This document shows positions 1 through 55,553 of a stretch of DNA of 55,553 nucleotides, piece by piece; position 1 is the first letter of the stretch; each line of letters starts with the position of its first letter. The DNA is from a virus. A program made the position numbers and the translations under genes. Location of the stretch: IMG/VR virus record IMGVR_UViG_3300045988_070589, one strand, 5' to 3'. Under the pieces are notes generated by a model. The model did not search any database and was not told the origin of the DNA. It worked only from the letters and a program-made list of their open reading frames with translations.

Positions 1-99
1 CTTTTTTTTACTGAGGAGGCAGAGTGTAAGGGAGTGCAAGTAGCTTGTAAAGGGCGAAAGTGCTCTAATGTTTTTGAAGTGAAAATTAAATACGGACAA
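1..99. repeat. Terminal overlap, copy 1 (identical to 55455-55553)
   Basis: Exact 99-bp identity by direct comparison. Most simply explained as a circular-assembly overlap or terminal redundancy. Confidence 0.9.
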
Positions 100-111
100 C
101 AGATTAAGTAG
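1..111 (+). CDS. 3' part of a small zinc-ribbon ORF that spans the circular junction (starts at 55392)
   Basis: Frame 1 reads ...LFFTEEAECKGVQVACKGRKCSNVFEVKIKYGQQIK and stops at TAG 109-111. It continues the ORF that begins TTG 55392 after GGAGGTGG. Confidence 0.4.
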   Translation, partial: LFFTEEAECKGVQVACKGRKCSNVFEVKIKYGQQIK

Positions 112-154
112 TGCCATTATGAGCCGATAATCCATTGTTTGCCCTTAAAGTGAG

Positions 155-3100
155 GTGAAAACATTGGGCTATGATGGCACACTAAAATTTGATACCTCCA
201 TAGATTCTTCTGGATTCCAGGACGGTATCAGTAAAATTGGTTCCTGTGCTTCCACTGCATTAAAAGCTACAACTGCGATCATCGGAGGAGCGGCAACAGC
301 TGTAGTGGGGATCGGAACTGCGGCGATCAAAACCGGAGCAAACTTTGAATCGTCTATGTCCAATGTGGCAGCAATATCCGGAGCTACCGGGGATGAATTG
401 AAAAGCCTGACGGATAAAGCAAAAGAGATGGGTGCTAAAACGAAATTTAGTGCCTCTGAATCAGCGGATGCCTTTTCTTACATGGCAATGGCTGGATGGA
501 AAACCGCCGACATGCTAGACGGTATTGAAGGTATTATGAACCTGGCGGCTGCTTCCGGAGAGGATCTGGCAACAACCAGTGATATTGTTACCGATGCTTT
601 GACGGCTTTTGGGCTATCCGCATCGGATTCTACGCATTTTGCAGATATCCTGGCAAAAGCATCATCCAATGCCAACACCAACGTAGGCATGATGGGAGAG
701 ACATTTAAGTATGTTGCACCAGTTGCCGGAGCTCTTGGGTTCTCTGCGGAGGATTGTGCTACAGCAATCGGACTGATGGCTAACTCCGGAATTAAGGCGA
801 GCCAGGCAGGTACTTCTCTGCGAAGCATCTTTACCAGAATGGCGAAACCGACTAAGGAAGTCCAGGGAGCTATGGATGCCCTTGGAATATCTCTGACAAA
901 GAGTGACGGATCTATGAAATCTCTGAATGAGATCATGGTGGATCTGAGAAAAGGTTTCTCCGGACTGACACAAGATCAGAAAGCTCAAATGGCTGCCGCT
1001 TTAGGCGGACAGGAAGCAATGTCTGGATTGCTCGCAATCGTAAATGCTTCCGATGATGATTTTAACAAGCTATCGGATTCTATCGCAAACTGCGATGGTG
1101 CTGCCGCTGATATGGCGGAAACCATGAACGACAACCTGAGTGGACAAATTACGATCCTGAAATCAGGTTTAGAAGGTCTTGCTATTTCCTTGTACGAGGA
1201 GATGCAGACACCATTAAAAGATATCGTCAAAGAAGCCCAGACGATGGTCCAGGGACTGCAAGAGGCATTCAATGACGGTGGACTTGATTCCCTGGTAACA
1301 AAAGCCGGGGAAGTTATGACTCAGATCGTAACCGAGGTTGCACAAGCGGCACCGAAACTGATCGGAACTGCTGAAAACCTCGTAGGTTCCTTTATCCAGG
1401 GAATCGTAGATCACAAGAGCGAATTTGCGGCTGCCGGAGCAACGATGGTTGCGGAACTGGTACGTGCGATCATGGATGTTGCCGGGGACATGTGGTCGGC
1501 TGGAATTTATCTGTTTACGGAATTTCTCCAGGCGATGACAGACCATTCAGAAGAAATGGGACAGTCCTTCGGTGAAATGATAAGTAAAATTGGCGAGGCT
1601 GTTCAAACAAACTTGCCATTGATTATCCAGGCGGCAAAAGATTTTGTTGCCGGATTCTGCCAGGGGCTGAGTGAAGAGTTTCCTGGTGTTTCTGCTTTGC
1701 TGGATGGATTCTTCCAGGGATTTTTAGATACTGCCGGGGAAATTGTACAAGGTGTCGTAGATCTGATTGGAGATATTTTCTCCGTGATCGACAGCCAGGA
1801 TCCGGCTACCATGGAAGCGATCGGAAAAGCGATCGGAACCATTGCAGCGTCTATTGCGGCACTGAAAGTTGCTAAAGATGTTGTAGGATCAGTAAGCAGT
1901 CTTTTCTCTATCCTGAAAACATTCAAGGGTGGAGTTTCCGGAATTGTCGGAGTAGTAGGAAAAGCGGTTGAAGGGTTTGCCCTCTGGAAGGGCGGAGCAG
2001 GAACCCTGGGAGAAGTAATTGCATTAGAGTTCCCTAAACTGGCTGCCTTTGGAACAAAACTCAGCGGACTTGCTACAACAGCAGGATCCGTGATGACAAA
2101 GATCGGATCATTTATCGGCTCTGCGGTCTCTGCGATCGGAGAGTTTTTTGCTACCTTCGGAACAGTCATTGCCGGGGTAGGATCTATCATAGCTGGTGCG
2201 ATTCTTGCGGTCACAAATTTCATTGACATGTTCAAGAACGGATTCAGCATAATAAAAGATATCCTGATGGGAGTTGGAATTGCCCTGGCTGCGGTTGGAG
2301 CGGTAATTCTGGGAGCACCTGCACTGGTAGCGGCTGCGATTGCTGGAATTGTATTTGCGGTTGCAAATCTGGTTATCGTGATAAAGGAGCATTGGGATCA
2401 GATCGTTGAATTTATCCAGCAAATTCCATCAAAAATCGGTGAAATTGTAGATGCCGTGGTTGCCTGGTTCGAGGCTTTGCCTGGACGTATTTCTGAGTTC
2501 CTATCTCAGGTTATTTCGGGGATCCAGGAGTGGGGATCTAATTTACTGGAATCTGCATCACAAGTGGTAAGCACTGCGATTGATGCGATCGTGCAATTTT
2601 TTACAGATCTTCCATACAAGATCGGCTACGCCCTGGGATTTGTCATAGGGAAGCTGATTGAATTTGGTATAAATGCGGTCAACTGGGTAAAAACGAATGT
2701 TCCGATCATCATTGATAACATTGTTACATTTTTCAGTGAATTGCCAGGCAAGATCTGGACATGGCTCACGAATACCTATAACAATTTTGTTACCTGGGGA
2801 AGCAACATGCTCCAGAAAGCACGAGAAGCGGCACAGAACGTAATTGATACAGTTGTGACATTCTTCTCCGAATTACCAGGAAAGGTACAGCAATGGCTCC
2901 ATAACACGCTCCAGAACCTCGTTACATGGGGATCTAATATGCTGAGCAATGCCAGAACAGCTGCAAGCAACACGATCGCTACAATCGTGAACTTTTTCTC
3001 TCAGCTTCCAGGTAAGATCTGGACATGGCTGTGCAATACAGCATCAAAAGTAGTTTCCTGGGGATCAGATCTGATGTCCAAGGGACGTGAAGCGGCTAAT

Positions 3101-3652
3101 AAGCTGGTAAATGCTGTCCTGAACGGAGTAAGAAACTTACCGTCACAGATGATGTCGGTCGGACGAAATATCGTAACAGGTGTATGGAACGGAATCTGCA
3201 ATGCGGCTGGATGGTTCAGAAGTCAGGTTAGGAGCTTCTTCTCTGGAATTGTTGACGGAGTAAAAGGCGCTCTCGGAATACATTCTCCATCAAGAGTATT
3301 CGCAAAAGAAGTCGGACGATGGATCCCACCTGGCGTTGGTGTTGGTATCGAAGATTCCATGCCGGATCTGGAGAAACAGACGGACAAAGAAATGGAGGCC
3401 CTTGCGGATAGGATGCAGGCGGCAGTAAATGTCGAAACCGGAAAGATTACACTGGATAAGAATACAAGCCAGACATACAAAGTTGAACAGGAAAACGGAC
3501 AATCATTCGTTGAAAGCAAAACTGAGGTTGTAATCGAAGGGGAGACGCATGTACACGTTGACCTGGACGAAAAGGAGATAGGTCACGCAACAACACCTAT
3601 CGTAGATAAAGATATGGGTAGAATAGACACCCATAAAAAGAGAGGGGGTTAA
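155..3652 (+). CDS. Tail tape measure protein (TP901-type core)
   Basis: 1165 aa. N-terminal motif block SNVAAISGATGDELKSLTDKAKEMGAKTKFSASESADAFSYMAMAGW is typical of tape-measure cores. Gly/Ala-rich hydrophobic middle and 44-aa repeats. Located after the chaperone genes and before Dit. The exact start (GTG 155 or TTG 164) is uncertain. Confidence 0.9.
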   Translation: MKTLGYDGTLKFDTSIDSSGFQDGISKIGSCASTALKATTAIIGGAATAVVGIGTAAIKTGANFESSMSNVAAISGATGDELKSLTDKAKEMGAKTKFSASESADAFSYMAMAGWKTADMLDGIEGIMNLAAASGEDLATTSDIVTDALTAFGLSASDSTHFADILAKASSNANTNVGMMGETFKYVAPVAGALGFSAEDCATAIGLMANSGIKASQAGTSLRSIFTRMAKPTKEVQGAMDALGISLTKSDGSMKSLNEIMVDLRKGFSGLTQDQKAQMAAALGGQEAMSGLLAIVNASDDDFNKLSDSIANCDGAAADMAETMNDNLSGQITILKSGLEGLAISLYEEMQTPLKDIVKEAQTMVQGLQEAFNDGGLDSLVTKAGEVMTQIVTEVAQAAPKLIGTAENLVGSFIQGIVDHKSEFAAAGATMVAELVRAIMDVAGDMWSAGIYLFTEFLQAMTDHSEEMGQSFGEMISKIGEAVQTNLPLIIQAAKDFVAGFCQGLSEEFPGVSALLDGFFQGFLDTAGEIVQGVVDLIGDIFSVIDSQDPATMEAIGKAIGTIAASIAALKVAKDVVGSVSSLFSILKTFKGGVSGIVGVVGKAVEGFALWKGGAGTLGEVIALEFPKLAAFGTKLSGLATTAGSVMTKIGSFIGSAVSAIGEFFATFGTVIAGVGSIIAGAILAVTNFIDMFKNGFSIIKDILMGVGIALAAVGAVILGAPALVAAAIAGIVFAVANLVIVIKEHWDQIVEFIQQIPSKIGEIVDAVVAWFEALPGRISEFLSQVISGIQEWGSNLLESASQVVSTAIDAIVQFFTDLPYKIGYALGFVIGKLIEFGINAVNWVKTNVPIIIDNIVTFFSELPGKIWTWLTNTYNNFVTWGSNMLQKAREAAQNVIDTVVTFFSELPGKVQQWLHNTLQNLVTWGSNMLSNARTAASNTIATIVNFFSQLPGKIWTWLCNTASKVVSWGSDLMSKGREAANKLVNAVLNGVRNLPSQMMSVGRNIVTGVWNGICNAAGWFRSQVRSFFSGIVDGVKGALGIHSPSRVFAKEVGRWIPPGVGVGIEDSMPDLEKQTDKEMEALADRMQAAVNVETGKITLDKNTSQTYKVEQENGQSFVESKTEVVIEGETHVHVDLDEKEIGHATTPIVDKDMGRIDTHKKRGG
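2465..3124 (+). repeat. About five tandem 132-nt (44-aa) in-frame repeats inside the tape measure gene
   Basis: Repeats FFSELPGKIWTWLTNTYNNFVTWGSNML / FFSELPGKVQQWLHNTLQNLVTWGSNML / FFSQLPGKIWTWLCNTASKVVSWGSDLM start at 2729, 2861 and 2993. More degenerate copies start near 2465 and 2597. Confidence 0.8.
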
Positions 3653-3655
3653 TGA

Positions 3656-4375
3656 ATGCCAGTAAAAGTAACGGGCGTGTCTTTCGATGGCGCCCATTCA
3701 TATAATGACTGGGGATTGAAGCTGAAAAGCGTGTCTATCGGAGTTCCGAAAGCAAAGACGGTATACGTTAGTGTAAATGGCATGAATGGATCCCTGGATC
3801 TGACAGAAGCTCAAAATGGTGGCGTAGTGTATGAAATGCGAACACTGAAATTTACATTTGACGCCAGAGATTGCAGCTACATCCGCTGGACTGGACTAAT
3901 CAGCAGAATTGCGGGAGCGATCGAGGGGAAGGAAAGGCGGATCATCCTGGATGTCGATTCCGGCTATTATTATACCGGACGGTGTCATATTGACACTAAG
4001 AAAACTAATGAGGAGCTTGCGGAAATCAGTATTGAATGTACGTGCGATCCTTATAAGCTGGATGTCACATCTTCCAATGAACCGTGGAAATGGGACACGT
4101 TCAGCTTTATAGATGGAGTGATCCGGAATACTTCAGACATTGACATCAACAGTCTGACATCCTGGAAAGAGATAATCCTGGACGGATATCCGTATAACGA
4201 TACGCTGAAAATTATTTCAAACGCCTCAATGAAAGTAAAATACAGAAACGGAACGTATGATATATACGCCGGAGAAAATATCATGTATGACATTGAACTT
4301 TACGAGGGAGAGAATAAGCTGTACTTCCAAGGTAAAGGAAAAATAACAATCGTTCACAGAGGAGGTATGTTGTAA
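3656..4375 (+). CDS. Distal tail protein (Dit-like)
   Basis: 239 aa, immediately after the tape measure gene. The N-terminus VKVTGVSFDGAHSYNDWGLKLKSVSIGVPKAK resembles the siphovirus tail (Dit) family. Confidence 0.7.
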   Translation: MPVKVTGVSFDGAHSYNDWGLKLKSVSIGVPKAKTVYVSVNGMNGSLDLTEAQNGGVVYEMRTLKFTFDARDCSYIRWTGLISRIAGAIEGKERRIILDVDSGYYYTGRCHIDTKKTNEELAEISIECTCDPYKLDVTSSNEPWKWDTFSFIDGVIRNTSDIDINSLTSWKEIILDGYPYNDTLKIISNASMKVKYRNGTYDIYAGENIMYDIELYEGENKLYFQGKGKITIVHRGGML

Positions 4376-7300
4376 ATGTATACAATTAAGGCTTTTGTGG
4401 ATGGGAAAGAGTACATGATCCATAACCCACGGGTTAAGGCACTAATAGTCGGGGATCCCTACTACCAGAAGGGAGATAATGTGAACGGGCAGGCTGAGTT
4501 TTCAGTCTACCCGACACACCCGTATTACCAGTACGTGAAAAAGCTCACTACTGACATTGTTTTCTACAAAGATGGAGTAGAAAAATTTGCTGGGCGAGTT
4601 CTCTATGATGACGAAGATTCCAAGGGTGTTAAGAAAGTATTCGTCGAAGGAGAACTTGCCTATTTTTGCGACAGCATTCAGAGACCGACAGTGTATCATA
4701 ATATTTCGGTCAAGAATTACCTGAAAACGGTAATTGACAATCACAATTCCCAAGTTGAGGAGCGAAAGCAATTCACACTGGGACGTGTATCGGTTACGGA
4801 TCCAAACGATTCCCTATATCGGTACGCTAACTGGGAGACTACCAGAGAAACCCTAAAAGATAAGCTGGTAGACAGACTGGGAGGGCATCTTGTAATCCGG
4901 AAAGAGGACGGTATCCGCTACCTGGATTATCTGAACGATGATGAATTTTATACCCAGAACAGCCAGGAGATCAGGTTCGGAAAGAATTTGCTTGATTATT
5001 CTAAAAACATGGACGCTTCCGACCTAGTAACGTGCGTTATCCCTCTGGGGGCGAAATTGGAGGAATCCAGCATTGAAGGCCTGGAAGAGAGACTGACAAT
5101 CAAAGAAGTGAACGGGGGCGTTGATTACGTCTCTGATGACAGTGCAGTAGCAGCTTACGGAAGAATCTACAAGACCGTTACGTGGGATGATGTAAAAGTA
5201 GCATCAAACCTGATGAAAAAAGGACGGGAATATCTGAAAAGCGTACAGTTTGAGAATATGGTCCTTGAATTGAAAGCTATTGATCTGAATCTGACGGATG
5301 ATGATATCCAGGAGTTCGAGGTCGGAGATCTGATTCGCTGTGTTTCTCCTCCACATGGGCTTGATTCAAAATTGCCATTGTCAAGCCTGAAAGTATATAT
5401 TAGCAATTTTGCTAAGAATACCATTACATTAGGCACGGAAAAACAGAGCAATACCTACACATCCTCAAATAGCCATACAGCCGAGGAAATAGAAAAGACT
5501 ATAAATTCTATACCGAGCAAAGGAGAAATCCTCCAGGAGGCGTTACGGGACGCTACGAACCTATTAAACGACATGAACCAGAATGGTAATGCGATCCACA
5601 CAAAAAATGAGTTCATTGTCTCAGATACTCCAGGAGTAGCCAACGCAAAGAACCTCTGGAGATGGGGGCTGGGCGGACTTGCTCACTACAGTAATGGATA
5701 TGACGGTCCGGCTGACGGAGTAGCACTCACGATGGATGGTAAGATCAACGGAAAGATGGTTATGGCAAACAGCATCGTGGCAGAATCCATAGATGCAGGC
5801 TACCGAACTTCCGTGGAGAAGAAGATCTCTGAAAGTGAAACGGCTGCGAAAGAACATGCAGACAATTCCGTAAGAGTAGCCCGTGAGGAGATAGAGAACT
5901 CCATAACCAACATGGAGAACAAAATCGCACTGTCTGTAAGGAGTGTGAAAGAAACAGTTGCCAGAAAGAACTACATTGCCGGAGGAGAGCAGGAAACGCT
6001 CGATATCGGCAAATTTACGTTGTCTGGAGCAACCGGAAATTGCAAGATTGAAAAATCAGAGTTCCGGAACACGAAAGCATTCAAGCTAACTTTTACTGGA
6101 TCCGGATCAGTAACACTGACACAAAGCCTGGGAATCCTGGAAGCTGGAAAATACAAGATTGCTGTTGAAGCAGCATATCCGGAAGGATCGAAGTACCGAC
6201 CTTCCTACATCCAGTATGGATTTTCAGAGAACAAAACCACCTCGTACCTGAGTGGATATAATCCGGATGAATTTAATGCTTTTAGCAAGGAAGTACAGAT
6301 TACCAGGGCGTCAAAATCTGTGGCAGTGACAGTATATGGATATTCCGAATCTGTGCTGTACATAACGGACATTCGCTGTCTCAGGGATATGCAAGAGCTT
6401 CTGGATGACATAGACGCCAAACTGGAGGTCGAAGTTGGGAAAGTAGCTGCATCGGTCAAAGAAGTATATACCAATGTTCAACACGATTACTGCCAGAACG
6501 GCAGTTTTTCTGATTCTGAGGACGCTTTCAAAAACTGGTACAGATCAAATACAACATACATCACGAAAGTTCAGGATGGATCGAAGAACTGGGCGTTGTT
6601 GGATCGAGAGACACAGACATCCAGCTATTACCTGAGACAAATTGTAAAAGTTCCAAAAGCAGGCCCATTTACAGTGAGATTCAAGGCAAAGTGCGGAGAA
6701 GGTCAGACATCACGGATCCGGATCTATTTTGCCGGAACCAATAAGTACACAGATGCCGGAAGCGTAACAGAAACGTATAAAACTTTTGAGTTGGAGTTCG
6801 ATAATGTAACTGCCAATTCTTGGTACTTCTATGTTTACAACTATACTTCCGGAACAAAAGTTTATATCACGGATATTGAGATCCTGGGGTATATCTCAGG
6901 ATATTCGGAAAGCCAGCTTCAAGTGCTGAAAGATTCTATCGAATCCGAGGTGTCAAGAGCTACCACCGGAGAAGAAAAACTTTCTTCGTCGATCAAGCAA
7001 AACGCCACAGCTATTACCTCAAAGGTAAGCAAAGGAGAAATGGGATCTTACGTCACACAGTATTACAACAACGTGATTATAGCTTTCAATAAAAACTCAA
7101 AATACGTGCAGATCAACCCAGGAGAAATTGCTATTTACAATTATGGAGTAGAGAACTCTAAGAAACGTGCTGTATTCGATGAAACGGGTAATCACTTTTA
7201 CAGAGATGGGTATTATGTCGGAACGATCGGCACAAACCAGTGGTCAAGGAACAATGCTCATAAGGGATTAGTGTTCGATTTGGAACCACAAGGAAAGTAT

Positions 7301-7588
7301 ATGGCATTTGCTCAAAAAGCAAGTTCCTCAGCAACTTCCTACACTACTATGTTGTGTTTTAGCCGAGCAAACAGTATTTACGATGAATATGGAGTGAATA
7401 TGGGATGCAATTTGATTGGAAACTGGTATACATTGAAAAATTTCAAAATTGGAAGCATATCAGCAGGAGGATATACGGCTTTTAGCGGAGCGATACCGAT
7501 TGTGTGCGAAATAACAAACAATGGCAATGGCTGGACGTATTCTCATTTGAGAGTATACAACGGAATTATTGTCGGCTACTGGAATTAG
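4376..7588 (+). CDS. Tail-associated (Tal-like) baseplate/tail-tip protein with C-terminal carbohydrate-binding-like modules
   Basis: 1070 aa following Dit. The N-terminal third resembles the prophage-tail/Tal family (…LVIRKEDGIRYLDYLNDDEF…VTCVIPLGAKLEE…). The C-terminal part is beta-rich. Confidence 0.7.
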   Translation: MYTIKAFVDGKEYMIHNPRVKALIVGDPYYQKGDNVNGQAEFSVYPTHPYYQYVKKLTTDIVFYKDGVEKFAGRVLYDDEDSKGVKKVFVEGELAYFCDSIQRPTVYHNISVKNYLKTVIDNHNSQVEERKQFTLGRVSVTDPNDSLYRYANWETTRETLKDKLVDRLGGHLVIRKEDGIRYLDYLNDDEFYTQNSQEIRFGKNLLDYSKNMDASDLVTCVIPLGAKLEESSIEGLEERLTIKEVNGGVDYVSDDSAVAAYGRIYKTVTWDDVKVASNLMKKGREYLKSVQFENMVLELKAIDLNLTDDDIQEFEVGDLIRCVSPPHGLDSKLPLSSLKVYISNFAKNTITLGTEKQSNTYTSSNSHTAEEIEKTINSIPSKGEILQEALRDATNLLNDMNQNGNAIHTKNEFIVSDTPGVANAKNLWRWGLGGLAHYSNGYDGPADGVALTMDGKINGKMVMANSIVAESIDAGYRTSVEKKISESETAAKEHADNSVRVAREEIENSITNMENKIALSVRSVKETVARKNYIAGGEQETLDIGKFTLSGATGNCKIEKSEFRNTKAFKLTFTGSGSVTLTQSLGILEAGKYKIAVEAAYPEGSKYRPSYIQYGFSENKTTSYLSGYNPDEFNAFSKEVQITRASKSVAVTVYGYSESVLYITDIRCLRDMQELLDDIDAKLEVEVGKVAASVKEVYTNVQHDYCQNGSFSDSEDAFKNWYRSNTTYITKVQDGSKNWALLDRETQTSSYYLRQIVKVPKAGPFTVRFKAKCGEGQTSRIRIYFAGTNKYTDAGSVTETYKTFELEFDNVTANSWYFYVYNYTSGTKVYITDIEILGYISGYSESQLQVLKDSIESEVSRATTGEEKLSSSIKQNATAITSKVSKGEMGSYVTQYYNNVIIAFNKNSKYVQINPGEIAIYNYGVENSKKRAVFDETGNHFYRDGYYVGTIGTNQWSRNNAHKGLVFDLEPQGKYMAFAQKASSSATSYTTMLCFSRANSIYDEYGVNMGCNLIGNWYTLKNFKIGSISAGGYTAFSGAIPIVCEITNNGNGWTYSHLRVYNGIIVGYWN

Positions 7589-7599
7589 GAGGTGAGAGC

Positions 7600-7731
7600 A
7601 TGGAACTTATTTTTCCAAAAGGTGAAGAACCTAAAAAAACAGCAAAAAACAGTGTAGCTGTAGGAACCATCAAAAGAGAGCAGGAGGTAGAAAAAGATGG
7701 AAGAGAGAAAGAAACCAACCAGACCGTTTAG
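7600..7731 (+). CDS. Small hypothetical ORF (43 aa)
   Basis: ATG 7600 sits 7 nt after GGAGGTG. It overlaps the start of the next ORF in another frame. Coding status is uncertain. Confidence 0.3.
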   Translation: MELIFPKGEEPKKTAKNSVAVGTIKREQEVEKDGREKETNQTV

Positions 7732-8107
7732 CGTGATTTATGCAGATGCAAAACAAGCTCTGACAAGGCAGGTTGGAAATACAATGGCGGCTTACGGGCT
7801 GCCTATTTTCATGGCAGAAGGAATCCTGAGTGGAATCCTGGCTGAGATCCGAACTAATGCCGGAAATGAGTTGGCAGACGATACCGCAAGGTATGAGGAA
7901 GAACTAAAGGAGTATTACGAAGCCCAGACTAAAGAGATGCAAGAGACTTTTGAAAAAGAGAAAGCTGACCTGATCCAGGCTTTTGAAAACCCGGTCGATC
8001 CGGAGGATCCTGGAGAGACTCCCAGTGCAGAACCGGATCCGGAACCACAGACCACAGAAGAGAAACAGTGCATTGAAGAGGAGACTGAAATCGAGGAGGT
8101 GGACTAA
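7697..8107 (+). CDS. Hypothetical acidic protein in the tail module
   Basis: AGGAGG RBS before ATG 7697. 136 aa with a Glu/Pro-rich C-terminus. Confidence 0.6.
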   Translation: MEERKKPTRPFSVIYADAKQALTRQVGNTMAAYGLPIFMAEGILSGILAEIRTNAGNELADDTARYEEELKEYYEAQTKEMQETFEKEKADLIQAFENPVDPEDPGETPSAEPDPEPQTTEEKQCIEEETEIEEVD

Positions 8108-8962
8108 ATGGCAGATATCTCTCAAGAGGTTGAACAGCTGAGAAACGCTGAATACGGGGAAGAAGTACGAAGTGCCTTTATTTCCTGCATGGAAAAGATA
8201 CATGAAGAAAACGAGAGTTACAATAACATCAAGACCGAAGTTGCAAAATCAGCTGCTACCATGAAACAGCAGGTGGAGGCGATCAACACGAAGTCTGCAG
8301 AAGTCCAGAAAGCATTGCAGGATCTGACAACTGCTATCTCGAACGGGAAAACCCAGCAGACAGCTCTTGAGACCGCCACAAAGAACGGGAAAACCCAGCA
8401 GACAAACCTTGAAAACGTCACGAAATCGGCAAAAACCCAGCAGACTGCGACCGAGACTGCCACAAAGAACGGAAAAAGCCAGGAAACGGCATTACAGAAA
8501 GTTGTAGACAATGCGAAACAGATTGATTCTGCGATCCAGACATCAGTAAGTGCTGCGAACGCTGCGGCTGCAAATGCAAACCAGGCAACTTCCCTTGCTT
8601 CTGCAGCAGCTGGATCTGCGAACCAGGCGGCATCTACAGCAAATACGGCTGCCGGAAATGCAGATAAAGCTACGAAAGCGGCGAATGAAGCTGAGAAAGC
8701 TCGTGCCAATGCTGAAAGCTCCAGAGTGAGGGCGGAGGAGGCAAGATCCCAGGCTGAGACAGCTCGCACCAATGCCGAGACTGCCCGTGCTAATTCGGAA
8801 ACTACCAGAAATCAGAATGAAGAGAAAAGGCAGGCAGATACAGCAGATGCCATTGCCAAGGCAAAAGAAGCCACAGAGTTACTTGTCAACCAAGCCAATA
8901 CCATTGCGTTCCGGATCAACGAGAGCGATAGTGGTCTTGACGTTGTTATTTTAAGTGCATAG
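8108..8962 (+). CDS. Fibre-like coiled-coil/Ala-rich repeat protein (tail fibre or upper baseplate component)
   Basis: GAGGAGG RBS. Contains 14-aa tandem repeats (NGKTQQTALETATK x4) followed by a long Ala/Asn/Glu-rich coiled coil. Located in the tail module. Confidence 0.6.
   Translation: MADISQEVEQLRNAEYGEEVRSAFISCMEKIHEENESYNNIKTEVAKSAATMKQQVEAINTKSAEVQKALQDLTTAISNGKTQQTALETATKNGKTQQTNLENVTKSAKTQQTATETATKNGKSQETALQKVVDNAKQIDSAIQTSVSAANAAAANANQATSLASAAAGSANQAASTANTAAGNADKATKAANEAEKARANAESSRVRAEEARSQAETARTNAETARANSETTRNQNEEKRQADTADAIAKAKEATELLVNQANTIAFRINESDSGLDVVILSA
8342..8509 (+). repeat. Four tandem 42-nt in-frame repeats
   Basis: Units start at 8342, 8384, 8426 and 8468 (aacgggaaaacccagcagac...). 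Confidence 0.85.
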
Positions 8963-8974
8963 GAGGTAAGTTAA

Positions 8975-10654
8975 GTGAGTGAAACTATAAACATTCCAAG
9001 AGACACGACAATGCAGTTACTTGTGAAAGTACACAGAGATCAGATCGCTGGAGAGATGGATCTGAAATACAAAGAGAAAGTTGCGGCGGCTACTTCTAAA
9101 GCAGAGGTGGACGCCCTTTTTGCTGAATGGTGGAAGATTCAGTACAATCCGGATCTTTACACGAAGTCTGAAATGCTGGAGAGATGGTTCGGAAATGTTC
9201 TGGTTGATACTAGAGTGCATGGTGTAACCACACCGAGATATTCAAAAAGCACATCCATGATCGGAGAGTTGACCGATGATTCCACTGGATTAACTTGCAC
9301 ACCGTCTACAGAATCAACAGCCGGATCCGATCCTTTTGCACACCTTCCGCAGTTCTGGTGTCTTGAGGTTGCGGCAGAGAAAAAAGCAGATGGTTCCCAT
9401 GAGATTTTTTATGTGGAGCATATTGACGATACTGCAAAGGTCAGAGGCGGAGAACACCTGTGCTGGGTTCTCCAGAAGAATACCTACAAGAGAGAGTGGC
9501 AGGATAAAGATTATAAATATCTGAAAACCAGATGCACACCAGCACCGGGGTACAAGAGATGGAAAGAGGGAACCGATCGAACCGGAAAAGTGCATGAGTA
9601 TATGGCACACCCGAAGTATTATGCCGGAATTGATGCAGACGGGGGTATCACATGCGGAACCGGATTGAAGCCAGCCAACCGAACATCCCACCAGACAGGC
9701 GTAACCAGATGGAGAGGCAGAGGAGCACAGTATTCCGGAGCTTCTGGATCTCTTATCAAGTTCCTGGATGCTATGATGCGTTTGAAATATGGACGTAAAG
9801 GAAATTCCGGAAAGATTGAAGGTTGCACAAATTACAACTACCAGTACACAGTTGCAGTGAGTGAGACTGGAGTAGAAAGGGTAATTCTGACAAAGGAGCA
9901 GGCTGCAAACCTTTTGGTTGGCTCGACTGTTATGCTTGGCATTCAGAGCGGATCTGACAGAAACACAGCAAGTAACTATTCTATCTTCGATGGAAAACTG
10001 ATTACAGCCATCGAAACAGTGACTATTGAAACAAAAGAATATTCAGCAGTCTATGTGGATAACGGAGGAAAGACTTTTGACACAACAGCCGGAAGCACAT
10101 ATCTTTCTACAAGCCCGTATTATTCCGGATGGAATGATAATGTTCTTGGCAGAGATGGTAGCAAGATCAGCCCGACTTCCGGAAAAGAACCAGGAATGAT
10201 CCAGGGTGTAGAATTTATGAACGGATCCTATCTGATTGTCTCCGATGAATTATGGCAGTGGAGCCAGGATGCGAATGAGAATTATTGCTTTGATTGCTAC
10301 AAATGTTACGATCAGTCAAAAGTAGGCTCTGCAATCAATGAGAACTACGAAAAAGTAAATGTTCCAACATTGGTATTTCCGAAAGATACGGCTGCCTGGA
10401 CATGGAAGTATATTACTGATAATGCAATCAATGATGATGTTCTATGGCCGGAGGCAACCAACGCAAGCGGAAGCGGCGTTGGAGTGGGAGCTGGCTTCCT
10501 TTGCGTACCTGCGGCGTCTGGTGTTCGTGCGGCTTGGTGCTTTGGTAGCTTGAGCTACGGTGGTGCTGCTGGCGTTCCTTGCCGTATCTCGGGCAATGGG
10601 GTGTCTGACACTTACTGGTACGGCTCTCTCGGAGCACCTGGTCTTGAGGGTTAA
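8975..10654 (+). CDS. DGR target protein (variable, probable receptor-binding tail protein)
   Basis: 559 aa. GTG start 8 nt after AGGAGG. The last ~56 codons are the variable repeat, which matches the downstream template repeat except mainly at template adenines. Located in the tail-fibre module. Confidence 0.85.
   Translation: MSETINIPRDTTMQLLVKVHRDQIAGEMDLKYKEKVAAATSKAEVDALFAEWWKIQYNPDLYTKSEMLERWFGNVLVDTRVHGVTTPRYSKSTSMIGELTDDSTGLTCTPSTESTAGSDPFAHLPQFWCLEVAAEKKADGSHEIFYVEHIDDTAKVRGGEHLCWVLQKNTYKREWQDKDYKYLKTRCTPAPGYKRWKEGTDRTGKVHEYMAHPKYYAGIDADGGITCGTGLKPANRTSHQTGVTRWRGRGAQYSGASGSLIKFLDAMMRLKYGRKGNSGKIEGCTNYNYQYTVAVSETGVERVILTKEQAANLLVGSTVMLGIQSGSDRNTASNYSIFDGKLITAIETVTIETKEYSAVYVDNGGKTFDTTAGSTYLSTSPYYSGWNDNVLGRDGSKISPTSGKEPGMIQGVEFMNGSYLIVSDELWQWSQDANENYCFDCYKCYDQSKVGSAINENYEKVNVPTLVFPKDTAAWTWKYITDNAINDDVLWPEATNASGSGVGVGAGFLCVPAASGVRAAWCFGSLSYGGAAGVPCRISGNGVSDTYWYGSLGAPGLEG
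10485..10642 (+). repeat. DGR variable repeat (VR)
   Basis: Collinear with 10741-10898 (offset 256). By manual alignment there are 16 mismatches. Fifteen of them are TR A to VR non-A. Confidence 0.9.
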
Positions 10655-10674
10655 AAACGGGGTGAATGCGAAGC

Positions 10675-10700
10675 AGAGGGGCAGTAAGCCCCTTTATTGT
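10675..10700 (+). terminator. Hairpin plus T-rich tract just downstream of the VR/target stop codon
   Basis: Stem AGGGGC (10677-82), loop AGTAA, stem GCCCCT (10688-93), then TTATTGT. Could act as an intrinsic terminator and/or as the DGR target-proximal hairpin. Confidence 0.55.
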
Positions 10701-10705
10701 CTTAT

Positions 10706-10735
10706 TTGCAAATAAAATAATTTTAGGGTTATACG
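10706..10735 (+). promoter_or_regulatory. Putative promoter for the TR-RT transcript
   Basis: TTGCAA (10706-11), 17 nt, TTATAC (10729-34). Overlaps the perfect 14-bp palindrome TTATTTGCAAATAA (10702-15). The predicted start falls about at the TR 5' edge. Confidence 0.4.
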
Positions 10736-10740
10736 GTGTC

Positions 10741-10898
10741 TGGGAGCTGGCTTCAATTGCGAACCTGCGGCGTCTGGTGTTCGTGCGGCTTGGTGCTTTG
10801 GTAACTTGAACAACGGTGGTAATGCTGGCGTTCCTTGCCGTAACTCGAACAATGGGGTGTCTAACGCTAACTGGAACGGCTCTCTCGGAGCAACTGGT
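10741..10898 (+). repeat. DGR template repeat (TR)
   Basis: Non-coding copy of the VR. In the VR frame it is rich in AAC/AAT codons (…GNLNNGGNAGVPCRNSNNGVSNANWNG…). Confidence 0.9.
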
Positions 10899-11037
10899 AC
10901 AATTTTGAAAAGAGTATTAAAAAATCATTGCATCGTATAATCCTCGCTTATGTGCGAAAATAACTTGAAACCAACGAGGCTAGTACCGAAAGGGAAAGCC
11001 ACGGAAGTAACCGGATGAATATTAAGGAGGTTGATGT
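10899..11037 (+). ncRNA. Spacer between TR and RT (probable 3' part of the DGR template RNA)
   Basis: 139 nt, non-coding. Contains a potential stem CCTCG…CGAGG. The role is inferred from DGR architecture only. Confidence 0.35.
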
Positions 11038-12294
11038 GTGAAAACATATTGCAAACCAGCAACGGTCAATATTGAGGACTGGAAATTTAATGAACTTGCC
11101 GTTGTGGAATGCTTCCGGAATAAGCGGAACAGAAAAGATTTCCAACGTCTGCTATGCAAGACCGGGAAAATAACAAAGCGTGAGATCGTAGAGGATCAGC
11201 TGAATAAGGATTTTAAACGAACCCTGGAAGCTGAATCAGAAGTAGCAAAGATGCTGACGCAACGTATAATCAACCGAGATTTACAATTAAAACCGATTCG
11301 CCAATTTCAAAGAATTGACGGACTGACGCAGAAGCTCCGTGATATCTGCCAGGAATCTCCAGAACAGCAGGTGTTTGAATATATCGGAGTATATGCGTTG
11401 AAACCTCTTTTCAGAGCGAAGATTTTACCGATTCAGTACGGGAGCATCCCAAATAAGGGAGGCGTAGCCGGAAAGCGGAAGATTGAAAGACTTCTCCGGA
11501 AGAAGTTCCACGGAAAAGTAGTTGCTTTGAAAGGAGATGTAACAAAGGCTTATCCCTCAGTGACGGTTCCAATCGTCATGGAGATGCTGAGAAGAGACAT
11601 AGGCAAGAATAAAGTGCTGCTATGGTTCCTGGGTGCTCTTATGAGCAACTATCCTGGGAACCATCTTTGCATAGGTGGATATCTTCCGGCATGGCTATTC
11701 AATTACGTGATGTCTTATGTATTGAGATATATCTATGAGCAAGCTCAGATACGCAGAGGAAAGCGGAATAGGCTTGTATATGCGATTGTATGCTATGCAG
11801 ATGATTTCACGATCTATGGCGATGTTTCAAAGCTGAAAAAGGCAATGAAGAAAGCTACGATCTGGGCTCATGATAAGTTTGGATTGAAAATCAAGGATAT
11901 CTGGCAATTCTACCAGGTAGCTTCGTTTGATGAAGAACGGGAGAACCTGGAAGAGCGAAGGAAAGGCAGCAAGAAAAGGACGCCCGGAGTTGATATGATG
12001 GGCTATGTAGTCCGGAGGAGATACACGATCATCCGTGGGAGAGTATTTCGGAGAATCCGGAGGCAAGTGCTCAGAGCCTGGGAAGATTTCAAGGCGAAAG
12101 GATTTACCCCATGGTGGAGAGCCTGCCGGATTGCAGCATACAAAGGCTGGATAAAGCATAGCAACAGTTTGAAATTCCGGATGGAGTATTGTTTTGATAA
12201 GCTATTCAAAATGTGTTCATACAGTGCAAGTAAGCACGGAAAGGAAGTAGAAAATGAGAAGAGAATCTTACTTATCGCAGCCCTCAGCAGTTGA
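11038..12294 (+). CDS. DGR reverse transcriptase
   Basis: 418 aa. GTG start 7 nt after AAGGAGG. RT motifs …ALKGDVTKAYPSV… and …IVCYADDFTIYGD… (YxDD). Lies immediately 3' of the TR. Confidence 0.85.
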   Translation: MKTYCKPATVNIEDWKFNELAVVECFRNKRNRKDFQRLLCKTGKITKREIVEDQLNKDFKRTLEAESEVAKMLTQRIINRDLQLKPIRQFQRIDGLTQKLRDICQESPEQQVFEYIGVYALKPLFRAKILPIQYGSIPNKGGVAGKRKIERLLRKKFHGKVVALKGDVTKAYPSVTVPIVMEMLRRDIGKNKVLLWFLGALMSNYPGNHLCIGGYLPAWLFNYVMSYVLRYIYEQAQIRRGKRNRLVYAIVCYADDFTIYGDVSKLKKAMKKATIWAHDKFGLKIKDIWQFYQVASFDEERENLEERRKGSKKRTPGVDMMGYVVRRRYTIIRGRVFRRIRRQVLRAWEDFKAKGFTPWWRACRIAAYKGWIKHSNSLKFRMEYCFDKLFKMCSYSASKHGKEVENEKRILLIAALSS

Positions 12295-12952
12295 GGTCTA
12301 TCCGGTATTTTCCGGAACAGATGTTATCATGCGTAAAAACATTGAGCTGGTGGATAAAGAGGACATCCAGGATGGGAAAAAGAATAAGTACAAGGTGTGG
12401 GAGTGCGAGGAGGTCCAGTTCCATTACCAGGGCAAAGTAACCCAGGAAGAGATCGAATCTGATTTTGATTACTGGTACGCAAAAGCGGAGGAGGTTCCGG
12501 ATCCTTCCAGTGTGGAAGATCTGAGCCTGGAGGATGCAAGAAAAGCGAAATACCAGGAAATCGCATCAGCATGTGAGCAGACGATTTACGCCGGAGTAGA
12601 TGTGAGCACATCTTCCGGAGTGGAACATTTCAGCTTGACAGAAAAAGATCAGCTGAATCTTTTCGGAAAGAAAATGCAGTTGTTAGCTGGAGAGGAAAAG
12701 CTGGAGTACCATGAGGACGGACATCCTTGCAAGTATTTCTCGGCTGAGGACATGCAGAACATCGTCAATAAAGCAATGTTCTATGTATCATACTACACAA
12801 CATATTGCAATGCTCTGAATATGTGGATCAAGTCGGTAACGAAGCCTGGAGATCTGGATCAGATCCAGTGGGGAGCAAAAGTTCCGGAAGAGTTTCAGAA
12901 TGAAGTTCTGAAAGATTACATGAAAGCCATTGCATCCGGAGGTATTGCATAG
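12254..12952 (+). CDS. DUF4376-like tail-fibre-associated protein
   Basis: 232 aa. The start overlaps the RT 3' end by 41 nt, with GGAAGGAAG upstream. The C-terminal half (…KYQEIASACEQTIYAGVDV…HFSLTEKDQLNLFG…) resembles the DUF4376 pattern found next to phage fibres. Confidence 0.5.
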   Translation: MRRESYLSQPSAVEVYPVFSGTDVIMRKNIELVDKEDIQDGKKNKYKVWECEEVQFHYQGKVTQEEIESDFDYWYAKAEEVPDPSSVEDLSLEDARKAKYQEIASACEQTIYAGVDVSTSSGVEHFSLTEKDQLNLFGKKMQLLAGEEKLEYHEDGHPCKYFSAEDMQNIVNKAMFYVSYYTTYCNALNMWIKSVTKPGDLDQIQWGAKVPEEFQNEVLKDYMKAIASGGIA

Positions 12953-13386
12953 TGAAAAAAATCATAAAGTACCTGACACTCTTCCTGATCGGAGGAGTTT
13001 TTTATTATTCCCTGGAAGTGATCTTCCGGGGATATTCATTTCCGGCAATGGCAGTGTGCGGAGGCTTATGCTTCATCATTTGCGGAGTGATTAACGAGAG
13101 ATCACGATGTATGCCGTTGGTTCTCCAGCAGTTGATAGCTGCATCCGGGATCACAGTGATTGAATTTATTTCCGGATTGATCCTGAATGTATGGTTGGGG
13201 CTGAATATGTGGGATTACAGTAACATGCCCGGAAATATACTCGGTCAGATATGTCCGCAATTTACGCTGCTGTGGTTCTTTTTATCAGCATTCGGGATCT
13301 TCCTGGATGATCTGATCCGGTGGCTTTTATTTGGCGAAGAGAAGCCTCACTACCATCTTTTCAGGAAAAGGAAGGGCGATAAATGA
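12952..13386 (+). CDS. Multi-pass membrane protein (CmpB/'putative ABC-transporter type IV'-like; possible holin partner)
   Basis: 144 aa, about 4 TM segments. GTG start after GGAGGT. Located upstream of the lysis genes. Confidence 0.55.
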   Translation: MKKIIKYLTLFLIGGVFYYSLEVIFRGYSFPAMAVCGGLCFIICGVINERSRCMPLVLQQLIAASGITVIEFISGLILNVWLGLNMWDYSNMPGNILGQICPQFTLLWFFLSAFGIFLDDLIRWLLFGEEKPHYHLFRKRKGDK

Positions 13387-13607
13387 CAAAGTTACAGATT
13401 ATCTCCAAATTATGGTCGGCAATCTATGATCTAATCTTCCTGATAAAAGGGACGCCAACTAAAAGTCTGGAGGAGATCGAAGCAGATCTTGACGTTATCG
13501 AGTACGCATGCCGGAGGTATGCAGATTGCGATGATGATGAGATAGCAATTAGTAGTGAAGGAGGTGTTGCATATGCAGATACGAGCGCAGCCCGGAAAAC
13601 GAATTAG
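13383..13607 (+). CDS. Hypothetical protein
   Basis: 74 aa, AAGGAAGG RBS. The start overlaps the previous stop (ATGA). Confidence 0.5.
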   Translation: MTKLQIISKLWSAIYDLIFLIKGTPTKSLEEIEADLDVIEYACRRYADCDDDEIAISSEGGVAYADTSAARKTN

Positions 13608-13650
13608 CTCGCAAGTTCCGAAGTAATAGGAGAAAGGAGACACAGATCCA

Positions 13651-14001
13651 ATGGACTTATTGATAGCTGCCGGAGTTCCATCAGCGATCACAGCTTTTTG
13701 TTTTTGGTTGATCGAAAGAAAAATCCAGGCAAGAGCAGAAGCTGAGAAAGAGGAAAGGCTAAACCGACAGAGAGAGCAGGACGCTAAAGAAGAAAACAGG
13801 GAAAAACTCCAGTACATGACAGTAAAAGCCCTGGACGGAGCTCTTGCATTGTCAGAAGCTACAGCAAAAGCTATGCAGAGAATCCCGGACGCCAAGTGCA
13901 ACGGAGACATGCACAAAGTCCTGGATTATGAGCAGGAAGCGAAACACGATCTGGAAAATTTCCTGACACGTCAGGGAGTAAATCATATAACCGGAAACTA
14001 A
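13651..14001 (+). CDS. Single-pass membrane protein with coiled coil (holin/lysis-associated candidate)
   Basis: 116 aa. N-terminal TM segment (LLIAAGVPSAITAFCFWLI), then a charged helix. Confidence 0.5.
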   Translation: MDLLIAAGVPSAITAFCFWLIERKIQARAEAEKEERLNRQREQDAKEENREKLQYMTVKALDGALALSEATAKAMQRIPDAKCNGDMHKVLDYEQEAKHDLENFLTRQGVNHITGN

Positions 14002-14130
14002 AAGCACTAATCGGCTCAAATCCGCATGATAGTAGCTTATGCAAGGAAATTACCATGTAACCAATTAACAAAGCCCCATGAGGCTGTACGGAAGCCTGAG
14101 AGGGCATGAAAAGAAATGGAGGAAACAAGA

Positions 14131-14481
14131 ATGGAATTAGTAAATGTATTATCTCAGATCCCATTGCCAGTAATTGCAGTGGCTCTTCTGATCTTAGCGA
14201 TCATTACGATTGTTTTAGCTTACCAGTATGCAAAGATGCAGGGACTGGACGGAATCCGTCAGGATGTATATCAGCTGATCTTGAAAGCAGAGCACATCTA
14301 CAATGAATCCGGTCAGGGCAAACAGAAATTAAAGTATGTTGTAAGCCAGGCAAGAGGATTGTTACCTAAGTGGCTCCAGATATTCGTTACCGAGGAAGCA
14401 ATGATGAAGGTTATTGATAAATGGTTTGAGGGGGTAAAAGATCTTCTGGATGACGGAAGAGTAAATGGCTCCCAGAAATAA
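14131..14481 (+). CDS. Holin, LL-H-like family
   Basis: N-terminal TM segment (IPLPVIAVALLILAIITIVLAY) and a C-terminal region (…GQGKQKLKYVVSQARGLLPKWLQIFVTEE…) resemble LL-H holins. ATG 14131 lies 7 nt after GGAGGA. The ORF track starts at 14116. Confidence 0.6.
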   Translation: MELVNVLSQIPLPVIAVALLILAIITIVLAYQYAKMQGLDGIRQDVYQLILKAEHIYNESGQGKQKLKYVVSQARGLLPKWLQIFVTEEAMMKVIDKWFEGVKDLLDDGRVNGSQK

Positions 14482-14505
14482 CTCTCAGAGAAGGGAGGGA
14501 GTGCT

Positions 14506-14826
14506 ATGTGGGATGTAATCCTATTCGTGTATCTTTTAGGAATCTTATTAAGTCAGCCAGTATACATCTGGGCGATCGGGACGCTATGCAGAATGGAGGA
14601 CGAGGACGAAGAGCTTTATTGCCAGGATAACGGTTTGTATTACGAACCGAGGAAACCGAACTACCCATTGGTAATGGTGCTCATGGTTTTGGCAGGGATC
14701 TTCTGGCCACTTGTAATTTTATTTGCAATATTTTTGCCACTCACATTTATCCTGATGGATAAAATGGGGCAGTTGCATCCGGAAGAGGACGAAAAGTTGG
14801 ATCCGGAAGAGGACACGTACTTATAA
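14506..14826 (+). CDS. Small membrane protein (lysis cassette)
   Basis: 106 aa, 2-3 TM segments, GGGAGGGAG RBS. Confidence 0.5.
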   Translation: MWDVILFVYLLGILLSQPVYIWAIGTLCRMEDEDEELYCQDNGLYYEPRKPNYPLVMVLMVLAGIFWPLVILFAIFLPLTFILMDKMGQLHPEEDEKLDPEEDTYL

Positions 14827-14869
14827 CTGGGTGGGGAGAAATCCCCACTCTTTTACGTTGGAGGAAGTT

Positions 14870-16456
14870 ATGGCAATTATACGAAACACCTATACAGACG
14901 CATTATTTAATGGTTTGATGGCTGCTGGATGCACAATATACGGAGCATGCGGAGCTATGGGGAATATTTACGCAGAATCCGGGGCAAATCCCCGTAATCT
15001 GGAGAACCTCTGCGAGAAGAGGCTGAATTACAAATACACCGATGACACGTACACAACGGCAGTAGACAGCGGAGAGATCACAAGAGATCTTTTCTTGCAT
15101 CCGTTGGGAGATTCCAGACAATACGGTTATGGTTTTTGCCAGTGGACGTCCGCCGGAAGAAAAGCAGGACTGTACGATCTGGTTAAATCAAAAGGCGTGT
15201 CGATCGGAGATCCGGACACTCAGGTTGAGTTCATGCTGAAAGAATTACAGCAGAGCTACAAGAGCGTTCTGCAGGTATTGAAAACGGCAACCTCAGTCCA
15301 GGAGGCGTCAGATATCTTTCTGGTAAAATTCGAGGTTCCGGCAAATACCGGATCAGAAGTCAAAAAGACAAGAGCTTCCTACGGGGAGCAGTACCTGAAA
15401 ATCTATAAAGACATCGAAAAGGAGGAAACAAACGTGAGTTTAATTTCAAACAGCGGACATGATGAAAACGGAAAGTATTCAGGAGGAAAAGCTGGAGATC
15501 AGACCGGGACAGAATGGGCTTTGATTCCATGGTATAACAGACCTTGGAAGTGCGTTCTGAGACATCCGGATGCAAAAGTTAGAGCGAAGCTGGCAGAGCT
15601 TGGGATCAAAGCTGCTAAAAATGATTTGGTCGGTTACGATCAGGGACAAAGAGGTACATACTGGGAGCACCTGAAAGCAAGTAATTACGATCCTTCACAG
15701 ATCACAATCGCTTGCGAGGGGGATTGTTCTGCCGGAGTGATCGCTAATATTAAAGCGGCTGGTTATCTCCTGGGAATTGATGCACTGAAAAACATTAACG
15801 CCACATATACGGGTAATCTGAGATCCGGAGCAAAGGCGGCTGGATTCCAGGTATTAACAGAATCGAAGTATCTTACTGGCCCTGATTATCTTTTAGCCGG
15901 AGACATCCTTTTGAACGACAGCCATCATACGGCAACAAATGTCCAGGATGGTTCTAAGTCTGGAGGAGCCGGAACATCTGGCTCAGGATCAACAAACAGC
16001 GGATCCGGAACAATTTCCGGAGGAAACAGTAAGACAGCGAACATCAAGAACGGCCAGCAATGGTTGAATAGCAATTACGGCAATAAGCTGATCCAGTTCT
16101 GCGGAGCTAAACTGGAGGTGGATGGATCCTACGGTCCAGCTTCCAGATGGGGAGCCCTTGCGATCTGGAAAGATCTTATGAACCGCAAGTATGGAACAAA
16201 GCTCACTCCGACAAACAAGAATTTCTATGGTTCATGCAAGGAAGTAGCCGGAAAAGCCGGAGTTCACAGTGGAACGGTCGGTACATTCACATTCATAGCT
16301 CAGTTCATTTTATCCGCAAAAGGATATTATACCGGAGCCATGGATGCCAGCTGCGGAAGCAAGCTGGTAGAGGCGATCACAGCATTCCAGAAAGCGAATG
16401 ATCTGGATGCTGACGGATGGTGCGGAGCCGATACCTGGTACGCACTTTTTAACTAA
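14870..16456 (+). CDS. Multidomain endolysin (phage-lysozyme-like N-domain, conserved middle domain, C-terminal peptidoglycan-binding repeat)
   Basis: N-terminus …GAMGNIYAESGANPRNLEN…YGYGFCQWT… (phage tail lysozyme-like). Gly/Ser linker. C-terminus …AITAFQKANDLDADGWCGADTWYALF (PG_binding_1-like). The start was moved to ATG 14870 after GGAGGAAG. Confidence 0.8.
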   Translation: MAIIRNTYTDALFNGLMAAGCTIYGACGAMGNIYAESGANPRNLENLCEKRLNYKYTDDTYTTAVDSGEITRDLFLHPLGDSRQYGYGFCQWTSAGRKAGLYDLVKSKGVSIGDPDTQVEFMLKELQQSYKSVLQVLKTATSVQEASDIFLVKFEVPANTGSEVKKTRASYGEQYLKIYKDIEKEETNVSLISNSGHDENGKYSGGKAGDQTGTEWALIPWYNRPWKCVLRHPDAKVRAKLAELGIKAAKNDLVGYDQGQRGTYWEHLKASNYDPSQITIACEGDCSAGVIANIKAAGYLLGIDALKNINATYTGNLRSGAKAAGFQVLTESKYLTGPDYLLAGDILLNDSHHTATNVQDGSKSGGAGTSGSGSTNSGSGTISGGNSKTANIKNGQQWLNSNYGNKLIQFCGAKLEVDGSYGPASRWGALAIWKDLMNRKYGTKLTPTNKNFYGSCKEVAGKAGVHSGTVGTFTFIAQFILSAKGYYTGAMDASCGSKLVEAITAFQKANDLDADGWCGADTWYALFN

Positions 16457-16540
16457 GAGTAAATTTTTAACTAGCAAACCAAGTCTGTAACGCATAAGTA
16501 ACAGCAAACCTTTTGGTCGAGGAAATAATATGTCACACAC

Positions 16541-16576
16541 GCCCTGGGTATCTTTGGATGCCTGGGGCATTTTTTA
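16541..16576 (+). terminator. Intrinsic terminator ending the structural/lysis operon
   Basis: 12-bp stem GCCCTGGGTATC / GATGCCTGGGGC (3 G-U pairs), loop TTTG, then ATTTTTTATT. Confidence 0.7.
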
Positions 16577-16910
16577 TTGTCTGAAAATCTCGTAAAATTC
16601 TGAAAAAGGCTATACAGCAAACGGTCTTTTTGTCAATGTGGTTTTTCCACAAATCAGCAAAGCTCCAGTTGTGCAAAATTTTGATTTCGCACGAAAATAA
16701 ATTTTAGGATCTGATTATTGCCCGTGAAGAAAAAGGCGATCTGAGGCATTTTAGGCACCTCCAGGCGAGTGAGTTTGTTCCTGAAAAAGGTCAAAATCCG
16801 GATCAGAAGCCCGGCATGGTTGAAATGCACAAAAACAGGTTCAGAAAACGTACATTATCCACAACGCACTGTGGAAAGTGTGGAAAAGTACCATAGTGCG
16901 TTATGTGACG

Positions 16911-17223
16911 TTCACTGTAGCATATATAGTGACTATCACAGTGATGTCACAGTGACATTTCACAAGTGACAAAAAGCATCAGATCCGGATCCTCGGCAAG
17001 AGCATTTTCCTGATACCGGTAAAAAGGTATTCTCAACAAGTGTTATGTGTTTCTTCCTTATATAATGCAAACAGTCCGTGATTATCACAGTGATTGCTAC
17101 AGTGATTATCACAGTGATTGCTACAGTGATTTTTTATCACATATATATTATTTATTATATATAAATATTATATTTTCTCTTTTCTTTGCTTCTTTCTTTT
17201 CTCTTTCGTGACGCTACAGTGAG
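16911..17223. repeat. Array of ACAGTGA-type palindromes/iterons (candidate operator or origin iterons)
   Basis: TTCACTGTAG 16911-20. ATCACAGTGAT 16935-45. GTCACAGTGAC 16946-56. 24-bp unit GTGATTATCACAGTGATTGCTACA x2.3 at 17078-17130. CTACAGTGAG 17214-23. Confidence 0.75.
17141..17207. other. 36-nt pure A/T block followed by a ~35-nt polypyrimidine (CT) tract
   Basis: 17141-17176 contains only A and T. 17173-17207 reads TTTTCTCTTTTCTTTGCTTCTTTCTTTTCTCTTTC. Has the look of a DNA-unwinding element. Confidence 0.6.
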
Positions 17224-17272
17224 CATCACAAACCACCCGGAAAAATATTTTTAATTATTTGCAGAACACGCC

Positions 17273-17302
17273 TTGACATAACGCACTATAATGAGTTATA
17301 CT
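17273..17302 (+). promoter_or_regulatory. SigA-type early promoter, copy 1
   Basis: TTGACA (17273-78), 18 nt, TATACT (17297-302). Part of a ~53-bp module duplicated at 20436-20488. Confidence 0.65.
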
Positions 17303-17349
17303 TCAAGCATCAAGAAAAACAAACACACGAACGGAAAAGAGGAAACGAA

Positions 17350-17559
17350 ATGAAAAAATATAAAATCTATTTCAGAATAAACGAGTACCTGATGATTAAC
17401 GACTACGAGGAAATTAAAGGCGATCTTGATTCAAGAGTAATCGCTGGCAAGGATGAAGATGATGCTATTTCAAGACTGAGAAAATCGCTTGAAAGATACA
17501 TGAAGGGTACAGAAACAAGATCATATGATCTGGAGATCGGATCAGTCGAAGAAAGATAG
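17350..17559 (+). CDS. Hypothetical protein
   Basis: 69 aa. First ORF after the promoter. AGAGGA RBS. Confidence 0.55.
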   Translation: MKKYKIYFRINEYLMINDYEEIKGDLDSRVIAGKDEDDAISRLRKSLERYMKGTETRSYDLEIGSVEER

Positions 17560-17569
17560 GAGGAACACC

Positions 17570-18085
17570 ATGAGATATAAAAACGAGGACGCTAACAGAT
17601 ACAGAGTAAATTTTATGATTGCTACAGAAAAGCTCATGGATAAGCTCACGGTCAGAGAGTTTATTTCATACCTGGAAGAAAAGGCGGAATTTGAAGATAC
17701 CACACACGAATATATTGACGGAAAAGTGGTTGAATGTAAAGCATATGGCTTGAAAGAAGAAAACAGCAATCTCCACAAAGAATTTCTTGTAACAAGTGAT
17801 GGCAGAGTGTTTTACTGGAGAACTCTGATGGATAAAATCGAGCTGATAGACGAAGAGGAAAGCAAACAAGCACCGGAGAAGAGAGCAAGAAACCTGGTTA
17901 GATCCCTGACAACAGCACAGCTCCTGGATCAGTGGGAGGCAACAACTACGATGACTGATCTGAACACGCCTACACTGAGAGGATGGTTCATGGACGAGCT
18001 GGAGAAAAGATTTCCGGATCAGTTCGACAAATGGTTAGACAGTGATTGCAGAGACGAAGATCTCAGAAAATTCATTTACGCATAA
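17570..18085 (+). CDS. Hypothetical protein
   Basis: ATG 17570 after AGGAGGA (the ORF track starts at 17525). 171 aa. Confidence 0.55.
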   Translation: MRYKNEDANRYRVNFMIATEKLMDKLTVREFISYLEEKAEFEDTTHEYIDGKVVECKAYGLKEENSNLHKEFLVTSDGRVFYWRTLMDKIELIDEEESKQAPEKRARNLVRSLTTAQLLDQWEATTTMTDLNTPTLRGWFMDELEKRFPDQFDKWLDSDCRDEDLRKFIYA

Positions 18086-18103
18086 TCGGGAGGTAGAGAC
18101 ATT

Positions 18104-18616
18104 ATGGCAGCAACAATTATTCAGTTTCCACAGACACACAGCAACATCTTTTTGAACCTGACACAGCTTATCAATCTGGCATCTGACAACCAGGTAGTAG
18201 AGGAGTATGCAGAGATCATGGCAGTTTGCCATGAGGAGGGCAATTTCAAACCTGGAGAGATTGAAACGCTCCAGGAGCAGATCAGGACAAGACGCCTGGA
18301 AAATGCAAGACCGGAAGAAAAGCCAGCAGTGATTCCGGAGAAACCGGGGCTGTACTGCTACACTCCAGAAATGGGAGAACAGAAGCCAAAGTGTCAGATC
18401 GAAGCAGAGCGGAGCTATTACGGCAGACATTACCACATCAACACTCCACTGGAGCTGAAAGGCAGAGGAATCAAAAAAGATGGTGTGAAAGAGGCAAAGA
18501 ACCTCAGACCAAATTATCAGTACATGGACGGATGGTTTGAATACACCGTAACCGAAAGAGCTTTTGAAAAGCTCCAGGAACAGTACACGATCAGCCAGGA
18601 GTTGCTTCTGGATTGA
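18104..18616 (+). CDS. Hypothetical protein
   Basis: 170 aa, GGGAGG RBS. Confidence 0.55.
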   Translation: MAATIIQFPQTHSNIFLNLTQLINLASDNQVVEEYAEIMAVCHEEGNFKPGEIETLQEQIRTRRLENARPEEKPAVIPEKPGLYCYTPEMGEQKPKCQIEAERSYYGRHYHINTPLELKGRGIKKDGVKEAKNLRPNYQYMDGWFEYTVTERAFEKLQEQYTISQELLLD

Positions 18617-18831
18617 TTACATAGTGCCGACCGGAGGCGGCAGACCTCCGGAGATGGAGAGAGCATGAAAAACATGAAACCGATGTTGCTGACAAATAAC
18701 CAGCGGAAAATGCACGGTTTACCGTTATGGAGAAAGAAAAATCGCAAAAAGAGACTTTATACACGCTGCGAGGCAGACGAGACAATCACGGCATTTATTG
18801 ATTATTGCAATCAGGAGTAGGAGGTGCGGAG

Positions 18832-19095
18832 ATGGCAAAATTTAAGCATACTGAGCGGACTGTAAAGATTTACAATTCGATCATCAAAGAGTACCGGGAA
18901 ATAAACTCGGATAGTGACCTAGAAGCAATCGGGATTGATTATGAGGATTACCGGAGTTCAGAATTGGGATTACTGCTAGACAGCCTGAGATTCAATGGCG
19001 AAGGGATGACGAGTAGTAAGAAGGTTGCGGAATGGATGAAGAGACATAGCTGTAATGTCTACTTGATCGGAGATGACTGGAAAGTACAGCTGTAA
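18832..19095 (+). CDS. Hypothetical protein
   Basis: ATG 18832 after GTAGGAGGTG. 87 aa. Confidence 0.5.
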   Translation: MAKFKHTERTVKIYNSIIKEYREINSDSDLEAIGIDYEDYRSSELGLLLDSLRFNGEGMTSSKKVAEWMKRHSCNVYLIGDDWKVQL

Positions 19096-19107
19096 AGGAG
19101 AAATAAA

Positions 19108-19398
19108 ATGTGGAGCATACCGAATGAGGATGAATACTGGGAGCGGAGACGTGAAGAGTATGAGAGAGTTCCGAAGGACTGGAAACCGGAACCAGAGCGG
19201 CAGATTCTGAGCCTGGATGACGAGCTAGATGACCTGGAAAAAGAATATGGTTGCAAGCTGGAAGATCTGAACGAGCCGGACATCGAGGAAATAGTGTTCC
19301 GGATCCGTGGCGAATATCCGATTTCGGCAGAATATGATCCAGCATTTATAGCAATATTTTACAAAGTGGATCCGGATTGGAGGTACAACATATGGTAG
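19108..19398 (+). CDS. Hypothetical acidic protein
   Basis: 96 aa, AAAGGAGA RBS. Confidence 0.5.
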   Translation: MWSIPNEDEYWERRREEYERVPKDWKPEPERQILSLDDELDDLEKEYGCKLEDLNEPDIEEIVFRIRGEYPISAEYDPAFIAIFYKVDPDWRYNIW

Positions 19399-19661
19399 AG
19401 AAAAAGGTAATAAAAAGACGTCACAAAGATATTTTGAATTTCTGTAAGCGATACATGAGTGAGAAGGGATTTCCACCGAGCGTCCGTGAGATCGGGGACG
19501 GGATCGGATTGAAGTCTACCAGCTCAACGTGTCATTACATGCAGGAAATGCGAGAAATGGGGCTGATTATTTCTGGCCCGGAGTTTTCTCCGAGAGCATT
19601 TACACTTCCGGGTGCGAAGTATGTATTCGAGGACGACCAGGAGGGAGGCTATGAGGCATGA
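19392..19661 (+). CDS. LexA-N-terminal-like winged-helix DNA-binding protein lacking a peptidase domain
   Basis: …ILNFCKRYMSEKGFPPSVREIGDGIGLKSTSSTCHYMQEMREMGLI… matches the LexA DNA-binding domain pattern. Only ~89 aa. ATG 19392 lies 8 nt after GGAGG. Confidence 0.6.
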   Translation: MVEKKVIKRRHKDILNFCKRYMSEKGFPPSVREIGDGIGLKSTSSTCHYMQEMREMGLIISGPEFSPRAFTLPGAKYVFEDDQEGGYEA

Positions 19662-20002
19662 TTAAAAAAGTGGAAAACATAATCTTGAAGAAAAGATTGC
19701 GAAAGCGATCGGAAAAGCTAAAAAGGCAGAATGAACGCATCAGGAGGCGAGAGACAGAGAACCGGAACCTAAAAAATAACATGAGAAGGACAGCCCAGGA
19801 GTTGGAGGACATCAAAGGTTCTCTGACAACTGGGTTTTGCCCGTACTGTGAGACACACAACATGTTTTCCTGGGATCCGGAGTGGGGTTTGGTTTCCTAT
19901 TGCCCACGTTGCGGAGCTAGAGTGATGTTATGCCACATGTGCGACAAGTCTGGATCCGGGTGCGATTATGACGCACGATTGGATATTTGCTCCGAAATGT
20001 AA
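19658..20002 (+). CDS. Basic coiled-coil plus Cys-rich zinc-ribbon protein
   Basis: 114 aa. CPYC…CPRC…CHMC…GC motifs. Confidence 0.5.
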   Translation: MIKKVENIILKKRLRKRSEKLKRQNERIRRRETENRNLKNNMRRTAQELEDIKGSLTTGFCPYCETHNMFSWDPEWGLVSYCPRCGARVMLCHMCDKSGSGCDYDARLDICSEM

Positions 20003-20010
20003 TATACGCC

Positions 20011-20040
20011 TTGACAAGCCGAACCTTCCTGGAGTATGCT
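20011..20040 (+). promoter_or_regulatory. SigA-type promoter upstream of the HTH gene
   Basis: ACGCCTTGACA (-35 at 20011-16), 18 nt, TATGCT (20035-40). Confidence 0.5.
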
Positions 20041-20061
20041 ATAGCAAACGGAGGGAAAGCC

Positions 20062-20376
20062 ATGGAAGTGATTGAATATATTAAGCAGACAATGAAAGAA
20101 GAGGGCGTTACTCAAATGGAGTTAGGACGAAGAACAGGACTAACGAGACAATCGGTGTTTGATGTCCTGACTAGGGCAAATCCAAACTTTAACACCGTGA
20201 GAAGAATATTCAACGCACTAGATCGTGATATAGACATCAGGAAAAAAGATGGAAGTGAGTTGGATATTGATAAAAACTCACTATACGCTGTTTTTGAACG
20301 GGAAGCACCTGGATTCGGAAAACTGAAAGCGATCCTGGAGGCTATGGGATATGAATTTCAATATGTGAGAAAATAA
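20062..20376 (+). CDS. XRE-family HTH protein
   Basis: …VTQMELGRRTGLTRQSVFDVL… ATG 20062 after GGAGGG (the ORF track starts at 19987). Bracketed by its own promoter and terminator. Confidence 0.6.
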   Translation: MEVIEYIKQTMKEEGVTQMELGRRTGLTRQSVFDVLTRANPNFNTVRRIFNALDRDIDIRKKDGSELDIDKNSLYAVFEREAPGFGKLKAILEAMGYEFQYVRK

Positions 20377-20394
20377 AGAAAAACGCACTGTTTT

Positions 20395-20425
20395 AGAGGC
20401 ATAAACGCATGCCTCTAATTTTTTT
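20395..20425 (+). terminator. Intrinsic terminator
   Basis: Stem AGAGGCAT (20395-402), loop AAACGC, stem ATGCCTCT (20409-16), then AATTTTTTT. Confidence 0.75.
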
Positions 20426-20447
20426 ACAAAAAAATGCAGAACACGCC

Positions 20448-20477
20448 TTGACATAACGCACTATAGTGAGTTATACT
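20448..20477 (+). promoter_or_regulatory. SigA-type early promoter, copy 2
   Basis: TTGACA (20448-53), 18 nt, TATACT (20472-77). 20436-20488 matches 17261-17313 with one mismatch. Confidence 0.65.
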
Positions 20478-20533
20478 TCAAGCATCAACAGAAAACAAAT
20501 GAACGACACGAACGGAAATGGAGATAGAAAGAT

Positions 20534-20836
20534 ATGAAAAAGAGCTTATCAAGAATGAACACAAATGAACTTAGAGACCTGGCTGTAGAACTGGGAGCTG
20601 ACAGAAAGAAGTTATACGGAACCTCAAAACAGAGCCTGATCCTGACGATCGACAGACTGAGAAAAGAGGCAGCCAGCAAAGAAAATTACATCATCGTTGA
20701 CGAGAACGACAACGTAATGTTCGGAGGACAGCACTACACAGAAGTTGGAGCTGATAGAGTCTGGAACATGTACAACGGCATCTACGAGGATGAAAACGGC
20801 GAGAGATACATCTATATCAAAAAGGTTGAGGAATAG
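20534..20836 (+). CDS. Hypothetical protein with a Rho-N/SAP-like N-terminal motif
   Basis: 100 aa. …MNTNELRDLAVELGADRKKLYG…. Confidence 0.5.
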   Translation: MKKSLSRMNTNELRDLAVELGADRKKLYGTSKQSLILTIDRLRKEAASKENYIIVDENDNVMFGGQHYTEVGADRVWNMYNGIYEDENGERYIYIKKVEE

Positions 20837-20848
20837 GAGGAAGCGGAT

Positions 20849-21103
20849 ATGATTAAGAGATCCAGAGCAAACAGAACAGAAAGAGCAACCTTCCGGAATA
20901 TCCGGAACGAGCACAAATTTATAGATGTGGTTCATCACGGAGACGGTCATTACTACATGATCCAGTACATAAAGCATGAGCTTCCAGAAAGAACAGTTGT
21001 CAATTATATGGGAACCAGATGTGGGCATAAACAGAAGTTTCGGATCGGGAAAGCAACGCTTATGGGAATCCTGGAAGATTACGAAAGAGTTGAGGAGGTG
21101 TAA
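20849..21103 (+). CDS. Hypothetical protein
   Basis: 84 aa, AGGAGGA RBS. Confidence 0.5.
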   Translation: MIKRSRANRTERATFRNIRNEHKFIDVVHHGDGHYYMIQYIKHELPERTVVNYMGTRCGHKQKFRIGKATLMGILEDYERVEEV

Positions 21104-21108
21104 AGGCA

Positions 21109-21375
21109 ATGAAGAAACCAGAAACACTTAACACGGTGACAGTCGGAGAGACAAGACAGAAATACAGAGACAACGTAAAAGCCCTAGACAACATTCTTCT
21201 CCTGGTATCGACCGGAATCTTGGAAGAAGCAAAGGAAGTTGCTGGAGAATGGGTTATCAACCAAACGATGGCAGAGCTTGTGATCCAGCAGGAATACATA
21301 AGAGAACGAGAGAAAGCCAATTGGGGATGGAGCAGAAAGGTAGTGGATTTTAGCGGCGGAAGTTGCATTTTATAG
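21109..21375 (+). CDS. Hypothetical protein
   Basis: 88 aa, GAGGAGGTG RBS. Confidence 0.5.
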   Translation: MKKPETLNTVTVGETRQKYRDNVKALDNILLLVSTGILEEAKEVAGEWVINQTMAELVIQQEYIREREKANWGWSRKVVDFSGGSCIL

Positions 21376-21390
21376 AGGAGGACAAAAGCT

Positions 21391-21810
21391 ATGATGAAGC
21401 ATGAATTTGAGGAAAAAGTTGGAGGCGAGATCTCCGATCAGAATTACGAGATCATTGAAACAGTATACACCTGGCACCCGGCAATTAACGAAGTCGGTGG
21501 AAAAGATCAGATCGCTACTTTATACGAAACCGGAGGCATGCCACTGATTAAGAGCATGCTGGAGGCTGCAAACATTATGATGGATCTGGACAAAGAAAGA
21601 CGGCAAGCAATGAGACGCATGGAGGAGATCCGGAGGAGAATTGAGACGGTAGCCAGTGGAGATCTGACAGAAGAACAGTGTCGGAGAGATGCAGTAGGGA
21701 TGTTTGACAAGTCCAACACTCCGGAAGAATGGGGATACGCAAGAATGTTCCTGGCAACAAAATACGGCGAAGAGCTTGCATCAGAGATTATTGAGGAGGT
21801 AGAGAAATAA
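21391..21810 (+). CDS. Hypothetical protein
   Basis: 139 aa, AGAGGAGGA RBS. Confidence 0.5.
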   Translation: MMKHEFEEKVGGEISDQNYEIIETVYTWHPAINEVGGKDQIATLYETGGMPLIKSMLEAANIMMDLDKERRQAMRRMEEIRRRIETVASGDLTEEQCRRDAVGMFDKSNTPEEWGYARMFLATKYGEELASEIIEEVEK

Positions 21811-21980
21811 TGGCAGACAGAAGCAATCAGAGACTGAATGAGGCAATCGAAAATATGATCCGGATGTGGGATGGCACGATCCACGGGCAAACGATCCGGA
21901 ACATGTACGAAAATGGTTCCGACTATGAAAGCATCTGCGAGATCGCCGGGATCGAGTATGAAGATTATGAGGAGGAGTGA
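21810..21980 (+). CDS. Small hypothetical protein (56 aa; below the ORF-track cutoff)
   Basis: ATG 21810 overlaps the preceding TAA (TAATG). GAGGAGG upstream. Reads MADRSNQRLNEAIENMIRMWDGTIHGQ…EDYEEE. Confidence 0.45.
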   Translation: MADRSNQRLNEAIENMIRMWDGTIHGQTIRNMYENGSDYESICEIAGIEYEDYEEE

Positions 21981-22510
21981 GAGTGGAAGATCTAAAGAAA
22001 TGGATCGGCAGGAAGTTCCTGGACTTCTGTAAGTCCGATCCGGATGACGAGCGAGAGATCCATTACGAAATGATGACCGGAGACTTGAGTGAAAAACTGG
22101 AATTTACTTCCAGGGAGATCGTAAGCATGAAAACAATGGAACAGATCCGGAAGTCCATTATCAGAGATATCAAATTAACAGATAATTGGTGGCATGTGTC
22201 ACTGGAATATAAGGAGGAAGCAGAAATGCAGGAAATTACAATGTCAAAAATGGAACGCCTGGAGGCAGAAAAAGAGGATTTTAAACAGATGTACGCTGAG
22301 TGCTTTCCGCATCTTGCGATCGTAGCGGATATCTTGAAAAAGTTCGGGGATGAAAGAGAGATCCAGACAGACGGAGCGCATATCTACATCACACCGAATG
22401 GCTACATCTCCATGAGTAATGTATCTGAGGGGTGGAGCCTTTCCAGATTGAACCATGAATCAAAACCGGAAATAAGATGCGAAGTAATAGAAGAGATTGA
22501 GGAGGAGTAA
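21977..22510 (+). CDS. Hypothetical protein
   Basis: 177 aa. GTG 21977 or GTG 21983 after GAGGAGGA. Confidence 0.5.
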   Translation: MRVEDLKKWIGRKFLDFCKSDPDDEREIHYEMMTGDLSEKLEFTSREIVSMKTMEQIRKSIIRDIKLTDNWWHVSLEYKEEAEMQEITMSKMERLEAEKEDFKQMYAECFPHLAIVADILKKFGDEREIQTDGAHIYITPNGYISMSNVSEGWSLSRLNHESKPEIRCEVIEEIEEE

Positions 22511-22513
22511 GTC

Positions 22514-23437
22514 ATGAGCGAAAGAGAATTTGTAGTAATCAATGAAGAGGCTGCCAGAACAGCCCAGAATATGATGTCTTTTAATGAGTATCAGCTGGGA
22601 TCCAGAACCAAAGAATACCAGGAGGACGTAAACGAAGTATATGATCTGGCGGAAGAAGTAGTTGCCAGAAGAGGAGAAGAATACCGGGAAAGAGCCTGGA
22701 GACTGGCAACCAGATATGCAAAGAACCTGGGAAAATATTTCAATGAGGAGGCAAGAATCGGCTGCATGTGTCCGTCTGCGATGATCTCTGGAGCCGGAAA
22801 CTTCCCGGTAAAGAAGAAAGAGAAACAGGTCAAAGCCTGGGATAAAAACCATGAGTTCTACAATTACTGCCAGTCGATCCGAGGAAAGCTGAATAACCTT
22901 CTGTACTCAAAAGAGGTTATCAAGAGTGATGACGAAAACGCTATTGAAGCCCTGGAGGAGAAAATTGACAGTTTGAGGGAAGTTCAGGAAAACATGAAGG
23001 AGATCAACAAGTATTACCGCAAGCATCATACGCTGGAGGGATGCGATCTCCTGACAGAAAAACAGCTCCAGAAGCTCCAAGGATCCATGGATCAGTTCGG
23101 GTATGACAGATCTCCATATCCAAGCTGGGCTTTGCAAAACAATCTGGCAAATATCAAGAGATGCCAGCAGAGAGTTGATGAACTGAAAAAGACAAAAGAG
23201 AAAGGCACCTCTGAGGCGGATTATGGCGATTTCAAGGTAATTGAGAATACAGAACTGATGCGAATACAGATCGTGTTCGATGGAAAGCCAGATGAGGCAA
23301 TCAGAAGCACTCTGAAAGCAAACGGTTTCCGATGGGCTCCATCTCAGGGAGCATGGCAGAGACAGCTCACATCCAATGGGAAGTATGCCCTGAGAAGAGT
23401 TATCGAAGAACTTGGAGCTGAGGTGCAGGCGTCATGA
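22514..23437 (+). CDS. Hypothetical protein with a C-terminal KP…LK..GFRW module (seen on plasmid/conjugative-element polyvalent proteins)
   Basis: 307 aa. The C-terminus reads …IQIVFDGKPDEAIRSTLKANGFRWAPSQGAWQRQL… The family assignment is tentative. Confidence 0.5.
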   Translation: MSEREFVVINEEAARTAQNMMSFNEYQLGSRTKEYQEDVNEVYDLAEEVVARRGEEYRERAWRLATRYAKNLGKYFNEEARIGCMCPSAMISGAGNFPVKKKEKQVKAWDKNHEFYNYCQSIRGKLNNLLYSKEVIKSDDENAIEALEEKIDSLREVQENMKEINKYYRKHHTLEGCDLLTEKQLQKLQGSMDQFGYDRSPYPSWALQNNLANIKRCQQRVDELKKTKEKGTSEADYGDFKVIENTELMRIQIVFDGKPDEAIRSTLKANGFRWAPSQGAWQRQLTSNGKYALRRVIEELGAEVQAS

Positions 23438-23637
23438 CGGTAAGAGGAGCGGCAAAGGGAAGCTATTCCAGATACAACCAGAAGTACAACATAGGTTTCA
23501 TCAATAGCGATGGAATGGAGGACGAAACACAGTTCGAGAGCGTGAAAACGCTCAAAGAGTTGTCGGATCTCTTTCGGGACTTTTGCAAAGAGAACGGACT
23601 CAAGACAAATACAGTTACATATGTGGAGGCAGTGTGA
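23434..23637 (+). CDS. Hypothetical protein
   Basis: 67 aa. The start overlaps the previous stop (ATGA). Confidence 0.45.
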   Translation: MTVRGAAKGSYSRYNQKYNIGFINSDGMEDETQFESVKTLKELSDLFRDFCKENGLKTNTVTYVEAV

Positions 23638-23639
23638 TT

Positions 23640-23915
23640 ATGGCAAAGAAAATTCAGAATAAGAGATACCTGGTAAACAGAGCAGTTTACAAGGCTGTAA
23701 AAAAGTACGATCATCAGCAGTTTGAGAACTTTTGCACCGATATTTATAAAAGCGGATGGGAGGACGGAAAAGCTTCGGTAAATGCCCTGGACGTGAAGGA
23801 CATTGAAGCGGTAATCAGATCCGTAAAAGGGATCGGAGAGGTTCGGATCGGTAAGATCATGGAGGCAATCAATGAAAAATTCGATGAAAACGCCGGATCA
23901 GAAGAAACGGAGTAA
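23640..23915 (+). CDS. Hypothetical protein
   Basis: ATG 23640 after GGAGG. 91 aa. Confidence 0.5.
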   Translation: MAKKIQNKRYLVNRAVYKAVKKYDHQQFENFCTDIYKSGWEDGKASVNALDVKDIEAVIRSVKGIGEVRIGKIMEAINEKFDENAGSEETE

Positions 23916-24465
23916 ACAGTTAGGAAAAGAGATCCGGGACAGCAAGAAGAGGTATGAAGATCTGAGAGTACACGGTGGATCCGATCCCTTCTGGTCGGAT
24001 GGGGTAAACATGAATTTATGCAGGAGCCACGTCATGTACTTCCGGAAGCAAGTGGAGACAGAGCTGGATCCGGAAAATTATCCGGAGGAGTATTTCCTGG
24101 AAATCCCAGCTGAGGTAAGTGTCCATTATATGGCAGATCCGGACGGGATCCGGAGCAGGTCAACAGCTGCGCTGGAGGTTTTGAAAGAAAATCAGGACTT
24201 CCAGTACCTAAGAAGTAAACTCAGCGGAGACCTTGACAAAGAAACCAGTCAGTGCATGAGCCCAGTACGCTATGTCCTGGGAATGGAAGATGCGATCCGG
24301 AGGGGCGATCTGGTGGTAATGCGAAGATGCCAGGATCCGGAATATTACGTCAAATATTTGAGAGAAAGTCGGAAAAAGCTGGACGAAATCCTAGGATCGT
24401 CAATTTTGGAACCGAAGCTCCGGGAAGGGCAGCTGACAATATGGGATTTTATAGGAGGACAATAG
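23872..24465 (+). CDS. Hypothetical protein directly upstream of the MazF-like gene
   Basis: 197 aa, GGAGG RBS. Its stop lies 1 nt before the MazF-like start. Confidence 0.5.
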   Translation: MKNSMKTPDQKKRSKQLGKEIRDSKKRYEDLRVHGGSDPFWSDGVNMNLCRSHVMYFRKQVETELDPENYPEEYFLEIPAEVSVHYMADPDGIRSRSTAALEVLKENQDFQYLRSKLSGDLDKETSQCMSPVRYVLGMEDAIRRGDLVVMRRCQDPEYYVKYLRESRKKLDEILGSSILEPKLREGQLTIWDFIGGQ

Positions 24466-24466
24466 T

Positions 24467-25048
24467 ATGCACACAGAAAATGAGTATCACAGAGGAGAGA
24501 TCTTTTTTATCAATGAGGGCGAAAGCTCCGGAAGCGAACAGGGGGGGGCGAGACCTGGAATCATAGTAAGTAATGACGTTGGAAACAAACACGCTCCGAT
24601 CGTGGAAGTAGTGTACCTGACATCCAGGGAGAAAAAACTGATGCCGACACACGTTAGGATCAAGAGCAGTCCGATCCCTTCCATAGCGTTATGTGAGCAG
24701 ATCGAGACGGTATATAAAAAGCGGATCGGAAAATATCTTGCAAAAGCCACGATGGATGAAATGAAACAGATTGACAAGGCACTTGCTGTCAGTATCGGAC
24801 TTGGTGGAAATATGAAGATGTCCGACTACGTGAGAGAGTGGGCGGAGGCGTTCAAAGAGCCGGATCCGGATCCGATCGAAGAAAAAGCGATGCAGATCCT
24901 GGAAACAGCGAAACCAGTTCCGATCCAGATACCGGAACGTCTTTTTGACAAAGAGAGGATCAAAGAGCTGGAAAAAGATTTGATCCGAGCGGAAGCGGAG
25001 CGTGATGTATTCCAGAAACTGTATAAAGAGCAGTTAGCAATCAGTTAA
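24467..25048 (+). CDS. MazF/PemK-family toxin-like protein with a ~80-aa C-terminal extension
   Basis: …RGEIFFINEGESSGSEQGGARPGIIVSNDVGNKHAPIVEVVYLTSREKKLMPTHVRI…ALCEQIETVYKKRI…MDEMKQIDKALAVSIGL follows the PemK/MazF fold pattern. A coiled-coil tail follows. Confidence 0.7.
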   Translation: MHTENEYHRGEIFFINEGESSGSEQGGARPGIIVSNDVGNKHAPIVEVVYLTSREKKLMPTHVRIKSSPIPSIALCEQIETVYKKRIGKYLAKATMDEMKQIDKALAVSIGLGGNMKMSDYVREWAEAFKEPDPDPIEEKAMQILETAKPVPIQIPERLFDKERIKELEKDLIRAEAERDVFQKLYKEQLAIS

Positions 25049-25064
25049 ATGTGAGGTAAAGGAT

Positions 25065-25283
25065 ATGAGAAGAATCAAGCGCATGATATTTAAGCATTTT
25101 AACTGTATTCCCTGGTTCATTGTGGGAATACAGATCATGGTAGACGGGGAAATCAGCCGCTGGCAGTATGCGATGTGCTGGATCTGCACCCTGGTAATGA
25201 TCTGGATGTACGCACCAAATAGAGCACAAACGAAGGGAGGTGGGAAAGTTGCTGACATTGACGATCGAAAAAAAGTGGTTTGA
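25065..25283 (+). CDS. Small membrane protein
   Basis: 72 aa, 2 hydrophobic segments, GTGAGGTAAAGGA RBS. Confidence 0.4.
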   Translation: MRRIKRMIFKHFNCIPWFIVGIQIMVDGEISRWQYAMCWICTLVMIWMYAPNRAQTKGGGKVADIDDRKKVV

Positions 25284-25590
25284 TATGATCCTGAGTGGAG
25301 AAAAGACAGAGGAGTACCGAGAATTGAAACGGTACTATGATTCCAGATTCAGAAATGCTGCTATGCTGAAAAATCAGGAATATCAGGCAAGCGTTTCCGA
25401 GTTCCGGAACCTGGCTGCAACAGTGGATCAGGATATCGGAACCGTGAGGTTTCGGAATGGCTATACCACGGATGCCCCGTGTTTCCTGGCAGATTGCAAA
25501 TTGACAGTCGGGGAAGGAAAACCGGAGTGGGGAGCTGTTCCTGGGACAGAGTATTATATTCTGAAAATGAAAAACGTGAGGAGGAAATAG
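25240..25590 (+). CDS. ASCH-domain (PUA-like) protein
   Basis: …LTLTIEKKWFDMILSGEKTEEYRE… is a typical ASCH N-terminus. The start is ambiguous (GTG 25240 or TTG 25249 after GGAGG). Confidence 0.6.
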   Translation: MGKLLTLTIEKKWFDMILSGEKTEEYRELKRYYDSRFRNAAMLKNQEYQASVSEFRNLAATVDQDIGTVRFRNGYTTDAPCFLADCKLTVGEGKPEWGAVPGTEYYILKMKNVRRK

Positions 25591-25591
25591 C

Positions 25592-25795
25592 ATGATTTTC
25601 CAGTACGGAGATCTGCTAGGGAGAAGGAAAAAGGATCTTTTATTCGACGCAGGTTATAGAGCTGCTATTGACGATATGCAGGATAACTTAATCCGAAATA
25701 GCAGAACAGAAACTATAGACGGTAGGACAAGGCTTATCGTTACAGAAGATACAATAGAAACTATATGCAGAGAAATGAGAAAGAGGTGTAAATAG
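25592..25795 (+). CDS. Hypothetical protein
   Basis: 67 aa, GAGGAGGA RBS. Confidence 0.5.
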   Translation: MIFQYGDLLGRRKKDLLFDAGYRAAIDDMQDNLIRNSRTETIDGRTRLIVTEDTIETICREMRKRCK

Positions 25796-25796
25796 C

Positions 25797-26564
25797 ATGT
25801 ATTACGATTACCCAGAAGAGGAGTTTTACCCAGAAAGCGAGTATCAGGAGCAGATAGACGCCCTGAAAGAAGCCATCAAAAGCTCAGTAAAATCAGAGAT
25901 TCTGGAAGAAATGAACAGATTAAGAGCAGAAAACGAAAAGCTCCAGGGCATCAAGGAACATTTTGAGGAAGTAAAAAAGGATTACGAGAAAAAGAAAGAC
26001 GAGTGCGACCGGATTATTCGTAATGCCGAGCACAACGCCAAGAAAATGAGACTTGCCGATCTGATGAAGGATCATAAGGTAATAAAATGGAAGGTAAGTT
26101 GGGAGTTTGTATATGGTCCAAAATGCGACAAGTGTGATTCTGACCGAGCGATAGAGATTAAATTACCATCCGGAAAGATCGTAAAAGATTCGTGCAAATG
26201 CAAGACGGACAGTAAAAGATATTATTATCCAAAAAGGTATGTATTGAGTGAGTTTACTGACAGATATGGAGGCGGAAAGATAACAGCACATTATTCGGAA
26301 GAGGGGAGCAGAAATGATACGTACTATGAATTATATTCTTCTACAGTATGCGACAAATATACAGAAGATAGGAAAAAAGAAGCGATAGAAAGCCTTAGTG
26401 ATGAAGTGAAAAGCATCTTGTTTAACGAGGAAGAGGAGTGCCAGAAGGTATGCGATAAGCTCAATGAAGGCCTTGGAAACTTTTTATACAAGAATAATGG
26501 AGAAAGTATAAAAGAATATCTCAAAATGGCAAAAAAGAGAGTAGAGGAGGTAGACGATGAATGA
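25797..26564 (+). CDS. Hypothetical coiled-coil/Cys-containing protein
   Basis: 255 aa. CDKCDS…CKCK motif. Confidence 0.5.
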   Translation: MYYDYPEEEFYPESEYQEQIDALKEAIKSSVKSEILEEMNRLRAENEKLQGIKEHFEEVKKDYEKKKDECDRIIRNAEHNAKKMRLADLMKDHKVIKWKVSWEFVYGPKCDKCDSDRAIEIKLPSGKIVKDSCKCKTDSKRYYYPKRYVLSEFTDRYGGGKITAHYSEEGSRNDTYYELYSSTVCDKYTEDRKKEAIESLSDEVKSILFNEEEECQKVCDKLNEGLGNFLYKNNGESIKEYLKMAKKRVEEVDDE

Positions 26565-26706
26565 AAGAGAAAAAGAGGATCAAGAACAGTTAGAATACCT
26601 GAGAGAATGGAAGGTAAAACACTCAGGAAGAACAAAAGAAGAAAGTGCAATCAAGAGAATTTGCAAGAAAGGTAGGAAATTATGGACGGAAAAATTTTTA
26701 AGATAA
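26557..26706 (+). CDS. Small hypothetical protein (49 aa; below the ORF-track cutoff)
   Basis: ATG 26557 lies 6 nt after GGAGG. It overlaps both neighbouring genes. Confidence 0.35.
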   Translation: MNEREKEDQEQLEYLREWKVKHSGRTKEESAIKRICKKGRKLWTEKFLR

Positions 26707-27134
26707 GTGGTTACCTGGTGGATCCTAATGGAGAAAACGAAGCAGCCTGGATACGGGAGGAATTGAGGCATTTGAATGACACGTTCGGACAGCATGTACA
26801 CGTCAAAGAGGCTGATATACTGGACTGGACAGATGAAAATCCGTTGAACTATGAAAATTGCGATCTGGCGGAGTGCGAGAAGTATTTCCACGACAAATAC
26901 CCAGTAAGAGAAGATCGAAGTGTGGAGGTTGGAAAAACCTACAGACATTTCAAAGGGAAAATCGTTGAAGTGATAGCGATCAGCCAGGACACGGAATCTC
27001 CAGGACAATACTACGTGGTCTATAAATGCGAGGATGGAGCTATCTGGAGTAGACCTTATGGAATGTTTGTCGGTAAGGTAGATCGGAAGAAATACCCGGA
27101 TGCAGATCAGGAGTACAGATTCGAGGAGGTATAG
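26682..27134 (+). CDS. DUF1653-domain protein
   Basis: The C-terminal part …YRHFKGKIVEVIAISQDTESPGQYYVVYKCEDGAIWSRPYGMF… matches the DUF1653 pattern. Confidence 0.6.
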   Translation: MDGKIFKISGYLVDPNGENEAAWIREELRHLNDTFGQHVHVKEADILDWTDENPLNYENCDLAECEKYFHDKYPVREDRSVEVGKTYRHFKGKIVEVIAISQDTESPGQYYVVYKCEDGAIWSRPYGMFVGKVDRKKYPDADQEYRFEEV

Positions 27135-27135
27135 G

Positions 27136-27864
27136 ATGCAGAGCTTCAGTAAACGATTAAAAGACATCATGGAAAGCCGTGGAGTGCTGCAAGCTGATCT
27201 TGCAAAAAAGACCGGGATCACGGAAACAACAATTTCCAGGTACTGCAATGGAAAAAGGATCCCCAATATAGAAGCACTTGTCAAAATAGCAAAAGCATTG
27301 GACGTTCCTACGGATCTTTTGGTAGGCCTGGAGTGGAATGAATACAATACGATAGGAGCACTACAGAAAAGCCTCAGAGAGGCATTGCTGGAGAATAAAG
27401 CTCTGCATGAATACAATTACAATGGATCTTCCGGAATCTGCCGGGCAAAACTTATGGGAGATATGTCTGGAACGTGGCACATTGGAAATGTAGTGTGCGT
27501 GGAAAATGGAAAATCATTCATGCTGATGCAGGATGGTTATTCGGAGGAAAACGGATATCTGATTCTCAGGGCGATGGAAGTGATCCCAGAAACGATCCAG
27601 AGATTCGCTTGTGTGGAAGATATGACCGGGGAAAGGCTGTTTGAGGGTGATGTGATCTACAATCCGGAGCATAGAACAGTCCGAATGGAGATCTGCTACG
27701 GCAAATACGCCGCATATTGCCCGAACGATCAGGAATACATGGAAACTGTCGGTTTTTATATGGTGTCGAACACCACAGACGATGCAATGCCGCTCGGTCC
27801 GACAAAGGAATACGCACTTTTGTTGGGAAATGTGGTAGACAACCCAGAGATCAAGGTGGTATAA
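27136..27864 (+). CDS. XRE-type HTH fused to a YopX-like domain
   Basis: N-terminus …LQADLAKKTGITETTISRYCNGKRIPNIEALVKIAKAL… C-terminus …GERLFEGDVIY…GNVVDNPE (YopX-like). ATG 27136 after GAGGAGG. Confidence 0.6.
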   Translation: MQSFSKRLKDIMESRGVLQADLAKKTGITETTISRYCNGKRIPNIEALVKIAKALDVPTDLLVGLEWNEYNTIGALQKSLREALLENKALHEYNYNGSSGICRAKLMGDMSGTWHIGNVVCVENGKSFMLMQDGYSEENGYLILRAMEVIPETIQRFACVEDMTGERLFEGDVIYNPEHRTVRMEICYGKYAAYCPNDQEYMETVGFYMVSNTTDDAMPLGPTKEYALLLGNVVDNPEIKVV

Positions 27865-27896
27865 TTTCAGTCAGGATGCACCGGAAAGGAAAGAAA

Positions 27897-28463
27897 ATGA
27901 GTAAAAGAATCTTAGCAGCAATGTTATCATGTATGCTGGTTGTAGGAATGACCGGATGCGGTTTTTCAGATGGAGTGAAAGACGGTATGAAAGATGCTCA
28001 GAAGCAGGAAAGCATAAACGATTCTGATAAAAATGATAGCAAAAAGGATAAAAACGTGACCGAAACGGATAAAAATGATACCGAAAGCCGGGAAAACGTT
28101 TTAGAATCAGAAGAAAGCAAGACCGGAAACCCACTTCTGGATGCAGAGGTAATCGTAGGCGATGTAATGAATGGAACCAAGACAGAGAAGTTGGGCGAAT
28201 ACACCTATATCACAGTTCCATTGGAGACAATGAAAAAAGTTACGATGGAACAGTACGATGAATTTTGCGATCAGAAAGTCCAGGATAGCGGTTACAACTG
28301 GGTAACGATCGACTTCGGTAACGGATCCGGATTGCAGTTCCAGGGAAGTACGCCAGCAGTAGCAACCTACGGTACACTTGATAATGAGGAGTGCATCGAA
28401 GAATCAAAAGGAACCGTAATGATGACTGGAGAGAATACATATGAGCATTCCGAGAACCAGTAA
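27897..28463 (+). CDS. Secreted lipoprotein (moron next to attP)
   Basis: MSKRILAAMLSCMLVVGMTGC: signal peptide plus a lipobox Cys. Low-complexity Asp/Lys/Asn linker. The ORF-track start at 27717 was rejected. Confidence 0.7.
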   Translation: MSKRILAAMLSCMLVVGMTGCGFSDGVKDGMKDAQKQESINDSDKNDSKKDKNVTETDKNDTESRENVLESEESKTGNPLLDAEVIVGDVMNGTKTEKLGEYTYITVPLETMKKVTMEQYDEFCDQKVQDSGYNWVTIDFGNGSGLQFQGSTPAVATYGTLDNEECIEESKGTVMMTGENTYEHSENQ

Positions 28464-28550
28464 AAATCTAACAAATGTTAGAAATGGTGGTACACCCGTA
28501 ATCATACGGGATGCTATGATGATTGTGTAGCCTCCAAATCTAACAAATGT
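28464..28550. other. Candidate attP / recombinase-binding region
   Basis: 15-bp direct repeat AAATCTAACAAATGT at 28464-78 and 28536-50. 16-bp palindrome TCTAACAAATGTTAGA at 28467-82. Inverted repeat CCCGTA-ATCA-TACGGG at 28495-510. Lies next to the integrase 3' end. Confidence 0.4.
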
Positions 28551-28599
28551 GAGGTTATCCCAGAAATCAGGAAAAAGTAAATAATGGGACAAAGAGAAA

Positions 28600-28631
28600 C
28601 CCAGGAGCGCAAATGCTCCTGGGTATTTTTG
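28600..28631. terminator. Bidirectional intrinsic terminator between the lipoprotein gene (+) and the integrase gene (-)
   Basis: Stem CCCAGGAGC (28600-08), loop GCAAAT, stem GCTCCTGGG (28615-23). T-rich on both flanks. Confidence 0.7.
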
Positions 28632-28633
28632 CA

Positions 28634-30364
28634 TTAAGAATCCTTATAAGTGAATGTATGGGACAGCCCATTGCGGAACACAACCGTTTCCGGACGCCCG
28701 TCTCTCAGGATGATAGAATCCAGAATTGAGACAAAGAAGTTTTTCAGGATCTCCGGATCCAGCGATTCAGCCAGACTTTCATAGTAGATGTACTGTTTAT
28801 CTGCCAACTTCTGCGTCAGGATGAAGGAAGATGCCTGGCGGATAAATTCTTCATCGTTCATGGTACGCATCCATGGTTCCTGAGACATCATGCCAATAGC
28901 CTCGTTGATCTCCTGGAGCCGATCTGTGATCTGTTGCTTCCGGACAAGGTACTCACGTTCAGATATAGAATCATCGCTGTAGAGGTACAGATCATTCAGA
29001 CGATCCAGAGCACGTTGCTGTTTCTTCTGATCTGCCATCATGCGTTTTAACTCCGGATCCATCTTAGGTTTTGATCGTGGACGCTTCAAGAGTACCGGAT
29101 CACTTCCGGAACATTTCTCCAGCATATTGAGAAGAGACGCCAACCCGTCAGGATCTACATGATCGACATTAGAAAAAGTGCTGCCATGTAGCAAGCGCTT
29201 CTGGAGATCATCCGTGGAATGGATGTAAGCAAACTGCTTCTGAGCATTCAGGATATTCAGGATGTAGTTTAGAAGGAACTCGCCCAGGACAACGTCCGAA
29301 GTATATTTTGCATGGCAAGTTTTCGTTTTCCGGACATTCGGGCATCCGTATTTTGACGGACGATATCCGGAGACATGGAGCTTGCCTGGAGAAGCAGTAA
29401 AAGCGGATCCGCACTCTGCACACCAGACAAGTCCGGAGAATACGTGAACATTCTTCTGAGCCGTCTTTCTTCCTGGGGTATTCCGATACCGGGCATTCTT
29501 ATCAAGGGTAGCTTGGATCCGATCGAACCGATCCGGATCAATGGAAGCCGGGTGGTGGTTTTCTACGATAACCCACTCCGATTCGTCCTTAATCGCTTTT
29601 CTTCCTGGAATCTTGTAATAGTTGTACCGATACACGCCTTTATACCACGGATTCCGTAAAATAGTCCACACTGCCACCGGGCTCCACATATTTCCGTTTC
29701 TGGAACGATATCCAGCCTCATTCAGCCTCCTGGAAGTATGTACAATGGATTGTGTATCTTCGTAGGTTTCTACCATGAAGTTGTAGATTTTGTTTTCCTC
29801 CGGATCTATGGAGAATACCTGAGTAGGCTTATCATAAGAGTAACCGAACGGAATACGTCCGCCATTCCATACACCATTAGAGGCACGGTTAATCATGGTT
29901 GCTGTTACACGTTCTGAGGTCATGTTACGCTCAAGCTCTGCAAATACTAGGATGATCTTCAACATGGCTTCTCCGATAGCTGTACTGGTGTCAAATTGCT
30001 CGTTTTTAGACACGAACGTGACACCAAGATCCTTCAATTCTGCATACATATTCGCAAAGTCCAGAAGGTTCCTGGAGATTCGGTCGATCTTCCAGACCAG
30101 TAAGTGAGTAAAAAGACCTTGCCGGATCTGTGACATCATTTTCTGATATGCCGGACGGTCGGTATTCTTTCCGGAATATCCGGCATCCTCAAAAATCACA
30201 AAGTCATCTGTATTCAGGATATACTTGCAGTAAGAAGTGAGATCCTGTTTCATCATTGGCAATGAATCTTTATCTATCTGGTAGACCGTGGAAACACGGA
30301 CGTAAATCGCCACCCGGATAGGCGTTTCTGAGCCCGATCCGGGCATCTTAAAGTTTTTCTTCAT
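28634..30364 (-). CDS. Large serine recombinase (integrase)
   Basis: Resolvase catalytic domain (…VAIYVRVSTVYQ…, …LLVWKIDRISRN…, …VFAELERNMTSERV…). Recombinase domain, a Cys-rich Zn-ribbon (CAECGS…CPN) and a C-terminal coiled coil. The start was set to ATG 30364 after GGAGGA. Confidence 0.9.
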   Translation of the reverse strand: MKKNFKMPGSGSETPIRVAIYVRVSTVYQIDKDSLPMMKQDLTSYCKYILNTDDFVIFEDAGYSGKNTDRPAYQKMMSQIRQGLFTHLLVWKIDRISRNLLDFANMYAELKDLGVTFVSKNEQFDTSTAIGEAMLKIILVFAELERNMTSERVTATMINRASNGVWNGGRIPFGYSYDKPTQVFSIDPEENKIYNFMVETYEDTQSIVHTSRRLNEAGYRSRNGNMWSPVAVWTILRNPWYKGVYRYNYYKIPGRKAIKDESEWVIVENHHPASIDPDRFDRIQATLDKNARYRNTPGRKTAQKNVHVFSGLVWCAECGSAFTASPGKLHVSGYRPSKYGCPNVRKTKTCHAKYTSDVVLGEFLLNYILNILNAQKQFAYIHSTDDLQKRLLHGSTFSNVDHVDPDGLASLLNMLEKCSGSDPVLLKRPRSKPKMDPELKRMMADQKKQQRALDRLNDLYLYSDDSISEREYLVRKQQITDRLQEINEAIGMMSQEPWMRTMNDEEFIRQASSFILTQKLADKQYIYYESLAESLDPEILKNFFVSILDSIILRDGRPETVVFRNGLSHTFTYKDS

Positions 30365-30375
30365 AATTCCTCCAT

Positions 30376-30404
30376 CAAAAAGAAATAGCCCCTCCACGGG
30401 GCTA
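30376..30404 (-). terminator. Intrinsic terminator on the minus strand between the PD-(D/E)xK-like ORF and the integrase
   Basis: Minus strand reads TAGCCCC-GTGGA-GGGGCTA followed by TTTCTTTTTG. Confidence 0.65.
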
Positions 30405-30407
30405 TAC

Positions 30408-31181
30408 TTAGTTCACATACGGCATGTATTTATTCAGTGCCGCCCATACTACATTTTTGTCATCACGGCTTGCGACCTGGTAACAAGCCAGTAGCCGTTG
30501 CAATTCCTGGACTTGCTCCTGGCGTTCTTTTTCTTCCTGAGTTTCAGTGCTGCTCATAAGTACACCTCCAGATATTTTATTTACAGTTGTTCCGAGATCC
30601 TGGAAAGATACCGGATCTGAAAGCTCTCTTATCCTGGAAAGAGAAACAGTTTTTGCGTGTCCGAAAGAGGCGTTAATATCACTGGTAAGAACTGGATAAA
30701 ATTCCCAATTATCAGTATTTGTTACTGGAAGATCACAGAGAAAGCAGAAAATGTACATGTCCGAACATCGTTCCTTTTCACTCCAAGAATCTCCGGTAAT
30801 ATGATGGTGTCTATCTGCAATATCAAAAACAATCCGTTTGTTTTCAGAAATGGCACCACTTTCTGGATGCTTGCATGTGATCTTAGCTGATGATTTTATC
30901 TCAAAAGAAAAAGAGCCTGATACAAGATCACATTTTCCCCAGTGGCTACGCCGCTGCTCTATACCAAGAGCTTTCATCACAAGGAACTCCGCTAAGGCAC
31001 CACGTACAGAAGAATCAATAGAGTACGATGCGTACCATTCCCAGAAGTCAACAGTTGAAAACCCAGAAGGGGAACCAAGGGTACGAAAGTCCAACCAGCG
31101 GTCCATATTTTCAGTATGCAGCTTATCGGATAATAAATCGGATATATTACCGATGCGGTTTTTCTTTGAATCCATTTTCAT
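30408..31181 (-). CDS. PD-(D/E)xK nuclease-like protein in the lysogeny module (candidate prophage-encoded defence/exclusion factor)
   Basis: 257 aa, GAGGAAG RBS. …RGALAEFLVMKALG…GKCDLVSGSFSFEIKSS… fits the E…D…ExK restriction-endonuclease-fold pattern. No family assignment was possible by eye. Confidence 0.5.
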   Translation of the reverse strand: MKMDSKKNRIGNISDLLSDKLHTENMDRWLDFRTLGSPSGFSTVDFWEWYASYSIDSSVRGALAEFLVMKALGIEQRRSHWGKCDLVSGSFSFEIKSSAKITCKHPESGAISENKRIVFDIADRHHHITGDSWSEKERCSDMYIFCFLCDLPVTNTDNWEFYPVLTSDINASFGHAKTVSLSRIRELSDPVSFQDLGTTVNKISGGVLMSSTETQEEKERQEQVQELQRLLACYQVASRDDKNVVWAALNKYMPYVN

Positions 31182-31246
31182 CTTCCTCGCTATGTATTAA
31201 GTGTCATGGTAATGATTTCTTCGCCATGTAAAATATGGTAATGATA

Positions 31247-31582
31247 TTATCCCCTTTTACGATCTGCGTACTTTTCCGGAATAACCATATGAGTACGGAG
31301 AAAGTCTTTACACATTTCCTGTTTATCGTCCGGAATGTGCGTGATGATCTCAATCCATTCAGGATCCAGACCGGAAACCTCAGTATAAAGCTTTCTCCCA
31401 TATACCAGATAATCCAGAGATACGTCCAAATGCTCCGCAAGCTGCATGACAGTATCAATCTTTGGAATGGATCCTTCTTTCCATTTTCCGGTGCTTCCGG
31501 TACTCATATGTAATTCCTTTAAAACAGTAGTCACTGTAGTGCCTTTTTCTGCACAAACAGCTCTCAGATTATCGTAGAACAT
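31247..31582 (-). CDS. CI-like repressor (XRE HTH)
   Basis: 111 aa, AGGAGG RBS. …LRAVCAEKGTTVTTVLKELHMSTGSTGKWKEGSIPKIDTVMQLAEHLDVSLDYLV… Divergent from the Cro-like gene. Confidence 0.75.
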   Translation of the reverse strand: MFYDNLRAVCAEKGTTVTTVLKELHMSTGSTGKWKEGSIPKIDTVMQLAEHLDVSLDYLVYGRKLYTEVSGLDPEWIEIITHIPDDKQEMCKDFLRTHMVIPEKYADRKRG

Positions 31583-31599
31583 AAAATCCTCCTAAAAAT

Positions 31600-31655
31600 A
31601 AACTCACTAAAAGAGTGTTTATGGCATTGACAAACTCACTACAGTGAGCTATACT
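31600..31655. promoter_or_regulatory. Lysis/lysogeny switch: rightward promoter with embedded operator repeats
   Basis: TTGACA (31627-32), 17 nt, TATACT (31650-55). The spacer holds the inverted repeat CTCACT-AC-AGTGAG (31635-48). The 10-mer AAACTCACTA is repeated at 31600-09 and 31632-41. Confidence 0.65.
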
Positions 31656-31757
31656 AACAAACATAAACAACAAAACATAATCAATTTAATAATTGAAAAA
31701 GCACTTCTATCATACCAACAAATGTTAGGTAAGTAAAGAAGGAAAAGGAGGGAACTC

Positions 31758-31964
31758 ATGGAAAAAAAGCTGTCTGCGTGGTGCAAAAACGCCAAGATCG
31801 AAATGATTAACCGTGATCTTAAAATCACAACGTTAGCTAAGGAGCTGGATATGAACCGAAGCTATGTCAGTTCGATCTTGAACGGGCGTGTCTACAGTGC
31901 TCCGGCAGTCAAAAAGATTTCTGATTACCTGGGGATCGCTGACAGTGACACCACAACTGTATGA
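31758..31964 (+). CDS. Cro-like HTH regulator
   Basis: 68 aa, AAGGAGGG RBS. …LKITTLAKELDMNRSYVSSILNGR…. Confidence 0.65.
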   Translation: MEKKLSAWCKNAKIEMINRDLKITTLAKELDMNRSYVSSILNGRVYSAPAVKKISDYLGIADSDTTTV

Positions 31965-31996
31965 TTAAATAGTAACTCACGGAGGGACGTTAGAAC

Positions 31997-32500
31997 ATGG
32001 AGAAAGAATGTATGAATTGCGGTGGAAGTATCTACTTTCAGTGTAGAAAAGAAGCTGCAAAATACAATGATAGGCTGAGTAGCCGTGAGGGAGCTTCCGA
32101 GATGCTGAATGTATCTGTATCAAGCCTGAGCAATTATGAGTTGGGACTGACACCAGTACCGACCGATGTTGTTGTAAGAATGGCTGACCTTTACGGAGCA
32201 CCGGAACTGGAGGCTTGCTATTGCAAAAATGATTGCCCTATTGGAAAGAGGCAGAACATCGCAACAAAGATCCGGGGGATTGAGCAGATTACTTGTAGTC
32301 TCCTGAATCATGCAGACGATGATCGGTTACACAGTATTAAGAAAGGACTTCTCAGAATTGCCAGTGATGGAAAGCTGGATCGTGGAGAAGAGGAAGAGTT
32401 GAAAAAGATAGTAGCATGCCTGAGCGATTTTGCGGATGACGTGATGGAACTCAGGATGTATTTGAAAAAGCATGGAGGTACACCGGATGGAACTAATTGA
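31997..32500 (+). CDS. XRE-family HTH protein (second early regulator)
   Basis: 167 aa. …ASEMLNVSVSSLSNYELGLTPVPTDVVVRMADLY…. Confidence 0.6.
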   Translation: MEKECMNCGGSIYFQCRKEAAKYNDRLSSREGASEMLNVSVSSLSNYELGLTPVPTDVVVRMADLYGAPELEACYCKNDCPIGKRQNIATKIRGIEQITCSLLNHADDDRLHSIKKGLLRIASDGKLDRGEEEELKKIVACLSDFADDVMELRMYLKKHGGTPDGTN

Positions 32501-32636
32501 GAAATTAAGAAAACAGCTGTCCGAGGAGTACGGGATCCATAGCGATCAGGAACTCATGGACGCTATAGCACATCAGAAACCTATTGACATTGGAGTATTC
32601 GTGAAGGAGGTAAATGGAATTGAGAAAGCTAGTTAA
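32487..32636 (+). CDS. Small hypothetical protein (49 aa; below the ORF-track cutoff)
   Basis: ATG 32487 lies 8 nt after GGAGG. Reads MELIEKLRKQLSEEYGIHSDQELMDAIAHQKPIDIGVFVKEV…. Confidence 0.45.
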   Translation: MELIEKLRKQLSEEYGIHSDQELMDAIAHQKPIDIGVFVKEVNGIEKAS

Positions 32637-32829
32637 AGTATCGGCTATGCTTGCGATTGCGGCGATCATGCAGATCGGAGGATGCAAGCTGGCATATGCT
32701 GAGAGAGGATATAAGGCGATCGGGAGTGAAAGACTGATTTTTCCGGTAGTGCTCTTTCTTGAATATAAGGCTTTCTGCGAGCCGGGAGAATCCTTCTACG
32801 AAGATGAAGAGGAGGAGTACGATGCTTGA
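32614..32829 (+). CDS. Small membrane/secreted protein
   Basis: 71 aa, GAAGGAGG RBS, hydrophobic N-terminus. Confidence 0.45.
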   Translation: MELRKLVKVSAMLAIAAIMQIGGCKLAYAERGYKAIGSERLIFPVVLFLEYKAFCEPGESFYEDEEEEYDA

Positions 32830-33052
32830 TATTACAGCAGAAACAAAGAAAGTCCGTGAGGACATGGAAAAGCAAGGATATGTGCTGACCGAGGAAGAGT
32901 ATCAGATCATCCTGGAGTACACGATCAGAAAGAGTGATCGGTGCGGAAAGGGCAGGGATTATGTACCGCTGCTTCTGGAGGATGAAATTAAGAATTACTA
33001 CTTTCGCAACACGGTAACAGCCATCTCACTTATAAATATGGCAGTAGCCTAA
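32822..33052 (+). CDS. Hypothetical protein
   Basis: ATG 32822 after GGAGGAG. 76 aa. Confidence 0.5.
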   Translation: MLDITAETKKVREDMEKQGYVLTEEEYQIILEYTIRKSDRCGKGRDYVPLLLEDEIKNYYFRNTVTAISLINMAVA

Positions 33053-33063
33053 AGGAGGAAAAC

Positions 33064-34026
33064 ATGGGACAGATGACAGCAGATCAGTACCTGGATCAGA
33101 TCCAGAACCAGTTAATGAAAACCCTGACTGAGAAAAAAGACGCTATGCCGCCTGGATTCAATCAGCAAAGATTCGCTCTGAACTGTATCACAGTGATCCG
33201 GGACATGATGAAGGATTACAAGAAAAGAGAACAGCTCCAGACGGTTGATATCAATTCAATCGTGCTCTGTATGATAAAAGGAGCGTACCTGGGATTAGAT
33301 TTCCTGAACGGGGAGTGCTATGCGATCCCGTATAAGGGCGAAATGACATTCCAGACTGACTACAAAGGCGAAATTAAGGTTTGCAAGCGGTTCAGTGATG
33401 ATCCGATCAAAGATATTTATGCAAAAGTAGTCCGTGAAGGAGATGCCTACGATGAAGGAGTGGAGGCAGGCGTTCAGAAGTTGAGCTTTAAGCCAGTTCC
33501 ATTCTCAAACAAAAATATCATCGGAGCATTTGCGGTAGTCATGTATGCAGACGGAACCATTAAATACGACAGTATGAGTGTGGAAGAGATCCAGCATACA
33601 AAAGATGTCTACTCAAAAGCAGCGAATAGCCAGGCATGGAAAGAATCATTCGGAGAAATGTGCAAGAAAACAGTCATCCGCAGACTGAGTAAGCTGATAG
33701 ATCTGAACCTGGATAAAGTGGAACTGATTAAGGCTTATGAAGAGGGATCCGGATTTGAATTTGAGAATCAGCAGATCTCCGGAGGATCTACCAGACAGCC
33801 AGCACAGCTTCCAGGATCGGACAATGTGGTTGATGCCTTTGCACCGGGGCAGACAGCCGGGAAGAAAACGATCGAACAGAAGCCACAGCCGGCAGTAACA
33901 CCGCAGGACTTCCGGAAAGCACCGGAGAGAGAACCGATCCCGGCAGAAGAAGCACCACAGAGCATGCCGGAGGAAGGCTTTATGATGCCGGAGGATTTTC
34001 CGGATAACGAGTTACCATTCAAGTAA
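33064..34026 (+). CDS. recT: RecT-family single-strand annealing recombinase
   Basis: …GLDFLNGECYAIPYKGEMTFQTDYKGEIKV…AFAVVMYADGT…MSVEEIQHTKDVYSKAANSQAWKESFGEMCKKTVIRRLSK…. Confidence 0.8.
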   Translation: MGQMTADQYLDQIQNQLMKTLTEKKDAMPPGFNQQRFALNCITVIRDMMKDYKKREQLQTVDINSIVLCMIKGAYLGLDFLNGECYAIPYKGEMTFQTDYKGEIKVCKRFSDDPIKDIYAKVVREGDAYDEGVEAGVQKLSFKPVPFSNKNIIGAFAVVMYADGTIKYDSMSVEEIQHTKDVYSKAANSQAWKESFGEMCKKTVIRRLSKLIDLNLDKVELIKAYEEGSGFEFENQQISGGSTRQPAQLPGSDNVVDAFAPGQTAGKKTIEQKPQPAVTPQDFRKAPEREPIPAEEAPQSMPEEGFMMPEDFPDNELPFK

Positions 34027-34045
34027 GTAAATGGAGGAAATGGGA

Positions 34046-35062
34046 ATGAATGAATTAAAAGTAAAAGTACAGCAGACACCAGGAACAGTAACATGGAATT
34101 ATGAAGATCTGAAAAAGGCGATCACGAACGCTCTGGAAGTATACAAGACCACGGAGTACGATGATTCAAACATCGGTCAGGCAAAGAAAGACAGAGCAAT
34201 GTTAAACAATCTTTCCAAGTCTGTAAACGCCAGAAAGATCGAGATCAAGAAAAAGTGTTTGGAACCATATGAACTGATTGAAACCCAGGCAAAAGAGCTG
34301 ATGGCGATTATCCAGGAACCGATTGCAGTTATTGATGAACGCCTGACAGAATATGAAACTGCCAGAAGAAAAAAAGCAAGAGCTGTGATCCTGGAATATA
34401 TGCAGAAAGCATTTGAAGGGATCGAACATCAGATTGCAGATAAAGCCAAGAACGCTCTTTATGATGACCGCTGGGAAAATGCGACAGCTAAGAAATCAGA
34501 ATGGCAGACTGCCATTGATACTAGGGCGGATGCAATCAGGTCAGATCTGCAGGTTTTGGCTGGCATCGAGGAGAAATTCAGATCTTACGCCATGGATGCG
34601 TACAGACCGAACCTGAGACTTGCGGATGCAATGCAGAAAGTCCAGGAACTGAGAGCACAGGAAGCAGCCATCCTGAAAAGACAGCAGGAAGAGGAAGAAA
34701 GAAAGAGACGTGAGGAAGAGGAACGCCGCAGACGTCAGGAGGAGCTTGCAAAACGTGAAGCAGAACTTGCAGCTCAGAATCAGCAGGAGGAGGCTGCTCA
34801 GACATCCGGATATCCGGAAAGACCGCAAACGGACATCGGAAGGACGATTGACAACATCGAAAGAGAGGCATTTACCCGTGCGACAGCACCAACTCCGATC
34901 CAGGAACCAATCGTTGAGCTGGCACCGGAACCAGTTCAGGATCCGGAAATTCCTTTTGATCCGAAACCGAGCCAGACGATCAGAATCACGGGATCCCCGG
35001 AGGATTACCAGAAGGTAATTGAGTACATTAAGGCAATGGGAATTGACTACGAGGAGGTATAA
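34046..35062 (+). CDS. DUF1351-family protein (RecT-associated) with a Glu/Arg-rich coiled coil
   Basis: …GTVTWNYEDLKKAITNALEVYKTTEYDDSNIGQAKKDRAMLNNLSK… ATG 34046 lies 7 nt after GGAGGA (the ORF track starts at 34031). Confidence 0.6.
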   Translation: MNELKVKVQQTPGTVTWNYEDLKKAITNALEVYKTTEYDDSNIGQAKKDRAMLNNLSKSVNARKIEIKKKCLEPYELIETQAKELMAIIQEPIAVIDERLTEYETARRKKARAVILEYMQKAFEGIEHQIADKAKNALYDDRWENATAKKSEWQTAIDTRADAIRSDLQVLAGIEEKFRSYAMDAYRPNLRLADAMQKVQELRAQEAAILKRQQEEEERKRREEEERRRRQEELAKREAELAAQNQQEEAAQTSGYPERPQTDIGRTIDNIEREAFTRATAPTPIQEPIVELAPEPVQDPEIPFDPKPSQTIRITGSPEDYQKVIEYIKAMGIDYEEV

Positions 35063-35065
35063 TTC

Positions 35066-35869
35066 ATGGGCTTTCAGCTAACATCGGAGAATTATTACTC
35101 CGACATAGCCAATTATGAGTACATGTCAGTTTCTCAGTTCAAAGATTTTGCCGGAACATACGGCAAACTGGGATGTGAAGAGTGTGCGATGGCTAAGATT
35201 CGTGGAAAATATAAAGAACCGGATCGAACAGCACTCCTGGAAGGAAGCTACGTGGATTCCTTCTATGAGGGTACTCTGGATAAATTCAAAGAAGAACATG
35301 CAGAGTTGTTCAGACAGGACGGAGAATTAAAAGCAAATTTCATAAAGGCAGAAAAGGCGATTGCAAGAAGTTTGAGAGATCCGCTTTTCCAGGAATACAT
35401 GTCTGGAGAAAAACAGGTCATAATGACCGGAGAGCTGTTTGGATCCAAGTGGAAGATCAAAATGGACAGCTACCATCCGGGCAGAGCGATTGTGGATCTG
35501 AAATACATGCAGTCACTCACAAAGTTCGGATATGTTCCGGACATCGGGTATCTGGATTTTGTTCGCTACTGGGGATATGACCTCCAGGGAGCTATTTACC
35601 AGGAGATCGTTTACCAGAACACCGGAAAGAGATTGCCGTTCTACATTGCCGGAATTTCCAAAGAAGAGGCAATGAACATCGAAGTGATCTACATACATGA
35701 CAACTATCTGAAAGAGGCGATGAAGGTAATAGAAAGCCGGATGCCGAGGATCCTACAAGTGAAATATCACGGAGCGAAACCTGACCGATGCGAGCAGTGC
35801 ATCTGGTGTAGAGACACCAAGGTGCTGACAAAGCCGATCGGGATCGGGGATCTGACAGCGAGTTTATAG
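35066..35869 (+). CDS. PD-(D/E)xK RecB/Cas4-like exonuclease
   Basis: …KIKMDSYHPGRAIVDLKY… (D…DxK) and …QGAIYQ… (QxxxY). Cys clusters CEEC (N-terminal) and CEQCIWC (C-terminal) suggest an Fe-S cluster. Confidence 0.7.
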   Translation: MGFQLTSENYYSDIANYEYMSVSQFKDFAGTYGKLGCEECAMAKIRGKYKEPDRTALLEGSYVDSFYEGTLDKFKEEHAELFRQDGELKANFIKAEKAIARSLRDPLFQEYMSGEKQVIMTGELFGSKWKIKMDSYHPGRAIVDLKYMQSLTKFGYVPDIGYLDFVRYWGYDLQGAIYQEIVYQNTGKRLPFYIAGISKEEAMNIEVIYIHDNYLKEAMKVIESRMPRILQVKYHGAKPDRCEQCIWCRDTKVLTKPIGIGDLTASL

Positions 35870-35885
35870 TATGGAGGTGCAGGAG

Positions 35886-36620
35886 ATGGCATGGATCACG
35901 GTGGATCAGAAGCTGATCGGAGGTAAATTAAGGGATTTTGCTAAGAGATCCGGAATCAGCCAGAATGAGGCAATCGGGATCCTGATTCGCCTCTGGCTGT
36001 GGGGAATTGACAATGCGGAAGAGAGTGGACGGATTGTAGCTGCCGAACATGAGGACATCGAGGAAGCGATCCGTCCGGGATTCCTGGAGATTGACCGGAG
36101 TACAATTTCAAATATCGTTGACAATTTGATTGAGTGTGGATGGATCGACCAGGAGGATGGTTCCTTATATCTGCATGATTGGATGGACTGGAGAAGTTAT
36201 TATACGTCATATGAGCAGAAGAAAGCGAAACATGCGGAACGGATGCGAGATTATAGAGCTGGAAAGAAAAAGAGCCAGGATCCGGAACCGGAGAAAAAGC
36301 CGGAAGGATCCGGAAAGACGAAACGTAATGAGTATGCAGTAGCTTTTGAAGAGTTCTGGAAGGTCTATCCGAGAAAAGTGGATAAAGGAAACGCTTATAA
36401 GAAGTACCAGGCAAGATTGAATGACGGATATTCGGATGCGGAGTTGCTGACAGCTGCAACCAATTATGCGAACCAGTGCCAGAAAGATAAGACGGAGACA
36501 AAGTTCATAAAGCATCCAAAGACGTTCCTGAGCGATACAATGCCATTTACGGACTTCCTGGATAATAGAACCCAGGAGCCAGCGAAAACGTTCAGGAAAG
36601 GCGAAAATCCGTTCATGTAG
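35886..36620 (+). CDS. Phage replisome organiser / DnaD-like replication initiator
   Basis: N-terminus MAWITVDQKLIGGKLRDFAKRSGISQNEAIGILIRLWLWG… C-terminus …FEEFWKVYPRKVDKGNAYKKY…. Confidence 0.65.
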   Translation: MAWITVDQKLIGGKLRDFAKRSGISQNEAIGILIRLWLWGIDNAEESGRIVAAEHEDIEEAIRPGFLEIDRSTISNIVDNLIECGWIDQEDGSLYLHDWMDWRSYYTSYEQKKAKHAERMRDYRAGKKKSQDPEPEKKPEGSGKTKRNEYAVAFEEFWKVYPRKVDKGNAYKKYQARLNDGYSDAELLTAATNYANQCQKDKTETKFIKHPKTFLSDTMPFTDFLDNRTQEPAKTFRKGENPFM

Positions 36621-36641
36621 ACAGAAGGAGGATAACTGGAA

Positions 36642-37475
36642 ATGGAAGTTGGAGGCATGTTGCCCTCTCATAGTCAGGAAGAGATAAGCCCGATCAAAGA
36701 GGGAGATTACGTTGGAGAAGATGGTCTGATCCGATGCGGAGTATGCGGCAAACGGAAACAGTTCAAAATTGAGATCTCAGGATTCAAGAAGATTGTGCCT
36801 TGCATTTGCAAGTGCAGATCTGACGAGATCGAAAAGGAAAAGCAGAAAGATGAATACGAACAGCGGATGCACGCTATTAACCGCCTGAAAGATGCTTCCA
36901 TGATGGCAAGTAAGTTCCGGGATGCGAATTTCTCTGGATATAAGGTCAGGGAGGAGAACCAGGAAGCATACAAGCTGGCACTAAATTACGTGAAGAAATT
37001 CCGTGAAATGAAGGAAAAGAACCAGGGACTGTTGTTATACGGTCCGGTCGGAACCGGAAAGAGCTTCACTGCCGCTTGTATTGCAAATGCCCTGATGGAG
37101 CAAAACATCACAGTGATTATGACATCATTCGTGAAGATCCTCCAGGACATCGGAACCGGAGACGAAGCGAGCTACATACAGATTCTAAACAGTGCATCAT
37201 TGCTTATCATTGATGATCTAGGAGCTGAGCGAAATACGGATTATGCCCTGGAAAAGGTATACAACGTCATTGATAGCCGGATCCGGACAGATAAGCCAAT
37301 GATCCTGACAACTAACCTGGAGTTGTCGGAAATGCTACAGACTACAGATATCCGCTACAGAAGAGTTTATGACCGGATCTTTGAAACATGCTATCCGGTC
37401 GAAATGCCTGGAAAATCCTTCCGGCAGATCGAAGCGGCACAGCGATTCAATGACATGAAAGAATTATTACAGTGA
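36642..37475 (+). CDS. DnaC/IstB-like AAA+ helicase loader
   Basis: Walker A LLLYGPVGTGKSF. Walker B LLIIDDLGAE. N-terminal Cys4 motif. Confidence 0.8.
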   Translation: MEVGGMLPSHSQEEISPIKEGDYVGEDGLIRCGVCGKRKQFKIEISGFKKIVPCICKCRSDEIEKEKQKDEYEQRMHAINRLKDASMMASKFRDANFSGYKVREENQEAYKLALNYVKKFREMKEKNQGLLLYGPVGTGKSFTAACIANALMEQNITVIMTSFVKILQDIGTGDEASYIQILNSASLLIIDDLGAERNTDYALEKVYNVIDSRIRTDKPMILTTNLELSEMLQTTDIRYRRVYDRIFETCYPVEMPGKSFRQIEAAQRFNDMKELLQ

Positions 37476-37483
37476 GGTAAGAA

Positions 37484-37894
37484 ATGGGAAAGTTAGGAGA
37501 GAACATCAAGCGGATCAGGGAAGGGATGGGGCTGTCTCAGAGGCAGTTCGGGGAACTGATCGGAAAGAGTGATAGCCAGATCTGGAGCTATGAAAACGAT
37601 AGAACAGACATCCTGGCATCAACGCTTTATAAAATTGCAGAGGTAGCAAACGTAGATTTCAATAACCTGATGGCAGGAATTATCCCGGAGGAAGAACCGG
37701 AGAAAGAGCCAGATTCGGAGTGGGATGCAGAGCTGAGGATCTATAACATGGAGGATCGCCTGACAGTGATTAAGATCCTGGCGAAAAACGGGTACGATGT
37801 GGGACAGAATAAACGCCTGAAGGGGAAAGGAAACTCTCTGGATTATTTCGTACATGCAAAAGATCTTGCGACAAACGCCGATACATCGAAGTAG
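37484..37894 (+). CDS. XRE-family HTH protein
   Basis: …IKRIREGMGLSQRQFGELIGKSDSQIWSYENDR…. Confidence 0.6.
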   Translation: MGKLGENIKRIREGMGLSQRQFGELIGKSDSQIWSYENDRTDILASTLYKIAEVANVDFNNLMAGIIPEEEPEKEPDSEWDAELRIYNMEDRLTVIKILAKNGYDVGQNKRLKGKGNSLDYFVHAKDLATNADTSK

Positions 37895-37903
37895 GAGGCA
37901 AAC

Positions 37904-38326
37904 ATGGAAGTAAGATTTACGATAAGAGGGGAACCAAAGGGAAAAGGCAGACCAAGGTTCTGCAGAAATACCGGACATGCAATGACACCGAAAGATACCG
38001 TGAATTATGAAACATTGGTACGCGCGGAATACAGTGCTGCATACCCAGAATTTAAGTTCCCGGATGGTACTATGCTGGACATGCGGATCATGGCGTATTA
38101 TTCCATACCGAAGTCTGCATCAAAAAAGAAAAAGGCGTCCATGCTGGCAAATGAGATCAGACCGACAAAGAAGCCGGACATGGATAATGTAGTTAAGATC
38201 ATAGCGGATTCACTGAATCAGGTGGCATATCGTGATGATACACAGATTGTAGATTGCCAGTGCCGGAAGTTCTACTCCGAGACACCAAGGGTAGAAGTAA
38301 TCATACGATCTATTGAGCCAAAATAG
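37904..38326 (+). CDS. rusA: RusA-family Holliday junction resolvase
   Basis: …GEPKGKGRPRF…KPDMDNVVKIIADSLNQVAYRDDTQIV…. Confidence 0.8.
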   Translation: MEVRFTIRGEPKGKGRPRFCRNTGHAMTPKDTVNYETLVRAEYSAAYPEFKFPDGTMLDMRIMAYYSIPKSASKKKKASMLANEIRPTKKPDMDNVVKIIADSLNQVAYRDDTQIVDCQCRKFYSETPRVEVIIRSIEPK

Positions 38327-38344
38327 GCAGGAAGGAGCGAGATA

Positions 38345-38983
38345 ATGAACAATTACGAAGAAATGAGGATTGAAAGCGATGTATTCGCCACAGCCAGGGA
38401 GAATTTTGATTTGCTGATGCAGAGGCTTTTCAAGAGCATGGAGAAGAATAACTCCGATGAAGGTAGCATCACTCTGAAAGTGGATCTGCAAATGAGGCAG
38501 GACTGGGTTCCGGATGGAAAAGGAGGATCTATTGAGATTAACAAGCCAGTAATCAAACATAAGGTTTCCATTGCGGTTCCGGTAAAAGATTCCATGGATG
38601 GTAAAAAAGACGCCGGAATGAACCTGGTATGGGACGAAGAATTGAAAAGGTACGTCCTGAAATACATCAATGAGGGAGGACAGCAGAGCCTCTTTGATCC
38701 GGATTATGAAGAGAACCTGAAAGCTGGAGCAGATCTGGATGAAAGTACAATGCTTCCTGGTCCATCAAACGCACTTCCGGAGGATAACGGAGTAATTGAT
38801 GCAGAATTTAAGGAAGTGAATCAGTCCGAGGAAGCCGAAAATCAGGCAGATACGTCAGCTAATGAAGAAATTACCGATCAGGAGGAAACAAACGCTCCTG
38901 GAAGCAATACGGAAGCTACAGATAGCACGGATGACAACGGAGATTATGAGTATGAAGATCCAGAGGAGGGTATGCCGGAATGA
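38345..38983 (+). CDS. Hypothetical protein with a highly acidic C-terminus
   Basis: 212 aa, GGAAGGAG RBS. Confidence 0.5.
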   Translation: MNNYEEMRIESDVFATARENFDLLMQRLFKSMEKNNSDEGSITLKVDLQMRQDWVPDGKGGSIEINKPVIKHKVSIAVPVKDSMDGKKDAGMNLVWDEELKRYVLKYINEGGQQSLFDPDYEENLKAGADLDESTMLPGPSNALPEDNGVIDAEFKEVNQSEEAENQADTSANEEITDQEETNAPGSNTEATDSTDDNGDYEYEDPEEGMPE

Positions 38984-39249
38984 GAAGAGAGAAAGCACCG
39001 GACAATTTCTCACAGTGTCGAAAGTGCGGAGCACGGATCATATTCGTGAGAATGAAATCCGGAAAGAACATGCCAGTCAACCCGAACTTCGTAAACTTCC
39101 GGAGAGATGGTGGTAAGGACAGAATTGTCCTTGCCAACGGAGAAGTAACATCCGGAACTATCGTAACCGATCCTGGGGAAGCCCAGGGATTCGGTTATGT
39201 ATCACATTTTGCAACATGCGAATACGCACAGACATTCAGGAGGAAATGA
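38980..39249 (+). CDS. Zinc-ribbon protein
   Basis: 89 aa. …CRKCGARIIF…HFATC…. Confidence 0.5.
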   Translation: MRREKAPDNFSQCRKCGARIIFVRMKSGKNMPVNPNFVNFRRDGGKDRIVLANGEVTSGTIVTDPGEAQGFGYVSHFATCEYAQTFRRK

Positions 39250-39251
39250 TA

Positions 39252-39713
39252 ATGCATTTAAAAGATATGGTAGGCAAATTAGCAATCAGAACAGCGGAGG
39301 CGTTCAATCCTGAACCATTCCCACCAGTACACTTAGATTTCAGCTTTCCGGTGTTTTCACCTAAACCCGGATCCACACGGAAATACATGGACGAGCCGGT
39401 AAAGATTATCAACGTAAAAGAAGATCAGGTTGTCATAGAAGAACACGGAGAAAGAAAGCTTCTGGAGAGAAGATACATTGACAATCACTGGGTTGATTAC
39501 GACAAGTTTCTGCATCCAGAGAAGGAAGAGCAGGAAAAGTTAGAGGATATGGCGAAAGAGATCAAAGCGGCTGCAGAGCCTCTCAGGAGATTTTTGGAGA
39601 AGTATTATGATCCGACGGTTGAGGTTGTTGTTGATACTGGAGTGGTTACAGTGAAAAGAGGAGAGTACATGACGATCTTTCAGAAAGAGGAGGTGCCAGA
39701 AGAAAATGAATGA
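39252..39713 (+). CDS. Hypothetical protein
   Basis: ATG 39252 lies 7 nt after AGGAGGA. 153 aa. Confidence 0.5.
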   Translation: MHLKDMVGKLAIRTAEAFNPEPFPPVHLDFSFPVFSPKPGSTRKYMDEPVKIINVKEDQVVIEEHGERKLLERRYIDNHWVDYDKFLHPEKEEQEKLEDMAKEIKAAAEPLRRFLEKYYDPTVEVVVDTGVVTVKRGEYMTIFQKEEVPEENE

Positions 39714-39999
39714 TTTTACAATCAGACGTGTGACGGATCCGAAAGAAGGTCCGATTGACGGAGTGAGTGCAGAGACTGTGGGAGTATATACAAAGTTCAG
39801 AGGAAAAGGTCTATTCCAGGCAGAGAAACGCATCATCAAGCAGGAAACAACGGATGTAGGAATTAAAGCAGCTGTATCAACCGGAGTAGTGAGCATCTAC
39901 GACCGGAAGAGAGACTACGGGATTGCAGTTCCGATCACGGAGCTTGCAGCGATCTTGAATGAGGCACTGAGGGTTGGGATGACAAAGAAAGGAGAGTAA
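39706..39999 (+). CDS. Hypothetical protein
   Basis: 97 aa. Co-directional overlap with its neighbour. Confidence 0.45.
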   Translation: MNDFTIRRVTDPKEGPIDGVSAETVGVYTKFRGKGLFQAEKRIIKQETTDVGIKAAVSTGVVSIYDRKRDYGIAVPITELAAILNEALRVGMTKKGE

Positions 40000-40001
40000 A
40001 G

Positions 40002-40214
40002 ATGATTTGGAAATCAGCAATTTTACTATGGGTTGCATTCTTCCTGGTGAAATACCTTGTAAGAGTTAATATTTCAAGAGAAGAACAGATCAAGATGGCA
40101 CTGGGAGGCCATTTGAAGTGGACGCCAGAAAGAGTAGTGCTTTTGATTGTATTTTTTGCGGCGATTATCACAAGCCTTGCAACGTTGGTATGGTTCCTAT
40201 TTTTTGTGTTATAA
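40002..40214 (+). CDS. Small two-TM membrane protein
   Basis: 70 aa, AAAGGAGAG RBS. Confidence 0.45.
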   Translation: MIWKSAILLWVAFFLVKYLVRVNISREEQIKMALGGHLKWTPERVVLLIVFFAAIITSLATLVWFLFFVL

Positions 40215-40340
40215 ACTATAAATAAAAATCCCCTGGTGCCATGTAGCAGACAGAGGATCTTCTAAAAAATAGTCGCTGATTAAAATTATAAAATGAAGAT
40301 CAAAAAAAGTCAATGAAACGGACACCAGGGAGGTAGTAAG

Positions 40341-40946
40341 ATGGGTAAAAACACACCAGGAAAACAAAAGACAGTGAGACTGAGCGAAGAGGAGTTGAAA
40401 GAACTCTGCCAGAAAGCAGTCGAGGACGGCGTATCAAAATACATAACCGTGCAGAACCAGAAGAAAAAGCAGGAATGGAGAGGGCTTCTTTTCAGGACTA
40501 AGAAGCTCCTGGAGAATTACACAAAGTTGAAGGATTATGCAGAACAGGCAGTTGTCACTCTGGAACAGGCAGAGGAAGTCGATGAAACACTTGTGAACAT
40601 GGACGTACTTATGAAGTTCAAATTGTTCGAGGATGACAAGACTTTGCACAGACAGCTCAGGGGAGTAAATGCCGTGAAGTTTATCATGGCACATGTTGAC
40701 CGGATGCTGGAGGTGTATAAAAGCAACTGCCTTAATTCTTCGCAGGAAGTCATGCACAGACGATGGTTTGTGATCGAATACATGTACCTGGAGAGGGAGG
40801 ACGCCAAGAAAACAACAAAAGAGATCGCTGAGATCTACCAGACAGATATCAGCAATATTCAGAAGGATGCAAAAGAGGCAAGAAACGATCTGACCACATT
40901 ATTTTTTGGGCTGGATGCGATGGTTTTATATGAGATCCGGGACTAA
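40341..40946 (+). CDS. Sigma-70 region-4-like / ArpU-RinA-type late transcription regulator (tentative)
   Basis: 201 aa. The C-terminus …RRWFVIEYMYLEREDAKKTTKEIAEIYQTDISNIQKDAKEARNDLTTL… resembles a region-4 HTH. Located just before the late operon. Confidence 0.45.
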   Translation: MGKNTPGKQKTVRLSEEELKELCQKAVEDGVSKYITVQNQKKKQEWRGLLFRTKKLLENYTKLKDYAEQAVVTLEQAEEVDETLVNMDVLMKFKLFEDDKTLHRQLRGVNAVKFIMAHVDRMLEVYKSNCLNSSQEVMHRRWFVIEYMYLEREDAKKTTKEIAEIYQTDISNIQKDAKEARNDLTTLFFGLDAMVLYEIRD

Positions 40947-40963
40947 TTTCCGTTTTTCTTCCT

Positions 40964-40992
40964 TTGACTGTCATTTCAGCCGATGATATAGT
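40964..40992 (+). promoter_or_regulatory. SigA-type promoter preceding a structured leader
   Basis: TTGACT (40964-69), 17 nt, TATAGT (40987-92). Confidence 0.6.
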
Positions 40993-40999
40993 ATAAACT

Positions 41000-41157
41000 G
41001 CAAATTGTGAAGCAAGGGAAACCGAGCTTGCATTTGCATGGTGCTGTGGTGTACTCATTCTTTCCCATGATTCCCAGGTATCTTCGGATGCCTGGGATAT
41101 CCGTGGAAGCATGATACACAGAATTGTTTCTACCCTGACGTATAATTCTTCCAAAGA
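41000..41157 (+). ncRNA. Structured non-coding leader (possible attenuator/antitermination target or sRNA)
   Basis: Stems TGCAAAT (41000-06) / ATTTGCA (41031-37). A 10-bp hairpin CCCAGGTATC-TTCG-GATGCCTGGG at 41073-96. Bracketed by a promoter and a terminator, with no convincing ORF. Confidence 0.4.
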
Positions 41158-41186
41158 GATCGTATCGGATGATACGGTCTTTTTTA
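41158..41186 (+). terminator. Intrinsic terminator upstream of the ParB-like gene
   Basis: 9-bp stem GATCGTATC / GATACGGTC, loop GGAT, then TTTTTTA. Confidence 0.7.
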
Positions 41187-41218
41187 TTGCCGGAATGGGA
41201 AAGGAGTGGTGCAATAGC

Positions 41219-41875
41219 ATGGATGAAACGAACAAAAAGAGGATCGAAGTAGTGGAGATGCGAGTAGGAGATATTAAGTTCGGATTCGGGAACCCACGAA
41301 AGATCAAAAAGAAAAAGAAAGAAGAGCTGGAAAGATCCATAGAACAGTATGGAGATTTCGGTTTATTCCTGATTGATGAAAATAATAACGCCATTGGAGG
41401 CAACCAGAGAGCAACCACAATGGCTGCTCAGGATCCGGACAGGATTGTTCTATGTAAGCGATTGATCGGCTATTCTGAGGCGGATCTGAGAGCTATCAAC
41501 ATAAAGGACAATACACACGCCGGAGAGTGGGATCTGGACTTGCTGGCAGACTGGACAGCGGATCTTACTACAGATCTTGGCCTGGATCTGAAAGAGCTGG
41601 ATCCGAACGAGCGGAAGAAAAAAGAAATGGAGCTTATCAACCTGGAGAAATACAATTATGTATTGATCGTCTGCAAGAATGAGCTGGACTATAATGAGCT
41701 TACCCGGAATCTGGGAATTGATGGTGCGATCGTCCGGATGGGTTCCAAGAAGAAATTGAAAGCACGGGCTGTCTGGTATCACGATATGAAAGCCCAGATC
41801 GTAAGCGCTGCGGATGCCGGATCTCTGGATCAGGAAGAGGAAAGCCAGGAAGGAGTGGAGGATGAAGAGGGATAA
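41219..41875 (+). CDS. ParB/Srx-like nuclease-domain protein
   Basis: …VEMRVGDIKFGFGNPRKI…ELERSIEQYGDFGLFLIDENNNAIGGNQRATT… ATG 41219 lies 9 nt after AAGGAGTGG. The ORF-track start at 41111 sits inside the leader/terminator. Confidence 0.6.
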   Translation: MDETNKKRIEVVEMRVGDIKFGFGNPRKIKKKKKEELERSIEQYGDFGLFLIDENNNAIGGNQRATTMAAQDPDRIVLCKRLIGYSEADLRAINIKDNTHAGEWDLDLLADWTADLTTDLGLDLKELDPNERKKKEMELINLEKYNYVLIVCKNELDYNELTRNLGIDGAIVRMGSKKKLKARAVWYHDMKAQIVSAADAGSLDQEEESQEGVEDEEG

Positions 41876-42581
41876 AACCTTCGGGATCTACGTTCCATCC
41901 TACAAAAGATATGACTGCATAAAGACTGATAAAGTTCTGAATGATTGCACCTATGTAGTCAGAGAATCGGAAGAACAGCTATACCGGGATGCAGGAGTAA
42001 GGAAGATACTAGCTGCACCGGATCAGGAAATAGACAGCTTGCCAAAAATCAGACAGTGGATCATAGACCATACGCCCGAGGACATTATCGTACAGATTGA
42101 TGATGACATCGAGCGTTTTTCTTATGTGAATAAAGTCAACATGGAAGAGATCCCGGATCCCGACATCATAGACGCCGAGTTGGTGCGGATCGGACAGATC
42201 CTGAGCGATCTGAACCTGGGGTTTGCAAGTATCAGGATGCAGGAATCCGTTATCAAGTATAATGAGGAGTTCCGGTTTTCCTCTACGATCGGATTAGTGT
42301 GCTGGTTCAATAAGGCATCATTAAAATCCAGATATGATGAAAATGTCCGGTTTAAGGCAGATACAGATTTCCAGCTGAGCGAGCTTCTGAATAACCGGAT
42401 CATTATTGTTCCGGAATACCTGAGAGCCAAAGCACAGTATGACAAGAACAGCGGAGGGAACAACACGAATAAAAATTCAAGCACCATGAATGAAACCATA
42501 GAGTACCTGAAAAATAAGTGGGGGAAATATTACGAACATAATTTCAAAACCAATCAGTCAAAAGTGAAAGTGAGGAGATAG
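41862..42581 (+). CDS. GT-A-fold glycosyltransferase-like protein (DxD)
   Basis: …FGIYVPSYKRYD… plus …IIVQIDDDIERF… (DxD). 239 aa. ATG 41862 after GGAGTGGAGG. The family (TAGT-like or other GT-A) is not resolvable by eye. Confidence 0.5.
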   Translation: MKRDKTFGIYVPSYKRYDCIKTDKVLNDCTYVVRESEEQLYRDAGVRKILAAPDQEIDSLPKIRQWIIDHTPEDIIVQIDDDIERFSYVNKVNMEEIPDPDIIDAELVRIGQILSDLNLGFASIRMQESVIKYNEEFRFSSTIGLVCWFNKASLKSRYDENVRFKADTDFQLSELLNNRIIIVPEYLRAKAQYDKNSGGNNTNKNSSTMNETIEYLKNKWGKYYEHNFKTNQSKVKVRR

Positions 42582-42582
42582 A

Positions 42583-43446
42583 ATGAGGATCCTGATAGTT
42601 GGACACGGGGTAGTAGGGAAGAACCTGGAGAAGGAACTGGAAGTGCTGCACCCGGAAGTCATAGACAAATATAAACCGGAAGAGAACAAAATTGAAGTTC
42701 CCTACGGAGTCCGTTACGATATTGCATTTATTTGTGTGGACACACCGATCCGAAAGGAAGAGAGAGTGCTATGCGATACCTCAGAGGTAAAAAATGCGAT
42801 CATGGAGAATGAAGCGGAGATCTACGTGATTAAGAGCACAGTATCTCCAGGAACCACGGAACAACTCCGGGTAAAAACCGGAAAGAGAATCATATTCAGC
42901 CCGGAATACTACGGAGGTACGCAGCATTGCAACAACTTTCGCTTCGACTTTACAATCCTGGGAGGAGAGAGAAAGGCTTGCATTGAAGTCATCCAGGCTT
43001 TACAGCATGTATACGATGCCAGACACCAGTTTAGGATAACGGACAGTAGAACGGCAGAATTAACAAAATACATGGAGAACTCTTTTCTGGCAACAAAAGT
43101 TTCCTTTTGCCAGCAATTCTATTTTATCGCTTCTGAAATGGATGTAGACTATGAGGAATTGAGAGAGTTGTTCGTGCTGGATCCAAGAGTAAACCCTTCT
43201 CATACATTCGTTGATCGGCTGCATCCGTACTGGAGTAGCCATTGCCTGGATAAGGATGTGCCAGCTATTGCAGACACATATGAAGCTTCACTACTCCAGG
43301 AAATTATCAAGTTCAATGAGAATACAAAGAAATGTTTGGGGATCATCAGGAAAGCAGAGATCCCGGAAGGGATAAAAAACGATATGCTCATGTACCAGGC
43401 AGGAGTAAGGAGAAAAGAGATCCTGAAAGACCAGGAAACACCGTAA
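42583..43446 (+). CDS. UDP-glucose/GDP-mannose dehydrogenase-family protein (short form)
   Basis: MRILIVGHGVVGKNL (Rossmann fold), …FICVDTP…, …VIKSTVSPGTT…, …AELTKYMENSFLATKVSF…, and a catalytic-Cys-like motif SSHCLDKD. Lacks the usual C-terminal domain. Confidence 0.65.
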   Translation: MRILIVGHGVVGKNLEKELEVLHPEVIDKYKPEENKIEVPYGVRYDIAFICVDTPIRKEERVLCDTSEVKNAIMENEAEIYVIKSTVSPGTTEQLRVKTGKRIIFSPEYYGGTQHCNNFRFDFTILGGERKACIEVIQALQHVYDARHQFRITDSRTAELTKYMENSFLATKVSFCQQFYFIASEMDVDYEELRELFVLDPRVNPSHTFVDRLHPYWSSHCLDKDVPAIADTYEASLLQEIIKFNENTKKCLGIIRKAEIPEGIKNDMLMYQAGVRRKEILKDQETP

Positions 43447-43489
43447 AATCAGGGTTTTGTGAACATTTCGTTAAATTGCAGTATACGCC

Positions 43490-43518
43490 TTTACATCGGT
43501 TTTTCTGTACGCTACAAT
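43490..43518 (+). promoter_or_regulatory. SigA-type promoter
   Basis: ACGCCTTTACA (-35 at 43490-95), 17 nt, TACAAT (43513-18). Confidence 0.55.
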
Positions 43519-43542
43519 AAAAGAAAAGGTAGGTAACAGAAT

Positions 43543-44106
43543 ATGGGATATGATTTGAGAACACAGAGAGGCTACGATTTTTACTTAGTATCTTCATCAT
43601 TGCAGAAAGCAATCAGAAGAGGAGACGTCAGATGTGCAGGATATTTTGCACTGGAACTTTTCCCAAAGTACAGCGAGTATTGTTGGAAGAGATTACTGAC
43701 AGTATCAGCGGAAGATTGCTACGGCCCGATCACAAAAGAGATCATGGCACTGTACGAAGGATTCAAGATAGTAAACAAGGGAAAGAGAGGGGATCAGCTC
43801 GGAGGAAGAATATTTATTTCCAAAGCGGTCATTTTATTATGCACTCAGCCACACAGTAGAGATGCGGATGTGCTTTCCAATTTCGTTTACGATCGGAAAA
43901 GAGGGCTCACAGACGATCAGATCAACGCCTACATGGAAGAGGCAAGAAATGAAAACATTCCGATTCCTGATTATGCGTATGACGTACATACACGCCAGGG
44001 AAAAATGAAAGGCAAGACAAAGGCAGATTTCTTCATAGAAGAGGATCAGTCACTTGCATACAGACAGCTTTCCCTTTTTGATGATATCAACATAGGCGTG
44101 ATGTAA
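43543..44106 (+). CDS. MgsA_C-like (AAA-associated helical) domain protein
   Basis: …YDFYLVSSSLQKAIRRGDVRCAGYFALELFPKYSEYCWKRLLTVSAEDCYGP… parallels the MgsA/WRNIP C-terminal domain pattern. No ATPase domain is present. Confidence 0.4.
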   Translation: MGYDLRTQRGYDFYLVSSSLQKAIRRGDVRCAGYFALELFPKYSEYCWKRLLTVSAEDCYGPITKEIMALYEGFKIVNKGKRGDQLGGRIFISKAVILLCTQPHSRDADVLSNFVYDRKRGLTDDQINAYMEEARNENIPIPDYAYDVHTRQGKMKGKTKADFFIEEDQSLAYRQLSLFDDINIGVM

Positions 44107-44173
44107 AGCCGAGAGGCGGCAGGGAGGCGGAGCCGAGATCCTGCACCCACAATAGAACACAAAAGCAAATGAG

Positions 44174-44208
44174 AGGCATTTCCGGACACCCGGAGGTGCC
44201 TTTTTCGT
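44174..44208 (+). terminator. Intrinsic terminator immediately upstream of the terminase gene
   Basis: 12-bp stem AGGCATTTCCGG / CCGGAGGTGCCT (2 G-U pairs), loop ACAC, then TTTTCGTT. Confidence 0.7.
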
Positions 44209-44229
44209 TCCTCAGAAATATAACAAAAG

Positions 44230-46089
44230 TTGGTAGGTGGTGATGTGTCAAATGAGGAAAACTTAATACAAAACAGAACGGATATAACTCCGGAACAACG
44301 CCGTGCCAACGCACGGAAAGCTGGTCTTGCGTCAGCGGCTGCTAAGAAGCGGAGAAAGAACATGAAAAACTCCATGCAAGAGCTTCTGAACATGGAAATT
44401 ACACCAGCAATGAAAGCCCAGATGCAAAGCCTGGGACTTCTGGACTGCGATTGGACGTATGCTGACTGGATCAACGTATGTGCGATGCAACAAGCCATGA
44501 AGGGAAATGTCCGGGCGATGGAGTTCATTCGTGATACTGCCGGATTTAATCCGGAGCTTGCACTGAAAGAGCAAATGTTCGAGTACGAGAAACAGAAAGA
44601 ACAGGGTGCGGCGGTCGAGATCGAGGATATCTCAGATGTCCTGGCTCTGATTCACGGGTACAGCGCATGGGAAGAGATCCTGAACGATGGTGTAGTTTGT
44701 ATGCCGATCAAGACCATCACTTACAATTTCGGTCAGAAACATCTGGATTATATCAAGAAGTGTCACTATAACACCTACAATATCGCTGAGGGTGCTGTTC
44801 GTGCCGGAAAGACGGTAGATAATGTTATTGCTTTCGCTTATGAATTGTGCCGTGCTCCGGATAAATTCCACCTTGCCACCGGATCCACGATGGCGAATGC
44901 AAAATTGAATATAGGCGATGCCAACGGCTTTGGACTTGAGTATATCTTCCGGGGACAATGCCGATGGAGTAAGTATAAAGACAATGACTGTCTGATTATT
45001 CGAGGTCCATACACGAACTTTGAAGAAAAGGTAGTTATTTTTGCTGGTGGTAAATCATCGGACAGCTACAAGAAGATCCGTGGTAACTCATACGGTATGT
45101 GGATTGCTACAGAGATCAACTTGCACCACGATAACACCATAAAAGAGGCGTTCAACCGACAGTTAGCCGCTAAGAAGATCAAGATATTCTGGGATCTGAA
45201 CCCTGAGCACCCGAAAGCTCCGATCTATGTTGATTATCTGGATAAGTGGGAAGAGAAGAACCGGAAAGGAACGCTTGTAGGTGGTTACAATTACGAACAC
45301 TTTACCATTTTTGACAATATCAACATTACCCAGGAACGTATTGACGAGATCATCAGCCGATACGATCCAGGAAGTATCTGGTACATCCGGGATATTGAAG
45401 GAAAACGAAGCATTGCAGAAGGCTTGATTTACGCTAAATTAGCCACTTCGATAGCAGCCAGGGATAACAAATACCTTATGCCTAAGAAAGAAGCCCAGAA
45501 ATTGGCAAAACAAGGCGGATTCGCACGAATAAATATCGGCGTGGACTTCGGTGGAAACGGATCTGGGCATTCTTTCGTTGCAATCGGAGAGACAGTTGGA
45601 TTCGAGAAACTGATCGTCTTGAAAAGCAAACGATACCTGGAGGGATCTATTGATCCGGAAACCCAGAAGAGAGTAGCGGAGATTGATCCGGAAGATCTTG
45701 GCAAGCTGTTTGTGAAGTTCGTAAACGAGATCCTGAAAGATTATGGATATATCACGAAGGTATATGCAGATTCCGCAGAACAGGTTCTGATCCGTGGATT
45801 GAAAACAGCATTGCTAAAGAATGGACTTGCAACTATCAAGGTCGTAAATGCTTTGAAATCAAAAATCAATGATCGAATATTCGCCACAACCGCCCTTACT
45901 GCTATGGGGCGGCTTTATTATACCGAGGAATGTGAGACATTCCAGGAAGCTGTCAGTATGGCAGTGTGGAACCCTAAGAATATTGATCTGGAAAGATTGG
46001 ACGATGGTACGTCCGATATTGATACACTGGATGCCTTTGAGTACACCTGGGAAAGAGATATAGGCAAATACATCAAGAAAGCCACATAG
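44230..46089 (+). CDS. Terminase: TerS-like N-terminal region fused in frame to a large subunit (PBSX-type TerL)
   Basis: 619 aa. The N-terminal ~115 aa (…TPEQRRANARKAGLASAAAKKRRKNMKNSMQELL…AMKGNVRAMEFIRDTAGFNPE) resembles small-terminase proteins. Then Walker A AEGAVRAGKT and a TerL body. The start is TTG 44230 or GTG 44245. Confidence 0.8.
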   Translation: MVGGDVSNEENLIQNRTDITPEQRRANARKAGLASAAAKKRRKNMKNSMQELLNMEITPAMKAQMQSLGLLDCDWTYADWINVCAMQQAMKGNVRAMEFIRDTAGFNPELALKEQMFEYEKQKEQGAAVEIEDISDVLALIHGYSAWEEILNDGVVCMPIKTITYNFGQKHLDYIKKCHYNTYNIAEGAVRAGKTVDNVIAFAYELCRAPDKFHLATGSTMANAKLNIGDANGFGLEYIFRGQCRWSKYKDNDCLIIRGPYTNFEEKVVIFAGGKSSDSYKKIRGNSYGMWIATEINLHHDNTIKEAFNRQLAAKKIKIFWDLNPEHPKAPIYVDYLDKWEEKNRKGTLVGGYNYEHFTIFDNINITQERIDEIISRYDPGSIWYIRDIEGKRSIAEGLIYAKLATSIAARDNKYLMPKKEAQKLAKQGGFARINIGVDFGGNGSGHSFVAIGETVGFEKLIVLKSKRYLEGSIDPETQKRVAEIDPEDLGKLFVKFVNEILKDYGYITKVYADSAEQVLIRGLKTALLKNGLATIKVVNALKSKINDRIFATTALTAMGRLYYTEECETFQEAVSMAVWNPKNIDLERLDDGTSDIDTLDAFEYTWERDIGKYIKKAT

Positions 46090-46102
46090 GAGGTGGAAAC
46101 AG

Positions 46103-47554
46103 TTGGCTATTACAGATTTTTTAAGGAGGGTGGTAGGAAAGATGTTTCCGAAGCAGAATTTGGAACGGAAGCTAAATGTGCAGATAGCAACATCCGGAGT
46201 AATGGATAATGCTATTTCCTTATGGCTTCAAATGTATGAAAATAAGCCCCCGTGGATGGGAGGCGAAGCGGACACCAGGACAATGAACCTTCCGGCTGCA
46301 ATCGCAGAGGAGTTCTCCAGACTGATCCTGACAGAGTTTGAGTTCAAGTTGGAGGGGAGTGCGAGAGCTGATTTCCTCAACGATCAATTCCAGAACTACC
46401 TCAGCAATTTTGACAACATCGTAGAAATGTGGGCAGCCCTTGGAGGAATTGCGATAAAGCCGTATGTTTCCGGATCGGATCCATTAACCGGGAAGCCAGA
46501 CAAGATCCAGTTGGATTTTATTCAGGCGAACAGATTCTATCCAACAGCATTCAACAGCAACAAAGAGATCACGGGAGCTGTCTTTATTGATTCTAAACGT
46601 GTTGGAGATTACCTCTATACACGCCTGGAGCATCACAACCTGGAGGGGGATCACTACACAGTAGTAAATAAGGCATACAGATCTGAGAGGCTAAACACGA
46701 TGACAACCGAGGACGATCAGATCAGCGTGGAGCACCCATTCATGCAGGAGGTTCCATTGGAGACAATCGAAGAATGGGCTGGACTGGAGCCGGTAACGGA
46801 AATGGACGGGATCGAAAGACCGTTCTTTTTGTATGTAAAGGTTCCGAGAGCGAACAACATTGATCCTCATTCCCCACTGGGAGCATCGTCCTATTCCAGA
46901 GCAGTTGAAGTGATCCAGGAGGCAGATATCCAGTATTCCCGGATCCTTTGGGAGTACGAAGCAAAAGAGGCTGCTATTGATGCATCACAAGATATCTTCG
47001 ATATTGACAAGAACGCACAGCCGATCCTTCCGAGAGGACGTGAGCGATTGTTCCGTACCTACGATATGGAGGGAAAGAACAATAACGCTATGATCCAGCC
47101 TTACAGCCCAGATATCCGGGATAGTTCCATGTTCAAGGGGCTAGATGAATTACTCAGGAGAGTAGAGTTTTTGTGTGGGCTTGCATACGGGACATTATCC
47201 AACCCGAACCAGGTTGACAAGACAGCTACAGAGATCAAGGCGTCAAAACAAAGATCCTATACAACGGTCAGCAACATGCAGAAAGCCTGGGATAATGGAT
47301 TAAATAGTCTGATTGAAATTATGAACACGCTATGCGATCTGTACGGAATCACTCCGGCTGGAGAGATCCAGAAGCTGTGCTCCTGGGGGGATGGCGTTCT
47401 GGAAGATACTGAGGTTGAGTATCAGAGACGATGGTCCATGGTGCTTGCTGGCAAATTAAAGATTGAGAAATTCTATGCGTGGTACTTCGGTTGTACCGAG
47501 GAGGAAGCAAAAGAATACATCCCGGAGGAAAACACATATCCGCCGGAAGAGTAG
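46103..47554 (+). CDS. Portal protein (SPP1 gp6-like)
   Basis: 483 aa, directly after the terminase. TTG 46103 after GGAGGTGG (alternative ATG 46141). Confidence 0.8.
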   Translation: MAITDFLRRVVGKMFPKQNLERKLNVQIATSGVMDNAISLWLQMYENKPPWMGGEADTRTMNLPAAIAEEFSRLILTEFEFKLEGSARADFLNDQFQNYLSNFDNIVEMWAALGGIAIKPYVSGSDPLTGKPDKIQLDFIQANRFYPTAFNSNKEITGAVFIDSKRVGDYLYTRLEHHNLEGDHYTVVNKAYRSERLNTMTTEDDQISVEHPFMQEVPLETIEEWAGLEPVTEMDGIERPFFLYVKVPRANNIDPHSPLGASSYSRAVEVIQEADIQYSRILWEYEAKEAAIDASQDIFDIDKNAQPILPRGRERLFRTYDMEGKNNNAMIQPYSPDIRDSSMFKGLDELLRRVEFLCGLAYGTLSNPNQVDKTATEIKASKQRSYTTVSNMQKAWDNGLNSLIEIMNTLCDLYGITPAGEIQKLCSWGDGVLEDTEVEYQRRWSMVLAGKLKIEKFYAWYFGCTEEEAKEYIPEENTYPPEE

Positions 47555-47563
47555 GAGGAGAAT

Positions 47564-47731
47564 ATGGCAATGATAGGTAGTCCGGACAATGTTCCGGATT
47601 TTCTTATGTCCGTCCACCAGTGCCGGGACTGTGAAACAGATCCACCAGAGTGTACGGATGAAATAAAAAGGACATGCCCTTTTTACCATATCCGGAATGA
47701 TCCGGAAGATCAGGAAAATGGCACATGCTGA
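47564..47731 (+). CDS. Small Cys-rich protein (55 aa; below the ORF-track cutoff)
   Basis: ATG 47564 after AGGAGGAG. Reads …HQCRDCETDPPECTDEIKRTCPFYH… Its stop overlaps the next start. Confidence 0.45.
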   Translation: MAMIGSPDNVPDFLMSVHQCRDCETDPPECTDEIKRTCPFYHIRNDPEDQENGTC

Positions 47732-48954
47732 CACCAGAGTATCTGAACTCATGCACTGATTATCTGCTTGGCATGTATGACGCACTGAATCAGTCCATTG
47801 CGGAAGATATTGCACGTAGGATTGTAAAGACCGGAAAAATGACGGATAGTGCGAAATGGCAGGTAAAACAGCTCAGAGAGAATGGAGAACTGATGCAGGA
47901 CATCGTGAAGGACGTTGCTAGGATATCCGGAAAGTCACAGAATGAGGTAAAAAGACTTTTCCAGGATTCTGCACGAACCGGGGTGCGATATGATGCACAA
48001 CCACTTCTGAAAGCTGGTTATGATATCAACCTGAAATTATCTCCGGCAATGAACCAGGTGTTAGAGGCTGCCATTGCAAAGACGAATGGCAATATACGCA
48101 ACCTGACAATGACAACCGGATCCACCACAGGAGGCTTATATCTGGAGGCAACCAACCTTGCCTATATGAAAGCAACTTCTGGCGGATTTTCGTACTATGA
48201 GGCGATCAGAGAGGCAATCAAACAAGCTGCTAAAGATGGTGGGTACGTGTTGTATGGGAAGGGAAACAGATCACAGCTTGACGTAGCGATCCGGAGATCT
48301 GTATTAACCGGACTGAATCAGACAGCCGGGAAGCTGACAGAATTATATGCTGAGGACATGGACGTGGAATATTACGAAACCACAGCTCATGCCGGGGCGA
48401 GACCTTCTCATGCTGAATGGCAAGGGAGGGTTTTTAAGATTCACGGATCATCTCCGGATTATCCCAATTTCGTAGATTCTACCGGGTACGGATCAGGATC
48501 CGGACTATGCGGCTGGAACTGCCGACACAGCTTCTATCCATACTGGCCGGGAATATCCAGTCCAGCATACTCGAAAGAGAGGCTGGCAGAATATGACCGG
48601 GCGAAATACTCATACAACGGCGATATACTGACAGATTATGAGTGTTCACAGATCCAGAGAGCGTATGAAAGAGAGATCCGAGAGATCAAACGTATTCTTT
48701 CCAGCTACGATGCGGCAATGCAGGAATCACGAAGCGAAGCACAGATCCAGTGCATCCAGGAAGATTTTACATCGGAGAGCGTGAAGCTGAAAAAGAAAGA
48801 GAGGGAGTTGAAAAACTTCTGCAATGACACCAACCGGAGCTATGACAGTGCCAGAACCCAAGTGGTAGCATACAAAGATAGTGAAGGAAGGATTGTCAAT
48901 TTTGGAAGATCCACGGCTCAAAAGGCTGTATGGGCGAATAAAAAATCAAATTAG
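47725..48954 (+). CDS. Minor head protein, MuF/SPP1 gp7-like
   Basis: …YYETTAHAGARPSHAEWQGRVF…CGWNCRHSF… Positioned after the portal gene. Confidence 0.75.
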   Translation: MLTPEYLNSCTDYLLGMYDALNQSIAEDIARRIVKTGKMTDSAKWQVKQLRENGELMQDIVKDVARISGKSQNEVKRLFQDSARTGVRYDAQPLLKAGYDINLKLSPAMNQVLEAAIAKTNGNIRNLTMTTGSTTGGLYLEATNLAYMKATSGGFSYYEAIREAIKQAAKDGGYVLYGKGNRSQLDVAIRRSVLTGLNQTAGKLTELYAEDMDVEYYETTAHAGARPSHAEWQGRVFKIHGSSPDYPNFVDSTGYGSGSGLCGWNCRHSFYPYWPGISSPAYSKERLAEYDRAKYSYNGDILTDYECSQIQRAYEREIREIKRILSSYDAAMQESRSEAQIQCIQEDFTSESVKLKKKERELKNFCNDTNRSYDSARTQVVAYKDSEGRIVNFGRSTAQKAVWANKKSN

Positions 48955-48968
48955 GAGGTACATGTAAC

Positions 48969-49661
48969 ATGAAGAAAGAAGATCTGTTTAAGCAGTGGGA
49001 GGAGCTGAAAGCAAAGGAAGAGGATATTGATTGCATTATCCTTTATATTCACATGCCGACTGGCGAAGAGGAAGTGATCGTCAATCCGAATGTGGTTGAT
49101 AAGATGCAGTATATAGGCAAGACGTACAATGATGATCTGATTCACGCAAACTGCAAAGATATTTATATCACAGACGTTATTTTCTCCGTGAATGATGATT
49201 CCTGCATGGACTTTGAAGAGGCTCTTGCGTTGATGAAAGAGGGGCACAAGGTAAAACTTCCTTCCTGGGGAGGCTACTGGAGCTGGGATCAGGAAAAAGA
49301 GACGGTTATTATGCACACGAAAGATGGCGAAGATCTGGATATCAGAGAAACACAGAGAGTTGGCTACACTCTGGAGAATATTCTTTCTGATGAATGGCAG
49401 ATTGCTAACGAGGAGAATTGTCCTCAGCTTGGTGGAGAGGCTACATTCTCTTTTGGTTTTGCGATCAAATATCTGAGGAGAGGATTTAAAGTTGCCCGTA
49501 AAGGGTGGAACAGGAAGAAACAGTACATCCAGCTTGCCACCGGTATTTCCTACAAGACGGCGGATGGAGATATCGTGAATTGCGAACATGATGCCATCGG
49601 AAACATGGCTATTGCGTTCTGTGGAACATCTGGTGTTCAGATGGGATGGTTAGCATCTTAG
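48969..49661 (+). CDS. Tandem DUF2829 (Tad2-like) domain protein, ended by an in-frame TAG inside the second domain
   Basis: Domain 1: …FEEALALMKEGHKVKLPSWGGYW…ILSDEWQI. Domain 2: …FGFAIKYLRRGFKVARKGWNRKKQYIQL…GWLAS, then TAG. The next 22 codons (to 49727) read ADMLADDWMFVEEENNDSSKY. Confidence 0.6.
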   Translation: MKKEDLFKQWEELKAKEEDIDCIILYIHMPTGEEEVIVNPNVVDKMQYIGKTYNDDLIHANCKDIYITDVIFSVNDDSCMDFEEALALMKEGHKVKLPSWGGYWSWDQEKETVIMHTKDGEDLDIRETQRVGYTLENILSDEWQIANEENCPQLGGEATFSFGFAIKYLRRGFKVARKGWNRKKQYIQLATGISYKTADGDIVNCEHDAIGNMAIAFCGTSGVQMGWLAS

Positions 49662-50025
49662 GCAGACATGCTGGCTGATGACTGGATGTTTGTTGAGGAG
49701 GAAAACAACGACAGTTCCAAATATTAGAAAGGCGGTGATCCTGATATCTCCCACCTATGGGTTAAATAGGAGGCGGATATAGGCGATCAGCGGTAAGAAT
49801 GGAGAAATACTCACACAATGGAATAAAAGGTGTGCATGAGGCTATACGAAGCTCTCAGGTATGCTTTACGCAGAGGGATTGTCAATAAAAGGCAATCCTT
49901 TTGCTTTGCCCTGGAGGTATGGCATATAAACTACTCGGTTCCCCATCGTGCCGGGATATAAATGCACGATAGCAGAGCCGGAGTGAACCGGAATCTAAAT
50001 GAAATCAGCGAAGAAAGGAAGGTAA

Positions 50026-50739
50026 GTGACAATGGCTTACGATTTTTTGAAGAAACTTTTTAAGAAGGACGAAAACGGAGCGATCATTCCCATGACTGCC
50101 GAGGAACTGGAGGCTGCCATTGATGCAGATAAAAACATCAAGATAGTAGATCTGTCAGCTGGCGGTTATATCGCAAAGGACAAATTCGATGCGAAAGAAA
50201 CTGAGCTCAAGGGAGTGAAAAAGCAGTTGGAAGATGCCAACACCCAGATTAAATCATTTGAGGATCAGGACGTTGACGGAATCAAGAAAAAGGTTTCTGA
50301 GTGGGAACAGAAGTATAACACCGATACTCAGGCACTGAGAGACCAGATGGCAGCTCAGAGCAGATCCCACGCTGAGGATATGTTCCTCTCTGGATATAAG
50401 TTCACATCAAAAGCCGCAAGAAAAGGCGTACTGGACGAACTGAGATCCAAGAAATTCCAGTTGGATGACAACGGAACATTCCTGGGAGCAAAAGAGTTCA
50501 TGGATTCCCTTATGGGGGACGAGGACTACAAAGGTGCATTCGTAACCGAAAACAAGGATGGCGGTGCTGGATCCGGTGCCGAAGGTGGCAACGGAGGATC
50601 CGGAGCAGGTGCCGGAGGTCAGGGCGGAAATCCACCGAGATTTTCTGCCGGAGCAAACGGAGGAACACCAGCCGGAGGAAATCAGAACCCATTCCTGAAC
50701 ATGGGCTTTAACAGATTAAGACAGCCTAAAGAAAATTAA
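50026..50739 (+). CDS. Scaffolding protein (GP20-like)
   Basis: 237 aa coiled coil with a Gly-rich C-terminus. Immediately upstream of the major capsid gene. Confidence 0.65.
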   Translation: MTMAYDFLKKLFKKDENGAIIPMTAEELEAAIDADKNIKIVDLSAGGYIAKDKFDAKETELKGVKKQLEDANTQIKSFEDQDVDGIKKKVSEWEQKYNTDTQALRDQMAAQSRSHAEDMFLSGYKFTSKAARKGVLDELRSKKFQLDDNGTFLGAKEFMDSLMGDEDYKGAFVTENKDGGAGSGAEGGNGGSGAGAGGQGGNPPRFSAGANGGTPAGGNQNPFLNMGFNRLRQPKEN

Positions 50740-50754
50740 GGAGGATAACAGAAT

Positions 50755-51654
50755 ATGGCAGCTTTAAATTATGCTAAAGAATATCAGCAGGCACTGGAGC
50801 AGGAGTTCCCTTATGTACTCTACTTCGGTGCTCTTTTTGCAACACCGAACAACGGAAGATACCGCTGGGTAAACTCAAACGTGATTGAGATCCCGACTAT
50901 CACTACAACCGGACGTGTGGACGGAGACAGAGACACAATCGGTCAGAAGAAACGTAACTACAACAACTCCTGGACACCACTCCAGGTAACTAACCACAGA
51001 ACATGGAGCACTTTGGTTCATCCTCGTGATATCCAGGAAACAAACCAGGTAGCTTCCATTGCGAACATTACAAGAGTGTTCAATGAGGAGCAGAAGTTCC
51101 CAGAAATGAACTGCTATCTCATTTCCAAACTGTATGCGGATTACACTGCAAAGAGCAATACAGCAGATCAGACAGTCCTCACAACGGATAATGTCCTTGA
51201 CGTATTCGATAAGATGATGACTGCAATGGACAATGCGAGAGTTCCGAGAGCTGGACGTATTCTCTACGTTACTCCGGATGTCCGTACTCTCATTACCAAT
51301 GCAAAGGCTATCGTCAAGACTATTGACGTGTCTAAGAGATCTGAAGCATTAAAGAGAGCAATCACATCCATTGATGAAGTGGAGATCCCGGATAGTGTAC
51401 CTACTGACATGATGAAAACTGCATACGACTTTACAGAGGGTTGGGAACCTGATTCTACAGCAGATCAGATCAACATGTGCCTGGTGCATCCACTGGCAGT
51501 CATCACACCTATAAACTATGAGTTCGCACAGCTGGATCCTCCGTCTGCTGGATCTGAGGGTAAGTGGGAATACTTCGAGGAATCCTTTGAGGACGCATTC
51601 TTACTTCCGAATAAGGTTAATGCAATCGCATTCAACATTACAAAACACGCATAA
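50755..51654 (+). CDS. Major capsid protein
   Basis: 299 aa. MAALNYAKEYQQALEQEFPYVLYFGALFATPNNGRY… is typical of a Firmicutes siphovirus capsid family. Strong RBS. Confidence 0.8.
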   Translation: MAALNYAKEYQQALEQEFPYVLYFGALFATPNNGRYRWVNSNVIEIPTITTTGRVDGDRDTIGQKKRNYNNSWTPLQVTNHRTWSTLVHPRDIQETNQVASIANITRVFNEEQKFPEMNCYLISKLYADYTAKSNTADQTVLTTDNVLDVFDKMMTAMDNARVPRAGRILYVTPDVRTLITNAKAIVKTIDVSKRSEALKRAITSIDEVEIPDSVPTDMMKTAYDFTEGWEPDSTADQINMCLVHPLAVITPINYEFAQLDPPSAGSEGKWEYFEESFEDAFLLPNKVNAIAFNITKHA

Positions 51655-51718
51655 TTTGAACCATGTTTGTTATGGGAGAGAGCCAGAAATGGCTCTTTTC
51701 CCGTAGAAAGGAGAAATA

Positions 51719-52090
51719 ATGTTAAAAGCAAGAAAAGCAAATAGAGTATTGAAGATCCCGGACGAAAAGAAAAAAACATATATTGCCCTGGGATATACGA
51801 TCACAGATATGGACGGTAATATGATCCATGAACACGTAGAACCTTCTGAAAAGCTGGAACAGGCAGAGAAAGAGATCCAGGATCTGAAAGAAAAGCTGGA
51901 GGAGGCTTCCAAGTATGCTGAAAATGCAGATAAGAAGATCGAGGATCTGGAGAAGAAAAACGCTGAGGCAGAGAAAGAGATCCAGGATCTGAAAGCCCAG
52001 ATTGCTTCTGCAGGTGCTACAGAACAGGCGGCAACATCGGCTCCAGAAACAAAGAAAACTACAAAGGCATCCTCTAAGGCTGAGAAATAA
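51719..52090 (+). CDS. Coiled-coil protein after the capsid gene (decoration/unknown)
   Basis: 123 aa. EKEIQDLK motif repeated. Confidence 0.5.
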   Translation: MLKARKANRVLKIPDEKKKTYIALGYTITDMDGNMIHEHVEPSEKLEQAEKEIQDLKEKLEEASKYAENADKKIEDLEKKNAEAEKEIQDLKAQIASAGATEQAATSAPETKKTTKASSKAEK

Positions 52091-52145
52091 GCCTCAGAGG
52101 TTCTTTCCTGTTTAGACGGGAAAATCTACGGGAGGTGTATTAAAA

Positions 52146-52559
52146 ATGTCTGACGAGGCTATACAGAAGCCATACGTTGACTATGATTACTATTCCAAGG
52201 ACTACAGAGGTACAGAGGCAAGTAAAACCACTTTTGAGCAGAATCTGAAATGGGCTACGGCTCTGATAGATACAATAACCTTCGGACGGATCAGGAGCCT
52301 GGAGGTTATCCCTGACTGCGTGAAAGATGCGATATGCTGTGCAGTTGAGAAATACTCCACATACCAAAAACTCCGGAACCAGGAATTGAAGTCTGAGAGC
52401 AACGATGGATATTCAGTATCATACGCCGATGCCGGGAAAGAATCAGATATGCGTCAGGAAGTGATCGCTGACATGAAGATCTATCTGTCCGGCACTGGCT
52501 TAACATACAGAGGGAGGTCAAGGAAGTATGATTACAAACCAGGACATCACTATTTTTAA
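52146..52559 (+). CDS. Head-tail connector (gp6/gp15-like adaptor)
   Basis: 137 aa. Assigned from position and size in the Sfi11/A118-type gene order. Confidence 0.5.
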   Translation: MSDEAIQKPYVDYDYYSKDYRGTEASKTTFEQNLKWATALIDTITFGRIRSLEVIPDCVKDAICCAVEKYSTYQKLRNQELKSESNDGYSVSYADAGKESDMRQEVIADMKIYLSGTGLTYRGRSRKYDYKPGHHYF

Positions 52560-53010
52560 CCTTCGCCTGGACAAAAAAACCCGGAGGGAGGTTTTCATCC
52601 CTACCAACATTTCGGAGGTATCATTCGTGGATATGAGATCTTCCGGAGGATCAGCCTCAGAACGTGAAGAGAATCTGCATTTTAGAATCAGGATCCCAGT
52701 AAATGCCAGAGTGCAGGATTCACGGACATACATCTCAGAGGACAAATACAAGCTCCTAGACGATGAAGAGGCTAAGAAACATTGGACGTTGCAGAAAGGC
52801 TGTTACATCATTACCGGAACCATTTTCTACAATGGAGAATGGAAGTTTGATGATTTTGATTTCAGCAGTGAAGTTATTACATCGTCACGGATCCGGGACT
52901 TCCTGGATCTTTTCAAGTATGATCGTGATATCATTCATGTTACCGAGTATGCAGACAACACCCGGAGGGGATCCGATGCCGTAAAACACTGGAGAGTAGG
53001 TGGTGCTTAG
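52528..53010 (+). CDS. Head-tail joining / minor capsid protein
   Basis: 160 aa, AAGGAAG RBS. Assigned from synteny. Confidence 0.45.
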   Translation: MITNQDITIFNLRLDKKTRREVFIPTNISEVSFVDMRSSGGSASEREENLHFRIRIPVNARVQDSRTYISEDKYKLLDDEEAKKHWTLQKGCYIITGTIFYNGEWKFDDFDFSSEVITSSRIRDFLDLFKYDRDIIHVTEYADNTRRGSDAVKHWRVGGA

Positions 53011-53393
53011 TGGCTTTTAAGGAGATCACGACACCAAGAGGTGTTATCATCCAGGGAAAGAACGGGAAAGCAGAACTAAAGTGGGATTCTTCATTTGTTC
53101 CAAAAACAAACCAGAAGTTTACCCGGATGCAGAAATTCGTTGATTCTGAGGTGCTGCGAAGATGCAGCCCCAGAGTACCTTTTCAAACTGGAACGTTGGA
53201 AAAATCCGGAAAACTGGGAACCACAGTAGGAAGCGGAATTGTGGAGTATATTGCACCATACGCCAGAAAACAATACTGGGACACTTCCGAAACGAGAGAT
53301 TATGATCCGAATAGAGGAGCTAAGTGGTTTGAACGAATGAAGGTGGCTGAGAAAGCCGAGATCCTGGAAGGTGCAAGGAAAATAGGAGGATAG
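53010..53393 (+). CDS. Head-tail joining / minor capsid protein
   Basis: 127 aa. GTG overlaps the preceding TAG. …FVDSEVLRRCSPRVPFQTGTLEKSG…YIAPYARKQYW…. Confidence 0.45.
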   Translation: MAFKEITTPRGVIIQGKNGKAELKWDSSFVPKTNQKFTRMQKFVDSEVLRRCSPRVPFQTGTLEKSGKLGTTVGSGIVEYIAPYARKQYWDTSETRDYDPNRGAKWFERMKVAEKAEILEGARKIGG

Positions 53394-53394
53394 C

Positions 53395-53847
53395 ATGGCT
53401 GATTCAATCCTGGAGGGCATTGTCGAACATATTACGGCATGCCCTCTTTTGCAAGATGGGGTATTCCGTGTGGATGCCTTGGGGGATCAGGCTGTGGAGT
53501 ACACGATCGAAACCGGAGTATTTGATCCTGTTATCAAACGTTACGTCAATGGGGACGAAGTGAAGCAGTATCAATTTAATTTTGGGAGCAGAGAGTATTA
53601 CTCCATGGATCGGATCCAGAACATCCAGAACAGCGCATTTTATGAGAAATTCGCAAATTGGATCGAGGATCAGAACCGTAAAGAGATTTATCCGGATCTT
53701 CCGGAAAATTGCTATGCGGAGAAGATAGAAGTGCTTTCCAATGGGTACATGTTTGATGGATCCATGAGAAACGCCAGATACCAGATACAGTTAAGATTGA
53801 TTTACCAGAAGGAGGTAGCACAAGAATGTCAAAACGAACAGCAGTAA
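53395..53847 (+). CDS. Tail-completion / minor capsid protein
   Basis: 150 aa, AGGAGGA RBS. Assigned from synteny. Confidence 0.45.
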   Translation: MADSILEGIVEHITACPLLQDGVFRVDALGDQAVEYTIETGVFDPVIKRYVNGDEVKQYQFNFGSREYYSMDRIQNIQNSAFYEKFANWIEDQNRKEIYPDLPENCYAEKIEVLSNGYMFDGSMRNARYQIQLRLIYQKEVAQECQNEQQ

Positions 53848-54317
53848 TGCGTCACATGATTGCCGATTACCTGAATGTAGGCACTGTTGAAAAAGCGGAG
53901 TATGCACTCATGGGAACCGGATTTACTACCCTGGACGAAAGCCCAGGAGCACAGACAGAATCTGTGAAATATGTCAACGAGAAGAGTTCTTCTTCTTCCG
54001 TGACCGGATATGAAACCAGCTTCCCGTTCGAGGCAGACCATATCCAGGAGGAAAAAGCCGTTGACGCTCTTTACATGGTTGGAAGAAACCATTACACCGG
54101 ATCCGATGCAGAGTTTGAGTATGTAAGAGTTGAACTTTGGAACAAAGGAACAGGTCAGAACGAATTTGAAGCACGAAAATTCCTTGTTTCATGCGAGGTA
54201 TCTGATTATTCCGGAGAAAATAAGCAGGTTGTCAAAGGAAACTTGAATGCAGTTGGGGATCCGATCCTCGGTACATTCAATACGGAGACAAAAACATTCA
54301 CAGCGGCTGCCGAGTAG
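53826..54317 (+). CDS. Major tail protein
   Basis: 163 aa. Last gene before the chaperone pair and the tape measure gene. Confidence 0.65.
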   Translation: MSKRTAVMRHMIADYLNVGTVEKAEYALMGTGFTTLDESPGAQTESVKYVNEKSSSSSVTGYETSFPFEADHIQEEKAVDALYMVGRNHYTGSDAEFEYVRVELWNKGTGQNEFEARKFLVSCEVSDYSGENKQVVKGNLNAVGDPILGTFNTETKTFTAAAE

Positions 54318-54350
54318 GGAGCTGCTGATTTTTAATTCAGGAGGTAAAAA

Positions 54351-54782
54351 ATGAGTAAAGTAACCATTAACGGAGTAGATCTTGAACTGGATCTGATGGA
54401 TGCAGACGTAGTAGAAAAATTCGAGGATTTGAATAAATGGATCGTGAAAAAGATCCAGGATCCTAATGCGTATGAAGGCTTATCAACGGCTGATGGAATG
54501 AGATATCAGTGTACCTGCGTAAATGAATACTTCGATAAACTGTTTGGAGCCGGAACAGCCGAGAAGGTGTTCCACAAGAACAATAACCTGGGAATCCGTA
54601 TGGAGGGATTCGCCCAGGTAACTGCATTGTCTGGAGAGGCGAAAACCTTTATGGATGATCTTTCGGCAAAATACGGATCTGGAAGAGTACAGAACAGGCA
54701 GCAGAGAAGAGCTGAACAGAGAAAAGGTGGCAAAAACAAGCACCAGAACAGAAACAATTTTAATGCCGTAAACAATGGCTAA
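54351..54782 (+). CDS. Tail assembly chaperone
   Basis: 143 aa with a basic C-terminal tail. AGGAGGT RBS. Confidence 0.55.
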   Translation: MSKVTINGVDLELDLMDADVVEKFEDLNKWIVKKIQDPNAYEGLSTADGMRYQCTCVNEYFDKLFGAGTAEKVFHKNNNLGIRMEGFAQVTALSGEAKTFMDDLSAKYGSGRVQNRQQRRAEQRKGGKNKHQNRNNFNAVNNG

Positions 54783-55374
54783 CATCATTCTGGACGTGCT
54801 TCCTGAAACAGTAGAAATAGACGGTGCGGAGTATCGGATCAATTCCGATTTCCGCATTTCTATTCTGTTTGAATTACTCATGCAGGACGATGAGGTGGGA
54901 AAACGTCAGAAACTTATTCAGGGGTTAAAACTTTATTACCCGGAGATTCCACAGAACATGACAGAAGCGGTCGAGAAAATGATCTGGTTTTACAGATGCG
55001 GCAGAGAAACCGAAAGCGATCGCTCAGGATCCGGAGGAAGCGGATCAAAGCAAGTATACTCGTTTGAATATGACGATGACTATATCTATGCGGCTTTCCT
55101 GGAGCAATACGGTATTGATTTACAAGATGTGGAAGATCTTCACTGGTGGAAGTTCAGAGCTTTATTTAAGGCACTGGGAGAGGACACGGAGTTTGTAAAG
55201 ATCATGGGGTATAGAAGTATCAACATAACCTCCACGATGTCTAAGGAACAGAGAGAGTTCTACAAGAAAATGCAGACTGTACACGCCCTTCCTATCCCGG
55301 ATGCCGAAAGAGAGGCAAATGAACTCCTGACAGAAGCTCTGCTACATGGCGGAGATCTTACCGGATTGGTATAA
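54775..55374 (+). CDS. Gp15-family tail assembly protein
   Basis: …ILDVLPETVEIDGAEYRINSDFRISILFELLMQDDE… resembles the A118 Gp15 family. Confidence 0.6.
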   Translation: MANIILDVLPETVEIDGAEYRINSDFRISILFELLMQDDEVGKRQKLIQGLKLYYPEIPQNMTEAVEKMIWFYRCGRETESDRSGSGGSGSKQVYSFEYDDDYIYAAFLEQYGIDLQDVEDLHWWKFRALFKALGEDTEFVKIMGYRSINITSTMSKEQREFYKKMQTVHALPIPDAEREANELLTEALLHGGDLTGLV

Positions 55375-55391
55375 GGAGGTGGCTGCATAGT

Positions 55392-55553
55392 TTGAAAATA
55401 GACAGAAAGAAGTATACCCAGGTGGTTTGTCCTGCATGTGGGTATCGAATGCCTCTTTTTTTTACTGAGGAGGCAGAGTGTAAGGGAGTGCAAGTAGCTT
55501 GTAAAGGGCGAAAGTGCTCTAATGTTTTTGAAGTGAAAATTAAATACGGACAA
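55392..55553 (+). CDS. Small zinc-ribbon protein, 5' part (continues across the circular junction to the stop at window position 111)
   Basis: TTG 55392 after GGAGGTGG. Reads MKIDRKKYTQVVCPACGYRMPLFFTEEAECKGVQVACKGRKCSN…. Confidence 0.4.
   Translation, partial: MKIDRKKYTQVVCPACGYRMPLFFTEEAECKGVQVACKGRKCSNVFEVKIKYGQ
55455..55553. repeat. Terminal overlap, copy 2 (identical to 1-99)
   Basis: Exact identity by direct comparison. Confidence 0.9.

Follow-up and report, generated by a model that had tools for sequence, protein, structure and literature searches.

Does the in-frame TAG codon that interrupts a Tad2-like (DUF2829) gene in a gut phage point to recoding or read-through, or has the gene been inactivated? 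The gene lies in the window, i.e. the whole stretch of viral DNA analysed here (55,553 nucleotides, IMG/VR record IMGVR_UViG_3300045988_070589). The window has an exact 99-bp terminal repeat and so represents a closed circular genome of ~55.45 kb. It is a temperate siphovirus with a Lachnospiraceae host; its genes include those for a large serine recombinase, RecT, RusA and an endolysin, and a TET-associated glycosyltransferase gene adjoins a UDP-glucose-dehydrogenase-like gene. The same phage species is found in an isolate of Coprococcus intestinihominis, and relatives are found in Lachnospiraceae genomes.

A three-part Tad2-like gene interrupted by TAG

The Tad2-like gene follows a MuF-like ORF (47725–48954, terminator TAG), whose stop (48952–48954) is overlapped by the Shine-Dalgarno sequence of the Tad2-like gene. 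The start codon, ATG at 48969, is 10 nt 3' of AGGAGG. The ORF (48969–49661) has 230 codons and ends in GTSGVQMGWLAS followed by TAG (49659–49661). Beyond this stop the same frame stays open for 21 sense codons, ADMLADDWMFVEEENNDSSKY, until a second TAG at 49725–49727. Reading the sequence confirmed the coordinates, frame and sequence that an earlier note on this DNA had given for 48969–49727. The locus comprises the following features.

48953–48958, + strand: Shine-Dalgarno sequence AGGAGG of the Tad2-like gene (sequence reading)
48969–49199, + strand: N-terminal domain, residues 1–77, predicted α-β-β-α-β (phrog_3915, AF2 model, BFVD matches)
49203–49439, + strand: module 1, residues 79–157, divergent Tad2-like copy (PF11195 profile, BLASTP against module 2)
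49440–49658, + strand: module 2 as encoded, residues 158–230, canonical Tad2-like copy, cut after ...GWLAS (PF11195 profile, Tad2 alignments)
49512–49514, + strand: codon 182, AGG (Arg) (alignments, allele comparison)
49659–49661, + strand: premature amber TAG at codon 231, ancestral CAG (Gln), C>T at 49659 (allele comparison)
49662–49727, + strand: orphaned 3' end, the 21 sense codons given above and the original TAG (translation, profile, AF2 model)
49728–50025, + strand: non-coding spacer ahead of the scaffold gene (structure and conservation)

The spacer is strongly structured, with a hairpin and U-tract at about 49874–49910, and its final 95 nt are highly conserved. Around the Tad2-like gene an Rfam scan gave no family match, and a scan for consensus promoters and terminators detected no terminator.

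The encoded 230-aa product matches the Pfam profile PF11195 (Tad2-like) over positions 2–61 of 73 with 55.8 bits; reading the TAG as Gln raises the score to 82.7 bits (+26.9 bits) and extends the match to positions 2–73. Both scores exceed the gathering score of 25 bits and place the protein in the family. Since the match is completed on read-through, the downstream codons are the genuine end of the domain and not a chance continuation, as the earlier note had proposed. The product as encoded lacks the complete domain with the signature W-x-x-S-Q-x-D-x-L-A-x-D-W; profile positions 62–73 lie beyond the TAG. The full C-terminal segment is present in all 118 aligned relatives and in the nine matches of a pattern scan.

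Two DUF2829 modules in tandem can be recognized, in agreement with the note. Module 2 alone (residues 158–252, read through) scores 67.8 bits against PF11195, and module 1 alone (residues 79–157) covers profile positions 1–72 of 73 with 23.2 bits, a value just below the gathering score. The two modules align from end to end (20% identity, BLASTP E = 8e-4) and have parallel secondary structure in the AF2 model. Module 1 is of a type that can be written 'PSWGGYW ... ENILSDEW' and lacks the equivalents of the canonical residues N26, W73 and D79 (numbering of SPO1 Tad2). The two-module unit has its own PHROG family (phrog_1048), and no NCBIfam model matches the protein. An AF2 model of an intact orthologue with 99% identity (pLDDT 83) has the Tad2 fold; its top 24 matches in the PDB are all Tad2 structures (probability 1.0), and no other PDB match is significant.

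The N-terminal domain (residues 1–77) has no Pfam match, belongs to phrog_3915 (E = 4e-12) and is predicted with confidence as a small α/β fold (AF2 pLDDT 93.5). A Foldseek search of the PDB with this domain returned nothing significant; its matches in BFVD are stand-alone proteins of ~90 aa from the Bacillus phages CP-51 and Mater (TM 0.7–0.87). Judged by its sequence and predicted fold, the domain is a member of a phage protein family whose members are small and stand alone.

The tandem form and its location in the head-morphogenesis operon had been thought unusual but turned out not to be. The family phrog_1048 has thousands of relatives, the two-module form is also found in cultured Dorea and Ruminococcus gnavus phages, and relatives occupy the same slot between MuF and scaffold genes or lie beside the lysis cassette.

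Ancestral state of the TAG and the residues lost

A protein search identified orthologues of 252 aa with 98–99% identity, and the corresponding 90% cluster (cluster 1) holds 664 distinct sequences, mostly full-length. Position 231 is Gln in an alignment of 24 sequences and again in an alignment of 118, in which W227, Q231, D233, D238 and W239 are invariant; the TAG thus occupies the conserved Gln of the family, where the earlier note had placed it. Every intact allele examined at the DNA level has CAG at codon 231, as do all nine matches in a C/T pattern scan of IMG/VR and the GTDB species-representative genomes. An exhaustive search yielded 3,037 representatives of the family, and among the best 150 of these none ends near position 230. 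Neither a natural end of the domain at WLAS, nor a tail that fails to match the family, nor a stop shared with orthologues was found.

The closest intact allele (L016, from an independent human-gut contig) differs from the window at only two positions within the gene, 49512 G>A (G182R) and 49659 C>T (Q231*). The two sequences have a distinctive run of synonymous differences in common, and the flanks of L016 are ~0.7% different from the window. Codon 182 is Gly (GGG) in at least 90% of relatives and Arg (AGG) in the window; Arg182 is also the natural residue in L014 and L015, two diverged relatives.

An identical 230-aa allele is encoded in three further assemblies (L001–L003: an HMP scaffold, an ENA assembly with ~33x coverage and a JGI contig), so that a one-off error is unlikely and the allele is heritable. 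A single SNP in 12.5 kb, at 55487, separates these contigs from the window, so that at least two genotypes have inherited the allele; all contigs with the TAG are clonal, and a single person or even a single data set may be their source. The 21 codons after the TAG are identical to those of the intact alleles L004–L006, which fits a recent event and has no power to show decay. Of the explanations offered in the earlier note, a recent CAG-to-TAG nonsense mutation is the one that stands: the TAG is a heritable C>T transition in one clonal human-gut phage lineage.

In the AF2 model of the intact orthologue, the missing tail forms D233, helix α3 (residues 231–235) and the last β-strand (residues 239–241). 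The best solved relatives of module 2 are AcrIIA7/HgmTad2 and SPO1 Tad2, with which the relevant residues align as follows.

Window W180-N181-R182: SPO1 Tad2 W25-N26-G27, HgmTad2 W21-N22-G23
Window W227: SPO1 Tad2 W73, HgmTad2 W87
Window S230: SPO1 Tad2 S76, HgmTad2 S90
Window Q231 (the TAG): SPO1 Tad2 Q77, HgmTad2 Q91
Window A232 (beyond the TAG): SPO1 Tad2 T78, HgmTad2 T92
Window D233 (beyond the TAG): SPO1 Tad2 D79, HgmTad2 D93

The gcADPR pocket of SPO1 Tad2 is formed by W25, N26, W73, S76, T78 and D79 and includes helix α3 (bioRxiv 10.1101/2023.05.01.538930). In HgmTad2, N22 and G23 hold the diphosphate of the ligand, and the S90A/T92A/D93A mutant has markedly reduced gcADPR binding and ThsA inhibition (PMC10680739). 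Intact orthologues have all of the pocket residues save the T78 equivalent, which is Ala. The window allele keeps W180, N181, W227 and S230, has Arg182 at the position of G23, and has A232 and D233 beyond the stop. With D233, helix α3 and the terminal strand missing from the product, module 2 has most probably lost its canonical pocket and been destabilized, as judged from the alignments, the model and the solved relatives. The 230-aa product still has the N-terminal domain, module 1 and most of module 2, and may have residual or altered activity.

Recurrent inactivation, its driver and the alternatives

Among alleles with at least 97% identity there are seven independent nonsense mutations on different backgrounds, a frameshift and a deletion. 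The catalogue was built by seeking shortened near-identical proteins and then tracing their contigs; it shows recurrence, not an excess over neutral expectation. An in-frame deletion and a fusion allele are listed with these lesions.

G92*, GGA>TGA: L008
W100*, TGG>TGA: L026
W106*, TGG>TAG: L023
E111*, GAG>TAG: L024, L025
G179*, GGA>TGA: L007
W180*, TGG>TAG: L020, L021
Q231*, CAG>TAG: window, L001–L003
Frameshift near codon 101: P0171
Deletion of ~566 bp between GAGGCTA microhomologies at 49272 and 49838: P0168
In-frame deletion in the N-terminal domain: P0150
Fusion allele: P0154

The deletion in P0168 extends from about codon 103 into the spacer at 49838–49844. At these loci no portal, MuF, scaffold or capsid gene is disrupted, and dN/dS among 11 intact alleles of the Tad2-like gene is about 0.04, indicating strong purifying selection. 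Intact copies are clearly functional and under constraint, yet phage propagation does not depend on the gene, which has been lost repeatedly. A literature search for natural Tad2 pseudogenes found nothing relevant.

Two further ideas about these lesions were set aside. DGR-type targeted mutagenesis is excluded by the seven nonsense changes, which are G>T (3), G>A (3) and C>T (1), with none at adenines. A claimed excess of nonsense alleles over neutral expectation was dropped because the disrupted alleles came from targeted look-ups (ascertainment bias).

The window very probably carries a natural loss-of-function or strongly hypomorphic allele that arose by CAG>TAG in a dispensable gene for a putative anti-defence sponge, a gene knocked out many times independently. 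The accessory gene, flanked by the MuF-like and scaffold genes, would originally have encoded the N-terminal domain, a divergent Tad2-like module and a canonical one. A single C>T in a clonal lineage would then have converted the invariant Gln231 codon from CAG to TAG, ending translation 22 residues early, and the product, deprived of D233, helix α3 and the terminal β-strand, would most probably have lost the nucleotide-signal pocket (gcADPR type) of module 2. Such a putative sponge gene would be kept by strong selection where the host signals through a matching immune system, and elsewhere might be lost at no cost or even with benefit.

The lesions could instead have been positively selected, an active sponge being harmful where host immunity guards the nucleotide pool in the manner of Panoptes. 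Panoptes-like systems are activated once decoy nucleotides have been captured by a sponge, in T4 phages that escape Panoptes the sponge gene acb2 has acquired frameshifts, stops or deletions, and some Tad1 proteins and, slightly, SptTad2 trigger Panoptes (PMC12657218). The low dN/dS of the intact alleles, found alongside at least nine independent disruptions on different backgrounds, and the two changes that separate the window from L016, both affecting the pocket and neither synonymous, point the same way. However, two non-synonymous changes with no synonymous one do not make a significant difference, truncated products were sought deliberately in a cluster that is mostly full-length (ascertainment bias), and relaxed selection on an accessory gene accounts for the same pattern. 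Positive selection is regarded as unlikely; the data are explained just as well by relaxed selection in hosts without the cognate signalling system as by sponge-sensing immunity. Slightly more doubtful still is the specific proposal that the TAG and the other lesions (at least nine) record selection against active sponges by Panoptes-like host guard immunity; if true, they would be evidence, at population level in the human gut, of counter-counter-defence against sponges.

The adaptive account and that of a dispensable gene agree on the molecular event and differ only on the driver.

TAG-to-Gln recoding is known in some gut phages, and programmed read-through and amber suppression were among the explanations in the earlier note. 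It is very improbable that any of these supplies enough full-length protein. The TAG coincides with a Gln codon and the frame behind it stays open up to the original stop, but this open frame simply comes from the CAG ancestor, and TAG is a normal terminator in this phage: in a crude set of 84 non-overlapping ORFs in the window, about 22 end in TAG, including adjacent essential late genes (terminase, portal and MuF). These TAG terminators are often embedded in the Shine-Dalgarno sequence of the following gene. ARAGORN identified no tRNA gene of any kind in the 55.5-kb window, and so no phage suppressor tRNA(CUA) was seen; Rfam gave no match in the window either. TAG is neither avoided as a terminator nor found in frame in many genes, the Tad2-like gene being the only one seen interrupted in the window. 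Of two other candidates, RusA, which lies in the same frame after a TAG (that of its HTH neighbour), matches its profile from its own position 2 and is a separate gene, and a 55-aa ORF after the portal gene is a separate gene in relatives. The stop census, the lack of tRNAs and the independence of same-frame ORFs across TAG together exclude genome-wide TAG recoding.

Programmed read-through of this one gene is at odds with the pattern among alleles: the extension is conserved, the stop is confined to the window lineage and found in no orthologue, and the other alleles examined have CAG. The other disrupted alleles carry TGA, TAG, a frameshift or a deletion, which a single suppressor could not all rescue. 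Re-initiation at M234, which would give a complementing 19-aa peptide, appears unlikely from the sequence, since the peptide would lack D233 and only a weak AGG lies upstream.

A sequencing or assembly artefact, with C as the true base at 49659 and the gene intact, is very improbable: the TAG is a single-base difference from otherwise identical relatives and C>T is a common type of error and damage, but the 230-aa allele with its linked G182R is found in three other assemblies from different pipelines, one of them at ~33x, and these differ from the window at 55487, so that at least two genotypes carry it.

The gene, very probably inactivated by mutation, is best annotated as disrupted and not as a case of recoding. 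A gut phage gene with TAG in frame where Gln is expected is easily annotated as recoded; the controls used here rule this out. The stop codon itself is ordinary; the wider interest is that a constrained gene of the Tad2 family has been repeatedly inactivated in close relatives. As a new, disrupted member of a known family it is of modest interest, which comes from the recurrent knock-outs and the three-domain architecture. The truncations after residues 91, 99, 105, 110, 178, 179 and 230 form a natural allelic series that could be used to test which parts of the three-domain Tad2 fusion are needed and whether the sponge is costly in some hosts.

Comparison with known systems

Stop-codon-recoded gut phages resemble the window, which also comes from a gut phage and has a late-operon gene with TAG in frame in place of Gln. 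They differ in that here TAG is a frequent terminator, no suppressor tRNA is present, one gene is interrupted and the orthologues have CAG. The acb2 mutants that escape Panoptes (PMC12657218) offer a parallel, a sponge gene inactivated by stops, frameshifts and deletions; these were obtained in the laboratory, with T4 and E. coli and a defined selection, whereas the alleles described here are natural and relaxed selection accounts for them equally well.

SPO1 Tad2 (Gp34.65; PDB: 8SME, 8SMF, 8SMG), Thoeris anti-defence 2, is a gcADPR sponge that has PF11195 in common with module 2. The alignment covers the whole 89-aa protein (E = 1.7e-7), the fold is the same (Foldseek probability 1.0, TMt up to 0.77), and intact orthologues keep the W-N and W-x-x-S-Q-x-D-x-L-A-x-D-W motifs. 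SPO1 Tad2 is a stand-alone subunit of a homotetramer, whereas here the putative sponge domain is the last of three parts in a protein of 252 aa. T78 of SPO1 Tad2 is replaced by Ala, and in the window allele everything from the equivalent of Q77 onwards (T78, D79, α3 and the last strand) is untranslated.

The best solved sequence relative of module 2 is HgmTad2/AcrIIA7 (PDB: 8KBI–8KBM, 9KZR; E = 2.5e-11), a Tad2 from human gut metagenomes that binds gcADPR and cyclic dinucleotides. It has the identical 'GWLASQ-DMLA-DW' C-terminus and, like module 2, an insertion between the central strands. Its S90A/T92A/D93A mutant shows that the counterpart of the segment deleted here is needed for gcADPR binding (PMC10680739), and its G23 corresponds to Arg in the window allele. 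The cyclic-dinucleotide site of HgmTad2 is formed by R31, S47, F70 and N85. Unlike the three-part protein, HgmTad2 is a single-domain protein and comes from Bacteroides phages. The anti-CRISPR activity ascribed to HgmTad2/AcrIIA7 was not reproduced by Li et al. (PMC10680739).

A comparable arrangement is found in Bacillus phage phi4J1 (XO28_0062/0063) and its relatives SpaA1, BceA1 and Waukesha92, which have two adjacent DUF2829 genes. Their order is that seen here: first a 'WGGYW'-type copy, then a canonical 'GWNGK...GWLASQTDMLANDW' copy. In phi4J1 each copy has its own gene (80 and 87 codons) and the two are translationally coupled, whereas in the window they are fused and preceded by the additional N-terminal domain. 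The phi4J1 pair was considered as another in-frame interruption and rejected, as it consists of two complete coupled genes. The common order suggests that the two DUF2829 types work together. As a linked possibility, the N-terminal domain (phrog_3915) and the 'WGGYW'-type module might be uncharacterized sponge or partner domains, and might assemble with the canonical module into a pseudo-heterotetramer.

Module 2 of the Tad2-like protein

Compared with most of its close relatives, the Tad2-like gene has a cluster of 10 synonymous third-position differences within the 14 codons 211–224 (window 49599–49640). These differences are common to the window and L016, the nearest intact allele, only. 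The segment, just upstream of the premature TAG, is a short patch of recombination or gene conversion. On a larger scale, some alleles (P0122, P0017/L019) have other Tad2 variants in place of module 2.

P0122, a 233-aa allele of cluster 1 (the 90% protein cluster of Tad2-like orthologues) from Lachnospiraceae MAGs, is named ‘MW1434 family type I TA system toxin’ at NCBI, a label that seems to have no connection with the protein being Tad2-like. An NCBIfam scan of the window Tad2-like protein matched no model.

Genome layout and the surroundings of the gene

An exact 99-bp direct repeat is present at both window termini (1–99 and 55455–55553); as an assembly the window is circularly closed and represents a phage genome of ~55,454 bp, with the tail genes at its beginning and the head genes at its end. 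Some related contigs measure ~111 kb and probably consist of two genome copies joined as a concatemer. The following features fall in the region of the terminase and head genes.

41111–41875, ORF of 254 aa, overlapping the glycosyltransferase gene
41814–42581, + strand, TET-associated glycosyltransferase (PF20691)
42583–43446, + strand, UDP-glucose/GDP-mannose-dehydrogenase-like gene, directly 3′ of the glycosyltransferase gene
47564–47731, + strand, Cys-rich ORF of 55 aa between the portal and MuF genes
49728–50025, non-coding spacer of 298 nt between the Tad2-like and scaffold genes

The glycosyltransferase and dehydrogenase-like pair (41814–43446, +) sits just upstream of terminase and may be a DNA hypermodification (anti-restriction) cassette; the overlapping 254-aa ORF has no Pfam match. 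The 55-aa ORF shares the frame of the portal gene and lies just 3′ of its TAG stop. A read-through extension of portal was rejected, because relatives encode a small ORF at the equivalent place as a separate, overlapping gene in a different frame.

The spacer folds far better than its shuffles (z = −4.5) and contains a hairpin plus U-tract at about 49874–49910. Its final 95 nt are nearly invariant among relatives: 2% of the columns vary there, compared with 23% for third codon positions in the neighbouring gene. The spacer may comprise a terminator and, after it, a late promoter or 5′ leader serving scaffold and capsid.

The N-terminal domain and relatives of the fused modules

The N-terminal domain (window 48969–49199, residues 1–77) is assigned to phrog_3915, a family of uncharacterised stand-alone phage proteins of ~90 aa with members in Bacillus phages CP-51, Mater and Moonbeam; residues 1–77 have no PDB counterpart. 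Since known sponges are frequently fused to one another, this domain is a candidate for a new anti-defence or sponge-partner domain.

Bacillus phage phi4J1 (locus L045) carries the following.

NC_029008.1 39288–39793, two translationally coupled DUF2829 genes, the ‘WGGYW’ type first and the canonical type second

To our knowledge, no hetero-oligomeric Tad2 assemblies have been described; the phi4J1 pair hints that they could exist. Its two genes mirror the fused window protein's modules 1 and 2.
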